Part shown: positions 1-64,000 of the stretch, in pieces
Numbering within the stretch: the first letter of the stretch is position 1
Layout of the letters: each line of letters starts with the position of its first letter
Assembly (NCBI GenBank): GCA_003971905.1
Contig: RSEE01000132.1
Span: 1 to 64,000, forward strand
Source: Moniliella sp. 'wahieum'
Taxonomy: Eukaryota
Direction of reading: 5' to 3'
Length of the DNA: 64,000 nucleotides
Translations under genes and position numbers: made by a program
The notes under the pieces: model-generated
Told to the model about the DNA's origin: nothing
The model's database searches: none
The model's input: only the letters and a program-made list of their open reading frames with translations

Positions 1-562
1 TTTGGGGGGGGAAACTTTATAGCCAGATGCTTTATATTCAGTGGGAAGGAGAACACACCATGGAATGATTAAGAACTTGCCTAGGAAAGCTGATCCTTCT
101 CACGACATATATATATCTACGAGACGCTCCATCTATTCGTATCCTCCCCGCATGTTGCATTTGTTGGTTTTGCAACGAGAGTATTTGTATATGGTCTCGC
201 GTGAACGTTGAAACGTAAGCGTCACGAAGGGTCCCAGCTTGCTGGCGTCCAGCTAATTGGGGGGGTGACCCGGTGACGATCCGACAGCAAAGTTTCGGAC
301 GAGCAAGAGCCTCTGTTGGAATATATTAGGCGGTACCCCTCGAGTTACTAGATCACAGCTACTTTTGGCCTCCTCTGTGGAATTGCATCACCAGCTCGCG
401 GTGGGCAGCCTGATTCATCGATAATACAGATCCAATAATGTGCTTAGGGCAGCTCTGAACCGTAAGCGCTAAGATCAGTCTAAGGAAACATCAGTGTCTA
501 GGTTTTGGTGCTAGAGTGCGACTTGGGAGCACTCGCGATCCTATGGATCAGCTGCAAAGCAG

Positions 563-712
563 CCTTCAGACAAGGCGTGAAGGCAAAGTGGTGAGCCACA
601 AGTCTTCAAGCAACGCCTCATTGTGAGAGCAACAGGTCAAGAAAGGAAGCAGAGGCGTACCTTCAGACAAGGCGTGAAGGCAAAGTGGTGAGCCACAAGT
701 CTTCAAGCAACG
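563..712. repeat. Perfect 53-bp direct repeat (563-615 and 660-712)
   Basis: ccttcagacaaggcgtgaaggcaaagtggtgagccacaagtcttcaagcaacg occurs twice, 97 bp apart. Confidence 0.95.
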
Positions 713-1106
713 TCTGAAGGGAAGGAGAAAGGAGAGAGAGAAGGGAGATGGAGCGAGCAGGGCGTGCGCGGCCTGCGAGCGGAACGCTTCCGCTCGGCTA
801 GCGAGCGTCACCGATCCATTGAGGGCCGCGCAGGAGAACCCTAGCAGTACCCTCTAACATGTGGAGCTTATAGGCACGTCTCTAGTGTCATGACATGCAT
901 GACAGGAGACCAAGTATTGTGATCTTCTCAAGGCTCCCATTTGAGGCGCCTCCAAATTCCGCCCGCTGGGCGGCAGGGCTAGGCATTGCACCGATCCAGC
1001 CCTAACATGAAAACAAAACAATTTCCTGCTTGAATTGCCGGAATTATCGAGGCATTTTCTGCCGTTCTTCTGGCCTGGTAGACTGCCACCACTGCGACTG
1101 CCCATC

Positions 1107-2030
1107 ATGCCCGCCAAGCCCACGCCCAACGACATTGTCCTCACCCTTGCCTGCCCCGACCGCAACGGGATCGTGTTTGCCGTCACCGGTTTCCTTGCCC
1201 ACCGTGGCTTCAATATTATTCAGTCCGACCAGTTTGGCGACCCCACCACCCACCGTTTCTTCATGCGTGTCCACGCCGCAGGCCTCGACGCCGCCAAGGA
1301 TGCCGCTGCTCCTGCCGAGGAGGACGACGCAGCACGCGAAGACGCGTTGAAACTCTCCGCGCCAATTTGCCTCTGAGCTCGCCACTGAGTACGCCATGGA
1401 CTTCCACATTCACCGCGCTGATGCTCGCCCCGTACGCTCATCATGGTCAGCAAGATTGGCCACTGCCTCAACGACCTGCTCTTCCGTCACAGCACTGGCA
1501 CCCTCCCAATTGAAATTCCGTTGATTGTTTCCAACCACACCACGTATCAATCGTTGGCCGAACGGCATGGAATCCCCTTCTACCACTTGCCCATCGACGC
1601 CGCCGCTGGCAAGACCAAGGAGTGGCAGGAAGAGCAGCTGATGCAGCTCGTTAAGCAGTACAATGTTGAACTTGTTGTTCTCGCCCGGTACATGCAGATC
1701 CTCAGTGACAAGCTCTGTTCCGCTCTGTCGGGCCAAATTATCAACATTCACCACTCTTTCCTGCCCTCGTTCAAGGGCGCCAAGCCTTACCACCAGGCCT
1801 ACGAACGCGGGGTCAAGATCATTGGCGCTACCGCCCACCTCGTCACTGCCGATCTCGATGAAGGTCCAATTATTGAGCAGGATGTGGAGCGCGTCACTCA
1901 CGCCGATTCCCCCGCCACCTTGGTTCAAATCGGCGCCGACATTGAGGCCCGCGTACTCAGCCGTGCTGTGCGCTGGATGGCTGAGCACCGCATCCTGCCC
2001 AATGGACCCAAGACGGTTGTCTTTGTTTAA
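1107..2030 (+). CDS. purU: Formyltetrahydrofolate deformylase (ACT + formyltransferase domains); one apparent indel near 1360-1380
   Basis: N-terminal LTLACPDRNGIVFAV...FFMRV; MVSKIGHCLNDLL; LARYMQILS; INIHHSFLPSFKGAKPYHQAYERGVKIIGATAH; LDEGPIIEQ. Confidence 0.93.
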
Positions 2031-2288
2031 ACAACCCTTTCCGGCTCTTTTCCCTAGAACGCCCCCCCCCCCCCCCCCCACCAGTTCACCCCTCATCTTC
2101 TAGTGCGTTCAGCATATTGTATTCTGTCCTGTACCCATCAGGATCACTGCATACATCCCAACCTATTCGTCTACGTCGTTGCAGCCAGTAGTTGTATGGA
2201 ATAAAAGTCATAATGACAACCCTTGTGGCTAGTCGACATGTTAGTACTGCCCAGTGTCGAGGTCAAACTGCCAGTTCAGGGTTGTGGT

Positions 2289-5200
2289 TTACGAGGCGAA
2301 TAGGGTCAACTGAATGGGACGAACAAGAGACTGGTAGAGGTCGAGCCGGACCAGTTCGACCAGCTCGGATGGGGTATCGCGCCACGCAACATAGGCGGCG
2401 CCCAGAACAAGTCCAACGCAAAGGAACACATCGGGATGAATGGGCGGAATATGCGCTTCGTCACCTGGAGCACAATCGAAATGAAGCCCAGCACGCGGGC
2501 AGGCCAACCCAACAACTCCCAGACCGCACCCGAAGAGAAGGCTGGGCCTGCGGCACCGCCTCCCACGGAGCCCAGGGGGGCGCATAAATGCCATAAACCA
2601 AGTCATCATCTGGCGCGTCTGACTTGATCGATTGAATGGCGAGGTCGGCTTCCATTGGGCCCGTTTCCTCCCCAAGTTCCTGAGCCACTTCCACGGCCCG
2701 ATGGTGCTCTGCAGCGTTCGAAGTTTCACGGCTGGATGGAGTGGAGGGGATATTGATGGTGGTCACATCAACCTCCTCCAAAGTAGTGTCTCCCTCCCCA
2801 CTCATCTCCGCGATACGCACTTCGAGGTTGCAAGAGGGATCCGGCTCAGGAATAGTGTCCGCCTCTGGGGGCGAGATCTTACTATCGCCATCAACAATGA
2901 AGGTGTCAGGCGCGGGTTCTTGGAGGGAAATATATGTTGTCCCATCAGTGACCGTCGAGAGAATGAGGCGGTCACCATCGACGATCGGCTGCTCCTCCCA
3001 AACATCTTCTTTGTCCAAGTCTCCCTCGGGGTCCATCCCGTCCGTCGGTGCCAAAGCCCCCTCTTTCCCCATAGCGGCCAGAGCGGTGCGTAGAATTTCA
3101 AGCTCAGGACCCTGTTCCGAAGCAATGTTGCCGTTGATATCGAGGTAGTGCAGAGCGGGCCATGCACCTTGTTCGATGGTCGCAGCAAGCGTGGTAAGGG
3201 AGGCGCCTACGAGTTCACAGAACTGAAGTTCCAACCGGGTCAGGTGCGGCGTAGTTCCCTTCGCCAGAGCATCGACAAGCATTAGGCTTCCACGAGGACG
3301 CATACGGCATCCGCCCAAACGCAGCTCCCGTAGCAGGGGCCAAGACTTGAGTGCATTGGCAATCGCCCGTGCACCCCGGAGATTGGCCAAGTTGTCACTC
3401 AGGTCAAGAATGGCAAGGTTCGAGTTGTGCGCAAGGCCCAGGACTAGGTCTTCGAACGCCCTCAATTCAAGCCGGTTTTCTTTCATTTGTCTCCTCCAGA
3501 CCGGGGTGAGCTTCAAACACGTTTCGCCATGAAGCCACACCTCCCTCCTCCAGTTTCTGGCCGGAGTAGTGGAGCACTCGCAGCAAAGATCCTCCCGGAG
3601 ACTTGTGGCAGCACCGCGCGTGATTGCTTGGGCCACTACACCCCCAGCCTCAGAATCGAGTCCGTTGTTGGACAATTTGAGGGCATGTAGACTACCCGAT
3701 TGCTCCAACAGGGGAACGAGAGACATGAAGCTGTTCTCATCCAAACCGTTGTTCGACAAGTTTACCTCCTCCAGGGACCCTTGAGCCAACGATGCCAGTA
3801 CCGGAACCAGCAAGTCAAGGGAGTCCGTGATGTCGTCTGCCCCGCAGTTGGTGAACATGCCCGACAAGTCCATCAACCGCAACTTGGTCTGCGTCTTGAG
3901 AAGCTCGGCCAGAACTTGACACCCGCCTACACCCCACGTGTTCCCTCCCAAGTACACTTCTTCCACCTGCGAGGTCGCAAGGGGTTTGAGGTGAGGCTCA
4001 GCTTCGGTAGCCGTAGTGAGCAACAAGTGGTTGCCTGCAATGCTAAAAATACGCGAAGGACATATATCCTCCGAGGGAAGCTGCGCAACCAGATCAGCGG
4101 GTGCCCCGACTTGCGCAGAGAGAGTGGGCGACTGGGCAGAGCATGTGGAGGTTGATTGAAATACTTGATCCTTCACGGTTGTGGTGGAATCCACCACCCC
4201 CTTGTCCGCCTCATATTTGACCGGTACTTCCACCTCAGTTGCTTCTGCGTTTTTCAGAGCGTCATCGTTCGGAATAAACTGCACCACGGCAAATGTCAGA
4301 CTCTGCACAACACAGGCGATGGAGAAAGCCACATACCTCTTTTGATAGTTCACCCTGTTCGCTGTCGCTCGACTCGTGCATCGTCGAGCTATCGTCGTTG
4401 TCGCTCTCAATATCGCCTTCTCCCTCCGGATCCATCTCATCCGTGTCACCAAGCGCGTCAGGTCGGCCCAGTGCGGCGAGAGCATCACGCAGCTTTTCAA
4501 GCTCGGGACCGTCCTCTTCAGCAAAGTTCCCATTGACGTCCAACCGGTCCAACGCCAGCTTGTGCAGCGCAATCACGTCGGCCAGCTCGAGCAGAAGACG
4601 ACCAGGGATGTCGCATAAGTCCAGACCCAGGCGGCGTAGCTTTTTGGGGGCGGCATTACGCAGCGCGTCGATAACCAGCCGCGCACCCTCGGGGCGAAGC
4701 AGCGTCTCGCTCAGCTGCAGTTCCTCCAGCTCGGGCCAATTGGCCAGCGCCAGTGCGACCGCACGAGAACCGCGAAGCGTTGCTGTGTTATCTTGCAGAT
4801 CCACGACCCTCAACTTGGGGTTGGCGGCCAAACCGTTGGATACTAGCTCTGCCACGCCCTTCATCCTGATCCCGTTCTGGTGCATTCGGACCACTTCCCG
4901 TCCCATGGGCAGCCAGAGCACGGGCAAACGCTGCCGCACTTCCGTTCTCTAGCCGGTTGCGGCCAATAATCAGGACTTGAGCTTGGATTGCTGGCCAGCC
5001 TGCTTGGCACGCTCGGCACTGCGGGCCAAGGCGTCTGCCACGACATTCCCGCCTGCCGGCCCGAGTCCATTATTTTCCAGCTTGAGCACCCGGAGTGAAT
5101 GGGCCTGCTCCAGGAGAGGCACCAGGGGAAGAACAGTCCTCTCACCCAACGCGTTGTCGGACAAGTCCACCTCTTCTAATTGGCCGTGTGGTGGCACGAG

Positions 5201-6968
5201 GCGCGCCAACACCAAGCAAATTGCCTTCAGGGCGAGTGGGATCTCAGTGATCATTCGTCCCGTGAACAGATCGTCCAGCCGGGCTGATCTGAGCGTTGTG
5301 ATCGTAGCCAGTGTGTCGGCGAAGGCCTCGGCGGCCTCGACTCCCATCGTGTTCCCACCCATGACCACTTGCTCAACGCCGACTTGGGCGCGCAAGGTAC
5401 ACAGATACGGCTCGATGTCGCTTGCCGTTTCTAACGAAGACCTTTGCCTTGAATGGAGAAAATCGGTTGGGCTGGACCAAAGATGCTTCGTCCCCATTTT
5501 CGTCGGGGACGGGGATATCATGGGGTATGGCATCGGGGGCATCATCCACTCGTCAATGTTAGACTTCTCCTCGCTGTCCTCTTCGGGGTTTACCTCGGTC
5601 TCCTTCTCGATCGCCTCCGGGTTCTCATCGATCGCCTCGGGTCTCCTCGACCACCTCCGGGTTCTCGACCACCTCCGGGTTCTCCTCGACCACCTCCGGG
5701 TTCTCCCGATCGCCTCTGGGTTCTCCTCGATCGCCTCTGTTTCCTCCTCAATCGCCTCCGTTGTTTCCTCGATCGCCTCCATTTTGTCCTCGATCGTCTC
5801 GGCCCCCTCGTCCTGGACCACGACCTCGTCCGGAGCATCACTTAGATCATCATCTGAAATATCGGACAAAGGTGTCTCATCCACCTCTGTAACATCCACC
5901 AATGCGCTGCCCAGGCCTTGCGCTTCCAGCGCTTGACGCAATGCCTCAATCTCTGGCCCTTCCCCATCCACCAAGTTGCTGTTCACGTCCAGATGAGTGA
6001 GACGGGGCCAAGGATTGGAGGCGATCAGGTGGGATAATGCCATAATGTTTGCCGGGCTGAGCTCACAACAACTCAACCCGATCTGGGTGAGGGATGCATG
6101 CCGTTCGACCAACAGCGCGTCCATCAAGAGCTGACCTCCTTTAGGCCGAAGAAGTGTATCAGTCAAGTGGAGCTTCTCGAGGTTGGGCCAGAATCGGAGA
6201 CATTCAGCAACAGCCTTGGCACCGCGTAAGGTGGCAGTGTTGTCACCAAGGTCGAGAATGCGCAAATGGGGGTTCTTGGCGAGGCCCGAGCGCACGATCA
6301 CCTCAAATCCTTGCATGCGGATCCCGTTCTGTTCCATACGCACTTCTTGCAAGGTGCCGTGCGCGGCGAGCGCACGCGCCCAGTTCAATGCGCTGCCATC
6401 CTCCAGCCGATTGCGCCCGCATTCAAGCACCTGCAACTGAGACGACTCGCCTTGGGCGCAGCTTTCTGGGCGCCACGGGCCAACGCATCAGCCACAACGA
6501 TACCTGCCTCGGGCCCCAGACCATTGTTGTTAAGCCTGAGAACACGGAGACCGTTGGCAGCCTCGAGGAGAGGGACGAGCGGCGAGCATACACGTTCGCC
6601 AAATGCATTGTCGGACAAGTTGACCTGCTCCAGTGCCCCGCCAGGGGCACGAGGCTGGTGAGGGCAGTGCAGAGCGCAGTGAGCGCGCCGGGGATCTCGT
6701 CGATGCTGCGGCTGGTAAAGATGTTGGACAGATCAATGGAGCGGAGAGAGGTACAGGTGGCGAGAACCGTAGCGAGCGCCTGGGCGGCAGGGACGCCGAT
6801 GGTGTTGTCGCTGAGGCGCACCTCGTCGACAGCGCCGCGTTGGGCTAGCTCTGCGAGCTCGGCGGCATACGTGGCTGCATCCTCAGCGGAATCGAGGGTG
6901 AGGCCGCGTCCAGCAAGCGAGAAGATGCGCGGGGCGCTCTCGGCGTCACTCTCGGCAGCGCCAGACAT
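2289..6968 (-). CDS. Ran GTPase-activating protein (Rna1/RanGAP)-like, with three tandem LRR modules separated by acidic linkers; 3' end uncertain (2289-2461)
   Basis: Motifs NIFTSR/DLFTGR..EIP, LSDNAFG/LSDNALG, LNNNGLGP, GRNRLE, QNGIR and DLxDNT in ORFs 6423-6968, 6385-6618, 4970-6436, 4262-4939 and 2461-4572; in-frame intron 4279-4336 (GTATGT..CTGAC..CAG). Confidence 0.85.
5604..5800 (-). repeat. ~21-bp coding tandem repeat encoding acidic EAIEE(N/T/E)(P/T) units in the RanGAP linker
   Basis: Repeated tcgatcgcctccgggttctc-like units; translation EAIEETTEAIEEETEAIEENPEAI. Confidence 0.85.
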
Positions 6969-7230
6969 GAGCAGCGCGTGCGTGGCGGTGGAGGCAGCAG
7001 CGCACGGCGGGGCTTCGATCGGCGCCTGGAGCAGCCTCAGGCCGGAGGCCGCGCGAGGACGCTAAGAAAAACCGCAGATTTTAATCAGGCAGCTCGCGAG
7101 TGTGTTGGCTTGTTAATTACGTTAATTGTCCTCTGTCTGTCCGCCATCGCGTCCATCCCGACGGGGATCGTGTGGCAAGAATAGATTACGCAAAAGCTAC
7201 GCCTCGTCTGGATCTGAATACGTCGTGCGG

Positions 7231-9871
7231 TCACGCAGCCGCGCACGCCGCAGCCCGCCGCGCCAGGCCCAGCCCGAGCCAGCTCGTGAGGCGGCCTCGT
7301 TGGACGAGGTTGTCGCGGGGGGTGCGCTCTCGTCGCCCGACGCGGCGCTCGACCGACAGCAACAGAGGCAGACGCAGCACCAGCACCAGCAGCACTAGCA
7401 CCAGCACCAGATGCCGACGGAGCAGCAGAAGAAACACCCACCGTGTCTTCGTCTTCCCTCTGTGGTAGCAGGCTGCTTCCTACTGGAGCACTCGTGGTAT
7501 CCACGCTCCGTACTGGCACGCCAACGCTCGGCTCAGTTGAGCCCGCTGCCTGAGGGGGCTCGGACGCCGTGGGCGCTGCGATGGCCGTGGCTGCGGTGGG
7601 AGGGGACGGTGGCCGAGATGGCGAGACAGGGACCGCTTCTGCTGCAACTTCAGGTTGTGCTTCAGGGTGCGAATCGCGACGAGCGAGTTGACGTTCGCGC
7701 TCCAGTCGCTCGGCGTAATCGTCGGGCGGCCCATTCGGCCCGGCGCTCTTCGTCTCGGGCCAGCAGGTCCAACTGCGCGCTAATCCACTCCTCGTCTGAT
7801 GCGGCCTCTGGACGTGCCCCATTCCCAACCCCAACGGAACGTAAACGCGTAGATCTGCCAGGAGGCGGTGTTGCTGGTGGCAATGTGTAGTCCTCCTCCC
7901 GATGTCCTGCTGCGTCACCTCGTCGCTCGTGGCGAGAGCGGTGCCGGTGTCTCCTATGTCGTCGGGAGGAGGTGTGGGTGTGCTCTCGAGGGTGCGGACG
8001 CGAGTGGGAGAGAGAGCTCCGTTGGCTGTGAAACGACACCATGTCTGGTAACGAGTTTGCCTCCTCGTCCTCCTCTCCATCCTCGTCATCCTCGTTATCC
8101 GACCGGGGCGGCGGTGGCGCTGTTGTCGCTTTTGCAGCACTTGGTCCCGCAATGCAGTCTGATGCGTCGCAGCGCTCCGAGCTGCGCAAAGTGCGCCACG
8201 CGTAGTCGACGGAACCGATCGGTAAAGAAGGTGGCTGGAGGCTGCGGAGCGGGCATGCCGCGCCGCTTGGAACAATGTATCTGCTGCTCTCGCTGTGGAA
8301 CTCGTAGCCGGGAGGGGCAGCGTCGTAACACTCTCCTCTCTCCAGGCTACGTCCGATGGAGGAATGCTCCCCGGCAAAGAGATGCGGCGTTGACTGAGCG
8401 ATGCTCTTGGCCCATCCACCTGTGCCATTTCCTCGTCCTCGGGGGTAGCAGGATTAGGTGGTACTGGTTGATCCGTGGCAGGTGATGGAATGCCATCTAC
8501 TTCGGTCACAGACGGGTGCGTGGGCGAAGACTGGAACGAGTCGAATGGGGACGTGAAGCAACGGACCCCACGGCTGGTCGGGACACCAAAGAGGAGCACG
8601 AGATGGGTGCCGGCGTGGCCGGAGCGAGGCGGAGGGACGGCGGGAGTTACTCGATAGATGGGATGAGATGCGAGCCAATGACGAGTCGGGCTGAGCAAGG
8701 CTGTCACGGCGTGTGAGCCGTCGTGTTCATCGCTGGCCATACCATCAACCGGTCCATCTTGAGCCGCAGAGCGCAGTTGGGCCTTGCGCGCTGCTCGCTT
8801 GGCCGATCGCATTTCCCGATCTTCCACTTCTCCAATGCCCATCCCAGCCCCGACCCCCACCAAAAGCCAAGCCAGGACTGCCAAACGGTCAATGTCCAGC
8901 CAATCTGGGGAAGCCACCACAAACGATCCCACTTGATTCCGAGAAAATTCAGCAACGCCGTAATAAAGGCGAGACCGCTAGCGCCCATGCCAAAAATGGC
9001 CGTGCCCCCATCCGTGCGCCAGGCACGGCGTCGGTTGACAAGCAAGCCCCAAATCAGCAGGGCGCAGAGGTACAGTAGCGAAAGTGTACTGTTGCAGATG
9101 TTTCGAAATGCATCGCCCAGATCGAGTGCTTTTCATCGTCAGGCGGCGCCATGTCAGTAAAGAGCAGCGCGCTGCGCAGAAAGCAAGCGGGCCAAGCATC
9201 CAAAGGATGAGGCGGCGCTCAAGGTTGGATGGATAAAGGAGGGTGAGGAACTGAATGTGGGTGGTGTACAGCAAGGGTGAGGATGGCCTGGAGCACGTGT
9301 GTAGCAGGCGACCTGGGCATCGGACCATTCTCCCGTGGGCGGCGGGATCTCCATGTTGATGTAGGGAAACATGTATGGATACTTGTACGAGCGCTCCGCC
9401 GCGGTCCACAGGAGCACGCCCACGTCGCATGCCACGTCGACCACGAGACAGAAACAGGAGAATGCCTGCATGCAGAAGTTGACTTTGGAAAGGGGGTAGT
9501 GGTAGCGACCAGTAAAGGCGAGATGAAATCCAAGCATGACCGCCAGGGACAGGCTGATGACCACCGAGCAGCACCTGCACGGGCATGCTCCAGATGAAGT
9601 CGGGCATCAGCGCGAGAGGAGGGGATCGTTGGGGTCATTTGGATCAAGCGTTGGCCGAGGCTGGCCATCATAGTCGGATACGGTGGTGGGGAGACTGGCG
9701 AGTTGTTGCGCGGGGAGAGAGAGGGAGTGGGTGGGGGTGGGTGGGGAAGGAGTGGCCGAGGGCGGCGAGCAGGGCGATGGCGAGGATGGCGATGACCGTG
9801 ATGCGCGTGCATGTGCGGACGCGGACCAGGCCGGCGCGCATCCTGAGGGGTGAGAGCGTTGGGATTGACAA
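7231..9871 (-). CDS. Multi-pass membrane protein, PalH/RIM21-like, with a long disordered C-terminal tail; frameshifted, ends approximate
   Basis: Successive hydrophobic segments: FHLAFTGRYHYPLSKVNFCMQ, YPYMFPYINMEIPPP, THIQFLTLLYPSNLERRLILWMLGPL, RRAWRTDGGTAIFG, WQSWLGFWW; family assignment from recall of similar basidiomycete proteins. Confidence 0.55.
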
Positions 9872-11125
9872 CTGGTGGTGGTGGTGGTGTGGTTGGCGGC
9901 GGCGGTGGTGGTGGTGGCGGTCGAGTTGGCGTTCGTCCAGCGGCTGGAGGAGGCGGTGCGATGCGGCGAACAGCCATCACATCACACATCCTAATCACAC
10001 ACCCTCGACCCTAACCTCTGGCTTAGGTAATGCACTACAGTCACCCGTGCGGTGATTTACCCCACCTTGCCACCCGTATTCATCACGTCCACATCACAGC
10101 CTTCGCCTATGCGATCGGAAGACAGTACACCCACCCCTGATTATGGGTGGTTCGACCATATCTCGATTAACCCACGGGAAACGATACGCCGGCGATGATC
10201 TGACCCAAGGGGAGCTCCATATCCGCCTGAAGATGGCAGGTCCATGTTAATACAAGGGTGGGCCAGTGCAAGTCATATACTTGTCTCTGGGCAAAATACA
10301 AGTCGAAAACCGGAGAGCGGGGCCTTGGGACAAAGAGTAAAAGCGTATACAGTCGATGAATTGTCACAGTCGGGGCTAAGGCGAGGGAGACCAGGATCGG
10401 ACTAGGCCAAGGGGTGTAGCATCGTTCGTGGGGAAGAAGCAAGAACAGAGGACATGGTGCGAAGTGGAAGGAACAGGGAAGGAGCGAGACGCTCGAGACG
10501 AAGAAATTGGAAGATGGGAGCGAGATCAGCCAAACTATGACTATCCCTCAGCGCCTCAGCGAAGGATACGACCGATTTTTGAGCATTGTGGTCTTATTAC
10601 GCTTTTCTTGCTTTCAGTATGCTGTGAAGATTATGAGAGAATGGAAGAGCAGAACGAGCACAACCCGGAGGCACTTGCACCACCCTTGCTCAGGGAGATG
10701 GAACCCAGAGGCTTGTTGTGCGTGGTGGGGGATTGGGTACCACAGGACACCCGTTACTATAGCTTTCTCAGACTAAGTTTCCTTTCATTCAGCTGCCACT
10801 GCATGGGGAGGGGCTTTTTTGCCAGGTCAGCCGTGGTTTGAGTAGTAAGTAGACCAAGGCAGGGGGGCCCGGATCTCACCCCCCCATACCCACCCGATCA
10901 AGACATAGTTCCACTATCCCACTTCTGCCTCTACTATCTCATCCTTTCCCGGGGAAACACGCCAAGACACTTCAATTCAATACAGGGCAGTTCAGGTCAG
11001 GGTCCAGTTTGAGGTGCAGGCCCAGAATCAGGTACATGTGTAAGTAGGTGTAGGTACCTGCCCACATCCACACTTCACTTCTCCATAAGTTCTTTTTTTA
11101 CCCCCCTTCCCTCCTCCACCGCTTC

Positions 11126-14100
11126 TCACAGACACAACCGGAGCCTCACGCGCCAAATGGCGGTTCTTGGCCCGGATGGGCAAAGCTCAAATTGGGCGTA
11201 CTGGGCTGGGTGACGCCCGGGGTAGCCCCCGGGGTGCGCATCCAGCGACTGCCCAACGACATGCCTCCCATGGCAAATGGGTTGTCCGGGGGAACGGCCG
11301 GGGTACTTGCGTCCCATGCCCCCCCAAACCCAGGTGGGAGGAAGGAGGACCAGAACGTTTCGCTCAGCAACTGTTCACTTGGTTCGTCTTCTTCCCGTGC
11401 GCCTGGCATGCGGGAAGCCGAGTGTAAATTGCGCCGCTTCCGCCGGCTGCATCGTCGGACTGGCAGCGCGCGAGGCGAGCCGCGAAGCAGGTCGGGTAGG
11501 GGGACGCGAATGCAATAGCGATTGCGATTGCGATTGGGCAGCGACCAGGGCAGCGACAATGCTATTGGCGTGGGCGCCCGTGGTGCGTTTGGTGCTGTGG
11601 GGCGTGTGGGGCGAGGCGGCGCGGGGAACGGTGGGCGTGGTAGCGTTGGACACTGACGGCTGGGTACGGTCCGAGTGACTTTGCACGAGCATACGAAGAA
11701 AGGTGGCGTAGAGGTAGGGCGTGTGGGTCGGTCCAACAGCGAGCGATTGGAGAAAGTTGGCCGTGTGGCTGACCAACCGGAGCAAGTGCGCTTCGTCGCT
11801 GTACGCGGCAAACGCCGGCTGGAGCAACTTGAGCAAAAACACCACGCATATGCCACCATGACAAACTGGCTGTCGGGCGCATAGCGCAAGTCGCGGCCCA
11901 ACAGACACGCCGCTTTGATGATTCCCTTGGCCGCATGCAGACAACGCGAATAGTACGTCGGCGTGTCGAGGCCCGTGCTGGTTGGGTGGTCCAGAGCATG
12001 TTGCAGCCCAAACGAGTTGAGCAACAGGACGGCATAGTGGTACCGCACCGGACCTTGGCGGATCAGAAAGTAGAGCGCCCGCTGAATGTAATCGGCATTC
12101 TCGGGGGGCGAATCCGCCTCCACATCCGGTTCCTCCCCCAACAGACGCAGGATCAACCTTTCCTCCTCGATCCGATTCTCCGACTCGGCCGGCTCTTGCT
12201 CTGGGCCAGGCTCTCGCTCTTGCTCGTGCCCAGGTTCCCGCTCGTGTTCGTGCTCTTGCTCGTGCTTCTCTCCATGCTGGGGCTCATGCTGGGGCTCATG
12301 TTCATGCTCATGCTCAGGCTCAGGCCCATGTTCACGTTCATGCTCATGTTCATGTTCATGCTTATGCTCATGTTCATCTTTATGCTCATGTTCATGTTCA
12401 TGTTCATGCTCGTGCTCATGGCCTTGACCTGAATCTTGGCCGTGCCCGCTTCCCGACGCGTTCTGGGCCGGTGTACTACGTTCCCCCTCGGCCGGCATGG
12501 GCGCCGTGCGCTCGACGCCAGCTGGGGTTGGTTCCTTGGTTGGCTCCGGAGCAGCGTGGCGCAGAGCACGATAATGCTGCATCAATCATCAAAGCGCCAG
12601 ACCTCCTTCCACTCTTCCAGCTGCTGGTTAAAGATCTTGAGCACAGACGGGTAATCAATATCGAGGTGCAAACCCGACACGGACGTGGTAGAAGAATAGA
12701 GAAAGTCCATTTGACGCGACTGGATTCGCTGCAGCTCCACCAGCCCCGAGATGCCCACGTCCCAAGGGCGCGAGTGGCGTTGCATGCACCACGGACGCGA
12801 GTTGCGAATCAGCCAGTCTTCCCGAACACTGTACGCCTTGCCCATCTGCGCGGCAAACCCACGGTCGATGGTAAAGCACACGTACCACGTACGTTCGCGG
12901 TTCAGCAGTTCCCGTTCCCGCTCCGCATCGTCCTCTTGCGGGCCCATGACTTTGCGGTCCAGGTTCAAGTCCGTGGCCATGCGGATGGCCAAGCCCGAGA
13001 ACATCCACGCCGTATCTTGCTCAAACTTGGCCGACGGCTCGCCCCACAGCGACAACAACAAGAAAGCCTGCACAATTTCCACCGATTTGAACCCGTGTTC
13101 GAGCGAGACAAAGGCGCATTGCTTGGCGTACTTGAGAGCTTGCGCATGCAGCTCGGGCCGCGCAGCATAGAAGCGCGACGCAACCGCCAAGATGGCCGTG
13201 AAGAGGAACGGAGACCGGGCACAGACAAAGGTAGGTGTGTGCCAGTCCGGGTCGAGCAAAAAGGCATACTGCATGCAATGCACAAAGAAAATCCGAAACA
13301 GTTCCACCACCTCCTCACTGTCCACCACCCATCTTGCAAAATCTCAGGCGGCATCTCCCGTTCAATCGCAATCTGACGCAAGGGTAGAATGGAGATGGTC
13401 GACGGCTTAAAGTACGTCGAATTGGCCACGCCCAACGGGATCTCCTCGTCCCCAGCCAGAGAGGGCACCACGTCGGGACCCGCACCGCCCGATGCGGCCG
13501 CAGCAGCGGCAGCAGCAGCGGTAGACGCGCTGTAGCTCGGCGAATTGCTCGGCCCATCAGACACACTGGCGGGAGGGTTGCTGTCTATGCGCGTGACCGA
13601 GTGCCACGGTGCTTGCGACGGGACCGCTGGGCGTTGTGCAGACTGGCCTCGGCCAAGAGCCCTAGTGGGTTGAGCGTGTTGTCGGGCAACGCATGCAGAC
13701 GCGGCGACGTGGTGCGCGAGTGGTTGTCCCGGCCCTTGCGTGAGGGGGCGGCTTGGTACGGCTTGAGGCGGTCCTTGAGGCTCGCTCGCCGATCCCCGCT
13801 GTCCCCGCCGTTGGAGCCGGCCGATTGGCCCGAGGTGTTGGACAGCACCGAATCGCCGCCATTGGTAGAGGGGGAGTGGAGATGGGGCATGGGCTCGGCA
13901 AAGCGCAAGTCGGGGTGGCGGGGTCGTGCCCGAGCGCGGACGCTTCTGCATCGTCGAAGTCAAGGTGGGCCGGGGCACAAATGCCGGCGGAGCAAAGTCT
14001 GGGCGCCGGGGGGGCAGGTTCAGTCAACGCCGGATCAACGGGAGGCCACGACGCGGCGGCGGCGGGCCGGTGGCCGCCGCTGCAGCCGCTGCTGCTGCTG

Positions 14101-14881
14101 CGCCGCCGCCGCCGCCGCGGCTGGGTCGACAAGGTTGGACAGGCCCGGCGGCGGCGGCTGAGCTAGCTGCTGCTGGAGCGGCTGCTGAGCGGCTCTGCTG
14201 GGTCGTTGCGGCGGCTGGGGTGGTGCGTGGGGCTGCGGCTGCGGCTCCGGCGGGAAGAGGCCGGGCGGGGGCATGTGCTGCTGGCTGAGCACGTGCGGGG
14301 GCAGGGTGGTGTTTGGAGGAGTGGAGGGACTGGAGGACGGTGGCCAGCGTCTGCTCCATCTTCTGCAGCGACGCGGCCATGGCCTCGGTGCGCTGGCTCT
14401 TGGTGCCCTTGCGGCGGCGGTTGGACTCTTCAAACACACACGCATGGTTCGACGCCTTCGCACACAGGGCGGGCCGTCCTCGGCGCCGAGGCAGCGCATC
14501 TTGAGGCGGCGGCAGTGGAGGCAGGCGCGCTGGGAGCGCTTCTGCTTGGCAGGCTTGTCCTTGGCGGCGGCCTTGGAGGTGGAGGGGCTGGGCTTGGAGG
14601 CGAGGCGGGGCGCTTGTTGCGCGGCGCGGCGTCGGGCGCGGCGGCGGCGGCATCGGGGGGGCAGCGGCGGCGGCCGAGGCGTCTCGCTGGCTGGGCGCGA
14701 GCGAGTCGGAGTCGGAGCCGGAGCGGAGTCGGAGTCGGAGCCGGACGCGGAGCCGGACGCGGAGGCGAGCGCGGGGAGCAGCGGCAGCGGCAGCGGCAGC
14801 GGCAGCGATGCGCCTGTGCGTGCTGGCGGCGGCCAGGCCCGACGGGCCGGCTGGGCCGGAGGTGTGGCCGGGGAAGGACAT
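11126..14881 (-). CDS. Zn(II)2Cys6 transcription factor with fungal-specific TF domain, PriB-like
   Basis: RACLHCRRLKMRC...PPC..C....HACVFEESNR; NPLGLLAEASL; GVANSTYFKP; central RSPFLFTAILAVASRF...AIRMATDLNL...RERTWYVCFTIDR. Confidence 0.85.
12235..12421 (-). repeat. (His-Glu)n coding hexamer repeat inside the transcription factor
   Basis: catgtt/catgct hexamers; translation HEHEHEHEHEHEHKDEHEHKHEHEHEHE. Confidence 0.9.
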
Positions 14882-15268
14882 GGTGGGTGCACTCCGGTTC
14901 GTGCTGTGGCCCGGGGCCGGATGGCCGGAGCGGGAGCGCCCGCCGCTGCGCCTGCTGACATCAGCCCCGCTCACGTCAGCGTCTCGTCCGGGCCAGCCTG
15001 GGCCACGTGGCCGAGGATCGATGATCGGTGGCCGCCTGCCGAGTCCCGCCGCCCGGTACGGCACGAGGCTGAACATTTGACAACGCGACACGCCGCGCGC
15101 AGACAACGCGCAGCCATACGAGTCACTGGTCACCAGTCACGCGTCACTCCGCCAGACGCAGGGACGCGTCGCGGACGGCGGTTGGGGAGTACACGCGCGT
15201 TTTCCCTCCGCTGGTCCGCCGCGCGCTCTTCCCCTCTGCCCCACCACCACCTCCCCCTCTCTCCTCCC

Positions 15269-18200
15269 ATGGGCAAGCAGAGCTCCCTCTTCGGCTTCTT
15301 TGCCGCCGCCAAGGCGCCTCCTCCCCCCGCCGCCGTCCAACCCCCGCCCCCGCCGACACCAACGCGGAGACCAAGGCGGAGACCAAGGCGGAGACCAAGG
15401 CGGAGACCAAGGCGGAGACCAAGGCGGAGACCAAGCGCGAGACCAAGGCGGAGACCAAGGCGGAGACCAAGGCGGAGACCAAGACCCAGACCAAAGCTAG
15501 TGCCAAGGCCAAGGCTAACACCAAGGCCAAGACCAGCACCAAGGCCAAGACCAGCACCAAGGCCAAGACCAACACCAAGACAGTCGCGCGTCCCTGCCCA
15601 ATCCAAGCCCACTCCCAAGCCCACTCCCAAGCCCACTTCCACCCCCTCGACCGGTCCAACTCCCCCCCGGTCCAACCGACGAGATGGACATTGACGCGTC
15701 TTCCCCCCCGCCGCTTTCCGCCACCGCCACCGCCGCGACCACGACCGCGCTCGCCCCCTCCCCACCCCCGCCATCCCACCTCTCCCCACCGCTGCTTCCC
15801 CCGCCGCGTCAGAGGAAGACATTCCTGGTGTCGTACGTATTCCCCCTCCCCACGTTGTGCTCGCTTGCTCCGTGCCGTCTAACATGCCCTGCTTAGCGTC
15901 GCACCCGTCGTCGCGTGATCAATTATGTCGAGTCGGACGCGTCCGACTCGGACGATGCCCCGGCGCCCAAACGGGCCAAACTGGCGCGCGGCGGCCGCGC
16001 CGTGCGCGGTCGGAATCGGAAGAAGACGACTTTGCTCCGTCGGACAGCAGCGCCAGTGACAATGAGAGCGAGGTGGCTTCGGCGTCGCCTTCGGCGTCGG
16101 AAGCCGAGTCGGCATCGTCTGAACCTGAATCCGAACCGGAATTCTCCATTGCCATCACCAGAAGAAGGGTAAGGGTAGGGAAAGAGCACGCTGTCTGCTG
16201 CGCGACCGCAGTCGCGCTCGCGCGTTCCTCCCTCTGGCGCGGGTAGACCGAGTGGGTCGCCGCCACGCGAGGCAGGTCGGACAGTGGTAGTCAAGGGCAA
16301 AGCGAATGACCAACCGTTTGCCTTTCTCCATCCTCCGCGCGACAAGGACGGCAATGTGCGTGGTTCGGCGGCGTACGATCCGTACGCTGCTCATCCCCGT
16401 CGGCCTGACGAGCATGACGCCGTTTGAGCGGCAATTTTGGCAATTGAAGCAGGCCGGTTTGATACCGTCTTGTTTATTCAAAAGGGTAACTTTTACGAAC
16501 TGTACGAGGACGATGCTACGCTAGGCCACCAAGTGCTCGATCTCAAGTTGGTCGATGCGCCCAAGATGCGCATGGTGGGTACCGGAAAAAAGTTACGAAG
16601 GGTTTGCAGCCAAACTCCTCGGCTTGGGATACAAGTGTGGGCAGGGTGGACCAGGACGAGACGGGCGTCGGACGCGATGTCCGCACAGCCCAAGTCAAGG
16701 GCAAACCATTGTCCAGCGCACCTTGCCCACGTGTTGACCAGTGGCACGATTGTCGAACCGTCAGCATTGCAAGATGATTTGAACAGCTACTGTCTTGCCA
16801 TCTGCCAGCGCCGCAGGGCAGCGGCATCGGCGTTGTACTCTGGACGCGGCCACGGCCGAGTTCCGTTTGGCCAGCCTCCCGGACGAGGCGGGGCTGGAAC
16901 TGCTTGCTCCGCTCGTTCCGGATCAAGGAGGTGTTATTGGAAAAGGGGCGAGCGAGACCACGCTGCGTTTGGTCCGCGCTTGTCTCCCGCCTTCGGCCCA
17001 ACTGATCCAACTTACCAGCGGAGACGAGTTCCCTTCCCCCGCCATGGCCAGCGAGGTCCTGCGCACGTTTTTCCCCGATGCGCTTCCCCCGGGGTACGCG
17101 ACACGGTGCAGGCGGATACACCCGAGCCTCTGGCCGCACTGGGTGCGATGCTTTTGTACCTCCGTTCGCTCAATTTGGACCAGGACTTGCTGGCGACAAC
17201 TTTGGTCCGCTGCTATGGCAAGGTGATCGGATGGAGTTGGATGCCCAGACATTGACTCACCTCAACATCTTGACCAACGACCAGGGTACGGACGAAGGCA
17301 CGTTGCATGCGTTGCTCAACCACTGTCAATTGCCCTGGGGCAAGCGGCTGCTGCGGCATTGGCTCTTGCATCCGCTTCGGGACATTGGCCAACTCAACCA
17401 GCGCCTGGACGCCGTGCAAGATTTGTTGATGGACGATGATTTCCACCAGGCCTGGGCCACATTTGCACGCACGTTGCCCGATGTGGAACGGGTGGTAGCG
17501 CGCATCCGTGCTGGGCGGGCCAAGCCACGGGAATTTGTTGCGTTGCTCGAAGCGTTGGGCGGGTGGACGAGGCGGTGGAGCAATTGCGCACGTACGTACA
17601 GGACCACCATGGTACCCATGCCATCGAACACATCTTGGCTTCCGTCCCCTCCTTGGCACAGGTCGTGCTTCCCTGCGCGACCAATTTACCATTGCGCCCG
17701 ACCTGGGCTTTGATCCGGTCCCCGGCACTGACGATGCGTACGACCAAGCTCAGGCTCACCTTGCCACGCTCGAAGAGGAACTGGACACGTTACTCGACAC
17801 GATTGCCAGCGAACTCAAGTTGGCCCGGACCAAGGTGCAGTACCGCCATAGTGGGACCAAGGAGATTTACCAGGTCGAAGTGCCGCGCAGCACCAAGGTC
17901 CCTCCCAACTGGATCCTCCTGGGCCAGACCAAGGACAAAGCGCGTCACTACCCACCCGCGGTCAAGCAACGTGTCCAAGCCTTGCAGCATGCGAGGGAAG
18001 CTCGCTTGGCCAGCCTCACGCAGTTCCGACTGCGCTTGTTTGACCAACTCGCCACATTGGCCCCGACCATCCTGCTGGCTGCCACCCACTTGGGCCAAGT
18101 CGACTGTCTCGTCTCCTTGGCAAGGGCCAGCGACGCAATGGGCTCAACCGTACGACCCACCCTGGTCCAAGCGGACGAAGCGCTGGTGGAGCTGACGCAG

Positions 18201-19193
18201 GTACGTCACCCCACCCTGGCTACCAAGAGCACCTTTGTGCCCAACGACGTCTCCCTTGGTGGGAAGGCGGAAGATGTGATGCTTCTCACGGGCGGCAATA
18301 TGGCCGGTAAGTCCACCTTGGCCCGCACCGCCGCCACCGCCGTTCTGCTCGCTCAAATCGGTTGCTTTGTCCCGGCTGAAAGGGCCGTCGTGGCGCCCGT
18401 GGACCGGATCGCGTCCCGAATGGGCGCAAACGACCAACTCTTCCACCGCCAGTCTACCTTTATGGTCGAATGATGGAGGCTTCTCGGGTACGTTTTTTTC
18501 GCTCCCCTGGGAAATTTGGTTCTGTCACATGGATTGGCTTGGGGCTATGTCCTGCTCTTGTGGCCCGGGCACGCAAGACGACACGCTGATGGCTGGCTTA
18601 CTGACAACACTCTTTGGTTACTTGTTTTGTTTGGTTTGATGGTTGGTTTGGTGGGGCGGTGGAACGGATAGATTGTGGCGCAAAGCACGCCGCGTTCGTT
18701 GGTCATTCTGGATGAGTTGGGACGCGGGACATCGACGTACGATGGCCAAGCGATTGCCTATGCCGTGCTGCACCACCTCTTGGCCGCACGCGATGCCGAG
18801 GCTTCTTTTTGACGCACTATGCTGCGCTCGCACGCGCGTTTGCGCGTACCCGCGCGTCGCTAACCGACACATGCGCGTGCTGGTCGAGCCAGGACAGGAC
18901 GACGTGGCGTTCACCTACCAGTTGGTCCCGGGCATTGCTCAAGCAGTTACGGTACCCAAGTTGCTCGTCTGGCCGGGTGGATCGCTCGATCACCCACCAT
19001 GCCCACCAGGTCAGCACCCAGTTCCAACGTGTCTCTGAACCCGACACGCACACGCCCAGCCCCGTTCAGGCCTGCACCCTTCCGACTTTGCCTTTCTTGT
19101 GCGCCTGGCTACCGAGGGCGAGCAGGCGTGCGTCGCACAGCTCGACTCGTCCGACAAGCTGTCCTCGCGCTCCCGCTTCTCCCACCACCCTGA
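15269..19193 (+). CDS. MSH6: DNA mismatch repair protein MSH6 (MutS family); introns near 15834-15897 and 18488-18671; many indels
   Basis: N-terminal PIP box [23 protein letters not shown]...[15 protein letters not shown]; Walker [47 protein letters not shown]. Confidence 0.92.
15366..15481 (+). repeat. 12-bp tandem repeat (ggagaccaaggc) in the MSH6 N-terminal region
   Basis: About 9-10 near-perfect copies followed by degenerate ccaaggccaaga units. Confidence 0.95.
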
Positions 19194-19208
19194 GCACGTC
19201 GAAGCAGA

Positions 19209-20400
19209 GTGCCGTTCGCCTGTCCCCTGCGGGAGGAACACCGAGTCGACGCCCAGGACGATAAGGACAACGACAACGCCAAGGATAACGACAAGGGCAA
19301 CGACAAGGACGCGACTCGTTTGTTGCCTGCGCGCGCCTCGTCGGCTCGCACGACCGACGAAGATGAGGACATGGCTGTATCCGAGTCCGAGTCCGTGTCG
19401 GCGTCCGTCTCCTCGCCTCAGACGCAAGGCGAAGAGATGCGGGCCTGGTCGCCGGGCACGGCGGACGAAGAAGAGGTGCGTGCGTCGTCGCCTCCCACGT
19501 CGCCTGTGGCCGGGGAGCGAGGCAGGGGCAATCCGCTGCTGACTGCGGCGGGGGGCAAGGCGCGAGCACAGACCAAGAGCCGGCCCGAACCCGACCCGCA
19601 ACGCAATCGCTCCTCCTGGCGCCTGGGACCAAGACGTGCAAGGAGTGTGGCATGGCGTACGACGCGGTGAACAAGCAAGACGCGGCGCTGCACCAGGCCT
19701 TCCACACACGCATGACGCAGGGTCTGCGCTGGCCCGCACGCTGGACTGCCGCAGCCGAGGCGCAAGCGGCGGACGCAGCGCCCGACACGACCATCCTGGT
19801 CTACCCGCTCAAGATGGCAGGCGAGGTGGGCAAGGCGGTGGGGGAGGTGGTGGCGATGATGGACGAGGCGCTAGGCGCGGCGCCGGTGGCGGAGGAGGTG
19901 CGGTGCGGGGGGAAGGTGCTGGTGGCGCGGCGGCAGGGGCGGGTGGTGGGGGCGGCGCTGGTGGCGCCGGTGGCGGAGGGCGCGGCGCGGGAGGTGGTGA
20001 TGCGGGGGCGGGCGGGAGGAGGCAGCGGCCGAGGCGGCGCTGGAGGCGGTGCTGGTCGACCGCACGGCGCGGCGGTGTGGGGCGGCGGTGGGGGTGCACC
20101 GGATCTACGTGTGGCGGGCGCGCGCGGCAGGGGCTGGGGCAGCGGCTGCTGGATGCGGCGCTGGCGCACGGCGTGTATGGCCAGACGGCGGCCCAGACGC
20201 TGGCCAGCAGCGGGCTCCCACGCGCGCGCGCTCGCCTTCTCCCAGCCGACGGCCGCGGGGCGCCGCTGGCCCATCGCTGGATCGCCGCCCACGCCCGCTC
20301 TCCCCCCCCCGCCGAGCGGCGGACGCTGCTCGTGCTGAGCGAGGAGTCGGGGAGCATGCATTCATCTTTGCGACTGCGATTGCGATCGCCATGGCCGCCA
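19209..20400 (+). CDS. ECO1: Cohesin acetyltransferase Eco1/ESCO (C2H2 zinc finger + GNAT); first ATG at 19371, both ends approximate
   Basis: KTCKECGMAYDAVNKQDAALHQAFH; VGVHRIYVW..RQGLGQRLLDAA; LAFSQPTAAG. Confidence 0.85.
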
Positions 20401-20892
20401 TGGCCATGGCGTCGTGGCCGTCGTGGCCGTCGTGGGGGACGGATTGCAGACACGCAGGGGTGTGATGGGGCATACAGAGTGACAGGCAGTGATGGCAGTG
20501 TGATTGACGTGGCACAGGTCTGGTGCGGGCGGGCGCGACGCGACGGTGAGCGGGGGGGCGGGACGCAGACGGCGGCACGGGCCACTGCTGGCCGCTGCCA
20601 GCCGCGGCAGACGTGGCGCAGGCGGGGGCCGGGCACGGGGGCGCTTGGCCCATCCGCGCGCCGCCGTGGCTCGAGGCGCACTGCCGGCAGAAGCAGCGCG
20701 GCGTCCCCCTGCGTCCCCCGTGCATGCCCGGCGGAGCGCTGAACGCCAGCCGGCTGATGGGTGACGTCGCGGGCGCTGATTGCGTCCACAGCAGCATCGC
20801 GGCATGGCCGCTGCCATCCAACCCAACCCAGCCCATCGCCTCGCCATCGCCACCCCCACCGCCGCCACCGCCACCACCGCGTCCACTGGCCC

Positions 20893-23800
20893 ATGCCGTC
20901 CTCTGCGCTCGTGGCCAGCGCCTCGCGCCTCGCCCTCGCCCCCTCCATCTCCGCCACCTCCTCCGCCTCCCCTCCCGCCCACCGGCACCCGTGAGCTGGC
21001 CGACGTCCTCGCCGTCGCCAACCAGTCCGCCGCCGCGCTGGTCCGCGCCTACGGCTACTTCGACCTCCCCCAGGCGCTCCATCTCGAGCTCGACCCCCGC
21101 CACGTCGAGGCCCTCGTCCGCGTGTGCGGCGCCCAGCTCCGCCAGCGCGCCCTCGACACCCCGCTCATCTTCTCCTCCCTCGCCCTCGACCTGAGCCCGG
21201 CCGGATGCGTGTCGCTGCTGCGCGCACCTTTCTTGGCCTGCCCACCGGCCTCGACGCCTACCGACCCGGCGCACACCCCGCCGCCATCCACCCGGCCCTC
21301 CACCCGTCGACAAGCCCATCAGCCCCGCCTTTGCCCAGGAAGTCGCCTTTGCCAACCCCAACGACCTCGCCGCCCTCATCAAATGGAGCCTGAGCCGCAT
21401 CGGCAAGGTGATTGCCGTCCATGCCCCCCACCCTGGCCGGGCACCGAGCCACCAGGAGTGGCCTGCCGATCCGCAAACCCTCTACGTCCAACAGCGCGGC
21501 TTCCTCTCCTTGGACATGTACACCCAATGGAGCGCCGCCGAACGTCGTACGTGTTTCCGCCGCTCTTCACATTCCCCTCCCCCGCGCCCTCATCGCCCCC
21601 CCCACCACGCGCCCACCCCACGAGCGCAACTGACCTTCTCTTCCCCCCCCCCCTCTTTCTCCAGGCGCCGGCTTCCCCGACACTGCTTTGGGCTGTTTGT
21701 AACCCAGCTGCCGCCACATGAGCGCCAACTCCTGCTCACCCTCTTCTCCCTCCTCTCCTCCACCGTCTCCTACTCGCTCAAGAACGGCATGACCCCCTCC
21801 CGCATGGGCCGCACCTTTGGTCCCCTCCTCTTTGGTCTGCCGGAAGACGAGACGTTTAGCAAGACATATTCCGCCTACGTCAAGACGAGCAATGCGGCGG
21901 AACACTTGCTGCTCGCCTACATTCGTCAAGCTGGTTCCACCTCCTCCCTCCCCGTGCGTCTGGCCGAGCATGTGGCCGACTATGTGACGAGCATCAGCAA
22001 TGACCCCGCCACAGTCAAACCTCACATTCAACAGGCACCCTTAACCCTGATTGAATCCAACGTTCGCCTCTACAGCCCCGACCTGATCCAGACCGCTTGC
22101 CTTGCGCCGGTGCACAATTGTCCCGAGTGGACCGCTTGCCTGTCCACCTCCGACACGTTTGGACGGCTGCCTCAACTCTCCAACCGGTCGCGCAAACTGC
22201 TCAAATTCACCGGTGGCGTACAGGGCCTCCCCTTCTCTCCGCCCGTTGGCGGTGGGGGTTGGACCACTTGCAGAGCAAGACGGCCGTTCTGCCTGCTTCC
22301 TCGCTTGCCGAGGTGGAATGGGGCAATTCGCCTCGCTTGGGTTTGAAGAGACAGATGCAAGCAAGTTAAAGTTTGATCTTACCGAGTCGCAGCGCAAGAA
22401 TCGCCGGGAGCGGCCCAAGACGATGGTGTGGTCCGACTTTGAACATGCTGGCTTTATTGGGACCGAAAAGGAGGAGGACACGTTGGACTCGATCTTGGCC
22501 TTTGATGCGCAGCTCAAGTCCGGATTGGAAGAGCGGCCGGACGAACGAGCGGCGTTGATGCAACGCTTGAAAGATGCAGAAGCGTGCTTGCCCCCCTTTA
22601 CGTACCCGACCGAGCCCGTTGTCATCTCCTCGCCCTCCCGCCCGACCGGCGGCGTACCCCCCCAGTTTGACCCCATGTTTGCCGAGGTATGGGCAGATTA
22701 CCTGATTGGCAGCGGATGGAGCAACCGCGATGAACTGTCCCATCGCCCAGCCAACTTTGTGGTGGTGCAGTACAAAAGTGTCAAAACCCGTTCGTCCATT
22801 GCCGTGGGAGGAAAAGACGCAGAGGACTCGGACCCGCGCACCGAAGGCGCGTGGTTCGTGCTGTCCGAAGTGGTTCCTCAGGGCTACCGCAACGAGCTCG
22901 AGACATTTGATCGCAAACGTGAAAAATCGAGGCCCATGTTGCGCAAGTTCTCCTTATTCAAGCGCGGCAGGAAGTCCGGCGCCAAAGCTATCGATCCGGA
23001 CGATGTCTTCCAGCCAGGCAGTGGAGGCGGGACAAAAATGCTCAAGTTGTCGGACGAGCCACAATCGTCCAAAGACCCAAGTATGCTCCGGGTCAGCCCT
23101 ACTACCAGCTCTGTCTCACCACTGCCGTCGCCACGAACGACCCAGTCGTCTCTGTCCAAGCACTCTGTCTTGTCTGACACGACCAACCGCGACTTTGAAC
23201 CTCCCACGACGGGCAAAACCGCACGCCTGACCGCCGGGGGGACCAAGTTGATCTCTGCCATCAAGTCGCGCAGTTCCAATGGGAAGAACAAACATCTTCG
23301 TCCCTTGACACCCGGTAGCATTGAGTCCAACGAACACTTGCCCCACCCGCATTCGCCTGCCTCGTCGCTCGGCCACCGAGGCAAAGTGCGCCACGAGTCT
23401 GGCGTCGTGTCCGGTATGGCCTCCGTTGCGAACCGGCGCAAGCCACGGAAAGAAGCCGAATTCTCCACCGTCGACTTTGACACGGTTTCTGTCGCTGAGA
23501 TGGACCCTGCTACAGGCCGGCCTGTGGCGCGGGAAGACCGATGGGTGGATGTGCAAGTGCGGGCGGAACCGAGATCGTCCAATTCATCGGTACCGTCGGT
23601 GCCGCCCATGTCGCCTGCGCAGGGGGCAGTGCTACGCCCAAAGCCCGACGTCCCACCTTGGTCGTTGACCCGCCACAGGGGCCGAACTCCCTCGCTCCTC
23701 CCCTGCTTCCACCCAGCCTTCGCCCAGGATCGCCTCCCCTGCCTCGTCGGTCCCGACACGCTACCTCTCCCCCTGGCCCGTCCCCGGATCCCAGCCACAC

Positions 23801-24833
23801 GGTTGGGCGTGCTCGCATGGCCGAGCTGAGGGCACGTCTTCTCCTGTCCTCTCCTCGCCCAGCACGCCCAACGACGAGGAAGAGGAAGATGGATCAGCAA
23901 CGCCCAAGATGACCGCCTCGCGTTCCTTGGTGGAAGAACGACGGGCTGGGTCGCCACCGGGTGGATCCAAGTTACTACCTCCTCCGGACCATCCTTTGAA
24001 CTTACGTTCGGCGCTGCGCAAAACCCCTTCGCCAGTCCCGTTTGTCGATCCGCTTCAAGCCCGTTCCACCACGCCTACCGAACCACGAGCCCGTACGCCC
24101 TCAACCGCCTCGGCGCACGACGACCCGTTCGACAAGTCGCGTGGCGCTGGCCGCGTCGCCCGCTTGGCCGGCCAATTTGGTGCGCTGAGCCCCCCAGGCG
24201 GGAGCGGGAGTGGGAGCAGCGCGCGCAAGCCTCCCCCTCCCTGCTCGATCGGCCGGACAGCCTGGGATCAGACGTGTATGTGCCAACGTCCAGTCCGGAG
24301 ATGGGCAAGAACGCGCGTCTGTACGAGCGCGAGCGCGAAGCGGCTGCGCGGCGCGACGAACTCGATCCCGAGCGCGAAGAGGCATCGGCGTTCATTGGCG
24401 ACTTTATGCAGCGCAATGGGTCCACCACGCTCGGTGCCACGTCCGAGACCGAGGAAGATATTGTCCTCCACCGTCCGACCGCCCTGCCCCTAGGCGCTGG
24501 ACTGGGACTCAGTGGTCTGACCTTACCCACCAACACGAGTACGAATACGAATACGAGCACCAGTACGAGTACGAGTGCGAACCATTCGCTGGCTGTGCCG
24601 CCTTCGCCCTCTGCCTCGTCTTCACCTCGTCCTCTTCCGCTGGCATGCGTCCCAACTCGTTCGACGCGCCTCGACAGTGGCGCTTCACCACCGACCTCCC
24701 GCCCGACGAACAAGAGCAGCTCATGATGGAGGAAGACGAGGAGGATGAACCTGTGTTCCGCGAACGGTACCAGCCGGTCAACCGCTCCACTCGCTCGTCG
24801 AGGCCGACGAAGAAAGTTTGCGCTCGAGCATGA
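20893..24833 (+). CDS. Msb1/Mug8-like (RhoGAP-fold) protein with a long disordered C-terminus; intron ~21547-21664
   Basis: VCGAQLRQRALDTPLIFS; NPNDLAALIKWSLSR; LLTLFSLLSSTVSYSLKNGMTPSRMGRTFGPLLF...EHLLLAYIR; family assignment by recall. Confidence 0.6.
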
Positions 24834-25630
24834 CAGTGCCTCATTCAGCTTGCGCAGGATGGCACGTGCTTAGATCCAGCCTTCACTCCCACTACTGCTG
24901 CTGCTGCTCCTCCTCCTCACCTTCCCTCCCTCGCACCGACCAGTTCATTCGCTTCTCAGATCTCCGAGGTGGGATCTCAGATCTCGTCGTTCGCAGCGCG
25001 ACATCGACAGGGCAACCAACTTTCTTGTGAGCCCCGTTCCCCCCTCCTCCCCTCCCTTCCTCCTTTCCTCCCTCTGGCGGGCCCGACGGATGTGTTTTTC
25101 TTTTTCTTTTTCGTTTCTTGTGGCCCACATCCCCATTCGTCTGTCCATTCCGTCCATTCATCGATTCTTTCTCCCTTTCAGCTCCGCTTCGCCCTTCATC
25201 GGTGAATTGTTGTTCGATGTTGATGTTCATTATCATGATCTTTCCCTTCCTTCCTTTCCTTTCTTGCTCCCTCTCTCCACCACCCTCCTTTGCCCTACCC
25301 TGTCCTGTCCCATTCCGTCCTTCCCTGGTCTGTCCTGCCCTGGTTTGCATGATCTACCCTGATTTGCCTGGATCTGCGCTGTTCTTGTCTCGCTCCGTTG
25401 TGGCCTGCCCTTCGTTTGGTGTCTGCGACCTGCCTGGAGCATAATACCCTCACCCTCTCCTTTCCTCTGGCTGCCGGGCTGGGGGGGGTCTGAGAATGCA
25501 TCTGTGTCCCATGCCTTGTTTGTGCTGGTTGGCCCTTGCCTTTGCGGGTGCTTACCCTGCTTGGACGTAACACACAATGTAGTTCCAACGAGAGAAAAGG
25601 GAACCGAGGCTGGCTGCATTAGCGCCGAAC

Positions 25631-27006
25631 CTAGGCATGACGCATCTGCAGCGTAGCCTCGATCATGCGCCAAAAAGAAGCGGCCAACTGCTTGTCGGTG
25701 TGACGTTTGGCGGTCGACCACCAACTCACGTACGGCCAAAGCGAGATATTTTCCTGCCGCGGTTCGTTGTGGTACCGCACGTACAGGCCGAGGTGACGCT
25801 GGAACAAGCGCTTCGGATCCTGCTCCTTGTACGCTTTAAACTGCCACGTTTGGCCCGTGGTGAAGATGGCTGCCACGCGGCTCCACGCGTCCGAAGGCGC
25901 ACCCGGTCGCGACGGCCCAGCTAGCTTCTGAAGAGCATCCACATTGTCCACCACGAGGAACCGCGTCGGTTTCGGTGCTTGACCAGGCACGTTGGACCGA
26001 GCAAAGCTCATGGTATGGCTAAGTGTAACCACGGTCTCCGACGCCGCGCGCTTCGCGCCGTGCTTGGTCCGGGTGCACAAACACGCTTCCTCCAACAGTT
26101 GCTTGACATTAAACATATTGACCAACGCCGTAGGCGAATTGGACAAAAGTAAAATCGGATCCTGAGCACGCTGTTTGCGCACCAAGCCGCCCGCTGGCGC
26201 ACTGCTGGCACCGGCGCCGCAACAACTTCTTTCGCACGACCCATAACCAGCTTCCATACTTTCCAGCCGATCCGCAATCGTCGTTCGGAAATGAGAAAAG
26301 TCACTGGTCTGGGTCCAAAACTGCGTACCATGCGCCGCATCGTTCCGGTTGCGCGGCACCATCTCCACTTCGCTCCGCAGTTTCTTGACAAACACTTTAT
26401 CCGCCTCGTCCGGCACGTACGTACGTTTGGCCGCCGTCGGGGCGGCAGTTGTCGTTGTTGCGGTCGCGGTCGAAGTCGCTGGCGCTGTCGAAGTCGAAGT
26501 CGACGTCGCTGTGTGTCGCTGTTGCTGGGCTGGCGCGGGGGGTCCTTGTCTTTCACCGCTGCGGGCGCGGAAGAAGGCGGGGGTCGTCTCCTTCTTCTCA
26601 TCGCCTGCGAGGAAGCACGCCATCCCATTCCGCACCTTGCCCAGCAAGTACTCCAAGATCTCCGCGCGGTAGATCAACTCGAGACGGGCGACCTTGGCGG
26701 CAGCACGGAGACGGGTGTAGGTGCCGCTGGACTCGTCTTTGGTCCGAAGAGCAAAAACCAACGCGTCTAATGGAAGCAGTCCATCGGGCTTGGAGCTCGC
26801 CGAACCATCGCGCGCCGAGGCGCGGGTGGCGGCAAGCCGGGTGGGCTGCGAGGCGGGGAAAGTCACTTCGCCCGTGGGCAGCTGGAGGCGCACGTGGCTC
26901 GCCTGCTCAATCGCATCGACGGGCTTGCCATCAGCGAGGAGCGTGATGTTGCTCAGATCGCCCGTGGCGCAACGGCAGCGCGAAGCGCGTCCAGGGCGTC
27001 AGCCAT
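25631..27006 (-). CDS. CDC73: Paf1 complex subunit Cdc73
   Basis: DPILLLSNSPTALVNMFNVKQLLEE; RFLVVDNV; WSRVAAIFTTGQTWQFKAYK; KRHTDKQLAASFWRMIE. Confidence 0.9.
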
Positions 27007-27268
27007 GGCCGGCGAGAGGAGACGAGGGGGGATGGTGAGCAGAGCAGAGCAGAGCAGAGGTCGCCGCTGCGTCGCCGCGTCGCCGCGCTGGATTCGAGTC
27101 CAGCGACGACCAGCGGGGATGGATTTCGCATTTTGTTTGGATTTCTTTTGGGAGGAATTAATTGTTTGAGCGGGGCCGCTTTTTCTTCGCGGATTGGGCT
27201 ACTGCGTACAACCGCTGCCTTGCTTTGCGCTGCCCCCACCATCTTCGCTCTGGCTCTCTCCGTTTCCC

Positions 27269-29520
<2,252 letters not shown>

Positions 29521-31170
29521 GGAGAAATGCACGTCGTGGAAGTGGAAATGGAGGGAGAGGAGTTGAGTGTGAAAAGCTGGTAGTTATCAACTAGAGAGTC
29601 ATTCGTACAGCCGCATACACACTAGGCTAGCCTTGCGAACCCACTGGTGGCCAATGGCGACATGGTGGCGGGTGTTTTCAGACGATATCAATCGGCATTG
29701 TCATGATGCAGGGAGGGCCCCGGATTGGAATCCGAGACCCTATGTTTTCCTTTGGAGGAGGACTGGGTTGATCGAAGCCGAACATCACTGTGGCAGATCC
29801 GGACGGAGCTAGTAGAGACGAGACGACTGGCTTCTCAATTGGGGCGTCGGCTCGCGTGACAAGGTTGCGTATGCACTGGAATGAGCAAGACCACTAATAG
29901 CGTGTGCGGGCCTCTGTACAGGCTCTCGAAGCCTGATGAAAGGTTGGCCGGAAGTTTGACACAGCGCATAGTAGACAACACAAGAACTGAAAGGAGGAAG
30001 GTATCGAGATCGGTGGCTCCCAGAAAGGAGTTCAGACCAACTAAGGAAAGGTTTCCACACTCAGCCAGGAACGGGAACAGCCAAAACCACTGGAAATACC
30101 CAAGGTAAAAGGCAGGGTCTCTGCCCTCAGCTAGAAACGCAGGAAAGTCATGAAAGGGGAGAATCTTACAACGAAATGAGTTGGAATGTGAGAAAACTGA
30201 CGTCCATATCCGGATACTCTCACCTGAGATCTCACTTGCGTGTTGGGACTCAGAAGCTCTCACCCAAATGGATCACCTTTTAGCCGCACGAAAAAAGGAC
30301 TCAATCCTAGTAGTAGTTGCATATTTTAGATCGATAGGAACATGATGCTCCCCGTTTGGATACAACGGAGTGCATGGGAGTTTGTTCATCGTTCATCAGA
30401 CAAGCCATCACGCTCTCTCGACGTAGATATAACCCAGGCAAAGGAAGGAGAGAGGATGGGCTCGACCGGGCTCGACCGGGCTCAGCCACCCGCCGTTGCG
30501 GGTCACAGGCACCGTGCTCGATATCCTATACGGGGTGCTACTCCGACTCCTATGTAATATACACTTCCGCGGGCATAGGTGTGTCCGGTGCCCAACCACC
30601 TCGCAGTCATGAACTTGCTGGTGTTGCGTTGTGGATTAGTACAGTGGCAACCAGGAGATCAATGCGTATATATGAATGTGGGGTTGACGCCGTGCCGACT
30701 CCCTCAGATTCCACACTACGCAAGGGGGAAGAGGGGGGGAGGGCACTTCGTTCATAATGCGCACAGATCATCCTCTCTCGGGCTCCGTGGACTCTTTTCG
30801 TCAGCACCCCAAGGTTAAAGTGTAGAATATACACTTCCGCATGTCCCTTATGATGGTCACCCATACTGGGGGTTCGTGAGTAACATCCGTCAAGTATTAG
30901 TTACTCTATTGTATTTCATCTGTTGTATTCATCAGCTGTTGCTCTCTTAGTGCGGCAGTGATGTTTTCTCCTCTGGTATACTATATCCAGCATTTGTGTT
31001 GAGACGTGCACAGACTTCTGACCTGAGCGGAAAGAGTCGATGCACCCTTGAGGTGTGAGATGTTTTTGCATCTCTGAGAACCCCCGCGTGACTCTTTTTG
31101 CTGCTTTCTATAGGATACAGGGGGGCAATCCGAGGAGATGAGGCTGAGAGAACAATAACTGTGATGAGGT

Positions 31171-31178
31171 TATAAAAG
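31171..31178 (+). promoter_or_regulatory. Putative TATA box upstream of the F-box gene
   Basis: TATAAAAG 160 bp upstream of ATG 31331, followed by a pyrimidine-rich tract. Confidence 0.45.
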
Positions 31179-31330
31179 AGGGCAGCTGACGTTCCACGCT
31201 TCTCCCTCCCATTGCCCTCTCTCCGTCGTCGACAAAACCAAGCCAACAACCCATCCACCACCCTATCTCGACTTTAACCCAACTCTCGAGCCACGAAAAG
31301 AGGACTTGTGCAAGAAAATATCCTCACCAA

Positions 31331-33269
31331 ATGATCCTTCTCCGTCTACCGTCTTGCATTGTCGTACAGATTCTTTCCAGCCCCCAGCCCCCATGTGGAA
31401 TTGAAAGACCTAACTGCACTAAGCAAAGCCAGCCAAGATCTCCACTGTTTGCTCCGTTCGGAAGACATGTGGATGAGCCAAAGAGGTGTTCCAAAGCCGC
31501 GAAAGATAATCGAATGGCAAAAACAGAACCCTCGTACTCCTATGATTCTCCTCCGTCTGCCTCTTGAGATTGTCGCGCAGATCCTCTCTAGCCCACTTGT
31601 GTCTGTCAAAGATCTAGTAACATTGAGCCAGGCCAGCCAATCTCTCAATCGTTTGCTCGACTCGGACGAGATTTGGAGCACACGCGCACACCAAACTTTC
31701 GTTTCACCCGACACATCGCTGGAGGCGGTTCAAGATGAGGACGAAACGGGAGGTTATATGCATTTTGCGCGCAATTGGAAGGCACTCGTCCAGCTCCATT
31801 ATTTGCAACAATACTATCTTGGTCGCCTACCTCATGGTAAAAAGGGTCGTATTGCTGTGGTACCGGTACAGCGGTTCCAGCACCTCGTCCACGACGTCCA
31901 GCCTAGTAATGCTGACACTAGGATGCGAATTCTCGGTCGCATCGTATTTTGGCGCTTATTTCCAAGGGAAGCAGGGTAACAACACTTAATCTGGATTCGC
32001 TGGATGTGCTGTGGACGCGAAATCTCCAAGTGGGCGAAGATGTTTGTGTTACCTCGCAATACCTCTTCAGTTTTGCTTCGGATGCACCAGGTCAATTGTA
32101 CCGGAGTGGTTCCAAGAAAGGGGTGTACTCTGACCCAGTTCCTTTGCCGCAAGAGATGGCCTGCCTGCATTACACCAAGGCTGAGCTTGGGGAGGACCTG
32201 CTGTTGGTGTCCCCGGAAGCGAGCCAGGAGGTGTTCTGTTACGACTTGAAAAGTGGAAACAGCATCGTGCTTCATCCCCTCTCAACGAAGAGGTATTAGA
32301 AGCGAAGGTGGCCACGTTTACCCATGATGCCGAACGGGTGTACGTGGCAACGGTGAGGAAAACTTTGGAGGCTACTGCATTGTGGGTACTTAACTTAGTT
32401 GAGTACCGGTGCGCGATTCATTGTTTTTCGCGTAACGGAATCTGGCGATGGAAGGTGGAAGTCCCTTTGCTTGGGCGTGATTTCCTACGGAAGAGGTTGA
32501 CCAGCCCCTCCGCCAACAAAGGCTGGAGGTATTTTTTCTTCAACGTCGTACGAGTCACCTGTTACAGCGTCAGGCAATGGCTGGGTTATGGCTAAGTGAC
32601 AGTAGTGACGACAGCAGCACGTTCTGGCAGCCAAGGGTTGTATTGGACGACACCATCCGGGAGGCGAGGAAGCGCCCCCTGGCTTATGTGAGGGAGGCCC
32701 TCAGTCTCTCTTCCCTACCTGAAACACTAGCCCACAATCTGCCTCAATCTGTGAAGTACACGGATCCGCCGGTTAGTATGGGCCTGGATAACAAGTATAG
32801 AGTTTTGGTGATTGCATATGCGGGGGGGCGAATTGTGCTGCTCAATCTGGACGACAGAAGCATGCGCTCGGTGTATGTCCATTGTTTCTTTGACAGGAGA
32901 TCAACTTCTCCTCGTTTATCTGTGAGTGATGGTCGCGCTGTGTTGACCCTTGAAAGTATCTGCATTGCGCTGGATTACTCGTTTGCGGGTGGTGCAAAGC
33001 AGGTACGTGTCTACCCTCTGACGACCAGGCGCTTGAACCTTCGAAGTTCTGTGGTTGAGCAAGGGTACCTCTTCCCCCGTACCGTTGCACACGATCTTAA
33101 CGCGGATGCATTGCCCATCGAGGATGCCGAGTGCACCTCGTCGGCAGTCTATTTGCTACAACGAGAGGGGGACGGCTTCCGGCTCCGAACCTACGACTTG
33201 GTTGCCAGTGCCAACTTACGGCTCAGACCCGACCTCTGGGAGATGTACGTGGAGATGTACGAAGGCTAA
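31331..33269 (+). CDS. F-box protein with two tandem N-terminal F-boxes and a beta-strand-rich C-terminus; frameshifted
   Basis: MILLRLPSCIVVQILSSP..LKDLTALSKASQDLHCLL..EDMW and MILLRLPLEIVAQILSSPLVSVKDLVTLSQASQSLNRLLDSDEIW; continues through ORFs 31949-32299, 32308-32595 and 32577-33269. Confidence 0.72.
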
Positions 33270-33783
33270 TCGCGGAAGAGCTACACATCTCCTGGATCCC
33301 GCAAACAATACGGTTGATGGGGGAACGTGCAACGTTGACACCGTTGTCGTCTCTTATGCTTTAAGTTTTGATGGCGAACTGGTGCGATGCAGATCGAGAG
33401 ATCTGCTGCTGGGGAAGGGGGCACGTGGGGATGATTGACGTCACTGCTGCTGCTTCTATTTCTGCTCAACCTGTGGGTGGACATGGGTTCAAGGAACCGC
33501 GTGTGATGAAGCTACTAGTAGTAGCATCCTTTGGAAAACGTACTCGGGCATTGGTTATAGTCATTTTCAGTGACGCTACAGCGCGATTCGCTTAGGAAAC
33601 GGACAGTTCTATATTCTACCGCCACCACCTCCGACGGATCCTGCTGCCCTTCATGTCCCAGCAGCTCCATATCAAGTTGCCATCGACAAGTAGAGCGCCC
33701 GTGTGAGAGGCGCGACAGTGGGCTGCCACACCAGCGACGCGACGTGCACAGGCACGGGCCCACGCGGCGGAGGAAAGCGGCGC

Positions 33784-36700
33784 CTAGGGGACTTGAAACA
33801 TGTGCAGTTTCAAATCCTGAAGCGCCTGTTCGTAGCGGCTTCTCTGCTGGGCCATAGCCTGAACCAGCATCTGTGGGGTAGCAGGATGCGACGTTGGTGG
33901 GCGCACACGTAGGTGCGTACCAGAGGGGCATGCGGTTGGAATGAGGCCATGACCATCAAGGGGTAGGAGCCGAGCAGGTCCTGGGGCCATTTGCGTTCCT
34001 CCGACGGGCCGGACACGGAGCCTGCGTTGGTTTCGCCCATGTGAGTGCGCAGCACGTCCGGATCTGGCAGTAGCATCGCCTCGGCGAGAGCGGTGCTCAT
34101 AAATTGCAGTACCAGATGGTTACGGTCTCTTTCGGCGAGCCGTTGAGATTCAGACAGCGTCGCAAGAGCCGCGGTGAATGCCGTTTCGACTTCGACCCTG
34201 AGTATGCTCTGTTCCGCATAGTTCGCATACGCGTCAGTTTCGCAGCGTTTGCGTGGGGGGTGGGGTGGGGATACGCACAAATTGTTGTATGGCCTTTCCT
34301 CTCCAGTTTGAATTTGGCAAGAAACTACTGGGAGGCGAGCGACCGGCGAGCAAGTCAAGCTTCTTGCTTTGGTCGCGGAGCAAGCTAACCATGGTCATGA
34401 TGGAGTTACAAGTCCTTGGGTGCTGGCTCCATCGCTTGATCACCATGGAGGGTAGAGTCGAGGTGGGCGCGACCTTGGCTGAGACGCCAAGCACATGCGG
34501 TGTATCGAGAAAGACAGACATGAACTGTCTCGTTGGTAAGAAGAGGGCGAAGCGAAGCAGAGGAAACTCCGATGTAAGATGTGTGGGCCAAGAAAAGTCC
34601 GTCTCCGAAAGCGAAAAAGTCCTGCGCACCGCCGCCTTCGCCCGCAGGAGCGGAGGGAGGAGATGGGCATCCACCAACGCCTGACTGACGTACCGGATCA
34701 CTTCGCATCTGACAGCTGAAGGATCCACCTTGGGATGGCCGGTGTTCGTCCCAGGTGCCGCTGCATTTGGCCCAGAGATTCCCTCTTGGAAGGGGGTCAG
34801 TTAATCTTCCAAGAGATTAGGAAAGAGGACGTACAAACAAGCAGCGCACTGGTCCTCCAAAGCAGCCACCTGCTCGGAGGTGTTGCTGTGGCTTGATGCA
34901 TGGAAAGGAGCTGCCTTGCTTTCGGACGATAGGGGCTTCGAACCAGGTTCACATTTAACAGCCGGGTGGTGGGATTCGGGGCGTGAAGCGGGGGCGATGT
35001 GATTTTTTGGGTGGTAAGTGGTGGGCCATCAGAGGAGGGGTCGCAGGGCGGAGCAGGATCAGTGCGGGCCCGTTTGTGTGAGCCTTCCATACTAGGTGAA
35101 GAAGGATCAGAGCGGGGCCGTTTGGTTTTTCTTCCGTGTTCGGTTGGGGGGGGTACGTGTTGGACGCTACGAGGATAGGGGAGCCCTTAGTGATCAGTCG
35201 GAAGATGACCACGTCGAAGCTGAGTATTTCGAGGAACGGGCCAACGCAGCGGTATACACCACGGACCTGCGCTGGCTCCAGGCGATGGGAAGAGTCACTG
35301 TGGAGATAAGCTTGTGCCAGCCAGCCGATGGGACTCAGCGGGTTTGTGTGTAGCAGAGGTAGTACTCGACCAGCTCCTGGGGCCAGCAAGAAGTATCGGC
35401 TCCCGCCTGCGAAAGCGATTGTGGAAGCAGCGTTCCTTTCATCCTCTTGGCAAGGACTCGGCGAAGTTCTACGACATCCTTGTCATAGGACAGCGACAAC
35501 TCCGATAGGGCGTGGTTGAGCGAGACCTGGGTTGGGTTAGAACACAAACATTGATGGTGGAAAGGTGGACGCACAAAATGGGTGTGAACAAGCTTTTTCC
35601 ACAAGACGATGTTTGGCATGTCATGGGAAGCAGGGGGCCAAAGGGGCCCTACCTGCGATGGGGCAAGGCTGGTTATGATTGGATGGATGGCCATGGCCAT
35701 GCGCATAGTGGTGTTGATCGTTTCTGGTGTGATCTGCCAGACATTGAGATACCCCGGTGGCACAGGCTAAATGCAGGAGACGCCCACAAATGGGCGATAA
35801 GGTTACCGGCTTGGTCGAGGAGCACGCTAACACAGCCATCGAAAAGGGACGGAATGTGGCGAGGCTGAGAAGGGGATATGCGTTCACTAACGACGCCGGC
35901 CACTTACGTTGAGGTGGAGCCTTCGGGGAGGCAGCAACACAACCATTGCACTTGCGCACATTAAACGCATCGAGCTCTCTTTCAGTATCTGCACTGGAGG
36001 AAGAAGACCCATTACCACCAACGGAAGCGACGCGCTGCCCCACAAGTAGTACCATAGCATATTGTCCCGAATAATCTGCTTGTCCAGGTCACGCCTTGAG
36101 TCTTGCGCCGACAAAGATCGTTGGGAAAAGATGCCGGATTCGATAATGCCCGCATCGCGCGGAAAAAGAGGCGCCAACGATGTTTGAAGAACACGCGTAT
36201 TCTCCTGATCAGACCGAAACATGTCAGTTCATCCTTACTCCATCCTCATCCGTATCCCAATCAACAGTAGAGGAATACTTACCTCGATAATACCTTCAAT
36301 GCGGGCGAGCGCATCCTTGTAACGCGTACACTCATCATTGCGCGACGGCTGGTTTTTCTCCAGATTAGACGATTGGAAATCATAGTCGGGCGGCGACTGT
36401 GGCTTTGCCTGCTTGGGGCGGTGACGCTCCTCCTCCTTTAGATCCGTGACAGTAGAGGGTTCGTATGACACGAGTCCGCTGGGAAAGGGTCATCAGCTTT
36501 TTTCCTCTGGGAGCGCGTCTCAACGTCTTGCGAGTCGCGATTACTGGACTGAGACTCATCATCCCACGTGCGTTTTCGCCCCTTTGGGGGCTCATGCCAT
36601 TCACGCTGCCCGCCCCTCGCGGCCATCTTGGTACCGTTCAACACGTTCGTATTCGTGGCCCCGTTGTTCCCGTTCAGAACGCTCGCGCTCATTCCGTTTC

Positions 36701-39217
36701 ACCGGAACATGCTCACCATCCGGCCACTCGCTCTCCAGATTTCCCGTGGTGCGGTACTCCTTACCCTGCCCCTCCTGCTTGACAAGGGTGCGGTACTCCT
36801 TGCCCTGCTCCTCCTGCTTGACACGTACAGGGTCCTTCTGCTGCAGCTGCAGCTCCTTGCGGGCGTGCTCTTGATTGGGCTGCTTGCCATTTGTGCGGTG
36901 TGAGTTGGACTTTGGGTCGGAACGGTATGCATCCGGATTCTCCACTCGCCGCGAAAGGGGGGCGGAATTGGAACGGGAAACAGTTTGGCAGCCGGAGTCC
37001 GAGTCGGGATCGGATGAAGAGGATGAGGATGAGGAGATGAGGATGAAGAGGATGAGGAGGATGAGGAGGATGAGGATGAAGGATAGGATGAGGATGAAGA
37101 GGATGAGGATGAGGATGAAGAGATGAGGATGAGGAAGATGAGACGAGGAAGATGAGGACGAGGAAGATGAGACAGGAAGATGAGGAATGAGGAGAAGAAG
37201 AAGATGATGATGATGATGATGACGAGGAGGAGGAGGAGGAGGAGGAGGAAGATGATGATGACGGGGGGGAAGGAGAGTATGCGCGTTCTTGTTTAATGTT
37301 TCGGAGCAATGGAGGGGGAGGGGAGACAATGGGTTCTTGTTGGATCTGGGGTGGGGGCGACATGTGATGAGATCGATGAGGCGAGGGGGGAGGTTCTTGC
37401 TTGATCACAGTTTGGCCTTGACGCGATGGGCACAGTGGGGAAGGTGGGCCAGGCTCTTGCTTGATGAAGCGGGGATGCGATGAGTGGGGAGGGGACAGGG
37501 AAGCGGTGATCGTCGGCGAGTGGGAAGGGGCGAAAGGGTGGGGAGATGTAGCGCGGATCGGGTCGCGAGTGACACTGGATGCGGGAACGGTAGCGGTAGC
37601 GGCGCAATAGGGCAGGGGGGCGGGGGATGGCTGGGATGGGGTTTGATTGGTAGAATCGGGGTGAGTAGAGAGGAGGAGGGCGGGTGCGAGCGTGGTAGTC
37701 GGCACAGACATAGACACGGGCCGGGACATAGGCGTGGCAGTAGATACGGCCGGAGTCACGCGAGAGAGTGGAGTAGTACGCGAGAGCGGAGTAGTACGAG
37801 AGAGTGGGAGGGAGCTGGAAACGACGGGTTCAGAGGGAGCGCTGGCAACGGAAGCGGGCTGACTTTGGGAGGTGGAGGCGACGCGAGAGGGGTGGGACTC
37901 TGTGTGGGAGGGGGAGGCACTGGCCCAAAGGGTAGACCGCTAGTAGCAGTCGGATCTCCCGCACCGCCGCCTGGGCAACCATGCTAGTAGAAGGGTGTGC
38001 GCTCCAGGAGGCCAGAACAGCGGGGTGGAGGCCCTCTTCGCTTTGCGCAGCCAGTCTGCGCCGGAGAAGAGGCGGACTGAACTTGGGCAACCGGAGGAGC
38101 GGGTAGCGTTCTTGCATCCCCCTTGGCCAGTGGTCCCCGATGTCGAGGGGAGGGGGAGGAAGGAATCCTTCGCTGACGAGGTGAAGGAGAATCTTGTGCA
38201 TTGCTACCGCCGCTACCGCCTCAACGCGGAGTGTTGGTACCCACTGCCAGCAACTCATTCGCCAACATCTTGCCCAGGGATAGAGCGGCGAACACCAAGC
38301 CTTCGTCCACCAGGCGATCCAGCTTCAGCTCGTTGTCGGCTGAAGGCTGAGCCGAAGGGGTGACGCGGGAGTACGATGCACACCGAGAATTTGTGTCGAC
38401 GCTTCCGATGTGTCCCCCACGTTGGCGCACATCGCCGCACGCATAGGGGGAAGGTTGGGTTCAACATCGAGAGAGACGCGAGCTCCAACTCGTCCTCCAC
38501 CCCCCCGGGGGGGAATTAGGAGGGGAAGTCAAGGCAGAATAGGTAGAGCCGACCTCCAACGCATCTTCCTCTTGGTTCATCCGCGGAGCGTGCACACGAT
38601 CGTGCTCCAAGGCTGACCGCACGGCCTCCACGTGTCGGTTAAGTGTCGGCTGGAGGTAGGAAGATAGGTGATGTGTGGGTAGAGGAAGGCGGCGCGGACA
38701 AAAGAGTGGTGGGGAGACAAGAAGCGCAATAAGGAGTAGCGGTCCAGAATAGGAGTGTTCCAGGGTGAAGCGAGGGTGGCAAGAGGAGGTACGAGGCCAG
38801 CGCGGTTAAGGGCGGCCATAGCGTGAGCCGCTGCCTCGTCTTCAGAGGTGTCACTCCGGGTCCGGAGGGCGGCTTCGATGGCGAGCCGCATGACCTGGAG
38901 CGCATCCGCCACACCAGATGCGGGCATTGCGCCGTCGTCAGCTGTGCGCTGCCAATTTCCAACGGAAGCTGGTGGTGATGGCGATGGTGGCAAGGCTGCC
39001 TATGGCCTTCAGCGCGGTGAACGCCTGTTGTACCCGCACACGCGACAAAAAAACTTCGGGCATGCTTCGTGGGCTTCAAAGTGAAACTTGGATCTTCCAC
39101 AGCGGCTTGGATGAGACGGTTTAACGATTTCGGGTTACCGGCGGCAACTGACAAAAACGACCATTTGCACACATGTACTGTTGTCCAGGACAGCTCCAAA
39201 GCTCTGTCCTGCGTCAC
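33784..39217 (-). CDS. Large orphan protein (possibly two genes) with six divergent repeats and a central low-complexity linker; 5' end uncertain
   Basis: Chain of overlapping minus-strand ORFs; in-frame intron 36205-36282 (GTAAGT..CTGAC..CAG); recurrent WPxxLxxxYPLL motif. Confidence 0.55.
37013..37262. repeat. (GAT/GAG/GAA)n trinucleotide low-complexity tract, probably poly-Ser on the minus strand
   Basis: gaggatgaggatgaagaggatgag...gatgatgatgacgaggaggaggag. Confidence 0.9.
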
Positions 39218-39367
39218 TCCCCCTTCCGAATCCTCTCCGTCCTACCTCCAGCTGTTAGATACCTCCCCTCCCCACGCTTTGCGCCTACTGCGCCACTGTG
39301 TCTCTTCGTACTGCATGCACAGAACCACATCCGCTAAAACATTTTTTCTGTTCTCGCCTTGTAAGTC

Positions 39368-40344
39368 CTAGTCCTTGGGCTGCAAGTCAAACAGGACAAA
39401 TTCCACGTTTTCCTTGCCAACCGAGGCCAATTCGATCCGCTCGCCCACTCGGGCGCCGGCGATGTATGCGCCATCACCCTCTGCGAGGGTGGTTGTGCCC
39501 TTGGCTGTGGTCACCGACAAGATGCCCGGAGTGGAGGGAGTAGCATCTGCACTTCCCGCAGAGTCCGGCTTGCTGTACCCACTGCTCATGGCTACGTGGA
39601 GGTAAAGCCAGCGCTCGGAGCCCGTGCGGCAGCCACGTCAGTATCGGTGCCAATGACATGGGAAACGTTGTGGCCCGGCTCGAGCACCGAGACACGGGTG
39701 ACGAGGAGTTGTGTGCTGGGATGGCGCGACCCGGGGGCAAGAGCCCGTGGCAGCCTGTTCTTCTGGTGTGAAGGTCGACCAAGGCTTGATGAGGGTCTGG
39801 AGTTTGTTGCGCTTATCGTTTTCAGTGCTGTTGTAGGTATAGCGCGGCGGCAGCCGCGTTCGTCGGGAATGTACCAGATCTGCAAAAAGTGGCACTCGGT
39901 TTCGGGTATTGTGTTGTACTCGCTGTGCACGATGCCGGTGCCTGCCGAGGTGAACTGCACTTGGCCCCGTCGCAGCGTCTCGACATTTCCCATCGAGTCA
40001 CGGTGGGTCAACTCGCCCCCGACAACATAGGAGAACTGGAGCAAGGTGTAGGTCAGGAAAAGAGCTGCAGACGAGGGAAAGGGCTGAGGCCATACAATCT
40101 CAAAGTTCTTGTGGGGGTGCGGGGGGAAGCCCTGGGTGGGGGCGACCCTATCTTCGTTGATGACGCGCAAGTCGGAGAAGCCTGGGAAACGGTGATCCCA
40201 ATAGGAGGCGAAAGAAAAGGTGTGGTAGGACTTGAGCCAGCCAAGGTCCGCGTGGCCACGCTCGCTGGACCGGGCGGGAGGACAGTGGTGAGCTTGGCGA
40301 GCTCGGCGGGGGGGCGGCGGAGAGGGCGCGGCGGACGAAGACAT
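39368..40344 (-). CDS. Pirin-like cupin (YhhW/quercetinase type), copy 1; intron ~40037-40094
   Basis: [22 protein letters not shown]...[62 protein letters not shown]. Confidence 0.9.
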
Positions 40345-40770
40345 GGCGCGCAGGGGCAGGACGGGCGGGGAGGTTGGTGGGGCCCGCAGGCAGCGGATGG
40401 CGGAGGAGCGTGCGGGGCGCAGCGGGGAGGAGGCGGAGCATGGGAGGCGATGGAGGGGGGGAAGAGGCCGGACGCGCCGGGCTGTCTATCTATTTTCGCG
40501 TAGCAGCTAAACGGGCGCCAATTAGCCAACCTGCGTCCGTCGGCGACTACCCATCACTTGCAATTCAGCTGCGGCCCCGCACCCCACACTGCCCGTCTGC
40601 CTCCCCCGCGACGATGGCCCGTGTTTGACCTGTCTGAGCTGTGCGGGGCCGCAGCAGACCGGAGAGGACTGGGAGGAATGGTAATCGACTAGCAATACAA
40701 TACACCTTGAAGCCCGACCGCCCTTCCTCCGTCCCCACCGCCACCACCAACCGCCCCGGCTCCCACGCAC

Positions 40771-41740
40771 ATGTCGCTCCCTCTGGCTGCCAACGCCAAC
40801 GTCGTCAAGCGCCGCTGGTGTGACCGCGGCCACGCCGACCACGACTGGCTCCGCTCCTTCCACACTTTCAGCTTTGCCGACTACTATGACCCCCGCTTCA
40901 TGGGCTACAGCAACCTGCGCGTCATCAACGAAGACCGTGTTGCACCCGGTACCGGTTCCCTCCCCATCCACACGCTGGCGCGGAGATTGTAAGCGAACCC
41001 CTTCCCTCCTGTTCCCTTTTCTTATTTTTTTTCCCTGACGGAGCCAAAGACTGACTTTGTCAAACTTGTTCCCCACTCAACAGTTCTCCATTGTGCTTGC
41101 AGGCGAGCTGACGCACAAAGACAATATGGGCAACGTCGAAGTCCTCAGCCCAGGGGAGGTGCAATTCACCAGCGCGGGCAAGCCGCCCGGGATCAAGCAT
41201 AGCGAATACAATGCCAACAAACACGACGAATGCCACTTCCTCCAGATTTGGTACACCCCCGATGACCGCAACCTGCCTGCACGTTACTATACTGCCCCCA
41301 AGTCCGACTGGACCGACGAGAGTGACCTCATCAAGCCCTGGTCTACCCTCACCCCGAGGAGCAGGCCCGCACCGGCCTTCTCCGCCCGGCGAAGCCATCC
41401 CGGCCCACTCCTCCTTGGTCACCCGCGCCTGCACCCTCAACCCGGAAGAGAGTGTGAGTCACGTCGTTGGTATAGACACGGATGTCGCTGCGCAAACAGG
41501 AACCGAGCGGTGGCTGTATGTCCACGTGGCACAAGTGTCGGGGTACAAAGACCCAGAGCTTGCGACGTTAAGCTCAAGAAGGAGGGGCACCTTGTCATTC
41601 GCACGGCTACTACTACCTCGAGCTTGAGGAGGCGACGGTGCGTTTATCAAGAATGTCCGGGTTGGGGAAGCAGGTGGAGTTTGAGTCCAAAGGGCCCAAC
41701 GCGGCCACCTTTGTCCTATTTGACCTTGGCCAAGGAGTAA
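40771..41740 (+). CDS. Pirin-like cupin (YhhW/quercetinase type), copy 2; intron ~40989-41083
   Basis: [78 protein letters not shown]. Confidence 0.9.
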
Positions 41741-42211
41741 GTCTGCTCTGCCAGCATTTTGATCCAGGGTGTGTTCATGTCTCTCTAATGCTGTTAACGG
41801 CGACAATCAGGGCGATGCAAAAGAGTCGAATGTACATAGCTAATCGAAAACGCTGGTAACAAGGTTCCGGATAGATATGTGAGGACTACGTACAAAATTC
41901 AAGGTGAGCAAGGCCCACAAGATTGTGCACAAGAAATTTCGATTAGCCATGTAAGAAGTAGAACGAGTGGTACGTGGCACCTCAATAAAAAACCCGCTGT
42001 ACTCGTGCTCATTGCGATGTGCCCCGCAGTCATCATCTTGGCGGCCGAACAAATGAATAACTGAAAGTAGAGCGATAGGGTTATACGCGTTCTTCGTGTG
42101 CCGTTCGTTGTTCGCGTCTCGTGCCAACGACCCGACGCGAGGTGGGGGTTGGGTCGACGTATTGTCCCTTCTCGCCATCGTTAAGAGCTCAGCGGATCAA
42201 CAGCTGCACAG

Positions 42212-43126
42212 ATGGCAGCACCACAACACGTCGTTTTGCTTGGCCCACAGGATGCGCTGGCGCATGCCGCCCACTTCTGGACCCTCCCCCACCCGCGCAG
42301 CAGGGGCGGGGCGTACTTCCTGCCCTCGGAGGGCAAGCTGTACGAGCTCCAGACCCTTCGCAACGACCGCGTACCCCAAAGTCTGTTTCTTGGCCCACCT
42401 CTGCAACAACACCTCGCTGGTCAAGCAGAAAAAGGGGCGGTGCGCAACACTGTAATCAAGGGTACGTCCATGCTCTCCACTCCCGTCCTGGTTCTGGGAA
42501 CACAAACTCACAAGCAGACGCAGATGGTGCCCTCCACCTTTCTCCCCTCTCGACCCTTTCTTCCTCGTTCTGGGACTGATCACGCCGATCTTTGCAGTGG
42601 GTCCCCTTTTCCTTTCTGCTGGCGATCGCATGGCATGCTGACCACCAATGTGTTCAGGACGAACGCTCTTTCATTACGCTCGAAGATCTGTTTGAGCGCG
42701 TTGCGACTCACTTTGCCCCACCCGAGGGAAGATGTTGCCTCCTTTTCGGAATCGTCCTTGGCTCAGGAAGGGTTGGCGCGCACCTGTGATACTCAAGGTA
42801 CGTTTTGCTCCAACGGAAGGAGTAACCATTCCTGCGCGCTCGTACTGACACTTCTCTCAGATCTCGGGGACGGGACGATGGTGTACCACTTGAGCCGGGA
42901 TAAGGCTCTGGCCACGTTGCAAGCCAAGGTCGATCGTCTGGCCACCGCCGAAAAGTTCGCCCAGGCACCCGATACGCTTGGCCGCGCATTTATCGTCTAT
43001 CCGACGGGGAGCATCCAGAGAAGGACCAAACTGCCCGACGATCAGTTGTCCTCTCTACATTGGCTACCTGGCTTACTGATCAGTGGGTCGAAGCTCTGCG
43101 GGAGCACCTTGGGATGGCCTAGCTAG
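42212..43126 (+). CDS. Ribonuclease H2 subunit B-like; probable introns ~42462-42517, 42597-42657 and 42798-42860
   Basis: LPHPRS..AYFL...LYELQ; SLFLG; DGALHLLSPLDPFFLV; FITLEDLF; YHLSRDKALATLQAKVDRL. Confidence 0.7.
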   Translation: MAAPQHVVLLGPQDALAHAAHFWTLPHPRSRGGAYFLPSEGKLYELQTLRNDRVPQSLFLGPPLQQHLAGQAEKGAVRNTVIKGTSMLSTPVLVLGTQTHKQTQMVPSTFLPSRPFLPRSGTDHADLCSGSPFPFCWRSHGMLTTNVFRTNALSLRSKICLSALRLTLPHPREDVASFSESSLAQEGLARTCDTQGTFCSNGRSNHSCALVLTLLSDLGDGTMVYHLSRDKALATLQAKVDRLATAEKFAQAPDTLGRAFIVYPTGSIQRRTKLPDDQLSSLHWLPGLLISGSKLCGSTLGWPS

Positions 43127-43246
43127 TTGACCGGTGACCCCTCCAACGTCCTCCGTTCCGTTTCTGTCTGCCCATTCCCGTCCTCTACGCCAGCGCAGCT
43201 GCATCCGCTAAGCCACGAGCTCAAATTCAATGTACTCGAAGATCGA

Positions 43247-43639
43247 TCAGTGTGTCCGCTCCACCGACCCGCCAAGGGCGCCGACAAAGTTAGCGGAACG
43301 CACCGTTTGCTGCGCTGCACCGCCCATGGCCTGCATTTTTTCCCCGACTTTTTGGTTGACGACAAAAAATTTGGCCACGCAACGGTCAATGCAGTTGCTC
43401 TCGCCAGTGGTCAACTCGCCCTCAGTGTACCGTGGTGAAATGCACTTGGCATGGCAAGAAGAGACGAGCTTGTTGAACGTATCGGTGATCATGTCGAGCT
43501 AGAGAGGCAGGGCAGGGAGGCAGAACCCAATTAGTCCAGGTCCTGGCAGCGGAGTCAACAAACGACGTACCTCGGCCGTGGCCATCTCGAGATGCGGGTT
43601 GGGAGCGGCAGCTCCGCTGCTTCCGCCAAGGCCAAACAT
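43247..43639 (-). CDS. TIM10: Mitochondrial intermembrane chaperone Tim10; intron ~43499-43571
   Basis: [51 protein letters not shown] (twin CX3C). Confidence 0.92.
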
Positions 43640-43731
43640 GGGGCGAGAGGTGGGGAAAAGGTGGTGGGCAGGTCGTGCGAAAAGGGACAGGCTAGCGTCT
43701 CCAGCCGCCACAGCGTCACCCACGTCAAATG

Positions 43732-44505
43732 TCACTCCGCTTCCCGCTTCCCGCTTCCCGATCCTAATAAGAAGAGAGGGCTTGGCTCGGCATTCCGCCC
43801 TGGTTCCGCCCGGGGTAATTGGGACGCTGGGACGCTGGACGAGTACTGACTGAGTACTGCAGTAGTCGAGGCCGATCGGAACCTCTGTTGGAGTGGATCT
43901 GCCGCAGCAAACATCTGGCGCGCGCGCCCCACAGGTGCATGGCACCGTTCGTTGTAATCCTCTGGGCTACGTCTTTGCTCCGCGCCTTGGCGCTCAGTTC
44001 GGGGGACTTCCAGCTTCCTCAAGTCCATATGTGCACGTGTGACGCCCCCCCGAAATGAAGTATTCTCTCGTTTCGTTCCTCCCCGTGACTGGGCCCCTTC
44101 TCGTAGTTGCGCATCAGTACTTTCTGGCAGTCTTGCTCTATCATGCACTTCTTGGTGCACAGACGTGCTGAATACTATGCCCATACGTTGACACAGTCCC
44201 CGAGCTGGGAACGGCCCAGACCCTTGTCGGTAAGGGACTGTTGTACCACATCGATCTTGGTCCTTGGCTGCTTGCTCAAACTGCGGCAGGAACAGCTCCG
44301 GGCACATCAAAAAGCTCTTCCTCCACAGATCGTCCTCCTCGAATTGGTTCAGCTCGATGATCCCGGCCTTTGACTTCGGGAGAGCAATCCCCTTCAGGGA
44401 TGAGCGAGTGTGGATGGGCGGGTTCTCAGCATTCTTCTCTTCGAACTTGAGGATCATGTCGGCGACACAAGAGCAGCAGAGTTGTTGGACGATGGAAGAG
44501 TCCAT
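43732..44505 (-). CDS. Hypothetical protein, no recognised family
   Basis: 257-aa ORF in a lower-GC block, starting at ATG; no motif recognised. Confidence 0.3.
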   Translation of the reverse strand: MDSSIVQQLCCSCVADMILKFEEKNAENPPIHTRSSLKGIALPKSKAGIIELNQFEEDDLWRKSFLMCPELFLPQFEQAAKDQDRCGTTVPYRQGSGPFPARGLCQRMGIVFSTSVHQEVHDRARLPESTDAQLREGAQSRGGTKRENTSFRGGVTRAHMDLRKLEVPRTERQGAEQRRSPEDYNERCHAPVGRARQMFAAADPLQQRFRSASTTAVLSQYSSSVPASQLPRAEPGRNAEPSPLFLLGSGSGKREAE

Positions 44506-46723
44506 AGCGCCCGTCGTGGCGCGTGATAGCGTGATCCACCTGCCTCTCGAGGTTCACTTGGATCTGTACGTTTCTTCATTGAACCCACTGTGAGCACATG
44601 CAGAACAACCTGCTCGTAATCGCCGCGTTCAGGAAATTAGCGTCGCATATACGGCACCACAGGGACATACTAGTAATGAGGGCACGGGCAGCGAGGTGGG
44701 CGTCGAGCGAGCCGGCCTGAGCCCTGGTGCGCGTGCCTGTAGTCGAGTAAGACTGCCCTCTGGTGCCTCCCTCGGGAGACACCTGTACACTTGGGCTCAC
44801 TGCACTGAGAGAGCCACTGGCGCTCATGCTTAGTTAGTCAAGGTGCTTAGGCGCTCAGGGCGAGCCCTCAGGCCGAGGGCGCTCGATCGCACAGACACAA
44901 AGTGGAAGTCAAAAGTGCAACCGTAGTGTTCAACAAACTGCAACAGCTTCAACACTGAACATGCTGAACTGTTGGTGAAGAAGCTTGAGGAATCGTGATC
45001 GAGTGACTAGTTATCCCCGGTGGGTTGAGTTGGCTAGCTGAGAACGTGTTGGGTGGGGAGACAGGAGAAGACAATTATTGTCATCGCAGTCAACATTCGA
45101 CCAAAGGCGAATACAAGTAAAGAACTTTGCACTCACAACAACTCACAGGACGGTGTGGAGGAGATTTGGTATGAACACTTATTAGCTTGAGAATGTACTA
45201 AGTCCGCACTTTGGAACGCTGTGGTGGCAAAATAGGACTGTGTGCCCTCCCGCGCGTCCGAACCAATATAAGAGCTGTGGGCCTGTGAAGCCGTGAACGA
45301 GGCAGTGAAACACCATCGTGCAAACTCGGCTGGTCCCAGTGGATTGGCGGTCCGGCCACCGACCTCGTTGAGCCTTAAACCTTAGCGCATGTGCTTTACG
45401 GCACTCTTCAGTACTTACTTTTCCATCTGCTGCCATGCTATAGGTACTCTCAGTGTCACTCTTCACTCAGATGGTACACTCAGTCGCTATTATTTCGCGA
45501 CGTTATCGCGTTGACGTTCGCGTTGACGTTCACTTTTTAAAACGTTTATTAACGCGTCATCAACGTCAACCTTACTACATAGGTAACGCCAGTTGGCAAG
45601 TACCGAATATCGACCGCCTCCCAGTATCGAACAGAGACGCCGCCGACCCCCCTTGGCCAAAGCAAACCAGGCAAGGCGCACGAAATTGAGATTCTCAGAT
45701 GAGATGGGAGAAGATGAGTACTCGATGAGTATACTCAACTGAGTGATAGTGATGCAAGTGATGATCGATGATCGATCATCGCAGTGTGGGTCCGAGAGGG
45801 CCTGAGCACCTGAGCGCCCGAGTCTTCTCGCCGAGCTCAGCCTGAGCCCTCAGCAGCTGAGATCTAAGAGGCGGCACGAGAAGGTGCTGGGCCGGGGGCA
45901 AACGAGCGTATGAGGTGGGCGGAGGTGGTTAGATGAAATCGGCCAACTTGGGGTTGTCGGCGCCCGTTTCCAAACGCAGGGGAGGGGGGATTATCGATTA
46001 ACGATTTAACGATTAAAACGATTAACGATTAACGATTAGGCGAGCGGCTAAACCTCAGCGTCACGCGTCAGCCCTCCTCTTAGAGTGACAGCTTGGGCTG
46101 AGATTCTGAGGTCTGGATCTGGGACGTGCGCTGCTGGGGCGGGTCGAGCGAGGGCAGGGTACGTTGCCAGATACTAACTAGGTAGAGAGAGATATCTGGT
46201 GTGGTTATGCGTGTTATGGCCTCAGCTGGGCAAGTTTGGATCGGGCCCGCACCAGCAGTGAGTGCCTGGCTGGGGGCAAGACTGCCCCCTGCCTCTGTTG
46301 CGAGGGCGTAACTTCTCGCGTGGCGGCAGTGTGTGGCGCGGCATGACCAGCGCCGCCTGTTCTCCATCTCGGATCTCGCTCAGGCTGAGTATGCAGAACT
46401 CAGAACTCTGACTGGGAACTGGGAACGGGGCAAGAGTCCTGAGGCTCAGGCACTGTCGGTCGATGGTCGATGGTCGATGGTAGATGGTCGATGTCGTTGA
46501 GCGCAACGAGGGGCACGAGATGCAATGCGAGCAAGCAAGCAAGCAGGCTCGATCGCTCCCAGCACCGTGTTGGCTTGAGAGCTTGAGGGCGCTCCAACTG
46601 TATAATAGCTATTGCCGCCAGCGTCCCGATGCGCTTTGGTCACCACAGCTTTTCCAGCTTTCCTTCCCCCTTCTCCCAACTCCCTTTTTTCTCTACTACC
46701 CACTCACACTTCCACCTTCAACC

Positions 46724-47795
46724 ATGGGTCTTCTCGACATTGTTCCCGCTGGCGTCGTGCAGGGCAAGGACGTGTACAAGGTGTTTGACTATGCGCGCGA
46801 GCACCACTTTGCCATTCCCTCTTTCAACGTCACATCGTCCAGCACGGCGGTGGCTGTGATGGAGGCCGCGCGCGACGCCAAGGCGCCCGTGATGGTGCAG
46901 GTGTCCAATGGCGGTGCGGCCTACTGGGCCGGCAAGGGCATCGACAACAAGCAACAGAAAGCTTCGATCGAAGGAGCGATTGCGGCTGCGCACTATGTGC
47001 GCACTATTGCTCCGTTGTATGGCATCCCGGTCATCATGCACTCGGACCACTGTGCCAGGAAACTGCTGCCTTGGTTCGACGGTATGCTCGAGGCTGACAA
47101 GGCGTACTACAAGGACCATGGCTTCCCGCTCTTCTCGTCCCACATGCTCGACTTGTCCGAGGAGTCAAAGGAGGACAACATCCAGATCTGCAAGAAGTAC
47201 CTTAAGCAGATGGCTCCCATGGGGATCTGGCTCGAGATGGAATTCGGTATCACGGGCGGCGAAGAGGATGGCGTGAACAACGAAGGCGCAGCTAACGCTA
47301 GCCTCTTCACCTCCCCGCAAGACATTTGGGACATTTACCGTGAATTCTCCGAGATCACACCCAACTTTCCATCGCCGCTGCGTTTGGTAACTGCCACGGA
47401 TCGTACCAGGTCGGCAGCGTCGTTTCCGCCCCGACATTCTCCGCGACCACCAAGAGTACGTCAAAAGCAGACTGGTTCACCAAGGAGAACCCGGTCTTCC
47501 TTGTCTTCCATGGCGGATCGGGATCGACCAAGCAAGAAATCTACACCGCCGTCAAGAATGGCGTGGTCAAGATGAACGTCGACCTGACACGCAGTTTGCC
47601 TACCTCGAAGGTATCCGCGACTATATCTTCAACAAGAAGGCGTACCTCCAACACCAGGTGGGCAACCCCGAGGGCCCCGATAAGCCCAACAAGAAGTTCT
47701 ACGACCCGCGCGTGTGGGTGCGCGAGGGCGAGAAGACCATGTCCAAGCGTGTCCACGAGGCACTGGAGGACTTGCACACGGTCAACACGCTTTAA
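46724..47795 (+). CDS. FBA1: Fructose-bisphosphate aldolase class II
   Basis: FAIPSFNVTSSST; QVSNGGAA; HSDHCARKLLPWFDGM; SSHMLDLSEE; EFGITGGEEDGV; VFHGGSGS; NKKFYDPRVWVREGE. Confidence 0.96.
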
Positions 47796-48477
47796 ACTCT
47801 TCCACCTTCTTCCTCACCGCACAATCGAAGGAGAGGTAAGGCCTAAGGTTTGATGCTCGGTTCTACGCCATCATGTTTTACGCCCCGTGCGCGTGCGCTG
47901 CCGCGCTTGTTTTCTAATACCACCTTTTCATCTCGTCCCCTTGAATCTTGACTCGGCTATACCGTAGTGTGCTGCTGATAGTCGTGATCTGCATTCGTAC
48001 GTGGTTATTGGTCGCTGGGGTTGGCTCGAGGCAGGGTGGCTTGCTGCGTTTGGTAATTGGATCGGTAGCTGGTTCTCACGCAACTTTCCCTGCAGCTCAT
48101 CTGCATAGCATCCCTTCCGCATTAAGGTTTTTATTAGGTGAGCCGTACGTGCAAGCCCCTGCGCGGCGCAAGGATACGCAACCCAGTTGGCTCGGTCTAT
48201 GCATTGCGTCAAACGGTGAATTAGTAGCGAGGGGGGAGCACAGCGGTTTTGGTACGCGGACAGGACTGCTTTTTTTGAATCGAATGAAAGAGAGGAACAG
48301 AGGAACTGAGGAACAGGGGAACAGAGGAACAGGGGGGAAGGGAGACAGGGGGGGACGTGGTAAAAGATAGTGTCCTGTTCGGGGGGGGGGCAGGGTGAGA
48401 ATGAGAGTAAAAGATGAGAGAGGAAACAGATGACAGCCACGCAAGGCAGAGCTCACGGTGTGAGCAGAGGGTAGGAA

Positions 48478-48610
48478 AGAGAGAGGGAGAGAGGAGAGAG
48501 GAGAGAGGAGAGAGGAGAGAGGAGAGAGAGAGAGAGGAGAGAGGAGAGAGGAGAGAGGAGAGAGAGAGAGAGAGGAGAGAGAGAGAGGAGAGAGGAGAGG
48601 AGAGAAGAAG
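48478..48610. repeat. (GAGAG/GA)n microsatellite
   Basis: About 130 bp purine-only tract. Confidence 0.95.
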
Positions 48611-48629
48611 AGGTGAGCGATTACGCAGG

Positions 48630-50504
48630 TTACGCCACGGTCGTTCGACGCGGCGTTGGGGCCTTGGGCAACCCATTCAACCTAGGTCCGCCGCGTTTGT
48701 CCCCATGTTCCACCGCTTTGGCGTACCAGATTCGTGCGGCGCTCGGGTCCCGCGCGGTCCCAATCCCATTTTCATAAAAGTAGCCTAGCGTACTCGGCCT
48801 TGGCCAGGCCTTGGTCGGCAGCCCGTTGGGCCCAGAGGAAGGCCTCGGTATCACTTTGTGGCAAGACGCCAGGGATGCCAACCAGGTACCACGCCGTCAA
48901 GGCAAAGCAGGCGTCTTTGTGGTTTTGCTGCGCGGCAATGTTGTACATGTGCACACTCAATCCCCCATCCACCATACAGCCCATCTTGCCATACTCGTAA
49001 TTGTACCCAACTTGTACGCGCTCGGCGCGTAGCCCAACTCGGCCGCGCGCGCTAGCAATTCACATGCATGATCGTGGTCCGGAAACACCACTCCCGAAAT
49101 CCCACGGTCGTGAATGAGGGCCAGCTCATGAAGCGCTTGGGCCACTCGGTCGTAGCTACTGCGCGGACAATTTGAGAAACTTGATGCCTTCTTTAGCGTT
49201 TTTGCGTCGCCCCAGCTCGCCATTCAACTCGGCCGTGCCCAATCGATAGAGTGCACCGGGGTGACCTTGTGCACGGCCTTGCGCAGCCACTGGAGCGCTT
49301 TGGAATTGTCCTTGATGCACCCCCACCCTTTCTCGTAGCACGCCCAGCTTTGTACGCCGCATCGCATGCCCATGTTTCGCCGCCAACACGTACTGCGCGT
49401 GCACGCGACATGCCCGCCTTGCCCTCCCGCCCTACCCCGGCAGCCATGCACTCGGCCAGGTAGTACTGCGCACCCACATGGCCACGGTCAGCGATCTTGC
49501 GTAGCATCCCAAAGCTTTCGTGGTACAGTGCCTTGCGTTCCTTGGGGTCCAGCGTCATGTCCTCTCGCACCTGCGCCGCTTCCACCATAAACACCGCAGC
49601 TCATATACCGTTTGTGGGTCGGTGGCCCGACGTGCATTGGCGCGGTACAGTTCAGCGTCTTGCCATGCGACAGCAGCGCCAAGTCCTCCCCCAGATGGAG
49701 ATGGGTATTGTCAAAGCCGGCGGCACTGGACGCAGAGGCCGAGAGGAACGAGGCAGGCCGGTTGGAAGGTTCGATCCAAAGATCGAAGGCGGCGCCGACC
49801 ATGCAGAGCCTTGGTACTGGAGAAACAGGAAGCGAGCCTTCGGAGCTGGTCGCACGCAGTTGGCCCCACCCGGCCGCGTCAGGCGCGAGCGACAGACGCC
49901 CTTGCCGGCGGCCAGCTGACGCGTGCTGAGGCTAGGGGTCAACGGGGCCAAGGGCCGAGAGGAGGACGGCGGCTCGAGCGGGGTGGAGGCGTCCCCGACC
50001 GAGGCGCGCGGGGAGAAGACATGGGTTGCTTGCCGTTGCGAATGGAGCTGTGGGAACTGTTGCGGGGCAGGACCATAAAGTAGGGCTGGGGGGGCACGAC
50101 GGGTTCAGGGTCGGGGGGCAGCTGGGAGGCGTGTCGGGTGGCTGGCGTCGGACGGGGCGGAGCGGGGCGCAGAGTGTTTGGGGCGGAAGGAGGCGAGGCT
50201 GGCGATGCTCATGCGGGTGCTGAAGGAGCGGAGGAGGGAGGAGGCGCGGCGGGAGTGGCGGCGGAGGCGGGCGTGGGGGTGGGGAGGTCCGGGAGCGAGT
50301 CGGGGGAGGAGAGGCTAGGGGGGCATGGGGACGGGGAGGGGGAGGGGGAGGAAGAGGCGGGCGAGGGAGGCCGGCGGCAGAGGCGGAGGAGGCGGGGGTG
50401 GTGGCGGTGCGGGACTCGGAGGCGGTGGTGTGGGCGTGGAGGAGGGGGTGCCGAGCTCGTCGCTGGGGGCGGCGACCAAGCTCGTCGGGGGGGGGAGGGC
50501 GCAT
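48630..50504 (-). CDS. Sel1-repeat protein, chitin synthase activator (Chs4/Skt5)-like; Pro-rich N-terminus, start uncertain
   Basis: LRKIADRGHVGAQYYLAEC; ALYRLGTAELNGELG; ALHELA; AAELGYAPSAYKLG; ACFALTAWYLVG..VLPQSDTEAFLWAQRAADQGLAKAEYA.GYFYENGIG. Confidence 0.85.
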
Positions 50505-51779
50505 GTGGTGGTGGTGGGGGGGGGTGGGCTGGATGCGCAGGGCAGGCAGGTGTGGGTGGGAGCTGCTGCTGTGCTGAGCTGAGTACTTACTGTCCAGGGT
50601 GCTAGTACACGGCCTAGGGTTAAGCGCCGCCCGATTCAGTGCGTCTGAAATCAGCTGCCGCCGCCCAGCGACCGCAGCGCCCGCTCGGCGCCAGCGTCTG
50701 CGCCCGCGGATCAGAGCCGATCAGGTGCTCGGGCGCGCGCGGGGGGCCGCACGGGGGCAGTGCGCTGGGCAATGGCGTCACCAGCGCGGCGGGCTGCCCG
50801 GGGCTGCAGGGGCGCTGCACGGGGCTGCCGCGGCTGCACGTGCGCTCGCGGCACTAGCCCAGTGGGTCGCTGCACGGGGGCAGGGCGCAGCGGGAAGCGA
50901 GAATCGTCGACTGCCCTCACTTGCAGCATGGTTACATGATACAGCCGGCCCATGCCGGGCAGGGCAGGGATCAGCACGGAGCAGCTCCCTCCCCCGCCTG
51001 CTGGCGGCCCTCCCCCCTGTGCCCCCGTGTGGACTGCCTCCCCCCATTGCGATCCGCAGTCCACGGGAGCCTCGAGAGGGATGACAATGACGATGACCAA
51101 ACCGTTAACACACCCACGCCCAGGGCCACTTGGGCCGCACCTGCCCACGTGCTTGCCGCAGTGCCAGCGCAGCCTCAAGCACACCGCACGCCCGCCGCCT
51201 CGGACCGCGTGGCGCCAGTGTCCTTCTGTCGTCATCGTTCAGCTGTCTAGGCGCCCCGCCGGTCACCGCGACCAGTGTGTTTGGGAGCACCACCAGCTGT
51301 GACAGATGTCACAGCCGAATCACGTCCGCGTTCCCATCACATGTCACACCCTATGCGTCCCATGTCACACCACCCATACATCACGTGACGCCTGATGCGC
51401 GACGCAGACGGACGGCAGCCAACCCTAGTCTGGCGCTGCGGCACCCCAAAATAGTTGGTGGCACAGGGGGAGTACAGCCTGCCTCGCCCCGGGCAGTTTC
51501 GCGCAACCCTACCTGCCCCCCCGCTGCGCCCGCGGCCCGCCCGCCGGGCTAAGCAGATCCAGCGAGTTGGCTTGGCTTCGCTCGAACTCCCCAGCCCACC
51601 TCCACCCGCTTCAGCACGGTACGTTGCCTTGGTCCCTCTGCCGCCCCTGCCCCTTGTCCTGGCTGTGCGAGCGCATGTGCTGTCTCGTTGCTGCGCCTTG
51701 CCTCTCCTCCTCCCTTCCCCCCAGGTCGCTCCAGTTTGGACTAACCTCCCCCCCTTGGCTTGTCTTGCTGCCGCGACAG

Positions 51780-52115
51780 ATGGTCCAGCGCGTGACGCTC
51801 CGCAAGCAAAACCCGTACAACACCAAGTCGAACCGCCGCACGGTGGTCAAGACCCCGGTGGTAAGGTGGTGACGAAGCACTTGAAGAAGCTCGCTGCGAG
51901 TCCCAAGTGCGGTGACTGCCACGCTCCCCTGGCCGGCATCAAGAGCTTGCGTCCGCGCGAATTCGCCACTGTGTCCAAGCGCCAAAAGCACGTGTCGCGC
52001 GCGTACGGCGGAAGCCGGTGCGGCGCCTGCGTTCGTACCCGTATCGTTCGCGCTTCTTGGTTGAGGAAGCCAAGATGTCAAGCAGGTCCTCAAGAACTCT
52101 GAAAAGAGCAAGTAA
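51780..52115 (+). CDS. RPL34: 60S ribosomal protein L34; probable 5'-UTR intron 51619-51779
   Basis: MVQRVTLRKQNPYNTKSNRRTVVKTP; PKCGDC...LAGI..LRPREFATVSKRQKHVSRAYGGSRCGACVRTRIVRA. Confidence 0.95.
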
Positions 52116-52552
52116 TCGCCTTTCGTTGCTCTCTTGCCTTTTGGCTTGCTCCGTTCTTGTTCCCCCTTCCTTTTGTGTGTGGTTCCTGGCGGGACTGCGG
52201 CCAGGCTGCGCTGGCGTACCCCGCGAATGGCGACGCGGCGCAGAGGGGTTGTGGTCTGCGTGGCGGCCGGATAGCAGTGGCCCTGACGCTGGGGAGGAGA
52301 ATGTTATGCCTATGCGCGAACCATCTGGATCTTTGGTCAAAAGATACGTTCATTGTCTGGGAGATTTGGACGGGTAGGATGGGAATGGGAATGGGGATGG
52401 GGATGGGTGGGCCGGCCTGGAAAAGAGAGGTGGACAGCAGCAGAAGCCCGAGGGAAGATGGATGGTCGGCGTTTTGGGTAAGTCACCAGCTAGCAAAGAA
52501 CTGGAAATTGCAATCTCAGATACAGGGGAAACCCAGTTTGCTCTTTCATCAA

Positions 52553-52648
52553 GGCAATGTGCCCGAGCGGTTAAGGGATTGATTAGAACAGCAATGTCTA
52601 ACCATCAATTAGGCTCTGCCTGCACAGGTTCGAATCCTGTCATTGTCG
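52553..52648 (+). tRNA. tRNA-Ser(AGA) with a ~15-nt intron
   Basis: Acceptor stem GGCAATG/CATTGTC, anticodon stem ATTGA/TCAAT with TT-AGA-A loop, intron cagcaatgtctaacc, long variable arm, T arm GGTTCGAATCC, downstream T6 Pol III terminator. Confidence 0.93.
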
Positions 52649-52885
52649 AATTTTTTGCTGTTGGAGGACAGGAGGTTGCGGCTCAGCTTGCCCCCCCCCT
52701 TAACATGAAACAGCGGTGAGCTATTGGACCTTGCGTCCTGAGGCTTGATGGGCCAGAGACAGGAGAGCATGGAAATGGTTCATCGATGCGTTCATCGAAA
52801 CAAGGTCAAATGCGGGCTTGAGAAAGAGAAAGTCAAGGGGCGGGAGGGGAGGGGGGGGGGGGTCAGTCTGTCCTTCCTCAGCTTT

Positions 52886-54219
52886 TCAGCGCCAATACGT
52901 CACGCCCCCTCGGCCCAATTGAGCATCGAGGTGGAGCAGGAGCGGACGACGAATGCCCAAGGCAGCCAAGAGGAAAGTATGGCGGATTTCAGTCGGGGAC
53001 GGGGTACGCTCCCGCGGTGGCGCCTGTGCCTGCGCTTGCGCCTGCGCCGCAAGGGGGCGGGCGCGGGCGCGGGGAGAGGATGACCCACCACGGCAGGCAA
53101 GACCAAGCGTACCAGGTGACGTACCAAGCCCACCACCACAGGCGGCACGTACGAAGCCACGTACCATGCCCAGGCTACCGTTGTGCCCACGAGCCAGATA
53201 CCTACCTCGCCCAGCAGCAACGGAGGCACCAGCCACGGTGCCCCGCGGCACGCCCATCGGTGGCGTCAATGACCAGACACGGAACGTGTTACTGACCACT
53301 GTCCCGCCCGCCGTGTGGAACAGGAGGCGAAAGTACCCGTCCCCCGCGCTGGCTGGCACAGGATCAGGTGCGTCGCAACGGGCACAAGCGGTTGCGGTTC
53401 CGGTGGCAGGTGCGGTGCGGGTGCGAGGCGAAGACAACCAGAATGCGAATGAGGAGAATGAGAACGAGTATGAGAATGAGAATGCAAATGGGAATGAGAA
53501 CGAACTGAGACTGGGCCCAGCGACGCGCAAAGTGGTCCGATTGCAGTTCGTACATGGCCAACTGCTCTGGGGGAAGGAGGTGCGGGTACCCACACGGGTT
53601 GTGCGGGTTGGGTCGGTGGGAGAGTATGCGCGTGTGCGTCGGCGAACGTACCCTGCGGCGCGCTGGGACGATTTCCCGTCCGCGGGCGGGGACTGTACGT
53701 GGCGCGGGGGCGGAGTGCGTTCCGAGTGGTTCGACCGCGCCGACGTCGGTCGGGGCGAAGTGAGCAGGTCGGGAGATACGACGGACCGCTGGCTAGTGGA
53801 CGAGGGTCTCCGTGCCTTTGGCGAGGTAGGGACGGACCTACGCCGCAGTTCAGGCGAGGGGGGGGGGAGAAGTGCGACGGCCGGCGCTCGACCCAGTTCC
53901 GTAGAAGGCGTCACGTCCCACTGGTCTCGGGCGGGAGGCAGGTGCCAAGCCACGCAGCTCGCCAGCCGCGCTTGATCAGCGTCACATGCACAGCCGACGG
54001 CGTAAGCGCGTACCAAGGCACACGCAGAATCGTGATGGCAACGTAAGTGTCCGGGCCGTGGTAGAGCACGCACGGCGGGCCATGGAGCAGCGCGACCAGG
54101 GGACCAGGCTCGGACGCAGGCCAGATGGGCAGCAGACGCAGCAGCTCCTGCTGCGCACGGTGCAGGTGCGAGACGAGCGTGTGCACATGGCGCGTCCAGG
54201 ACGCGCGGTGGGCATCCAT
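52886..54219 (-). CDS. Hypothetical protein with hydrophobic C-terminal segments
   Basis: Overlapping ORFs 53911-54219, 52886-54283 and 52900-53229; no recognised motif. Confidence 0.35.
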
Positions 54220-54609
54220 CGTGCGGTGGTGGGGGCGGCAGGGGCGGCACGGAAAGGGATCGTGGGGCGCGGGGTGGGCGCATGGGAAGAGGTGGGGGTA
54301 ACGCTGGCCAAGGGGCTTGGCTGAGGGCTGACGTCAGCCCCGGCGCGCGGGATCGGGTGAACGGTCGTGGTCAGCTGAGCAGGATTGAACATTGCACATG
54401 GCAGTGCGCATTTACCCGGAGTACCGTGCGCTGCGTGCGTCTCGCGGGGAGGGTGAGCGTCACGCGTCCCCGCTCGCCTTTCAGGCCAATCCAATCAGCA
54501 TCGGGCTAACGAGTAACTAGCAGCGCCCGCCCGCCGCCCTCGCCCGTCCTCGCCATCCGCATCGACACCGCCTCTGCTCGCCGCCGCCTCCCACACCGCC
54601 TCCGCCGCC

Positions 54610-55608
54610 ATGCGCCCGACACGCCCGCCCTCAAGATCCTCCTCATTGGTGTGCGTCCCATGTGTCCTTGCGTGTGCTTGTGCTTCGCTCGTGCTTCGCT
54701 CGTGCTTCGCTCGTGCTCGTGCCTGGGCCGGTGCTGTGTGCTGACCCCCCTCCCCAGTCGGCTGCCGTCGGCAAGTCCTCCTTGCTCATCGCTTTACCGA
54801 CGGCGAATTCCTCCCCGAGAGGAGGCCAGCGCGACCATCGGCGTCGACTACAAGACCAAGATCGTGACTGTGGACGAGAAACGATTTAAGCTCTGCATCT
54901 GGGACACTGCTGGCCAAGAGAGATACCGCACCCTCACCCACACTTATTACCGCTCCGCCAACGGCGTTATCCTCGGTACGTCCTCTCCCCGATTGCCTTG
55001 TCCCCTCGGCTAGCTACCGCGCCTCTTGCCTCTGAGGTCCATGCTAACCCCCCCCCCCTTGTTTCCCCCCATCTTAGTGTACGACGTGACCGACCGCGCG
55101 AGCTTTACCTCGCTCCCGACCTGGTTCAAGGAACTGGAGACCTTCTCACTAACATGACTGCCGTCAAGATTGTCGTGGGCAACAAGGTGGACGAGGTGCG
55201 TGAGGTGCCAGAATTCCCCCCTACCCTATTCTTTCCTCGCTTGCAGCGTACACTGCGGCAGAGGCATGCTTACTAACCGCTGTCCCCCTGTTCGATGATG
55301 TGCGATGCTGGATTCGATGCTGGATTCGATGCGATGGCGCAGGGAGCGGCGCGAACCGTGTCGACGGAAGAAGGGCAAGCGCTAGCGACCAAGTACGGCT
55401 GTGCCTTTCTCGAGACGAGCGCCAAGGAAGGGGAGAATGTCGAGCGGGCCTTCGAAGCGCTAGTGAGGGACATTGTCGTCGCTCGGCAATCTGCTCCCCT
55501 GTCCCGCCTGGCTCTGGCTCAGGATCAGGATCAGGACCCGGCAGCAACTCACAACCTATCAACCTCGCCCAACCGGCTCCCGGGTACTTGTCATCCTGTT
55601 CGTGCTAA
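54610..55608 (+). CDS. Rab-family small GTPase, Rab18-like, three introns
   Basis: [54 protein letters not shown]-terminal CSC prenylation motif. Confidence 0.88.
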
Positions 55609-56082
55609 TTCCCTCATGCGCCTACGCCACCAAGTCCGGGGGCGCACACAGCGGCGCAGCACAGGGCAAGGTACCCGCACCCCGCGTGCCGTGCCGTGCC
55701 GTGCCGTTCCGTTCGCTCTCGTTCGCTCGTTCGCTCGTTCGTGTACCGGTCCGGCGCGATTGGGCGCGGTGGCCGATCGGTCTATAGAACCCTTGCTCAT
55801 ACCCCGCTGTCATCGACCCATCTTTCCTCGTATATATGTACATTCGATTGCTTTGCTTTGATTTGATTTGGTTTGGCTTGGTTGGTGGGGCTCGAGCTGA
55901 CTTGCCTTGGCTTGCCGGGCTTTGCGTAGCGTAGCGAAGCCTGGCTGGGTGTGGCTTGGAAGGGATTGCGTCCGTCTGCCTTGGGCTTGGGGTCAGGCGG
56001 GTTGGGAGACGGGGCGCGGTCCGTTCGAGGTGAGTTACGTGCGCCAGGAACGTGGCGGTTGCATGGCCAGTTGGAGCTGGAG

Positions 56083-56888
56083 TTAGAGACCAGCCACCAA
56101 CTCCATTTGCCGGTCGAAGGCTTGGCTGCGGATGGGCCGGGCAGTGATGGCACGCGAGCCCTCGGTGCCAGATACAGCGCAAGCTGCGAGGCAGGTCATT
56201 GACGGGTTGGAGATGTAGCGCAAGTAGGTGTGGTAGATCCCGCGGAACACCTACAAGTTGGTCAGCGTACCATGCACTGGCTCAGCATGGGGGTAAGCAG
56301 GGAAGGGGGAAGGGGCAAGGGCGCACGAGGGAGAGCGCGGTGGGGGGGGGAAGTGCGACAGCGGGAGAGCGCGCGCGCGCGGGGGGGGGAGAACGTGGAT
56401 TACAGTGATCATATCCAGGTCACGCACCACCTGGCCCGAAGTGACCAAGACCATGACAGATCTTGAGCTTGGTACACGTTTGGAACCCGTACACGGCTAC
56501 ATCCTCCTGCGTAAACAGTAGTCCCAAGTACTGTTCCACCTGCTTGTGCGCCGCTGGTCATCAAGGCCGTCAGTACCTGCTTGCTACCTGCTCGGCACCC
56601 TAAGTATCCAAGTGTCCAAGTGTCCGCTCCCCCACCGGTGGCCGTGGGGTGAGGAAGGGGCGCGGAGACGGGAGGGGGGAGCTTACTTCGTTCGGCAATC
56701 ACGTCGAGAGAGCCGTGGACGAGAAAGTTGGTCTTGAGCTCTGCCTCGGCGTCGGAGGCAAAGTTGCGCACGTAGAGCGGGACATTGTCCGGCGCGACGA
56801 GGGCAATGCTGATGGGGGCGGGACGAGGGGGAGTCAGCGGCGGCGAGCTGGAAAGGGAAGGGGAGGGAGGGGGGGAGGGGGGGCACAT
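56083..56888 (-). CDS. TRAPP complex sedlin-like subunit (TRAPPC2L/Tca17-like), spliced
   Basis: SIALVAPDNVPLYVRNF...LKTNFLVHGSLDVIAER; EDVAVYGFQTCTKLKI; IYHTYLRYISNP. Confidence 0.78.
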
Positions 56889-57199
56889 AGAGCGTCAACG
56901 TGACAACTACGCACAATTTTGTCCATCGTACCGGTTGGATGAGGCAGAGATGGTGGGGTGGTGGGTTAGGCAAACCCGACCCCACGCCAACACGGTAGTG
57001 GCAACTGTCAATGCAACGTTCAACGTTGAATAGGGTGCCTGTTCGGATTTATTATTAGCTGGCGCGGTGCGTGGAGGGTTGTGGGGATTATGAGTGGATT
57101 TTCTGCGATTCAGCAGGTGTTTTTTACATGTGCGAGGGCTACAGCTTTGGTCTTTGATGCTCGTGCCTAAGCGCAGGTGTCCTACTGTGCTAGGCCATC

Positions 57200-58594
<1,395 letters not shown>

Positions 58595-59490
58595 CGCCGG
58601 CGAGAAGGGCGACGAGAGAGGAGATGGTGGGGGGGGGGAGCGCGGCCTGTGTTGCGTCGGTGACCTAGCAGCTGCAACCCAACCAGCAGGAAGCGTCCGG
58701 TCAGTCGGCGTTAGTGTGGACGCCGAATAGCCTGCCTGGGTTCCTGTGCGGCATGTCACCGGTCACCCTAGTCACCCACCACCAGCCTCTCGATTACCGC
58801 CGCCGATCGCAGCCTCGAAATCAGCAAATTCCTAATCAAATGCGCCCCGGAATCCCACCCCCATTCCGCCGTGGAGGAGCAGTGGAATTTTCTTTTTTTA
58901 AGCATGCAGCAACCCCCCCATCGGCACTTCTACTCCTACCACCACCCCCACCAACAACACGGACGACCCAGTCTGCCGTCCCACAGCCGAGACGAGGTAT
59001 GTGTATGCCCACCCCCCTCGAGCCGCAGATGGAGGATGAGCACAATCATTTTTATATCTGTCAATCCGCGGACGATCCTTTAGGGTCCATGCCGATACCT
59101 TGTATCCTGGATGTCTGAATCCTGTTCCGCACCGTAACCCCAGCACCGACTGACACTGGCCTCTTTCTGTCTGCGTCCCAGGTCTCCATCGCTGCACCTC
59201 ACCTGTGCCGAATCAGTACTGGTATGTCCCTTTCTCCGCTCCCCCCGAAAGGATGAGAAGTATACATTTTGGCGACGCACCGAAAGGTGGTGGGCCCCTA
59301 AATTATCTGCGTTATTGTCCTGATCAATCTCCCGTTCTCGTCGCTTGCGACACTCCGGGGCAAGCATGCTGACTCGTCTCGTCTTGTGTTGTGCTTCAGA
59401 CCAATCCTGCCTCTGTCATCTTCCAAATGAATTTTTCTATAGACAGCCAACACATCGCGAAAGAGGGGGAAAAAATGGACGTAGCTGTGG

Positions 59491-61592
59491 CTAGTAGTGC
59501 AAGACCGTGTCCTCCTTACCCAGAACCATGCTTGCACCGTATAATAACACCTTGCCGGCTGGGATACGAGGGGCAACCGATTCCCCTGTTACGGCCCCAT
59601 CTCCAGCCGCACCGACAAAACATCTTCTGTGCCGATGTCTCCAGCCCATGCGCAGCGGGAGGGAGAACATGCGGTCAAAGAGGAGTTGACGCCAATCGCG
59701 TGCCGCTTGGGCACACAATGCGTCCCTTGGTGGGCCTCCCTCGCCCTCGCGTAGCTGCCGCCACACTGCCGACGGCTGTGGCGGACCCGAGCTGAGGCAC
59801 GCGCGGTACCCGCGTTCCCACGTGTCCTGCAACACGCGTGCACACGCCTGGGCATGCGTGCAGGTCGGGTGACATTCAAAGTCCCGCATGGGACAAGTAA
59901 GACCGAGCTTGAGCAAGCGCTCGAGGAACCAGGATCGCTTGCGTTCCAACACGAGCAACGTGCGTGCACTCAACGTGTCCAGTTCTTTCCGACACCAGTC
60001 GTGCCAATGGTCCAACACGTGCCGCGACGCTTCCGGTACACATCTGGTAGACGATGCGTCTCGGCCATGCGCATGGCGGCAATCGGCCGCGCGGCCAACT
60101 TCCCGTAAAAATTCCGACGCTTCCTGAAACAAGTAGGCGTTGCCCACCTTGTCACTAAACGCCAGCAGCCTTCCACATCGAGCCAGGTAATGTTGATCTT
60201 GGTATGCGGGTAGATGAAGAGGAGAAACTGCTGCACCGTCAGCGCCTTCTCGTCGGCAAATCGATCACGGCGCGAACACCGGGCGGTACGGGGCCCCGAC
60301 CCCGCGCTGGGCACGCAGAGCACGGACGCACGCTCATATGCCAGCTCGCAACGACGTCCGACGACGTTTGCCCCGCCGTGCTGCGGCGGAGAAGGGTGAG
60401 ATGCGCCATGTCCTGCACTACTCTCCCGTGTCCGACCAGTGCGCCCACCCACCTCGTCCGACGCCGGGATCAAGGCTGCAGTAAATCGAGGTACCCCGCG
60501 CACTGAACCAGGGGGCGTAGCTAGGGCATCCAATCGTCCCCGCGCCTCTCTTCCCGCGCCTCACCTTCCTGCACCGCGGTCGATCGCCCGAGCCTAACCC
60601 TTCGTCCGCCTGCGAAAAGGCGCATACAGTCGATGTTGTCTCGTCGGGCAGATCGTCGAGCGTGCGTGCGTCATGTACGATACTCTGCGCTCATGCCGCT
60701 CGTGAGGTCCCGTTTCGTCCTCGTCATCGTCTTCCTCGTCCTCTTCCTCCTCCGCCTTCTCATCCTCCTCCTGCTCCACTTGCTTCCCCTTGCCCAAGTG
60801 GAGATGGGTGTCGTTGTCGTCATCAGTGTGGTTACGGTTGTGGCTGTGGCTGTGGCTGTGGTTATGGTTATGGTTGTGGTTGTGGGTAAACTTGGTTGGG
60901 GGGTGGCGTGGTGGTCGTGATGATGCTCGTTCTTGCCCCTCGCTAGTAAAGGAAGGGGTATCCTCCTCGCTCGTAGCGAGGCAGGTCTCGCTCCAGGCGC
61001 CAGCCAAGAGCGACTGAAAGTAAGGCGAGGAAAAGCGGAGAATGTCTTCGTGCACGTCCACTCGCGCCCGTCAGCACGGAGCAGGATCTTGCCCCTGTAC
61101 TCAGCGTCAGCACGGAACGTAGGGTGAACCTCTAGCTCAGCTTCCCCGATCGGCGGGGGGAGGCAAAGCAGTCTCGAGCACAGTAGCACTGCTGCTCACG
61201 CTCACGCTCACGCCTTGCGGCGTGGCAGGCGCGCTCCACTGCGGGTAGAGTAGGTCATGGTCACGCGCTCGGACGTGCTTCCCCCTACCGAGGGGAGGAG
61301 GTAAGCGCGGGACCGACGACGACGTTCCCGCCGCGTTTGGCCCACAAGCCCCGTCGCAGCGGCCGCTGGCTGGGCTTGAGCCTGCCTCCCAAGCGACCTG
61401 GCCAACGGTCGGGCAGAGGAACCGCCAGCCAGAGCTATGCCTCGGTGGCGTGACGCGGATCCGGAACTCGTCACGACAGGGGATCGTCTTCAATCGGCTG
61501 CTCGTCGCGCGCGTCCATCGGCACGGTGGCGGTGGGGGCGCAAGAGGCGGCGGCGGCGGCGGTGGGGCGGGCGCCAACGGTGGTGGGGTCAC
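59491..61592 (-). CDS. BTB/POZ-domain protein with an acidic/His-rich insertion; start uncertain
   Basis: ILLRADGRE..VHEDILRFSSPYFQSLLAGAWSET; DEKALTVQQFLLFIYPHTKINITWLDVEG; C-terminal Cys/His-containing helical region. Confidence 0.65.
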
Positions 61593-63371
61593 CGGTCACA
61601 CGTCACACGTAGGCGATGATTCGAGGATTAATGATTCCGTCACGTGATGGCACTGACCCATTCCGCCTCCCCTCCAGCACGTCGTTAGACTCGAAGCTTG
61701 AAGCTTGACGGGACTTGCGGCCCCCCATCGGTGGCTGCTAGCATGAGCGACTGCTGCCATCCTCACTGCCATGCCCCATCCCCACGCGGCGCTGCTGCCC
61801 CCACCGCCACTGCCACCGCCACTACCACCCCACGCCCGTCCCCGTCGACGATGGCGCCACCAAGCCCTCATTGGCCACCCTCTGCCCTCCCTCACCTACC
61901 TCCCCTCCGCAGGCGGCGAGGTGGATCTCTTCAACGTCTCCCTCACCCGGCCGTGCTGGTCTTTGTCTATCCCCGCACGGCACGCCGGGCCAACCTGCCT
62001 CGGAAGCCTGGGCCCGTATTCCTGGTACGCCCCCCTCTCCCTTCCTCCACTATCTCAACCGAGGCCACGATAAGCGCATAACCAGCTCTTGTTCCCCCTC
62101 TCTTGCCTTTAGGCGCGCAGGGGTGCACGCCCATGCTCTCTTCCGTCCGCGACGGCTGAAGGAACTGACGAAGCACGAGCCCGATCTGGCGCTGTATGGG
62201 TTATCGACGCAATCGTCTACGGAGCAAGCTGAGGCGGTGAAACGACTGGACTGCCTTCCCGCTCTTGTCGGACAACCACTGAACTGGACAACCGTTGGAC
62301 CGCCTACGTTCCACCATGACGACCAACCGTTCCTTAACGCATGATCCTCCTCCTCGCGGTGGACAGTGACACGCGTCCCTACCCTGTCTACCCGCCGGAC
62401 CAGACCGTTCGATTGGCCATCCCCATGCTCGTCCCGACGAGCACCTCGCCCCGGACGCCTGACATGTAGCCCAACTCCGGGCTGCCGCTCTACCTGGTAT
62501 ATCTACCTGGTGCCAAAACCATCCTGGATCAATCTAATCATTTTCATCATTACTTTGTCCGCCATGGCATCGGCGGGGTTAGAGGGCATAAGGGGGTGAA
62601 GAGCAGAGCTGCAGAAAACGTCGACGGGTCAGTAACCATGCCGAGGCGCAAAATAGTGTGGCTCAGTAGGAACAATTGAAGTTGATCGTCCTTGCCGCGC
62701 CTCCAAAAAGTTGCTATAGGAGGCGGGCTGCGTCATCCCAAAGTTCTCATCGTTGCCCAGCTCAGGGGGAGGACTCACGAGTTACAACCAGCGGCGAGAG
62801 GGGGTGCTGCACAAGATGAGCGCGAAAGGAACAAACGGGTCTGGAACAAAAAACAAAAACAAAACAGCGGCCATGTCAGTACACAGGTCCCAACTGTCAC
62901 ACCAGGCGGAGGTAAGGAGGAGGGGGCTCAGAAACGAAGAATTCCTGTTTAACCGCTTCCAAAACGCGGGGCCGCAGTGCGTTGATTCACCACGGTGCGT
63001 GTCAAGGGTTGGGTTTGGATAATCATCGCGGGAAGCAAGAACGTAGGGCGCACGTACAGTACACAACAGCCAACGGAAGCGCGGGGCGGAGAGGAGGCCG
63101 GCGACGAGGATGATGGTGGTGGGCAAAGAAGAAAAACTTGCCTCGGCCGGCAGGCAATAAAAGAAGAAAAAAGCAACCCCCGGAATGCGCAGGCTGGAAG
63201 AAGGTTTACGTAACACGCGCCCCCGAGCGGATCTGCCAGCGAGGCTGGCCTCCACCTCGGCCGCTGTTCCCGCCACCGCCACCGCCACCGCCACTGCCAC
63301 CTCCACCTCCTGGGCCTGGAGCGTCGCTGTACCATCTGCCCCGTCGCTGCTAACCCCGACTGCCTGACCCT

Positions 63372-64000
63372 ATGCTCGTTGGACGCACGGTTGGACGCAC
63401 GCTCTTTGGGCAGACGCTTGCGCCTGCCCTGCCGGTGCTGCGGCCTGCCCCACGCCGGTACTTGATCTCCTCGGCCGCTGCGCTGAGCCAGCCGTTGCAG
63501 CCGGCGGCGGCCAAGGGCGCCCGGCGGCAACGTCGCGCCCCCTTTACCACTGCCAAAGCTAGTACGGCCACATGGAGGGGGAGCAGAATGTGGAATACCC
63601 GCCTTCTCTCAGTGTCTTTCTCCGTCCCGACCCGGACCTGGACGCGCCAGCGTTGCCCTTGACTGCGTCCGTGTCGCGTGCGGCCGAGGAGGCGAATAAG
63701 ATCCCGCTGTCGTACCTTGCGGTGCCGTTGGGTGTGAAGGAGGAAACCGGTTGCGATGACAGGCCAGGCCTGAGCAAGATCTCGTCCATTACCGACCCGG
63801 CGAAAAGAAGGAAGCCTTGGCCTACCAGCGTAAACTGTTGATGAAGCAAATGCGTCAACCATACTACTACGATTTACATTCATGCGTTCCCACGGCGGAA
63901 AAATTTGGCGCGGTCCACCCACCATGATCAAGGAGTCTAAAGCGCTTTACTTCCCGGACGTTATGGGCGTCTCGCTCCTCGATCGCAGCACCGTTTCCAC
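63372..64000 (+). CDS. ATP10: Mitochondrial ATP synthase assembly factor Atp10, truncated at the window end
   Basis: Arg-rich presequence MLVGRTVGRT...; LAVPLGV; MRSHGGKIWRGPPTMIKESKALYFPDV. Confidence 0.72.

Follow-up and report, generated by a model that had tools for sequence, protein, structure and literature searches.

The window, the 64-kb stretch of DNA analysed here, carries three full-length Rna1/RanGAP modules in tandem on the minus strand. The evidence as a whole is best explained by a single gene, presumably read as one transcript, that would encode a protein of ~1,470–1,485 residues with three RanGAP modules, two of them well conserved and one degenerate. We consider this account likely; the judgement covers the gene model, its origin, its function and the reading of its frame breaks jointly, and it builds on what was observed directly: the homology and limits of the modules, the signals of the intron, the fusion in relatives, the lost residues and the frame breaks throughout the window. 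The multi-module layout is unusual, but not unique. RanGAP switches off the nuclear-transport GTPase Ran. In yeast and animals it is regarded as an enzyme with a single domain, and Ran-gradient models take each molecule to have one catalytic site.

Three RanGAP modules in tandem

The modules, called M1, M2 and M3 in the order of translation (Table 1), are recognised by their similarity to Rna1p of S. pombe. A 505-aa ORF (4970–6487) matches the Rna1p chains 1yrg_A / 1k5d_C with an E value of 3e-50 in two stretches: query residues 17–240 correspond to chain residues 159–375 (the C-terminal half of M1 and its acidic tail), and residues 355–495 to chain residues 17–153 (the N-terminal half of M2). 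A 703-aa ORF (2461–4572), which holds M3, matches residues 4–357 of the 386 residues of 1k5d_C (E value 1e-35). The homology of the N-terminal half of M1 is covered by tblastn and a frameshift-aware alignment. In tblastn with three RanGAP queries, exactly these three modules were found in the 64 kb, and no fourth RanGAP module. The remaining tblastn matches in the window are three weak ones at 37.0–37.3 kb and 60.7 kb, all to the acidic tail of a single query.

Similar to S. pombe Rna1p (1yrg, 1k5d), all three modules consist of an RNI-type LRR domain, which aligns over nearly its whole length, and an acidic stretch directly after it, which is shortest in M3. They start with related motifs (IFSLAGRGL in M1, from 6926; IFSIQGKGL in M2, from 5463; IFSIAGNHL in M3, from 4050). 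The first-pass annotation had described three RanGAP-type modules at these places, each opening with IFS(L/I)xG and ending in an acidic tail, and the translations of all three bear this out. Its remark that the modules are too diverged to be an echo of the assembly also holds, because their protein identity is only 43–51%; at the DNA level they resemble each other in short patches alone (68–81% identity). Rna1p is a single domain of ~386 residues, whereas the window gene has three such domains in series followed by a long tail, and its M3 is devoid of the conserved arginines.

Table 1. Features of the RanGAP locus (window coordinates; nt, nucleotides)
Feature	Position	Strand	Description and evidence
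RanGAP (Rna1) gene	6968–2461	minus	Probably one gene with three LRR modules and one intron
Start codon (MSGAAES...)	6966–6968	minus	Frameshift-aware alignment opens at P0121 residue 1 (MADAAES...) at 6968
M1	5837–6968	minus	Complete Rna1-type LRR domain and start of acidic tail; PDB match to Rna1p, tree, residues
Two apparent 1-nt deletions in M1	6459–6647	minus	At ~6641–6647 and ~6459; frameshift-aware alignments
Acidic linker 1	5464–5836	minus	21-nt tandem repeat at 5606–5800, heptads EAIEENP / EVVEENP
Three apparent 1-nt deletions before and inside M2 start	5436–5548	minus	At ~5548, 5480 and 5436; frameshift-aware alignment
M2	4337–5463	minus	Complete LRR domain and acidic tail, ends at exon boundary ..ELSKE; PDB match, tree
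Compensating pair in M2	4898–4987	minus	−1 at ~4975–4987, +1 at ~4898–4907, around the GRNRLE segment; alignments
Intron, 58 nt	4279–4336	minus	GTATGT donor, CTGAC branch site, CAG acceptor; in-frame link between M2 and the M3 exon
Linker 2, 76 codons without Met	4051–4278	minus	Open in the M3 frame; no ATG between acceptor and M3
M3	3013–4050	minus	Complete, strongly diverged LRR domain and short acidic stretch; 1k5d_C match
Compensating pair in M3	3490–3603	minus	−1 at ~3603, +1 at ~3490, around the degenerate GRNRLE-equivalent segment; alignment
C-terminal tail	2464–3012	minus	Family motif AFSSGAVWELL at 2542–2510; frame-0 stop at 2461–2463

Gene model

The protein would have a beads-on-a-string plan: M1, an acidic heptad linker, M2, an acidic stretch, a short linker, M3 and a tail of ~170 residues. 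Its predicted size is close to the roughly 1500 residues proposed earlier. The reading frame is closed on the 5′ side by an in-frame stop 32 codons upstream of the ATG at 6968. The M1–M2 junction lies within the stop-free ORF 4970–6487, which relies on compensating single-base breaks, as suspected in the first-pass annotation (there as 4970–6436). The corrected reading contains neither a stop nor a Met between the two modules, and the acidic linker ends less than 100 nt before M2 begins. The repeat in this linker has a period of 21 and 9.6 copies (TRF), and its units show three single-base deletions (within 5698–5713 and 5633–5646) and one in-frame deletion of 3 nt. By its sequence, the M1–M2 part is one coding unit, because the related ORF P0121 has both modules in one unbroken frame and three more relatives fuse them.

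M2 and M3 are connected by the intron, in the very frame (..KE/FIPN..) and with the very boundaries proposed before. Its branch site lies 16 nt 5′ of the acceptor, and splicing would join ..SKE to FIPND... CTGAC branch sites are also present in the MSH6 and pirin introns within the window. Exon 2 is free of stops over 605 codons, whereas the two alternative frames contain 16 and 27 of them. No start codon is available to M3 itself, the first in-frame Met being ~60 residues into the domain.

The 3′ end of the gene is more likely between ~2505 and 2461; the lower bound of 2289 given earlier belongs to the stop of another frame. The tail probably carries a 1-nt deletion in a C7 run at 2571–2583. 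It appears to close with a C-terminal motif typical of Ustilaginomycotina RanGAPs: the tails of the Tilletia walkeri, Jaminaea, Acaromyces and P0174 proteins end in ..AA(F/M/I)GAV.EL(L/M).., and in the window gene this motif stands after M3, not after M2. No Pfam family matches the tail or the motif in a Pfam scan.

Frame breaks

The gene contains ~13 single-base frame breaks over 4.4 kb, 11 of which behave as 1-nt deletions; some fall in homopolymer runs. The breaks in M1 have conserved residues on both sides and leave no room for an intron. At the start of M2, the IFSIQGKGL motif is in a different frame from both of its flanks, and how the reading frame runs through the poorly conserved linker is not certain in detail. 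The −1/+1 pairs of M2 and M3 bracket the same homologous segment, and M1 is also broken at the start of that segment, a coincidence that chance errors would not easily produce. Within the pair in M2, the assembled main frame has two stops; within the pair in M3 it stays open, so the latter may be a real compensated frameshift.

The breaks are most likely consensus errors of the assembly and not mutations, because four housekeeping genes in the window are broken alike. The Pfam domains of the class II aldolase, RPL34e and ferrochelatase each pass from one frame to another where an intron would not fit, and in MSH6, 17 nt stand for six profile positions just 5′ of a GTACGT donor (a break located by the MutS_V profile coordinates and by reading of the sequence, PDB searches with short MSH6 pieces being uninformative). 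All four breaks behave as 1-nt deletions. A Pfam scan of the small ORFs around two pirin genes and NSUN2 did not tell introns and frame breaks apart. The Cdc73 homologue has no break in its 1,365-nt ORF (25634–26998), so the error density is uneven. Programmed frameshifting and tiny introns at the breaks were rejected, as no length is missing and the housekeeping genes share the defect. Thus, the indels suspected in the first-pass annotation exist, and they are best read as errors of the assembly.

Relatives and origin of the modules

Four relatives, known here solely as ORFs from assemblies of public read sets (P0121, P0001, P0002 and P0003), carry the same fusion. P0121 (952 aa) has the counterparts of M1 and M2 (its modules A and B) in a single unbroken ORF with the same N-terminus and Met as the window gene, with which it shares 523 of 872 aligned residues. 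P0001, P0002 and P0003 have two modules per ORF, the first of which is cut at its N-terminal end. Like the window gene, all four fuse orthologous M1-type and M2-type modules and have SK(A/E) at the same position. Their ORFs run out 5–18 codons after it; unlike the window gene, they are free of frame breaks, and their ORFs contain neither M3 nor the tail. The two-module fusion is therefore found in 4/4 members of the window's clade. The first-pass annotation had tied the novelty of a multi-module RanGAP to its not being the norm of the lineage, and in this clade it is the norm. The AlphaFold2 model of P0121 has two confident LRR domains (residues 14–364 and 544–891, pLDDT mostly ~90) connected by a low-confidence linker of 179 residues (pTM 0.45).

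In the tree, all modules of the window gene and its relatives form one clade (support 100/99). M1 is 63% identical to P0121 module A and is its sister (96/97), and M2 is 65% identical to module B and is its sister (100/99). The M3 end branch is 1.52 long, compared to a median of 0.3. A recent copying of M2 into M3 is rejected (AU test, p 0.018), and derivations of M3 from before the A/B split, from the A type or from the B type each have a p value of 0.12, none being favoured over the others. The tree thus appears to place the origin of M3 before the split from the P0121 species. A word-index search for an M3 counterpart in the relatives returned 18 distant RanGAPs only, and none of the 1,503 hits of an exhaustive HMMER search was specific to M3, the two-module P0121 and P0003 being on top. 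Since no M3 counterpart was found, the genes of the relatives may truly end after module B. The array would have arisen by internal tandem duplication of a unit composed of an LRR domain and its acidic tail, in an ancestor common to the window species and several relatives.

Conserved residues and predicted activity

Residue conservation was assessed over 98 alignment columns that are at least 90% conserved in 111 single-module RanGAPs. M1 keeps 82/98 of them, M2 80/98 (and two more at break positions) and M3 52/98; in the comparison set, the T. walkeri modules keep 83/98 each, the Acaromyces protein 86/98 and the Jaminaea protein 95/98. On the 3′ side of the first break, M1 and M2 are as conserved as intact RanGAPs. 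As in Rna1p, M1 and M2 retain FT(G/S)R, NNGLG and GRNRLE (FTSR in M1, FTGR in M2). In M3, FTGR is replaced by FTNC and GRNRLE by SGQKLE, with a loss of all three conserved arginines.

By our own count on the 1k5d_C alignment, the FTGR arginine is presumably Arg74, and it is reportedly important. The two GRNRLE arginines are residues 168 and 170 of chain 1k5d_C and 193 and 195 of the human chain 9b62_G, which we take to be Arg189 and Arg191 of PMC13317620. According to PMC13317620, the activity of budding-yeast Rna1p with both GRNRLE arginines mutated is unaffected, and in light of this result the functional weight of the arginines lost from M3 is not settled.

M1 and M2 are probably both active as GTPase activators of Ran, which would place two catalytic sites on flexible linkers in one polypeptide. 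M3 is probably catalytically weak or dead; it keeps its fold and an open frame and might be in decay, or else serve in binding or regulation. Thus, the protein is probably a GAP with two sites whose third module is degenerate, because M1 and M2 keep the conserved residues, and M3 has a long branch and lacks the three arginines. The multivalent RanGAP envisaged in the first-pass annotation is thus probably two-valent. A small GTPase is encoded at 54.5–55.9 kb of the window; its translation is Rab-like rather than Ran-like, and Pfam assigns it to the 'Ras family' only.

Alternative explanations

An alternative that we regard as unlikely is a two-module gene that comprises M1 and M2 and stops at 4262–4264, with M3 and the tail being a relic of the 3′ portion of some older gene, or else an N-terminally short protein expressed separately. 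The early end of the relatives' ORFs, the failure of the word-index and HMMER searches to find M3 in them and the strong degeneration of M3 are all in its favour. It does not explain, however, why canonical intron signals restore the frame exactly, why exon 2 is open throughout, why the family motif follows M3 and why the tree dates M3 before the split from the P0121 species, and a separately expressed M3 would have to start at a Met well inside the domain. Three tandem genes with separate promoters and start codons would account for the completeness of the LRR domain and the acidic end in every module, but this arrangement is very improbable given the M1–M2 reading free of stops and Met, the short distance before M2, the four relatives that read through this junction and the absence of a start codon in M3.

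The remaining two alternatives concern the quality of the sequence. If the frame breaks were real, the locus would be a decaying pseudogene or array, with a working RNA1 elsewhere in the genome. The number of breaks, their clustering at corresponding segments of M2 and M3 and the residues lost from M3 point in this direction, but aldolase, RPL34, ferrochelatase and MSH6 are broken at a similar density and cannot all be dead. Disabling mutations specific to the locus, the mark of a pseudogene, are not what is found: the breaks are nearly all 1-nt deletions, in part in homopolymers, the corrected RanGAP frames have no stops, and M1 and M2 remain conserved past the first break. We judge decay to be decidedly improbable. 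An artefactual triplication (a mis-joined or echoed repeat) is conceivable in an assembly this error-prone, but it is the hardest to credit, at odds with the low identity between the modules and with separate orthologues of M1 and M2 in P0121. A single three-module gene remains the preferred reading.

Multi-module RanGAPs in other lineages

The first-pass annotation had taken fungal Rna1 to have a single LRR module, but a Tilletia walkeri protein model (UniParc UPI0007DF88FD, 2,458 aa; partial KAE8261660.1) has three, each with an acidic tail. This protein has a long disordered tail with the same C-terminal motif (..AAFGAVWELMR) as the family of the window gene, and the VWFA part at its N-terminus probably stems from a neighbouring gene merged into the model. 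A newer T. walkeri model (P0126) has one module, with a leftover contig of 2.8 kb. The T. walkeri modules share 90–94% identity and group in a clade of their own (100/100), apart from the window clade (100/99), so their duplication was either independent or homogenised. A multiplication shared with Tilletia is not seen in the tree, but concerted evolution in Tilletia could hide it. Unlike M3, none of the T. walkeri modules is depleted in conserved columns.

Outside fungi, predicted proteins with two RanGAP LRR modules in tandem are found in two Ichthyosporea (Amoebidium and Ichthyophonus), and a three-module predicted RanGAP is found in the nematode Steinernema hermaphroditum (KAK0418355.1), whose nearly identical copies might be an effect of assembly or annotation. 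According to the tree, these multiplications are separate duplications in unrelated lineages, and none of these proteins has a degenerate module like M3. No description of a multi-module RanGAP was found in a literature search whose coverage leaves out most subscription journals. Sd-RanGAP, of the Drosophila Segregation Distorter system, comes from a separate extra copy of the gene, is truncated and mislocalises. The window locus resembles it in that a duplication involves RanGAP, but it differs in being an in-frame internal multiplication that is kept across species and shows no sign of drive. The present observations do not speak to the Ran-gradient regulation or genetic conflict suggested in the first-pass annotation.

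A broader interpretation is speculative and rather doubtful: module multiplication would be recurrent and selected, with at least four origins (this clade, Tilletia, Ichthyosporea and the nematode). [quoted passage not shown]

Assembly and annotation can easily collapse or split repeated modules, as in the two T. walkeri models, and single-base errors such as those in the window can make multi-module genes look dead. A fungal clade with two intact modules and a degenerate third one in its only visible RanGAP gene would be a natural test of whether Ran-GTP hydrolysis is tuned through valency, through tethering or through modules that are pseudo-enzymes, a question to which the three other lineages add parallels.

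Three RanGAP modules on the minus strand

Between position 6968 and about 2461, the minus strand encodes three regions homologous to the entire LRR domain of S. pombe Rna1p (M1, M2 and M3, in transcript order). A 505-aa open reading frame (ORF, 4970–6487) matches the Rna1p chains 1yrg_A and 1k5d_C (E 3e-50) in two stretches, which represent the C-terminal half and acidic tail of one module followed by the N-terminal half of the next, and a 703-aa ORF (2461–4572) matches chain residues 4–357 of 386 in 1k5d_C (E 1e-35). A tblastn search with three RanGAPs finds exactly three modules and no fourth across the 64 kb; the only other matches are three weak ones to the acidic tail of one query, at 37.0–37.3 kb and 60.7 kb. 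M1–M3 belong to the RanGAP/Rna1 family, and the three modules proposed by the first-pass annotation are borne out by the structure-chain matches, the tblastn search and a frameshift-aware alignment. The annotation also held the modules to be too diverged for an assembly echo, which is correct: protein identity is 51% (M1/M2), 43% (M1/M3) and 45% (M2/M3), and the DNA is 68–81% identical in short patches only. The divergence is thus old, and an assembly echo is ruled out. The G+C content of the first 12 kb of the window is 48–66%. A fungal-specific transcription-factor domain is present in the window, and the closest RanGAP relatives are basidiomycetes.

Positions of the features in the window
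Feature	Position	Strand	Remarks
M1	6968-5837	minus	frameshift-aware protein-to-DNA alignment
21-nt tandem repeat	5606-5800		9.6 copies, within the first acidic linker; translates to heptads EAIEENP / EVVEENP
M2	5463-4337	minus	frameshift-aware protein-to-DNA alignment
M2–M3 intron	4336-4279	minus	58 nt
M3	4050-3013	minus	frameshift-aware protein-to-DNA alignment
C-terminal motif AFSSGAVWELL	2542-2510	minus
RanGAP frame breaks (approximate)	6645, 6459, 5705, 5640 (two), 5548, 5480, 5436, 4980, 4903, 3603, 3490, 2577	minus
Segment between paired breaks, M2	4898-4987	minus
Segment between paired breaks, M3	3490-3603	minus
Class II fructose-bisphosphate aldolase, region with break	46772-47607		frame changes between Pfam positions 163 (end, nt 47344) and 168 (start, nt 47368)
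Ribosomal protein L34e, region with break	51780-52054		frame changes between Pfam positions 26 (end, nt 51857) and 25 (start, nt 51851)
Ferrochelatase, region with break	57577-58088		frame changes between Pfam positions 204 (end, nt 57810) and 203 (start, nt 57822)
MSH6-type MutS homologue, region with break	18282-18800		17 nt in place of 6 MutS_V positions, directly before a GTACGT donor
Formyltetrahydrofolate-deformylase-like gene	1011-2027	plus	ACT domain and complete Formyl_trans_N (181/181 profile positions)
Pirin-family gene 1	39595-40485	minus
Pirin-family gene 2	40711-41737	plus	intron of about 90-100 nt with CTGAC branch site
tRNA (Rfam)	52553-52648	plus	96 nt, 42.1 bits

The deformylase-like gene and the RanGAP gene are convergent, with their stops about 430 nt apart, and the two pirin-family genes are arranged head to head. 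The length of the tRNA found by Rfam would allow an intron; ARAGORN reports no tRNA in the window.

Joining of the modules

The fusion of M1 and M2 is secure to near certainty, because it is read through in relatives and because the junction in the window holds neither a stop nor a Met. P0121, a 952-aa ORF of a relative retrieved by protein search, starts with MADAAES (MSGAAES in the window) and runs unbroken from the counterpart of M1 through a long acidic linker into the counterpart of M2, with 523 of 872 aligned residues identical to the window. In three further two-module ORFs (P0001, P0002 and P0003), the first module, which is cut at its N-end, reads on into a complete second module. In the window, M2 begins less than 100 nt beyond the acidic linker, an interval in which the corrected reading has no stop and no Met. 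The P0121 linker also appears to carry, at residues about 425–480, a partial extra module consisting of a C-terminal cap and the start of an acidic tail (..LSFNGNLAREDGSEPEALRVALDTL..DDLALLDDLS..), a sequence that suggests internal duplication may be ongoing.

The junction of M2 and M3 was claimed to be an in-frame intron, and this holds. The acidic stretch of M2 ends with ..ELSKE, followed by a GTATGT donor; a CTGAC branch site, a word that recurs in the window's MSH6 and pirin introns, lies 16 nt upstream of the CAG acceptor; and removal of the intron keeps the frame open into FIPNDD... Exon 2 is open over 605 codons, with 16 and 27 stops in the other two frames. Translation of the 76-codon linker between this intron and M3 contains no Met, and the earliest in-frame Met of M3 lies about 60 residues inside the domain. 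The RanGAP tails of Tilletia walkeri (P0308), Jaminaea rosea (P0165), Acaromyces ingoldii (P0004) and another relative (P0174) are long and disordered, contain a DL..ELY patch and share a common end, ..AA(F/M/I)GAV.EL(L/M) and one or two further residues, which is preceded by basic residues and is not covered by any family in a Pfam search. The window has this terminal motif after M3. The ORFs of four relatives stop 5–18 codons past the homologous SK(A/E), which resembles read-through into an intron; a true gene end would also fit. The earlier one-gene proposal is thus largely supported: the M1–M2 part is firm, and from the intron, the lack of Met and the position of the tail motif it is likely that all three modules form a single gene.

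Frame breaks

There are about 13 frame switches in the RanGAP coding sequence, none with missing length, and the corrected frames contain no stops. Two breaks are in M1, three in the 21-nt repeat, three directly before or at the start of M2, one −1/+1 pair each in M2 and M3, and one in a C7 run ahead of the C-terminal motif; 11 of the 13 act like 1-nt deletions. The repeat has 20-nt and 19-nt units among those of 21 nt, with one base lost in each of three units and three bases in one unit. Breaks in the aldolase, L34e, ferrochelatase and MSH6 genes likewise act like 1-nt deletions (4/4) and leave no space for introns. As no organism can be without all four of these housekeeping genes, the RanGAP breaks stem from consensus errors in the assembly and are therefore uninformative on whether the gene is alive. 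Over the assembly, such 1-nt breaks seem to occur about once per 300–500 coding bases, at an uneven density, given that the 1,365-nt ORF of a Cdc73 homologue has no break.

The placement of some breaks calls for a caveat. Each module has a break in the variable loop just ahead of the GRNRLE repeat (about 6459 in M1). M2 and M3 each have another one of opposite sign 80–110 nt further on, so that both pairs flank the same homologous segment, the one with GRNRLE. Such a coincidence would rarely arise from random errors; placement of breaks by the aligner in the least conserved stretch may explain part of it. The assembled frame of M3 is open through this segment, and the M3 pair may therefore be a real compensated frameshift.

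Conservation and putative function

Retention was measured over the 98 alignment columns in which 111 single-module RanGAPs reach a conservation of 90% or more. Jaminaea keeps 95 of them, the first and second modules of P0121 90 and 83, Acaromyces 86, the T. walkeri modules 83 each, M1 82, M2 80 (with two more at break positions) and M3 52. M3 reads FTNC vs FTGR in the family and SGQKLE vs GRNRLE. Counted along the 1k5d_C alignment, the FTGR arginine is Arg74; it is said in Rna1p structure papers to be important. The GRNRLE arginines are residues 168 and 170 in 1k5d_C and 193 and 195 in human chain 9b62_G, the latter taken to be Arg189/Arg191 of PMC13317620 with an assumed four-residue offset. 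The weight of their loss for M3 activity is uncertain, because the preprint PMC13317620 points in different directions: mutation of the budding-yeast equivalents left activity unaffected, and simulations suggested that human Arg191 is an arginine finger. Owing to the lost arginines and 46 changed conserved columns, M3 probably does not work as a full GAP.

The AlphaFold2 model of P0121 contains two confident LRR domains with 179 low-confidence residues between them (pTM 0.45); the arrangement is predicted to be flexible, with no fixed two-domain body. The window gene would most likely encode one polypeptide with two independent putative Ran-GAP sites on acidic disordered linkers, behind which would come a degenerate third LRR module and then the tail bearing the conserved terminal motif.

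History of the modules and other multi-module RanGAPs

In a maximum-likelihood tree built from 34 module sequences, the modules of the window and its relatives form one clade (100/99) within Ustilaginomycotina-type RanGAPs, beside Tilletia and Acaromyces. M1 pairs with the first module of P0121 (96/97) and M2 with the second (100/99). M3 falls with neither type and has a long branch (1.52; median 0.3); it has evolved fast, and no database search gave a counterpart of it. The AU test allows its placement beside either type (p 0.12 each) but rejects an origin by recent copying of the window's M2 (p 0.018). From these pairings and AU tests, the duplications are older than the split from the relatives' species.

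No published description of a multi-module RanGAP was found in a search that reached few subscription journals, yet the layout is already in databases, unremarked. A 2,458-aa T. walkeri model (P0308) has three modules, mutually 90–94% identical, and the same tail motif as the window gene. In the newer model, P0126, there is a single module, and a 2.8-kb contig left over (2,816 nt) consists of module sequence only, hence the newer assembly probably collapsed the repeat. The VWFA-type region at the start of both long T. walkeri models resembles a neighbouring gene merged into them. The RanGAPs of the ichthyosporeans Amoebidium and Ichthyophonus have two modules each, which pair across the genera as first with first and second with second, placing that duplication, as judged from the sequences, before the split of the two genera. 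In a model of Steinernema hermaphroditum, three near-identical modules are present. The layout is thus recurrent, yet unusual.

The assumption that fungal Rna1 has a single module stands as a rule but is not universal, given T. walkeri and the window's clade. In that clade multiple modules are the norm, an outcome that the first-pass annotation had listed as refuting. The parallel drawn with Segregation Distorter does not fit: Sd is reportedly a truncated extra RanGAP gene, whereas the window gene is an in-frame multiplication conserved across species. The idea of genetic conflict gains no support from these data. In architecture, the window gene is a genuine departure for a central regulator that normally has a single domain, though it does not amount to a new kind of system; it opens the testable question of RanGAP valency and of a possible pseudo-enzyme module.

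Follow-up and report, generated by a model that had tools for sequence, protein, structure and literature searches.

On balance, the analyses favor a single spliced gene on the minus strand of the window (the whole 64 kb stretch of DNA analyzed here), whose product would carry six tandem helical domains descended from the N-terminal region of Bud22 and would act as a nuclear, multivalent scaffold. Under this reading, a new multi-domain gene family has been built from part of a single-copy housekeeping gene. The tandem copies may delimit an independently folding N-terminal module of Bud22/SRFBP1, a little-studied factor, and the approximately 20 diverged units per haplotype sufficed for a confident model, in contrast to the poor one obtained with Bud22 by itself. 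No description of Bud22-derived repeats or paralogue families was found among the top-ranked literature, a set mostly without subscription journals.

Gene model and repeat units

The predicted gene (33784-38927, minus strand) comprises five exons (38927-36283, 36204-35575, 35526-34835, 34784-34279, and 34208-33784) joined across GT..AG introns with branch sites, and it ends at a TAG codon (33786-33784); its frame is broken in the assembly by single-base indels. The initial annotation had proposed one large protein of roughly 1700 aa in a layout of two units, a linker, and four units. Both the single protein and the layout hold in the five-exon model, with the length revised to approximately 1,630 aa (1,630-1,640 aa). 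All six units lie on the minus strand, namely unit 1 (38600-38927; Trp codon at 38762), unit 2 (37941-38330; Trp 38129), and, after a low-complexity, Ser/Pro-rich linker of about 520-550 aa (36290-37940), unit 3 (35690-36126; Trp 35902), unit 4 (35267-35526; Trp 35385), unit 5 (34366-34734; Trp 34590), and unit 6 (33810-34202; Trp 33989), the last close to the stop. Units 3 to 6 each begin just past an intron (intron 1, 36205-36282, 78 nt; intron 2, 35527-35574, 48 nt; intron 3, 34785-34834, 50 nt; and intron 4, 34209-34278, 70 nt, respectively). The donor of intron 1 follows the residues R-x-E-x-I-I-E, as it does in a second six-unit gene of this genome (the paralogue). The simplest start is the ATG at 38927, position 39217 being a GTG; an upstream ATG at 39174 was rejected, as its frame in the window meets a stop near 38943 and no match to the first helix of Bud22 was seen.

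The six diverged copies are real, with their Trp codons where the initial annotation had placed them. A strict motif derived from that annotation matched four times when all six frames of the window were scanned, always within the repeat gene; 200 shuffles gave 0.02 matches on average and never more than 1. In the second haplotype (contig C122), it matched five of the six units. Internal similarity is significant, as leave-one-out profiles recovered five of the six units (unit 2, E 2.4e-4; unit 3, 1.9e-7; unit 4, 1.2e-5; unit 5, 2.7e-5; unit 6, 2.6e-9), the best background ORF reaching only E 0.14. Unit 1, the weakest copy, was missed by this six-unit procedure (E 1.5), but a profile made from 22 further units of the family picked it up at E 9.4e-4, ahead of every one of the 1,329 background ORFs. 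Of 300 shuffles, none equalled 7 of the 15 unit pairs, and no more than 8 reached the level of 12 pairs in all; the three pairs at chance level involve unit 1. Identity to unit 2 is only 21-27%, the invariant positions are P, W, and L, and no catalytic-looking conserved residues were seen in the unit alignments. Between haplotypes, with two out-of-frame rows (linkA and linkD) left out of the analysis, the units show dN 0.018 and dS 0.053 (dN/dS about 0.34), indicating purifying selection over all six and supporting the earlier suggestion of old duplications kept under selection as a protein-level repeat.

The allele of unit 2 was modelled by AlphaFold as seven helices (pLDDT 82.3, pTM 0.74). 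The motif quoted initially is part of a longer domain of about 110-150 aa, all-helical as had been proposed, which is predicted to fold alone. The unit has no match in Pfam, and the BUD22 model was absent for ten of ten units at E up to 10 and for the exon-sized ORFs as well. Nothing below E 0.8 was found in the PDB by sequence, the best Foldseek hit of the unit model against the PDB had E 2.2, and the ESM Atlas gave no usable match. A wide structural search of 48,161 chains returned no Z of 8 or more, which does not in itself make the fold new. Its top rows were potassium-channel pore domains (best Z 6.8, rmsd 2.9, 83 aligned residues, 7% identity), and these were set aside: such a Z is in the range that the tool itself gives as noise for helical models, the maximum 19-residue hydropathy is 1.0-1.6, and no GYG-type motif is visible in the alignments. 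The W-x7-YP-x-L pattern presumably resembles that of the hAT transposase dimerisation domain, a family with no Pfam match at E up to 10 for units or 1 for ORFs. HEAT, ARM, and TPR solenoids are likewise all-helical, repeated, and probably protein-binding; however, the units are 110-150 aa long, have linkers between them, are modelled as folding independently, and have no Pfam match, unlike these contiguous repeats of 34-47 aa.

Family members and relationship to Bud22

The protein had been called an orphan and its domain novel, and neither description was borne out. Four more family loci occur in the genome, comprising the paralogue, two genes with two to three units, and one unit-Gag fusion, which brings the family to about 20 units per haplotype, and five similar proteins occur elsewhere. 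Each of the six units scores best against the same-numbered unit of the paralogue (including the weak unit 1; unit 6 is 51% identical to its counterpart), and layout and intron sites agree between the two genes. The paralogue's neighbourhood has no further gene in common with the window, which makes a mixture of two species in the assembly less likely. In the fusion (C75/C35), a single reading frame joins one unit to a retrotransposon Gag domain, with zinc knuckles after it (Pfam E 2.9e-6, 5.7e-10). A weak match on C38 (E 0.007) was not confirmed by three profiles, and neither were loci on C27, C8, and C35:467-475k.

A 10-unit profile built without any Bud22 returned eight proteins from 1.84 billion sequences. 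Two were left out of later alignments, P0002 as a Frizzled-domain repeat protein and P0007 as a short internal repeat. A word-based search with units 3-4 among longer proteins yielded no homologue in 4,804 candidates. P0008, matched by the Bud22-free profile (E 3.5e-4), is a BUD22 protein by Pfam (E 3.8e-20) and contains L.P...WP.ELV.AYPLL. As a query, it found the C75 unit (E 0.0012) and window unit 4 (E 0.012); 22 of 66 residues are identical between it and the C75 unit (E 2e-7). The Pfam BUD22 model also matches P0013, P0014, and the genome's own Bud22, whose ordinary gene lies elsewhere (C65/C17).

Descent of the units from Bud22 is highly probable. Detectable sequence homology connects the unit with this lineage's Bud22, over the latter half of its helical N-terminal domain, LLP...YPLL included. 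Three further Bud22 proteins were obtained from Bud22 itself, independently of the unit profile, and the 22-unit profile, likewise free of Bud22, ranks all four Bud22 of the lineage (E 2.6e-14, 3.2e-10, 2e-4, and 0.0039) above the best of 1,329 background ORFs (0.77). In profile-profile comparison, the six units match the four Bud22 N-domains at 74.8% (E 2.6e-5), with a score of 36 where 100 column shuffles reach at most 15. With 17 units, the match rises to 93.3% (E 2.8e-7), and to 67.8% (E 4.9e-5) with P0008 removed; the six window units alone give 36.5% without P0008, and a three-sequence Bud22 profile lacking P0008 ranked no window unit above background. Against 19 Bud22 N-domain segments taken from other fungi, the units gave 0.2-0.4%, in a blunt test in which the lineage's own Bud22 reached only 2.1%. 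In the shared segment, the Bud22 model is too poor for folds to be compared (residues 93-129, pLDDT below 50); no solved Bud22 structure was found in the PDB, and a metagenome scan with a Bud22 alignment confirmed none of 220 stretches.

Both proteins contain long low-complexity stretches and basic patches. However, Bud22 has the domain once, together with a basic first helix and C-terminal motifs, whereas the repeat protein carries the domain in six diverged copies, has about 3.5 times the length, and stands beside an ordinary BUD22. A Bud22 C-terminal profile run on 4,109 ORFs of 12 loci found the two Bud22 alleles only, and none of the C-terminal motifs (LPSL..G, NR.GQRAR..W.KK[YF]G, HPSW) lies inside any family gene. 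A first-helix profile detects the Bud22 alleles at E about 1e-18, compared with E 0.63 for the best family locus and no match in the window gene. Net charge is +7 to +9 for the Bud22 first helix and -3 to +10 for the six units, four of which are at +2 or below.

Possible history and role

The family may have begun with a partial BUD22 duplicate in which the later helices were retained, together with the LLP...W...YPLL segment of the lineage, and the basic first helix and C-terminal motifs were lost. The unit would subsequently have multiplied in tandem, an amplification suggested by the start of each of units 3 to 6 just past an intron, and the whole six-unit gene would later have been duplicated. 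The family tree leaves the order of these events unsettled.

We tentatively propose a role as a nuclear, multivalent protein-binding scaffold away from ribosome assembly. Such a protein would resemble beads on a string, each diverged unit offering a surface to a partner and the linker supplying import and SUMO-type signals; it would most likely act outside normal 18S rRNA folding, still served by the ordinary Bud22 gene. The linker contains five hydrophobic-K-x-E motifs (37465, 37405, 37297, 36822, and 36783), which we take to be SUMO-site consensus matches, compared with a mean of 0.13 and a maximum of 3 in 5,000 shuffles; such motifs were not seen in the linker ORFs of the paralogue that were checked. 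The basic patch KRPRSD...KRART (35060-35130) is presumably like a nuclear localisation signal, and KRPRS is equally placed in both haplotypes of the paralogue. For SRFBP1 (p49/STRAP), the Bud22 counterpart in animals, PMC4160719 attributes SRF binding to the conserved N-terminal region and reports only about 29 C-terminal residues in common with yeast Bud22. This protein-binding label is the sole functional one found for this end of the family; the domain of SRFBP1 is single and not repeated.

The units could instead still serve small-subunit assembly, binding several Efg1, Dbp4, or pre-90S components and tuning or storing ribosome precursors in some life stage, which we consider unlikely. Bud22 (PF09073) is a fungal 90S pre-ribosome factor that dimerises with Efg1, forms a trimer with Dbp4, and contacts U14 snoRNA and the 18S 5' domain; its partner-binding parts are not mapped in PMC10783500, the source of these statements. 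The homology of the units to Bud22, the presence of Efg1 in the genome, and the nuclear-type signals in the protein fit such a role. However, the protein lacks the basic first helix and the conserved C-terminal motifs, four units have a net charge of +2 or below, only one Efg1 pair was found for the roughly 20 units per haplotype, and the low identity to unit 2 is unlike that expected of copies constrained by a single partner. A co-fold of Efg1 and the Bud22 N-domain of this genome, run without alignments, was uninformative (score 0.01).

It is rather improbable that the Bud22 N-terminal domain was turned into a mobile, repeatable module whose fast-diverging, rapidly turned-over family takes part in a nuclear conflict as decoy or bait, directed at retrotransposons or a meiotic driver. 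The Gag fusion points in this direction, as do the 10 amino-acid-changing and 2 silent differences between haplotypes in unit 6, although these counts are small. Yeast bud22 deletion lowers Ty1 Gag and Gag processing, but PMC4673737 attributes this to 40S shortage and not to direct binding; duplicated nuclear-transport genes are linked to drive in Drosophila (PMC8645118). Moreover, the fusion occurs at a single locus, where a tandem duplicate may simply have received an insertion; the six-unit layout is old, and selection over all six units is purifying.

Similarly improbable is an independent, lineage-specific domain, either resembling Bud22 by chance through a short amphipathic helix and YPLL or inserted as a piece into the lineage's Bud22. 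None of 50 complete or partial Bud22 reading frames of other fungi contains the W...YPLL segment, PF09073 is unmatched, and the significant unit-Bud22 alignment spans only 48-66 columns. By eye, however, the likeness begins at the L-x-E-L-D helix that precedes the motif and continues to the last helix that follows it, helices that are parts of the general Bud22 N-domain, and all four Bud22 proteins, three of them found without the unit profile, rank above background.

Reading frame and haplotypes

In the alignment with C122, 5,645 positions match and 216 do not. On C122, units 3 and 4 are free of the indels, and unit 4 has YYPLL in frame. The haplotypes differ by 25 frame-changing indels, mostly in base runs, which look like assembly errors. 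When either haplotype is picked at each difference, one common stop remains between the ATG at 38927 and the TAG, at 38461, beside a C/G run between units 1 and 2. A locus in decay as a pseudogene, or a pair of genes with two and four units, would account for this stop and for the at least 13 frame changes that a stop-free path requires in the window (4 in the allele), but either is very improbable given the haplotype-specific indels, similar breaks in neighbouring housekeeping genes, a 721-aa allele frame running from upstream of unit 2 through the long linker, the position of the stop outside that linker, the dN/dS value, and the paralogue with its shared layout and intron sites. A mixture of two species in the assembly is also unlikely, as the tRNA methyltransferase, Bud22, and Efg1 are each present in two copies.

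The six units and their gene

The window covers bases 1-64000 of contig C132 (RSEE01000132.1) of a 69.5 Mb assembly of 223 contigs, in which allelic pairs are the usual state of genes; its DNA is eukaryotic, with short GT..AG introns. All six segments that the initial annotation reported are present on the minus strand, and their internal similarity is genuine, five of the six units being regained by leave-one-out profiles with values well clear of 1,329 background ORFs. The exception, unit 1, failed at E 1.5 and was recovered by a wider profile (E 9.4e-4). The strict motif has four matches in the window, all within this gene, versus 0.02 in shuffles, an enrichment test that is partly circular because the motif was drawn from the finding itself. 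A unit measures 110-150 aa; its one or two leading helices are followed by LLP, then by a loop that varies, W-P-x-x-L-x-x-x-YPLL and F/L-x-P, and it closes with one or two further helices. The helical character proposed at the outset agrees with the predicted model of unit 2 (17-row alignment; pLDDT 82.3, pTM 0.74), which is all helical, and the hydrophobicity of the units is not clearly high enough for membrane helices. None of the solved structures searched matched this model (Foldseek best E 2.2; wide structural search best Z 6.8), and the top structural match, channel pore helices at Z 6.8, lies within noise.

The allele on contig C122 is 96% identical to the window at aligned bases, with many one-base indels between them. 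Four introns precede units 3, 4, 5 and 6, and after their removal a stop-free path takes at least 13 frame changes in the window and 4 in the C122 allele, versus about 31 in shuffled DNA. When either haplotype was chosen at each difference, a single common stop was left at 38461, next to a C/G run in the stretch that separates units 1 and 2. The best model is a single gene (33784..38927) with a predicted protein of about 1,630-1,640 aa, in keeping with the one large protein of roughly 1700 aa first envisaged. The units are under selection: the two haplotypes, compared over 776 codons of the units, show 30 silent and 31 amino-acid-changing substitutions (584 vs 1,744 sites; dS 0.053, dN 0.018). 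Within the linker, a stretch read in frame has 3 silent and 14 amino-acid-changing differences, two out-of-frame linker rows being excluded from the counts, and unit 6 (33810-34202, minus strand), unlike the other five units, shows 2 and 10.

Kinship with Bud22

Profile comparisons show homology of the units to this lineage's Bud22, a ribosome-assembly factor, at the sequence level; the domain is probably not the novel, unrecognised family initially supposed but that of a known protein, missed by Pfam. A 10-unit profile searched against 1.84 billion sequences matched eight proteins: five unnamed ones with one unit each, two apparent false matches and one Bud22 (P0008; Pfam E 3.8e-20), whose N-terminal domain contains the whole motif. 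A Bud22-free profile of 22 units placed four Bud22 proteins, namely P0008, the genome's ordinary Bud22 and two related ones, ahead of every background ORF, with E values from 2.6e-14 to 0.0039. In profile-profile comparison with Bud22 the six units reached 74.8%, or 36.5% once P0008 was removed; for 17 units the figures were 93.3% and 67.8%. The six-unit score of 36 compares with at most 15 in column shuffles. The bridge to Bud22 is formed by the first units of family loci on contigs C75 and C4, and the significant alignment spans just 48-66 columns. Phylogenetic analysis grouped the four Bud22 rows together (95/93), while the deeper order was not settled by the tree, and the Bud22 model was too poor for fold comparison with the unit.

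Two related Bud22 proteins carry LLP...QYPLL and LLP...EFPLL. The genome's ordinary Bud22 (C65/C17; L055:1856-2250 on C65) has a shortened, Trp-less form, RLLP...DYPL. In the distant P0008 the motif is whole, and the repeats may preserve an older motif state than the genome's own Bud22. Besides the shortness of the significant alignment, two results speak against the kinship: with a three-sequence Bud22 profile, none of the window's units rose over background, and when 50 Bud22 loci of other fungi were sampled, their 19 N-domain segments neither matched the units nor contained W...YPLL. The latter test is blunt because this lineage's own Bud22 scores only 2.1% against those segments. It appears that the motif is a segment of the Bud22 N-terminal domain peculiar to this lineage, with flanking helices from the general domain. 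Bud22 possesses a basic first helix and C-terminal motifs, whereas all family loci lack both; the repeat protein is a relative of Bud22, not a Bud22 itself. No published description of tandem reuse of this domain was found among the top-ranked papers.

Family loci in the genome and beyond

The protein is no orphan, as had been thought: at least five family loci (a lower bound, top candidates having been scored) occur in the genome, with unit-bearing proteins elsewhere, and the more telling finding is a known protein's domain reused in a tandem architecture. A second six-unit gene lies on C138/C130. The best-scoring partner of every window unit (6/6) is the same-numbered unit of this paralogue, a pairing repeated in the tree (support 87-100). 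Splice donors fall at matching residues ahead of units 3 and 5 and, on visual reading, ahead of units 4 and 6 as well. Silent sites between the two genes are near or at saturation, indicating that the six-unit layout is old. The paralogue (L010, L011) contains numerous homopeptide and dipeptide runs, which enlarge it, and sits in a gene-poor stretch at the end of a contig. Both genes share an acidic DSDS..CQ(T/I)(V/I) patch (window about 37020-36985, minus strand; L010 about 1900-1940), which we take to resemble a SUMO-interacting motif, in linkers that are otherwise unalignable.

On C4/C16, one three-unit gene accompanies another with at least two units. These short genes (C4:294.7-296.6k, plus strand; 303.5-305.4k, minus strand; alleles on C16) face each other across a gene that, judged visually, appears to be a LIM-RhoGAP; between the two, the first units are almost the same and the last units 47% identical. 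The tree places two outside unit-bearing proteins (P0001, P0010) with different C4-type units, and they may come from a relative carrying a multi-unit locus. At C75:338.5-342.4k and C35:619.4-623.2k (L057:3056-7000, L058:2669-7152), a unit is in frame with Retrotrans_gag, followed by two zinc knuckles and then an integrase-like remnant. A second unit, 96-98% identical, lies 3.4 kb downstream of the Gag-linked one, and the block occurs once per haplotype.

Putative role and neighbouring genes

The conserved Pro, Trp, Leu and Tyr/Phe would suit a folding core rather than an active site. The paralogue, too, retains the basic patch that lies between units 4 and 5, and five SUMO-type motifs occur in the window gene's linker versus 0.13 expected. 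Together with the lost Bud22 parts, these features suggest a nuclear scaffold whose six diverged units would provide six binding surfaces. Bud22 has Efg1 and Dbp4 as binding partners and touches both U14 and 18S rRNA, and the section consulted gives no mapping of Bud22 fragments (PMC10783500); the N-terminal region of SRFBP1, the animal counterpart, binds SRF (PMC4160719). One main rival is that the units keep a role in ribosome assembly. The other main rival, that the family acts in genetic conflict, draws on the unit fused to Gag on C75/C35, on a precedent in Drosophila (PMC8645118) and on the Ty1 defect of the bud22 deletion, which its authors ascribe to 40S shortage (PMC4673737). Plain replacement of Bud22 is unlikely because its basic and most conserved parts are lost and the ordinary Bud22 is retained.

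Immediately upstream of the window gene lie two head-to-head pirin genes (39368-40353, minus strand; 40711-41760, plus strand), with an RNase H2 subunit gene also upstream. Downstream is an F-box gene (31190-31980, plus strand), like these upstream genes assigned by Pfam, in which the F-box start (MILLRLP...QILSSP) occurs twice, about 170 bases apart. In addition, a small gene, presumably of the Tim family (43247-43620, minus strand), has, besides its allele, a third copy at C32:595.6k that is 94% identical.
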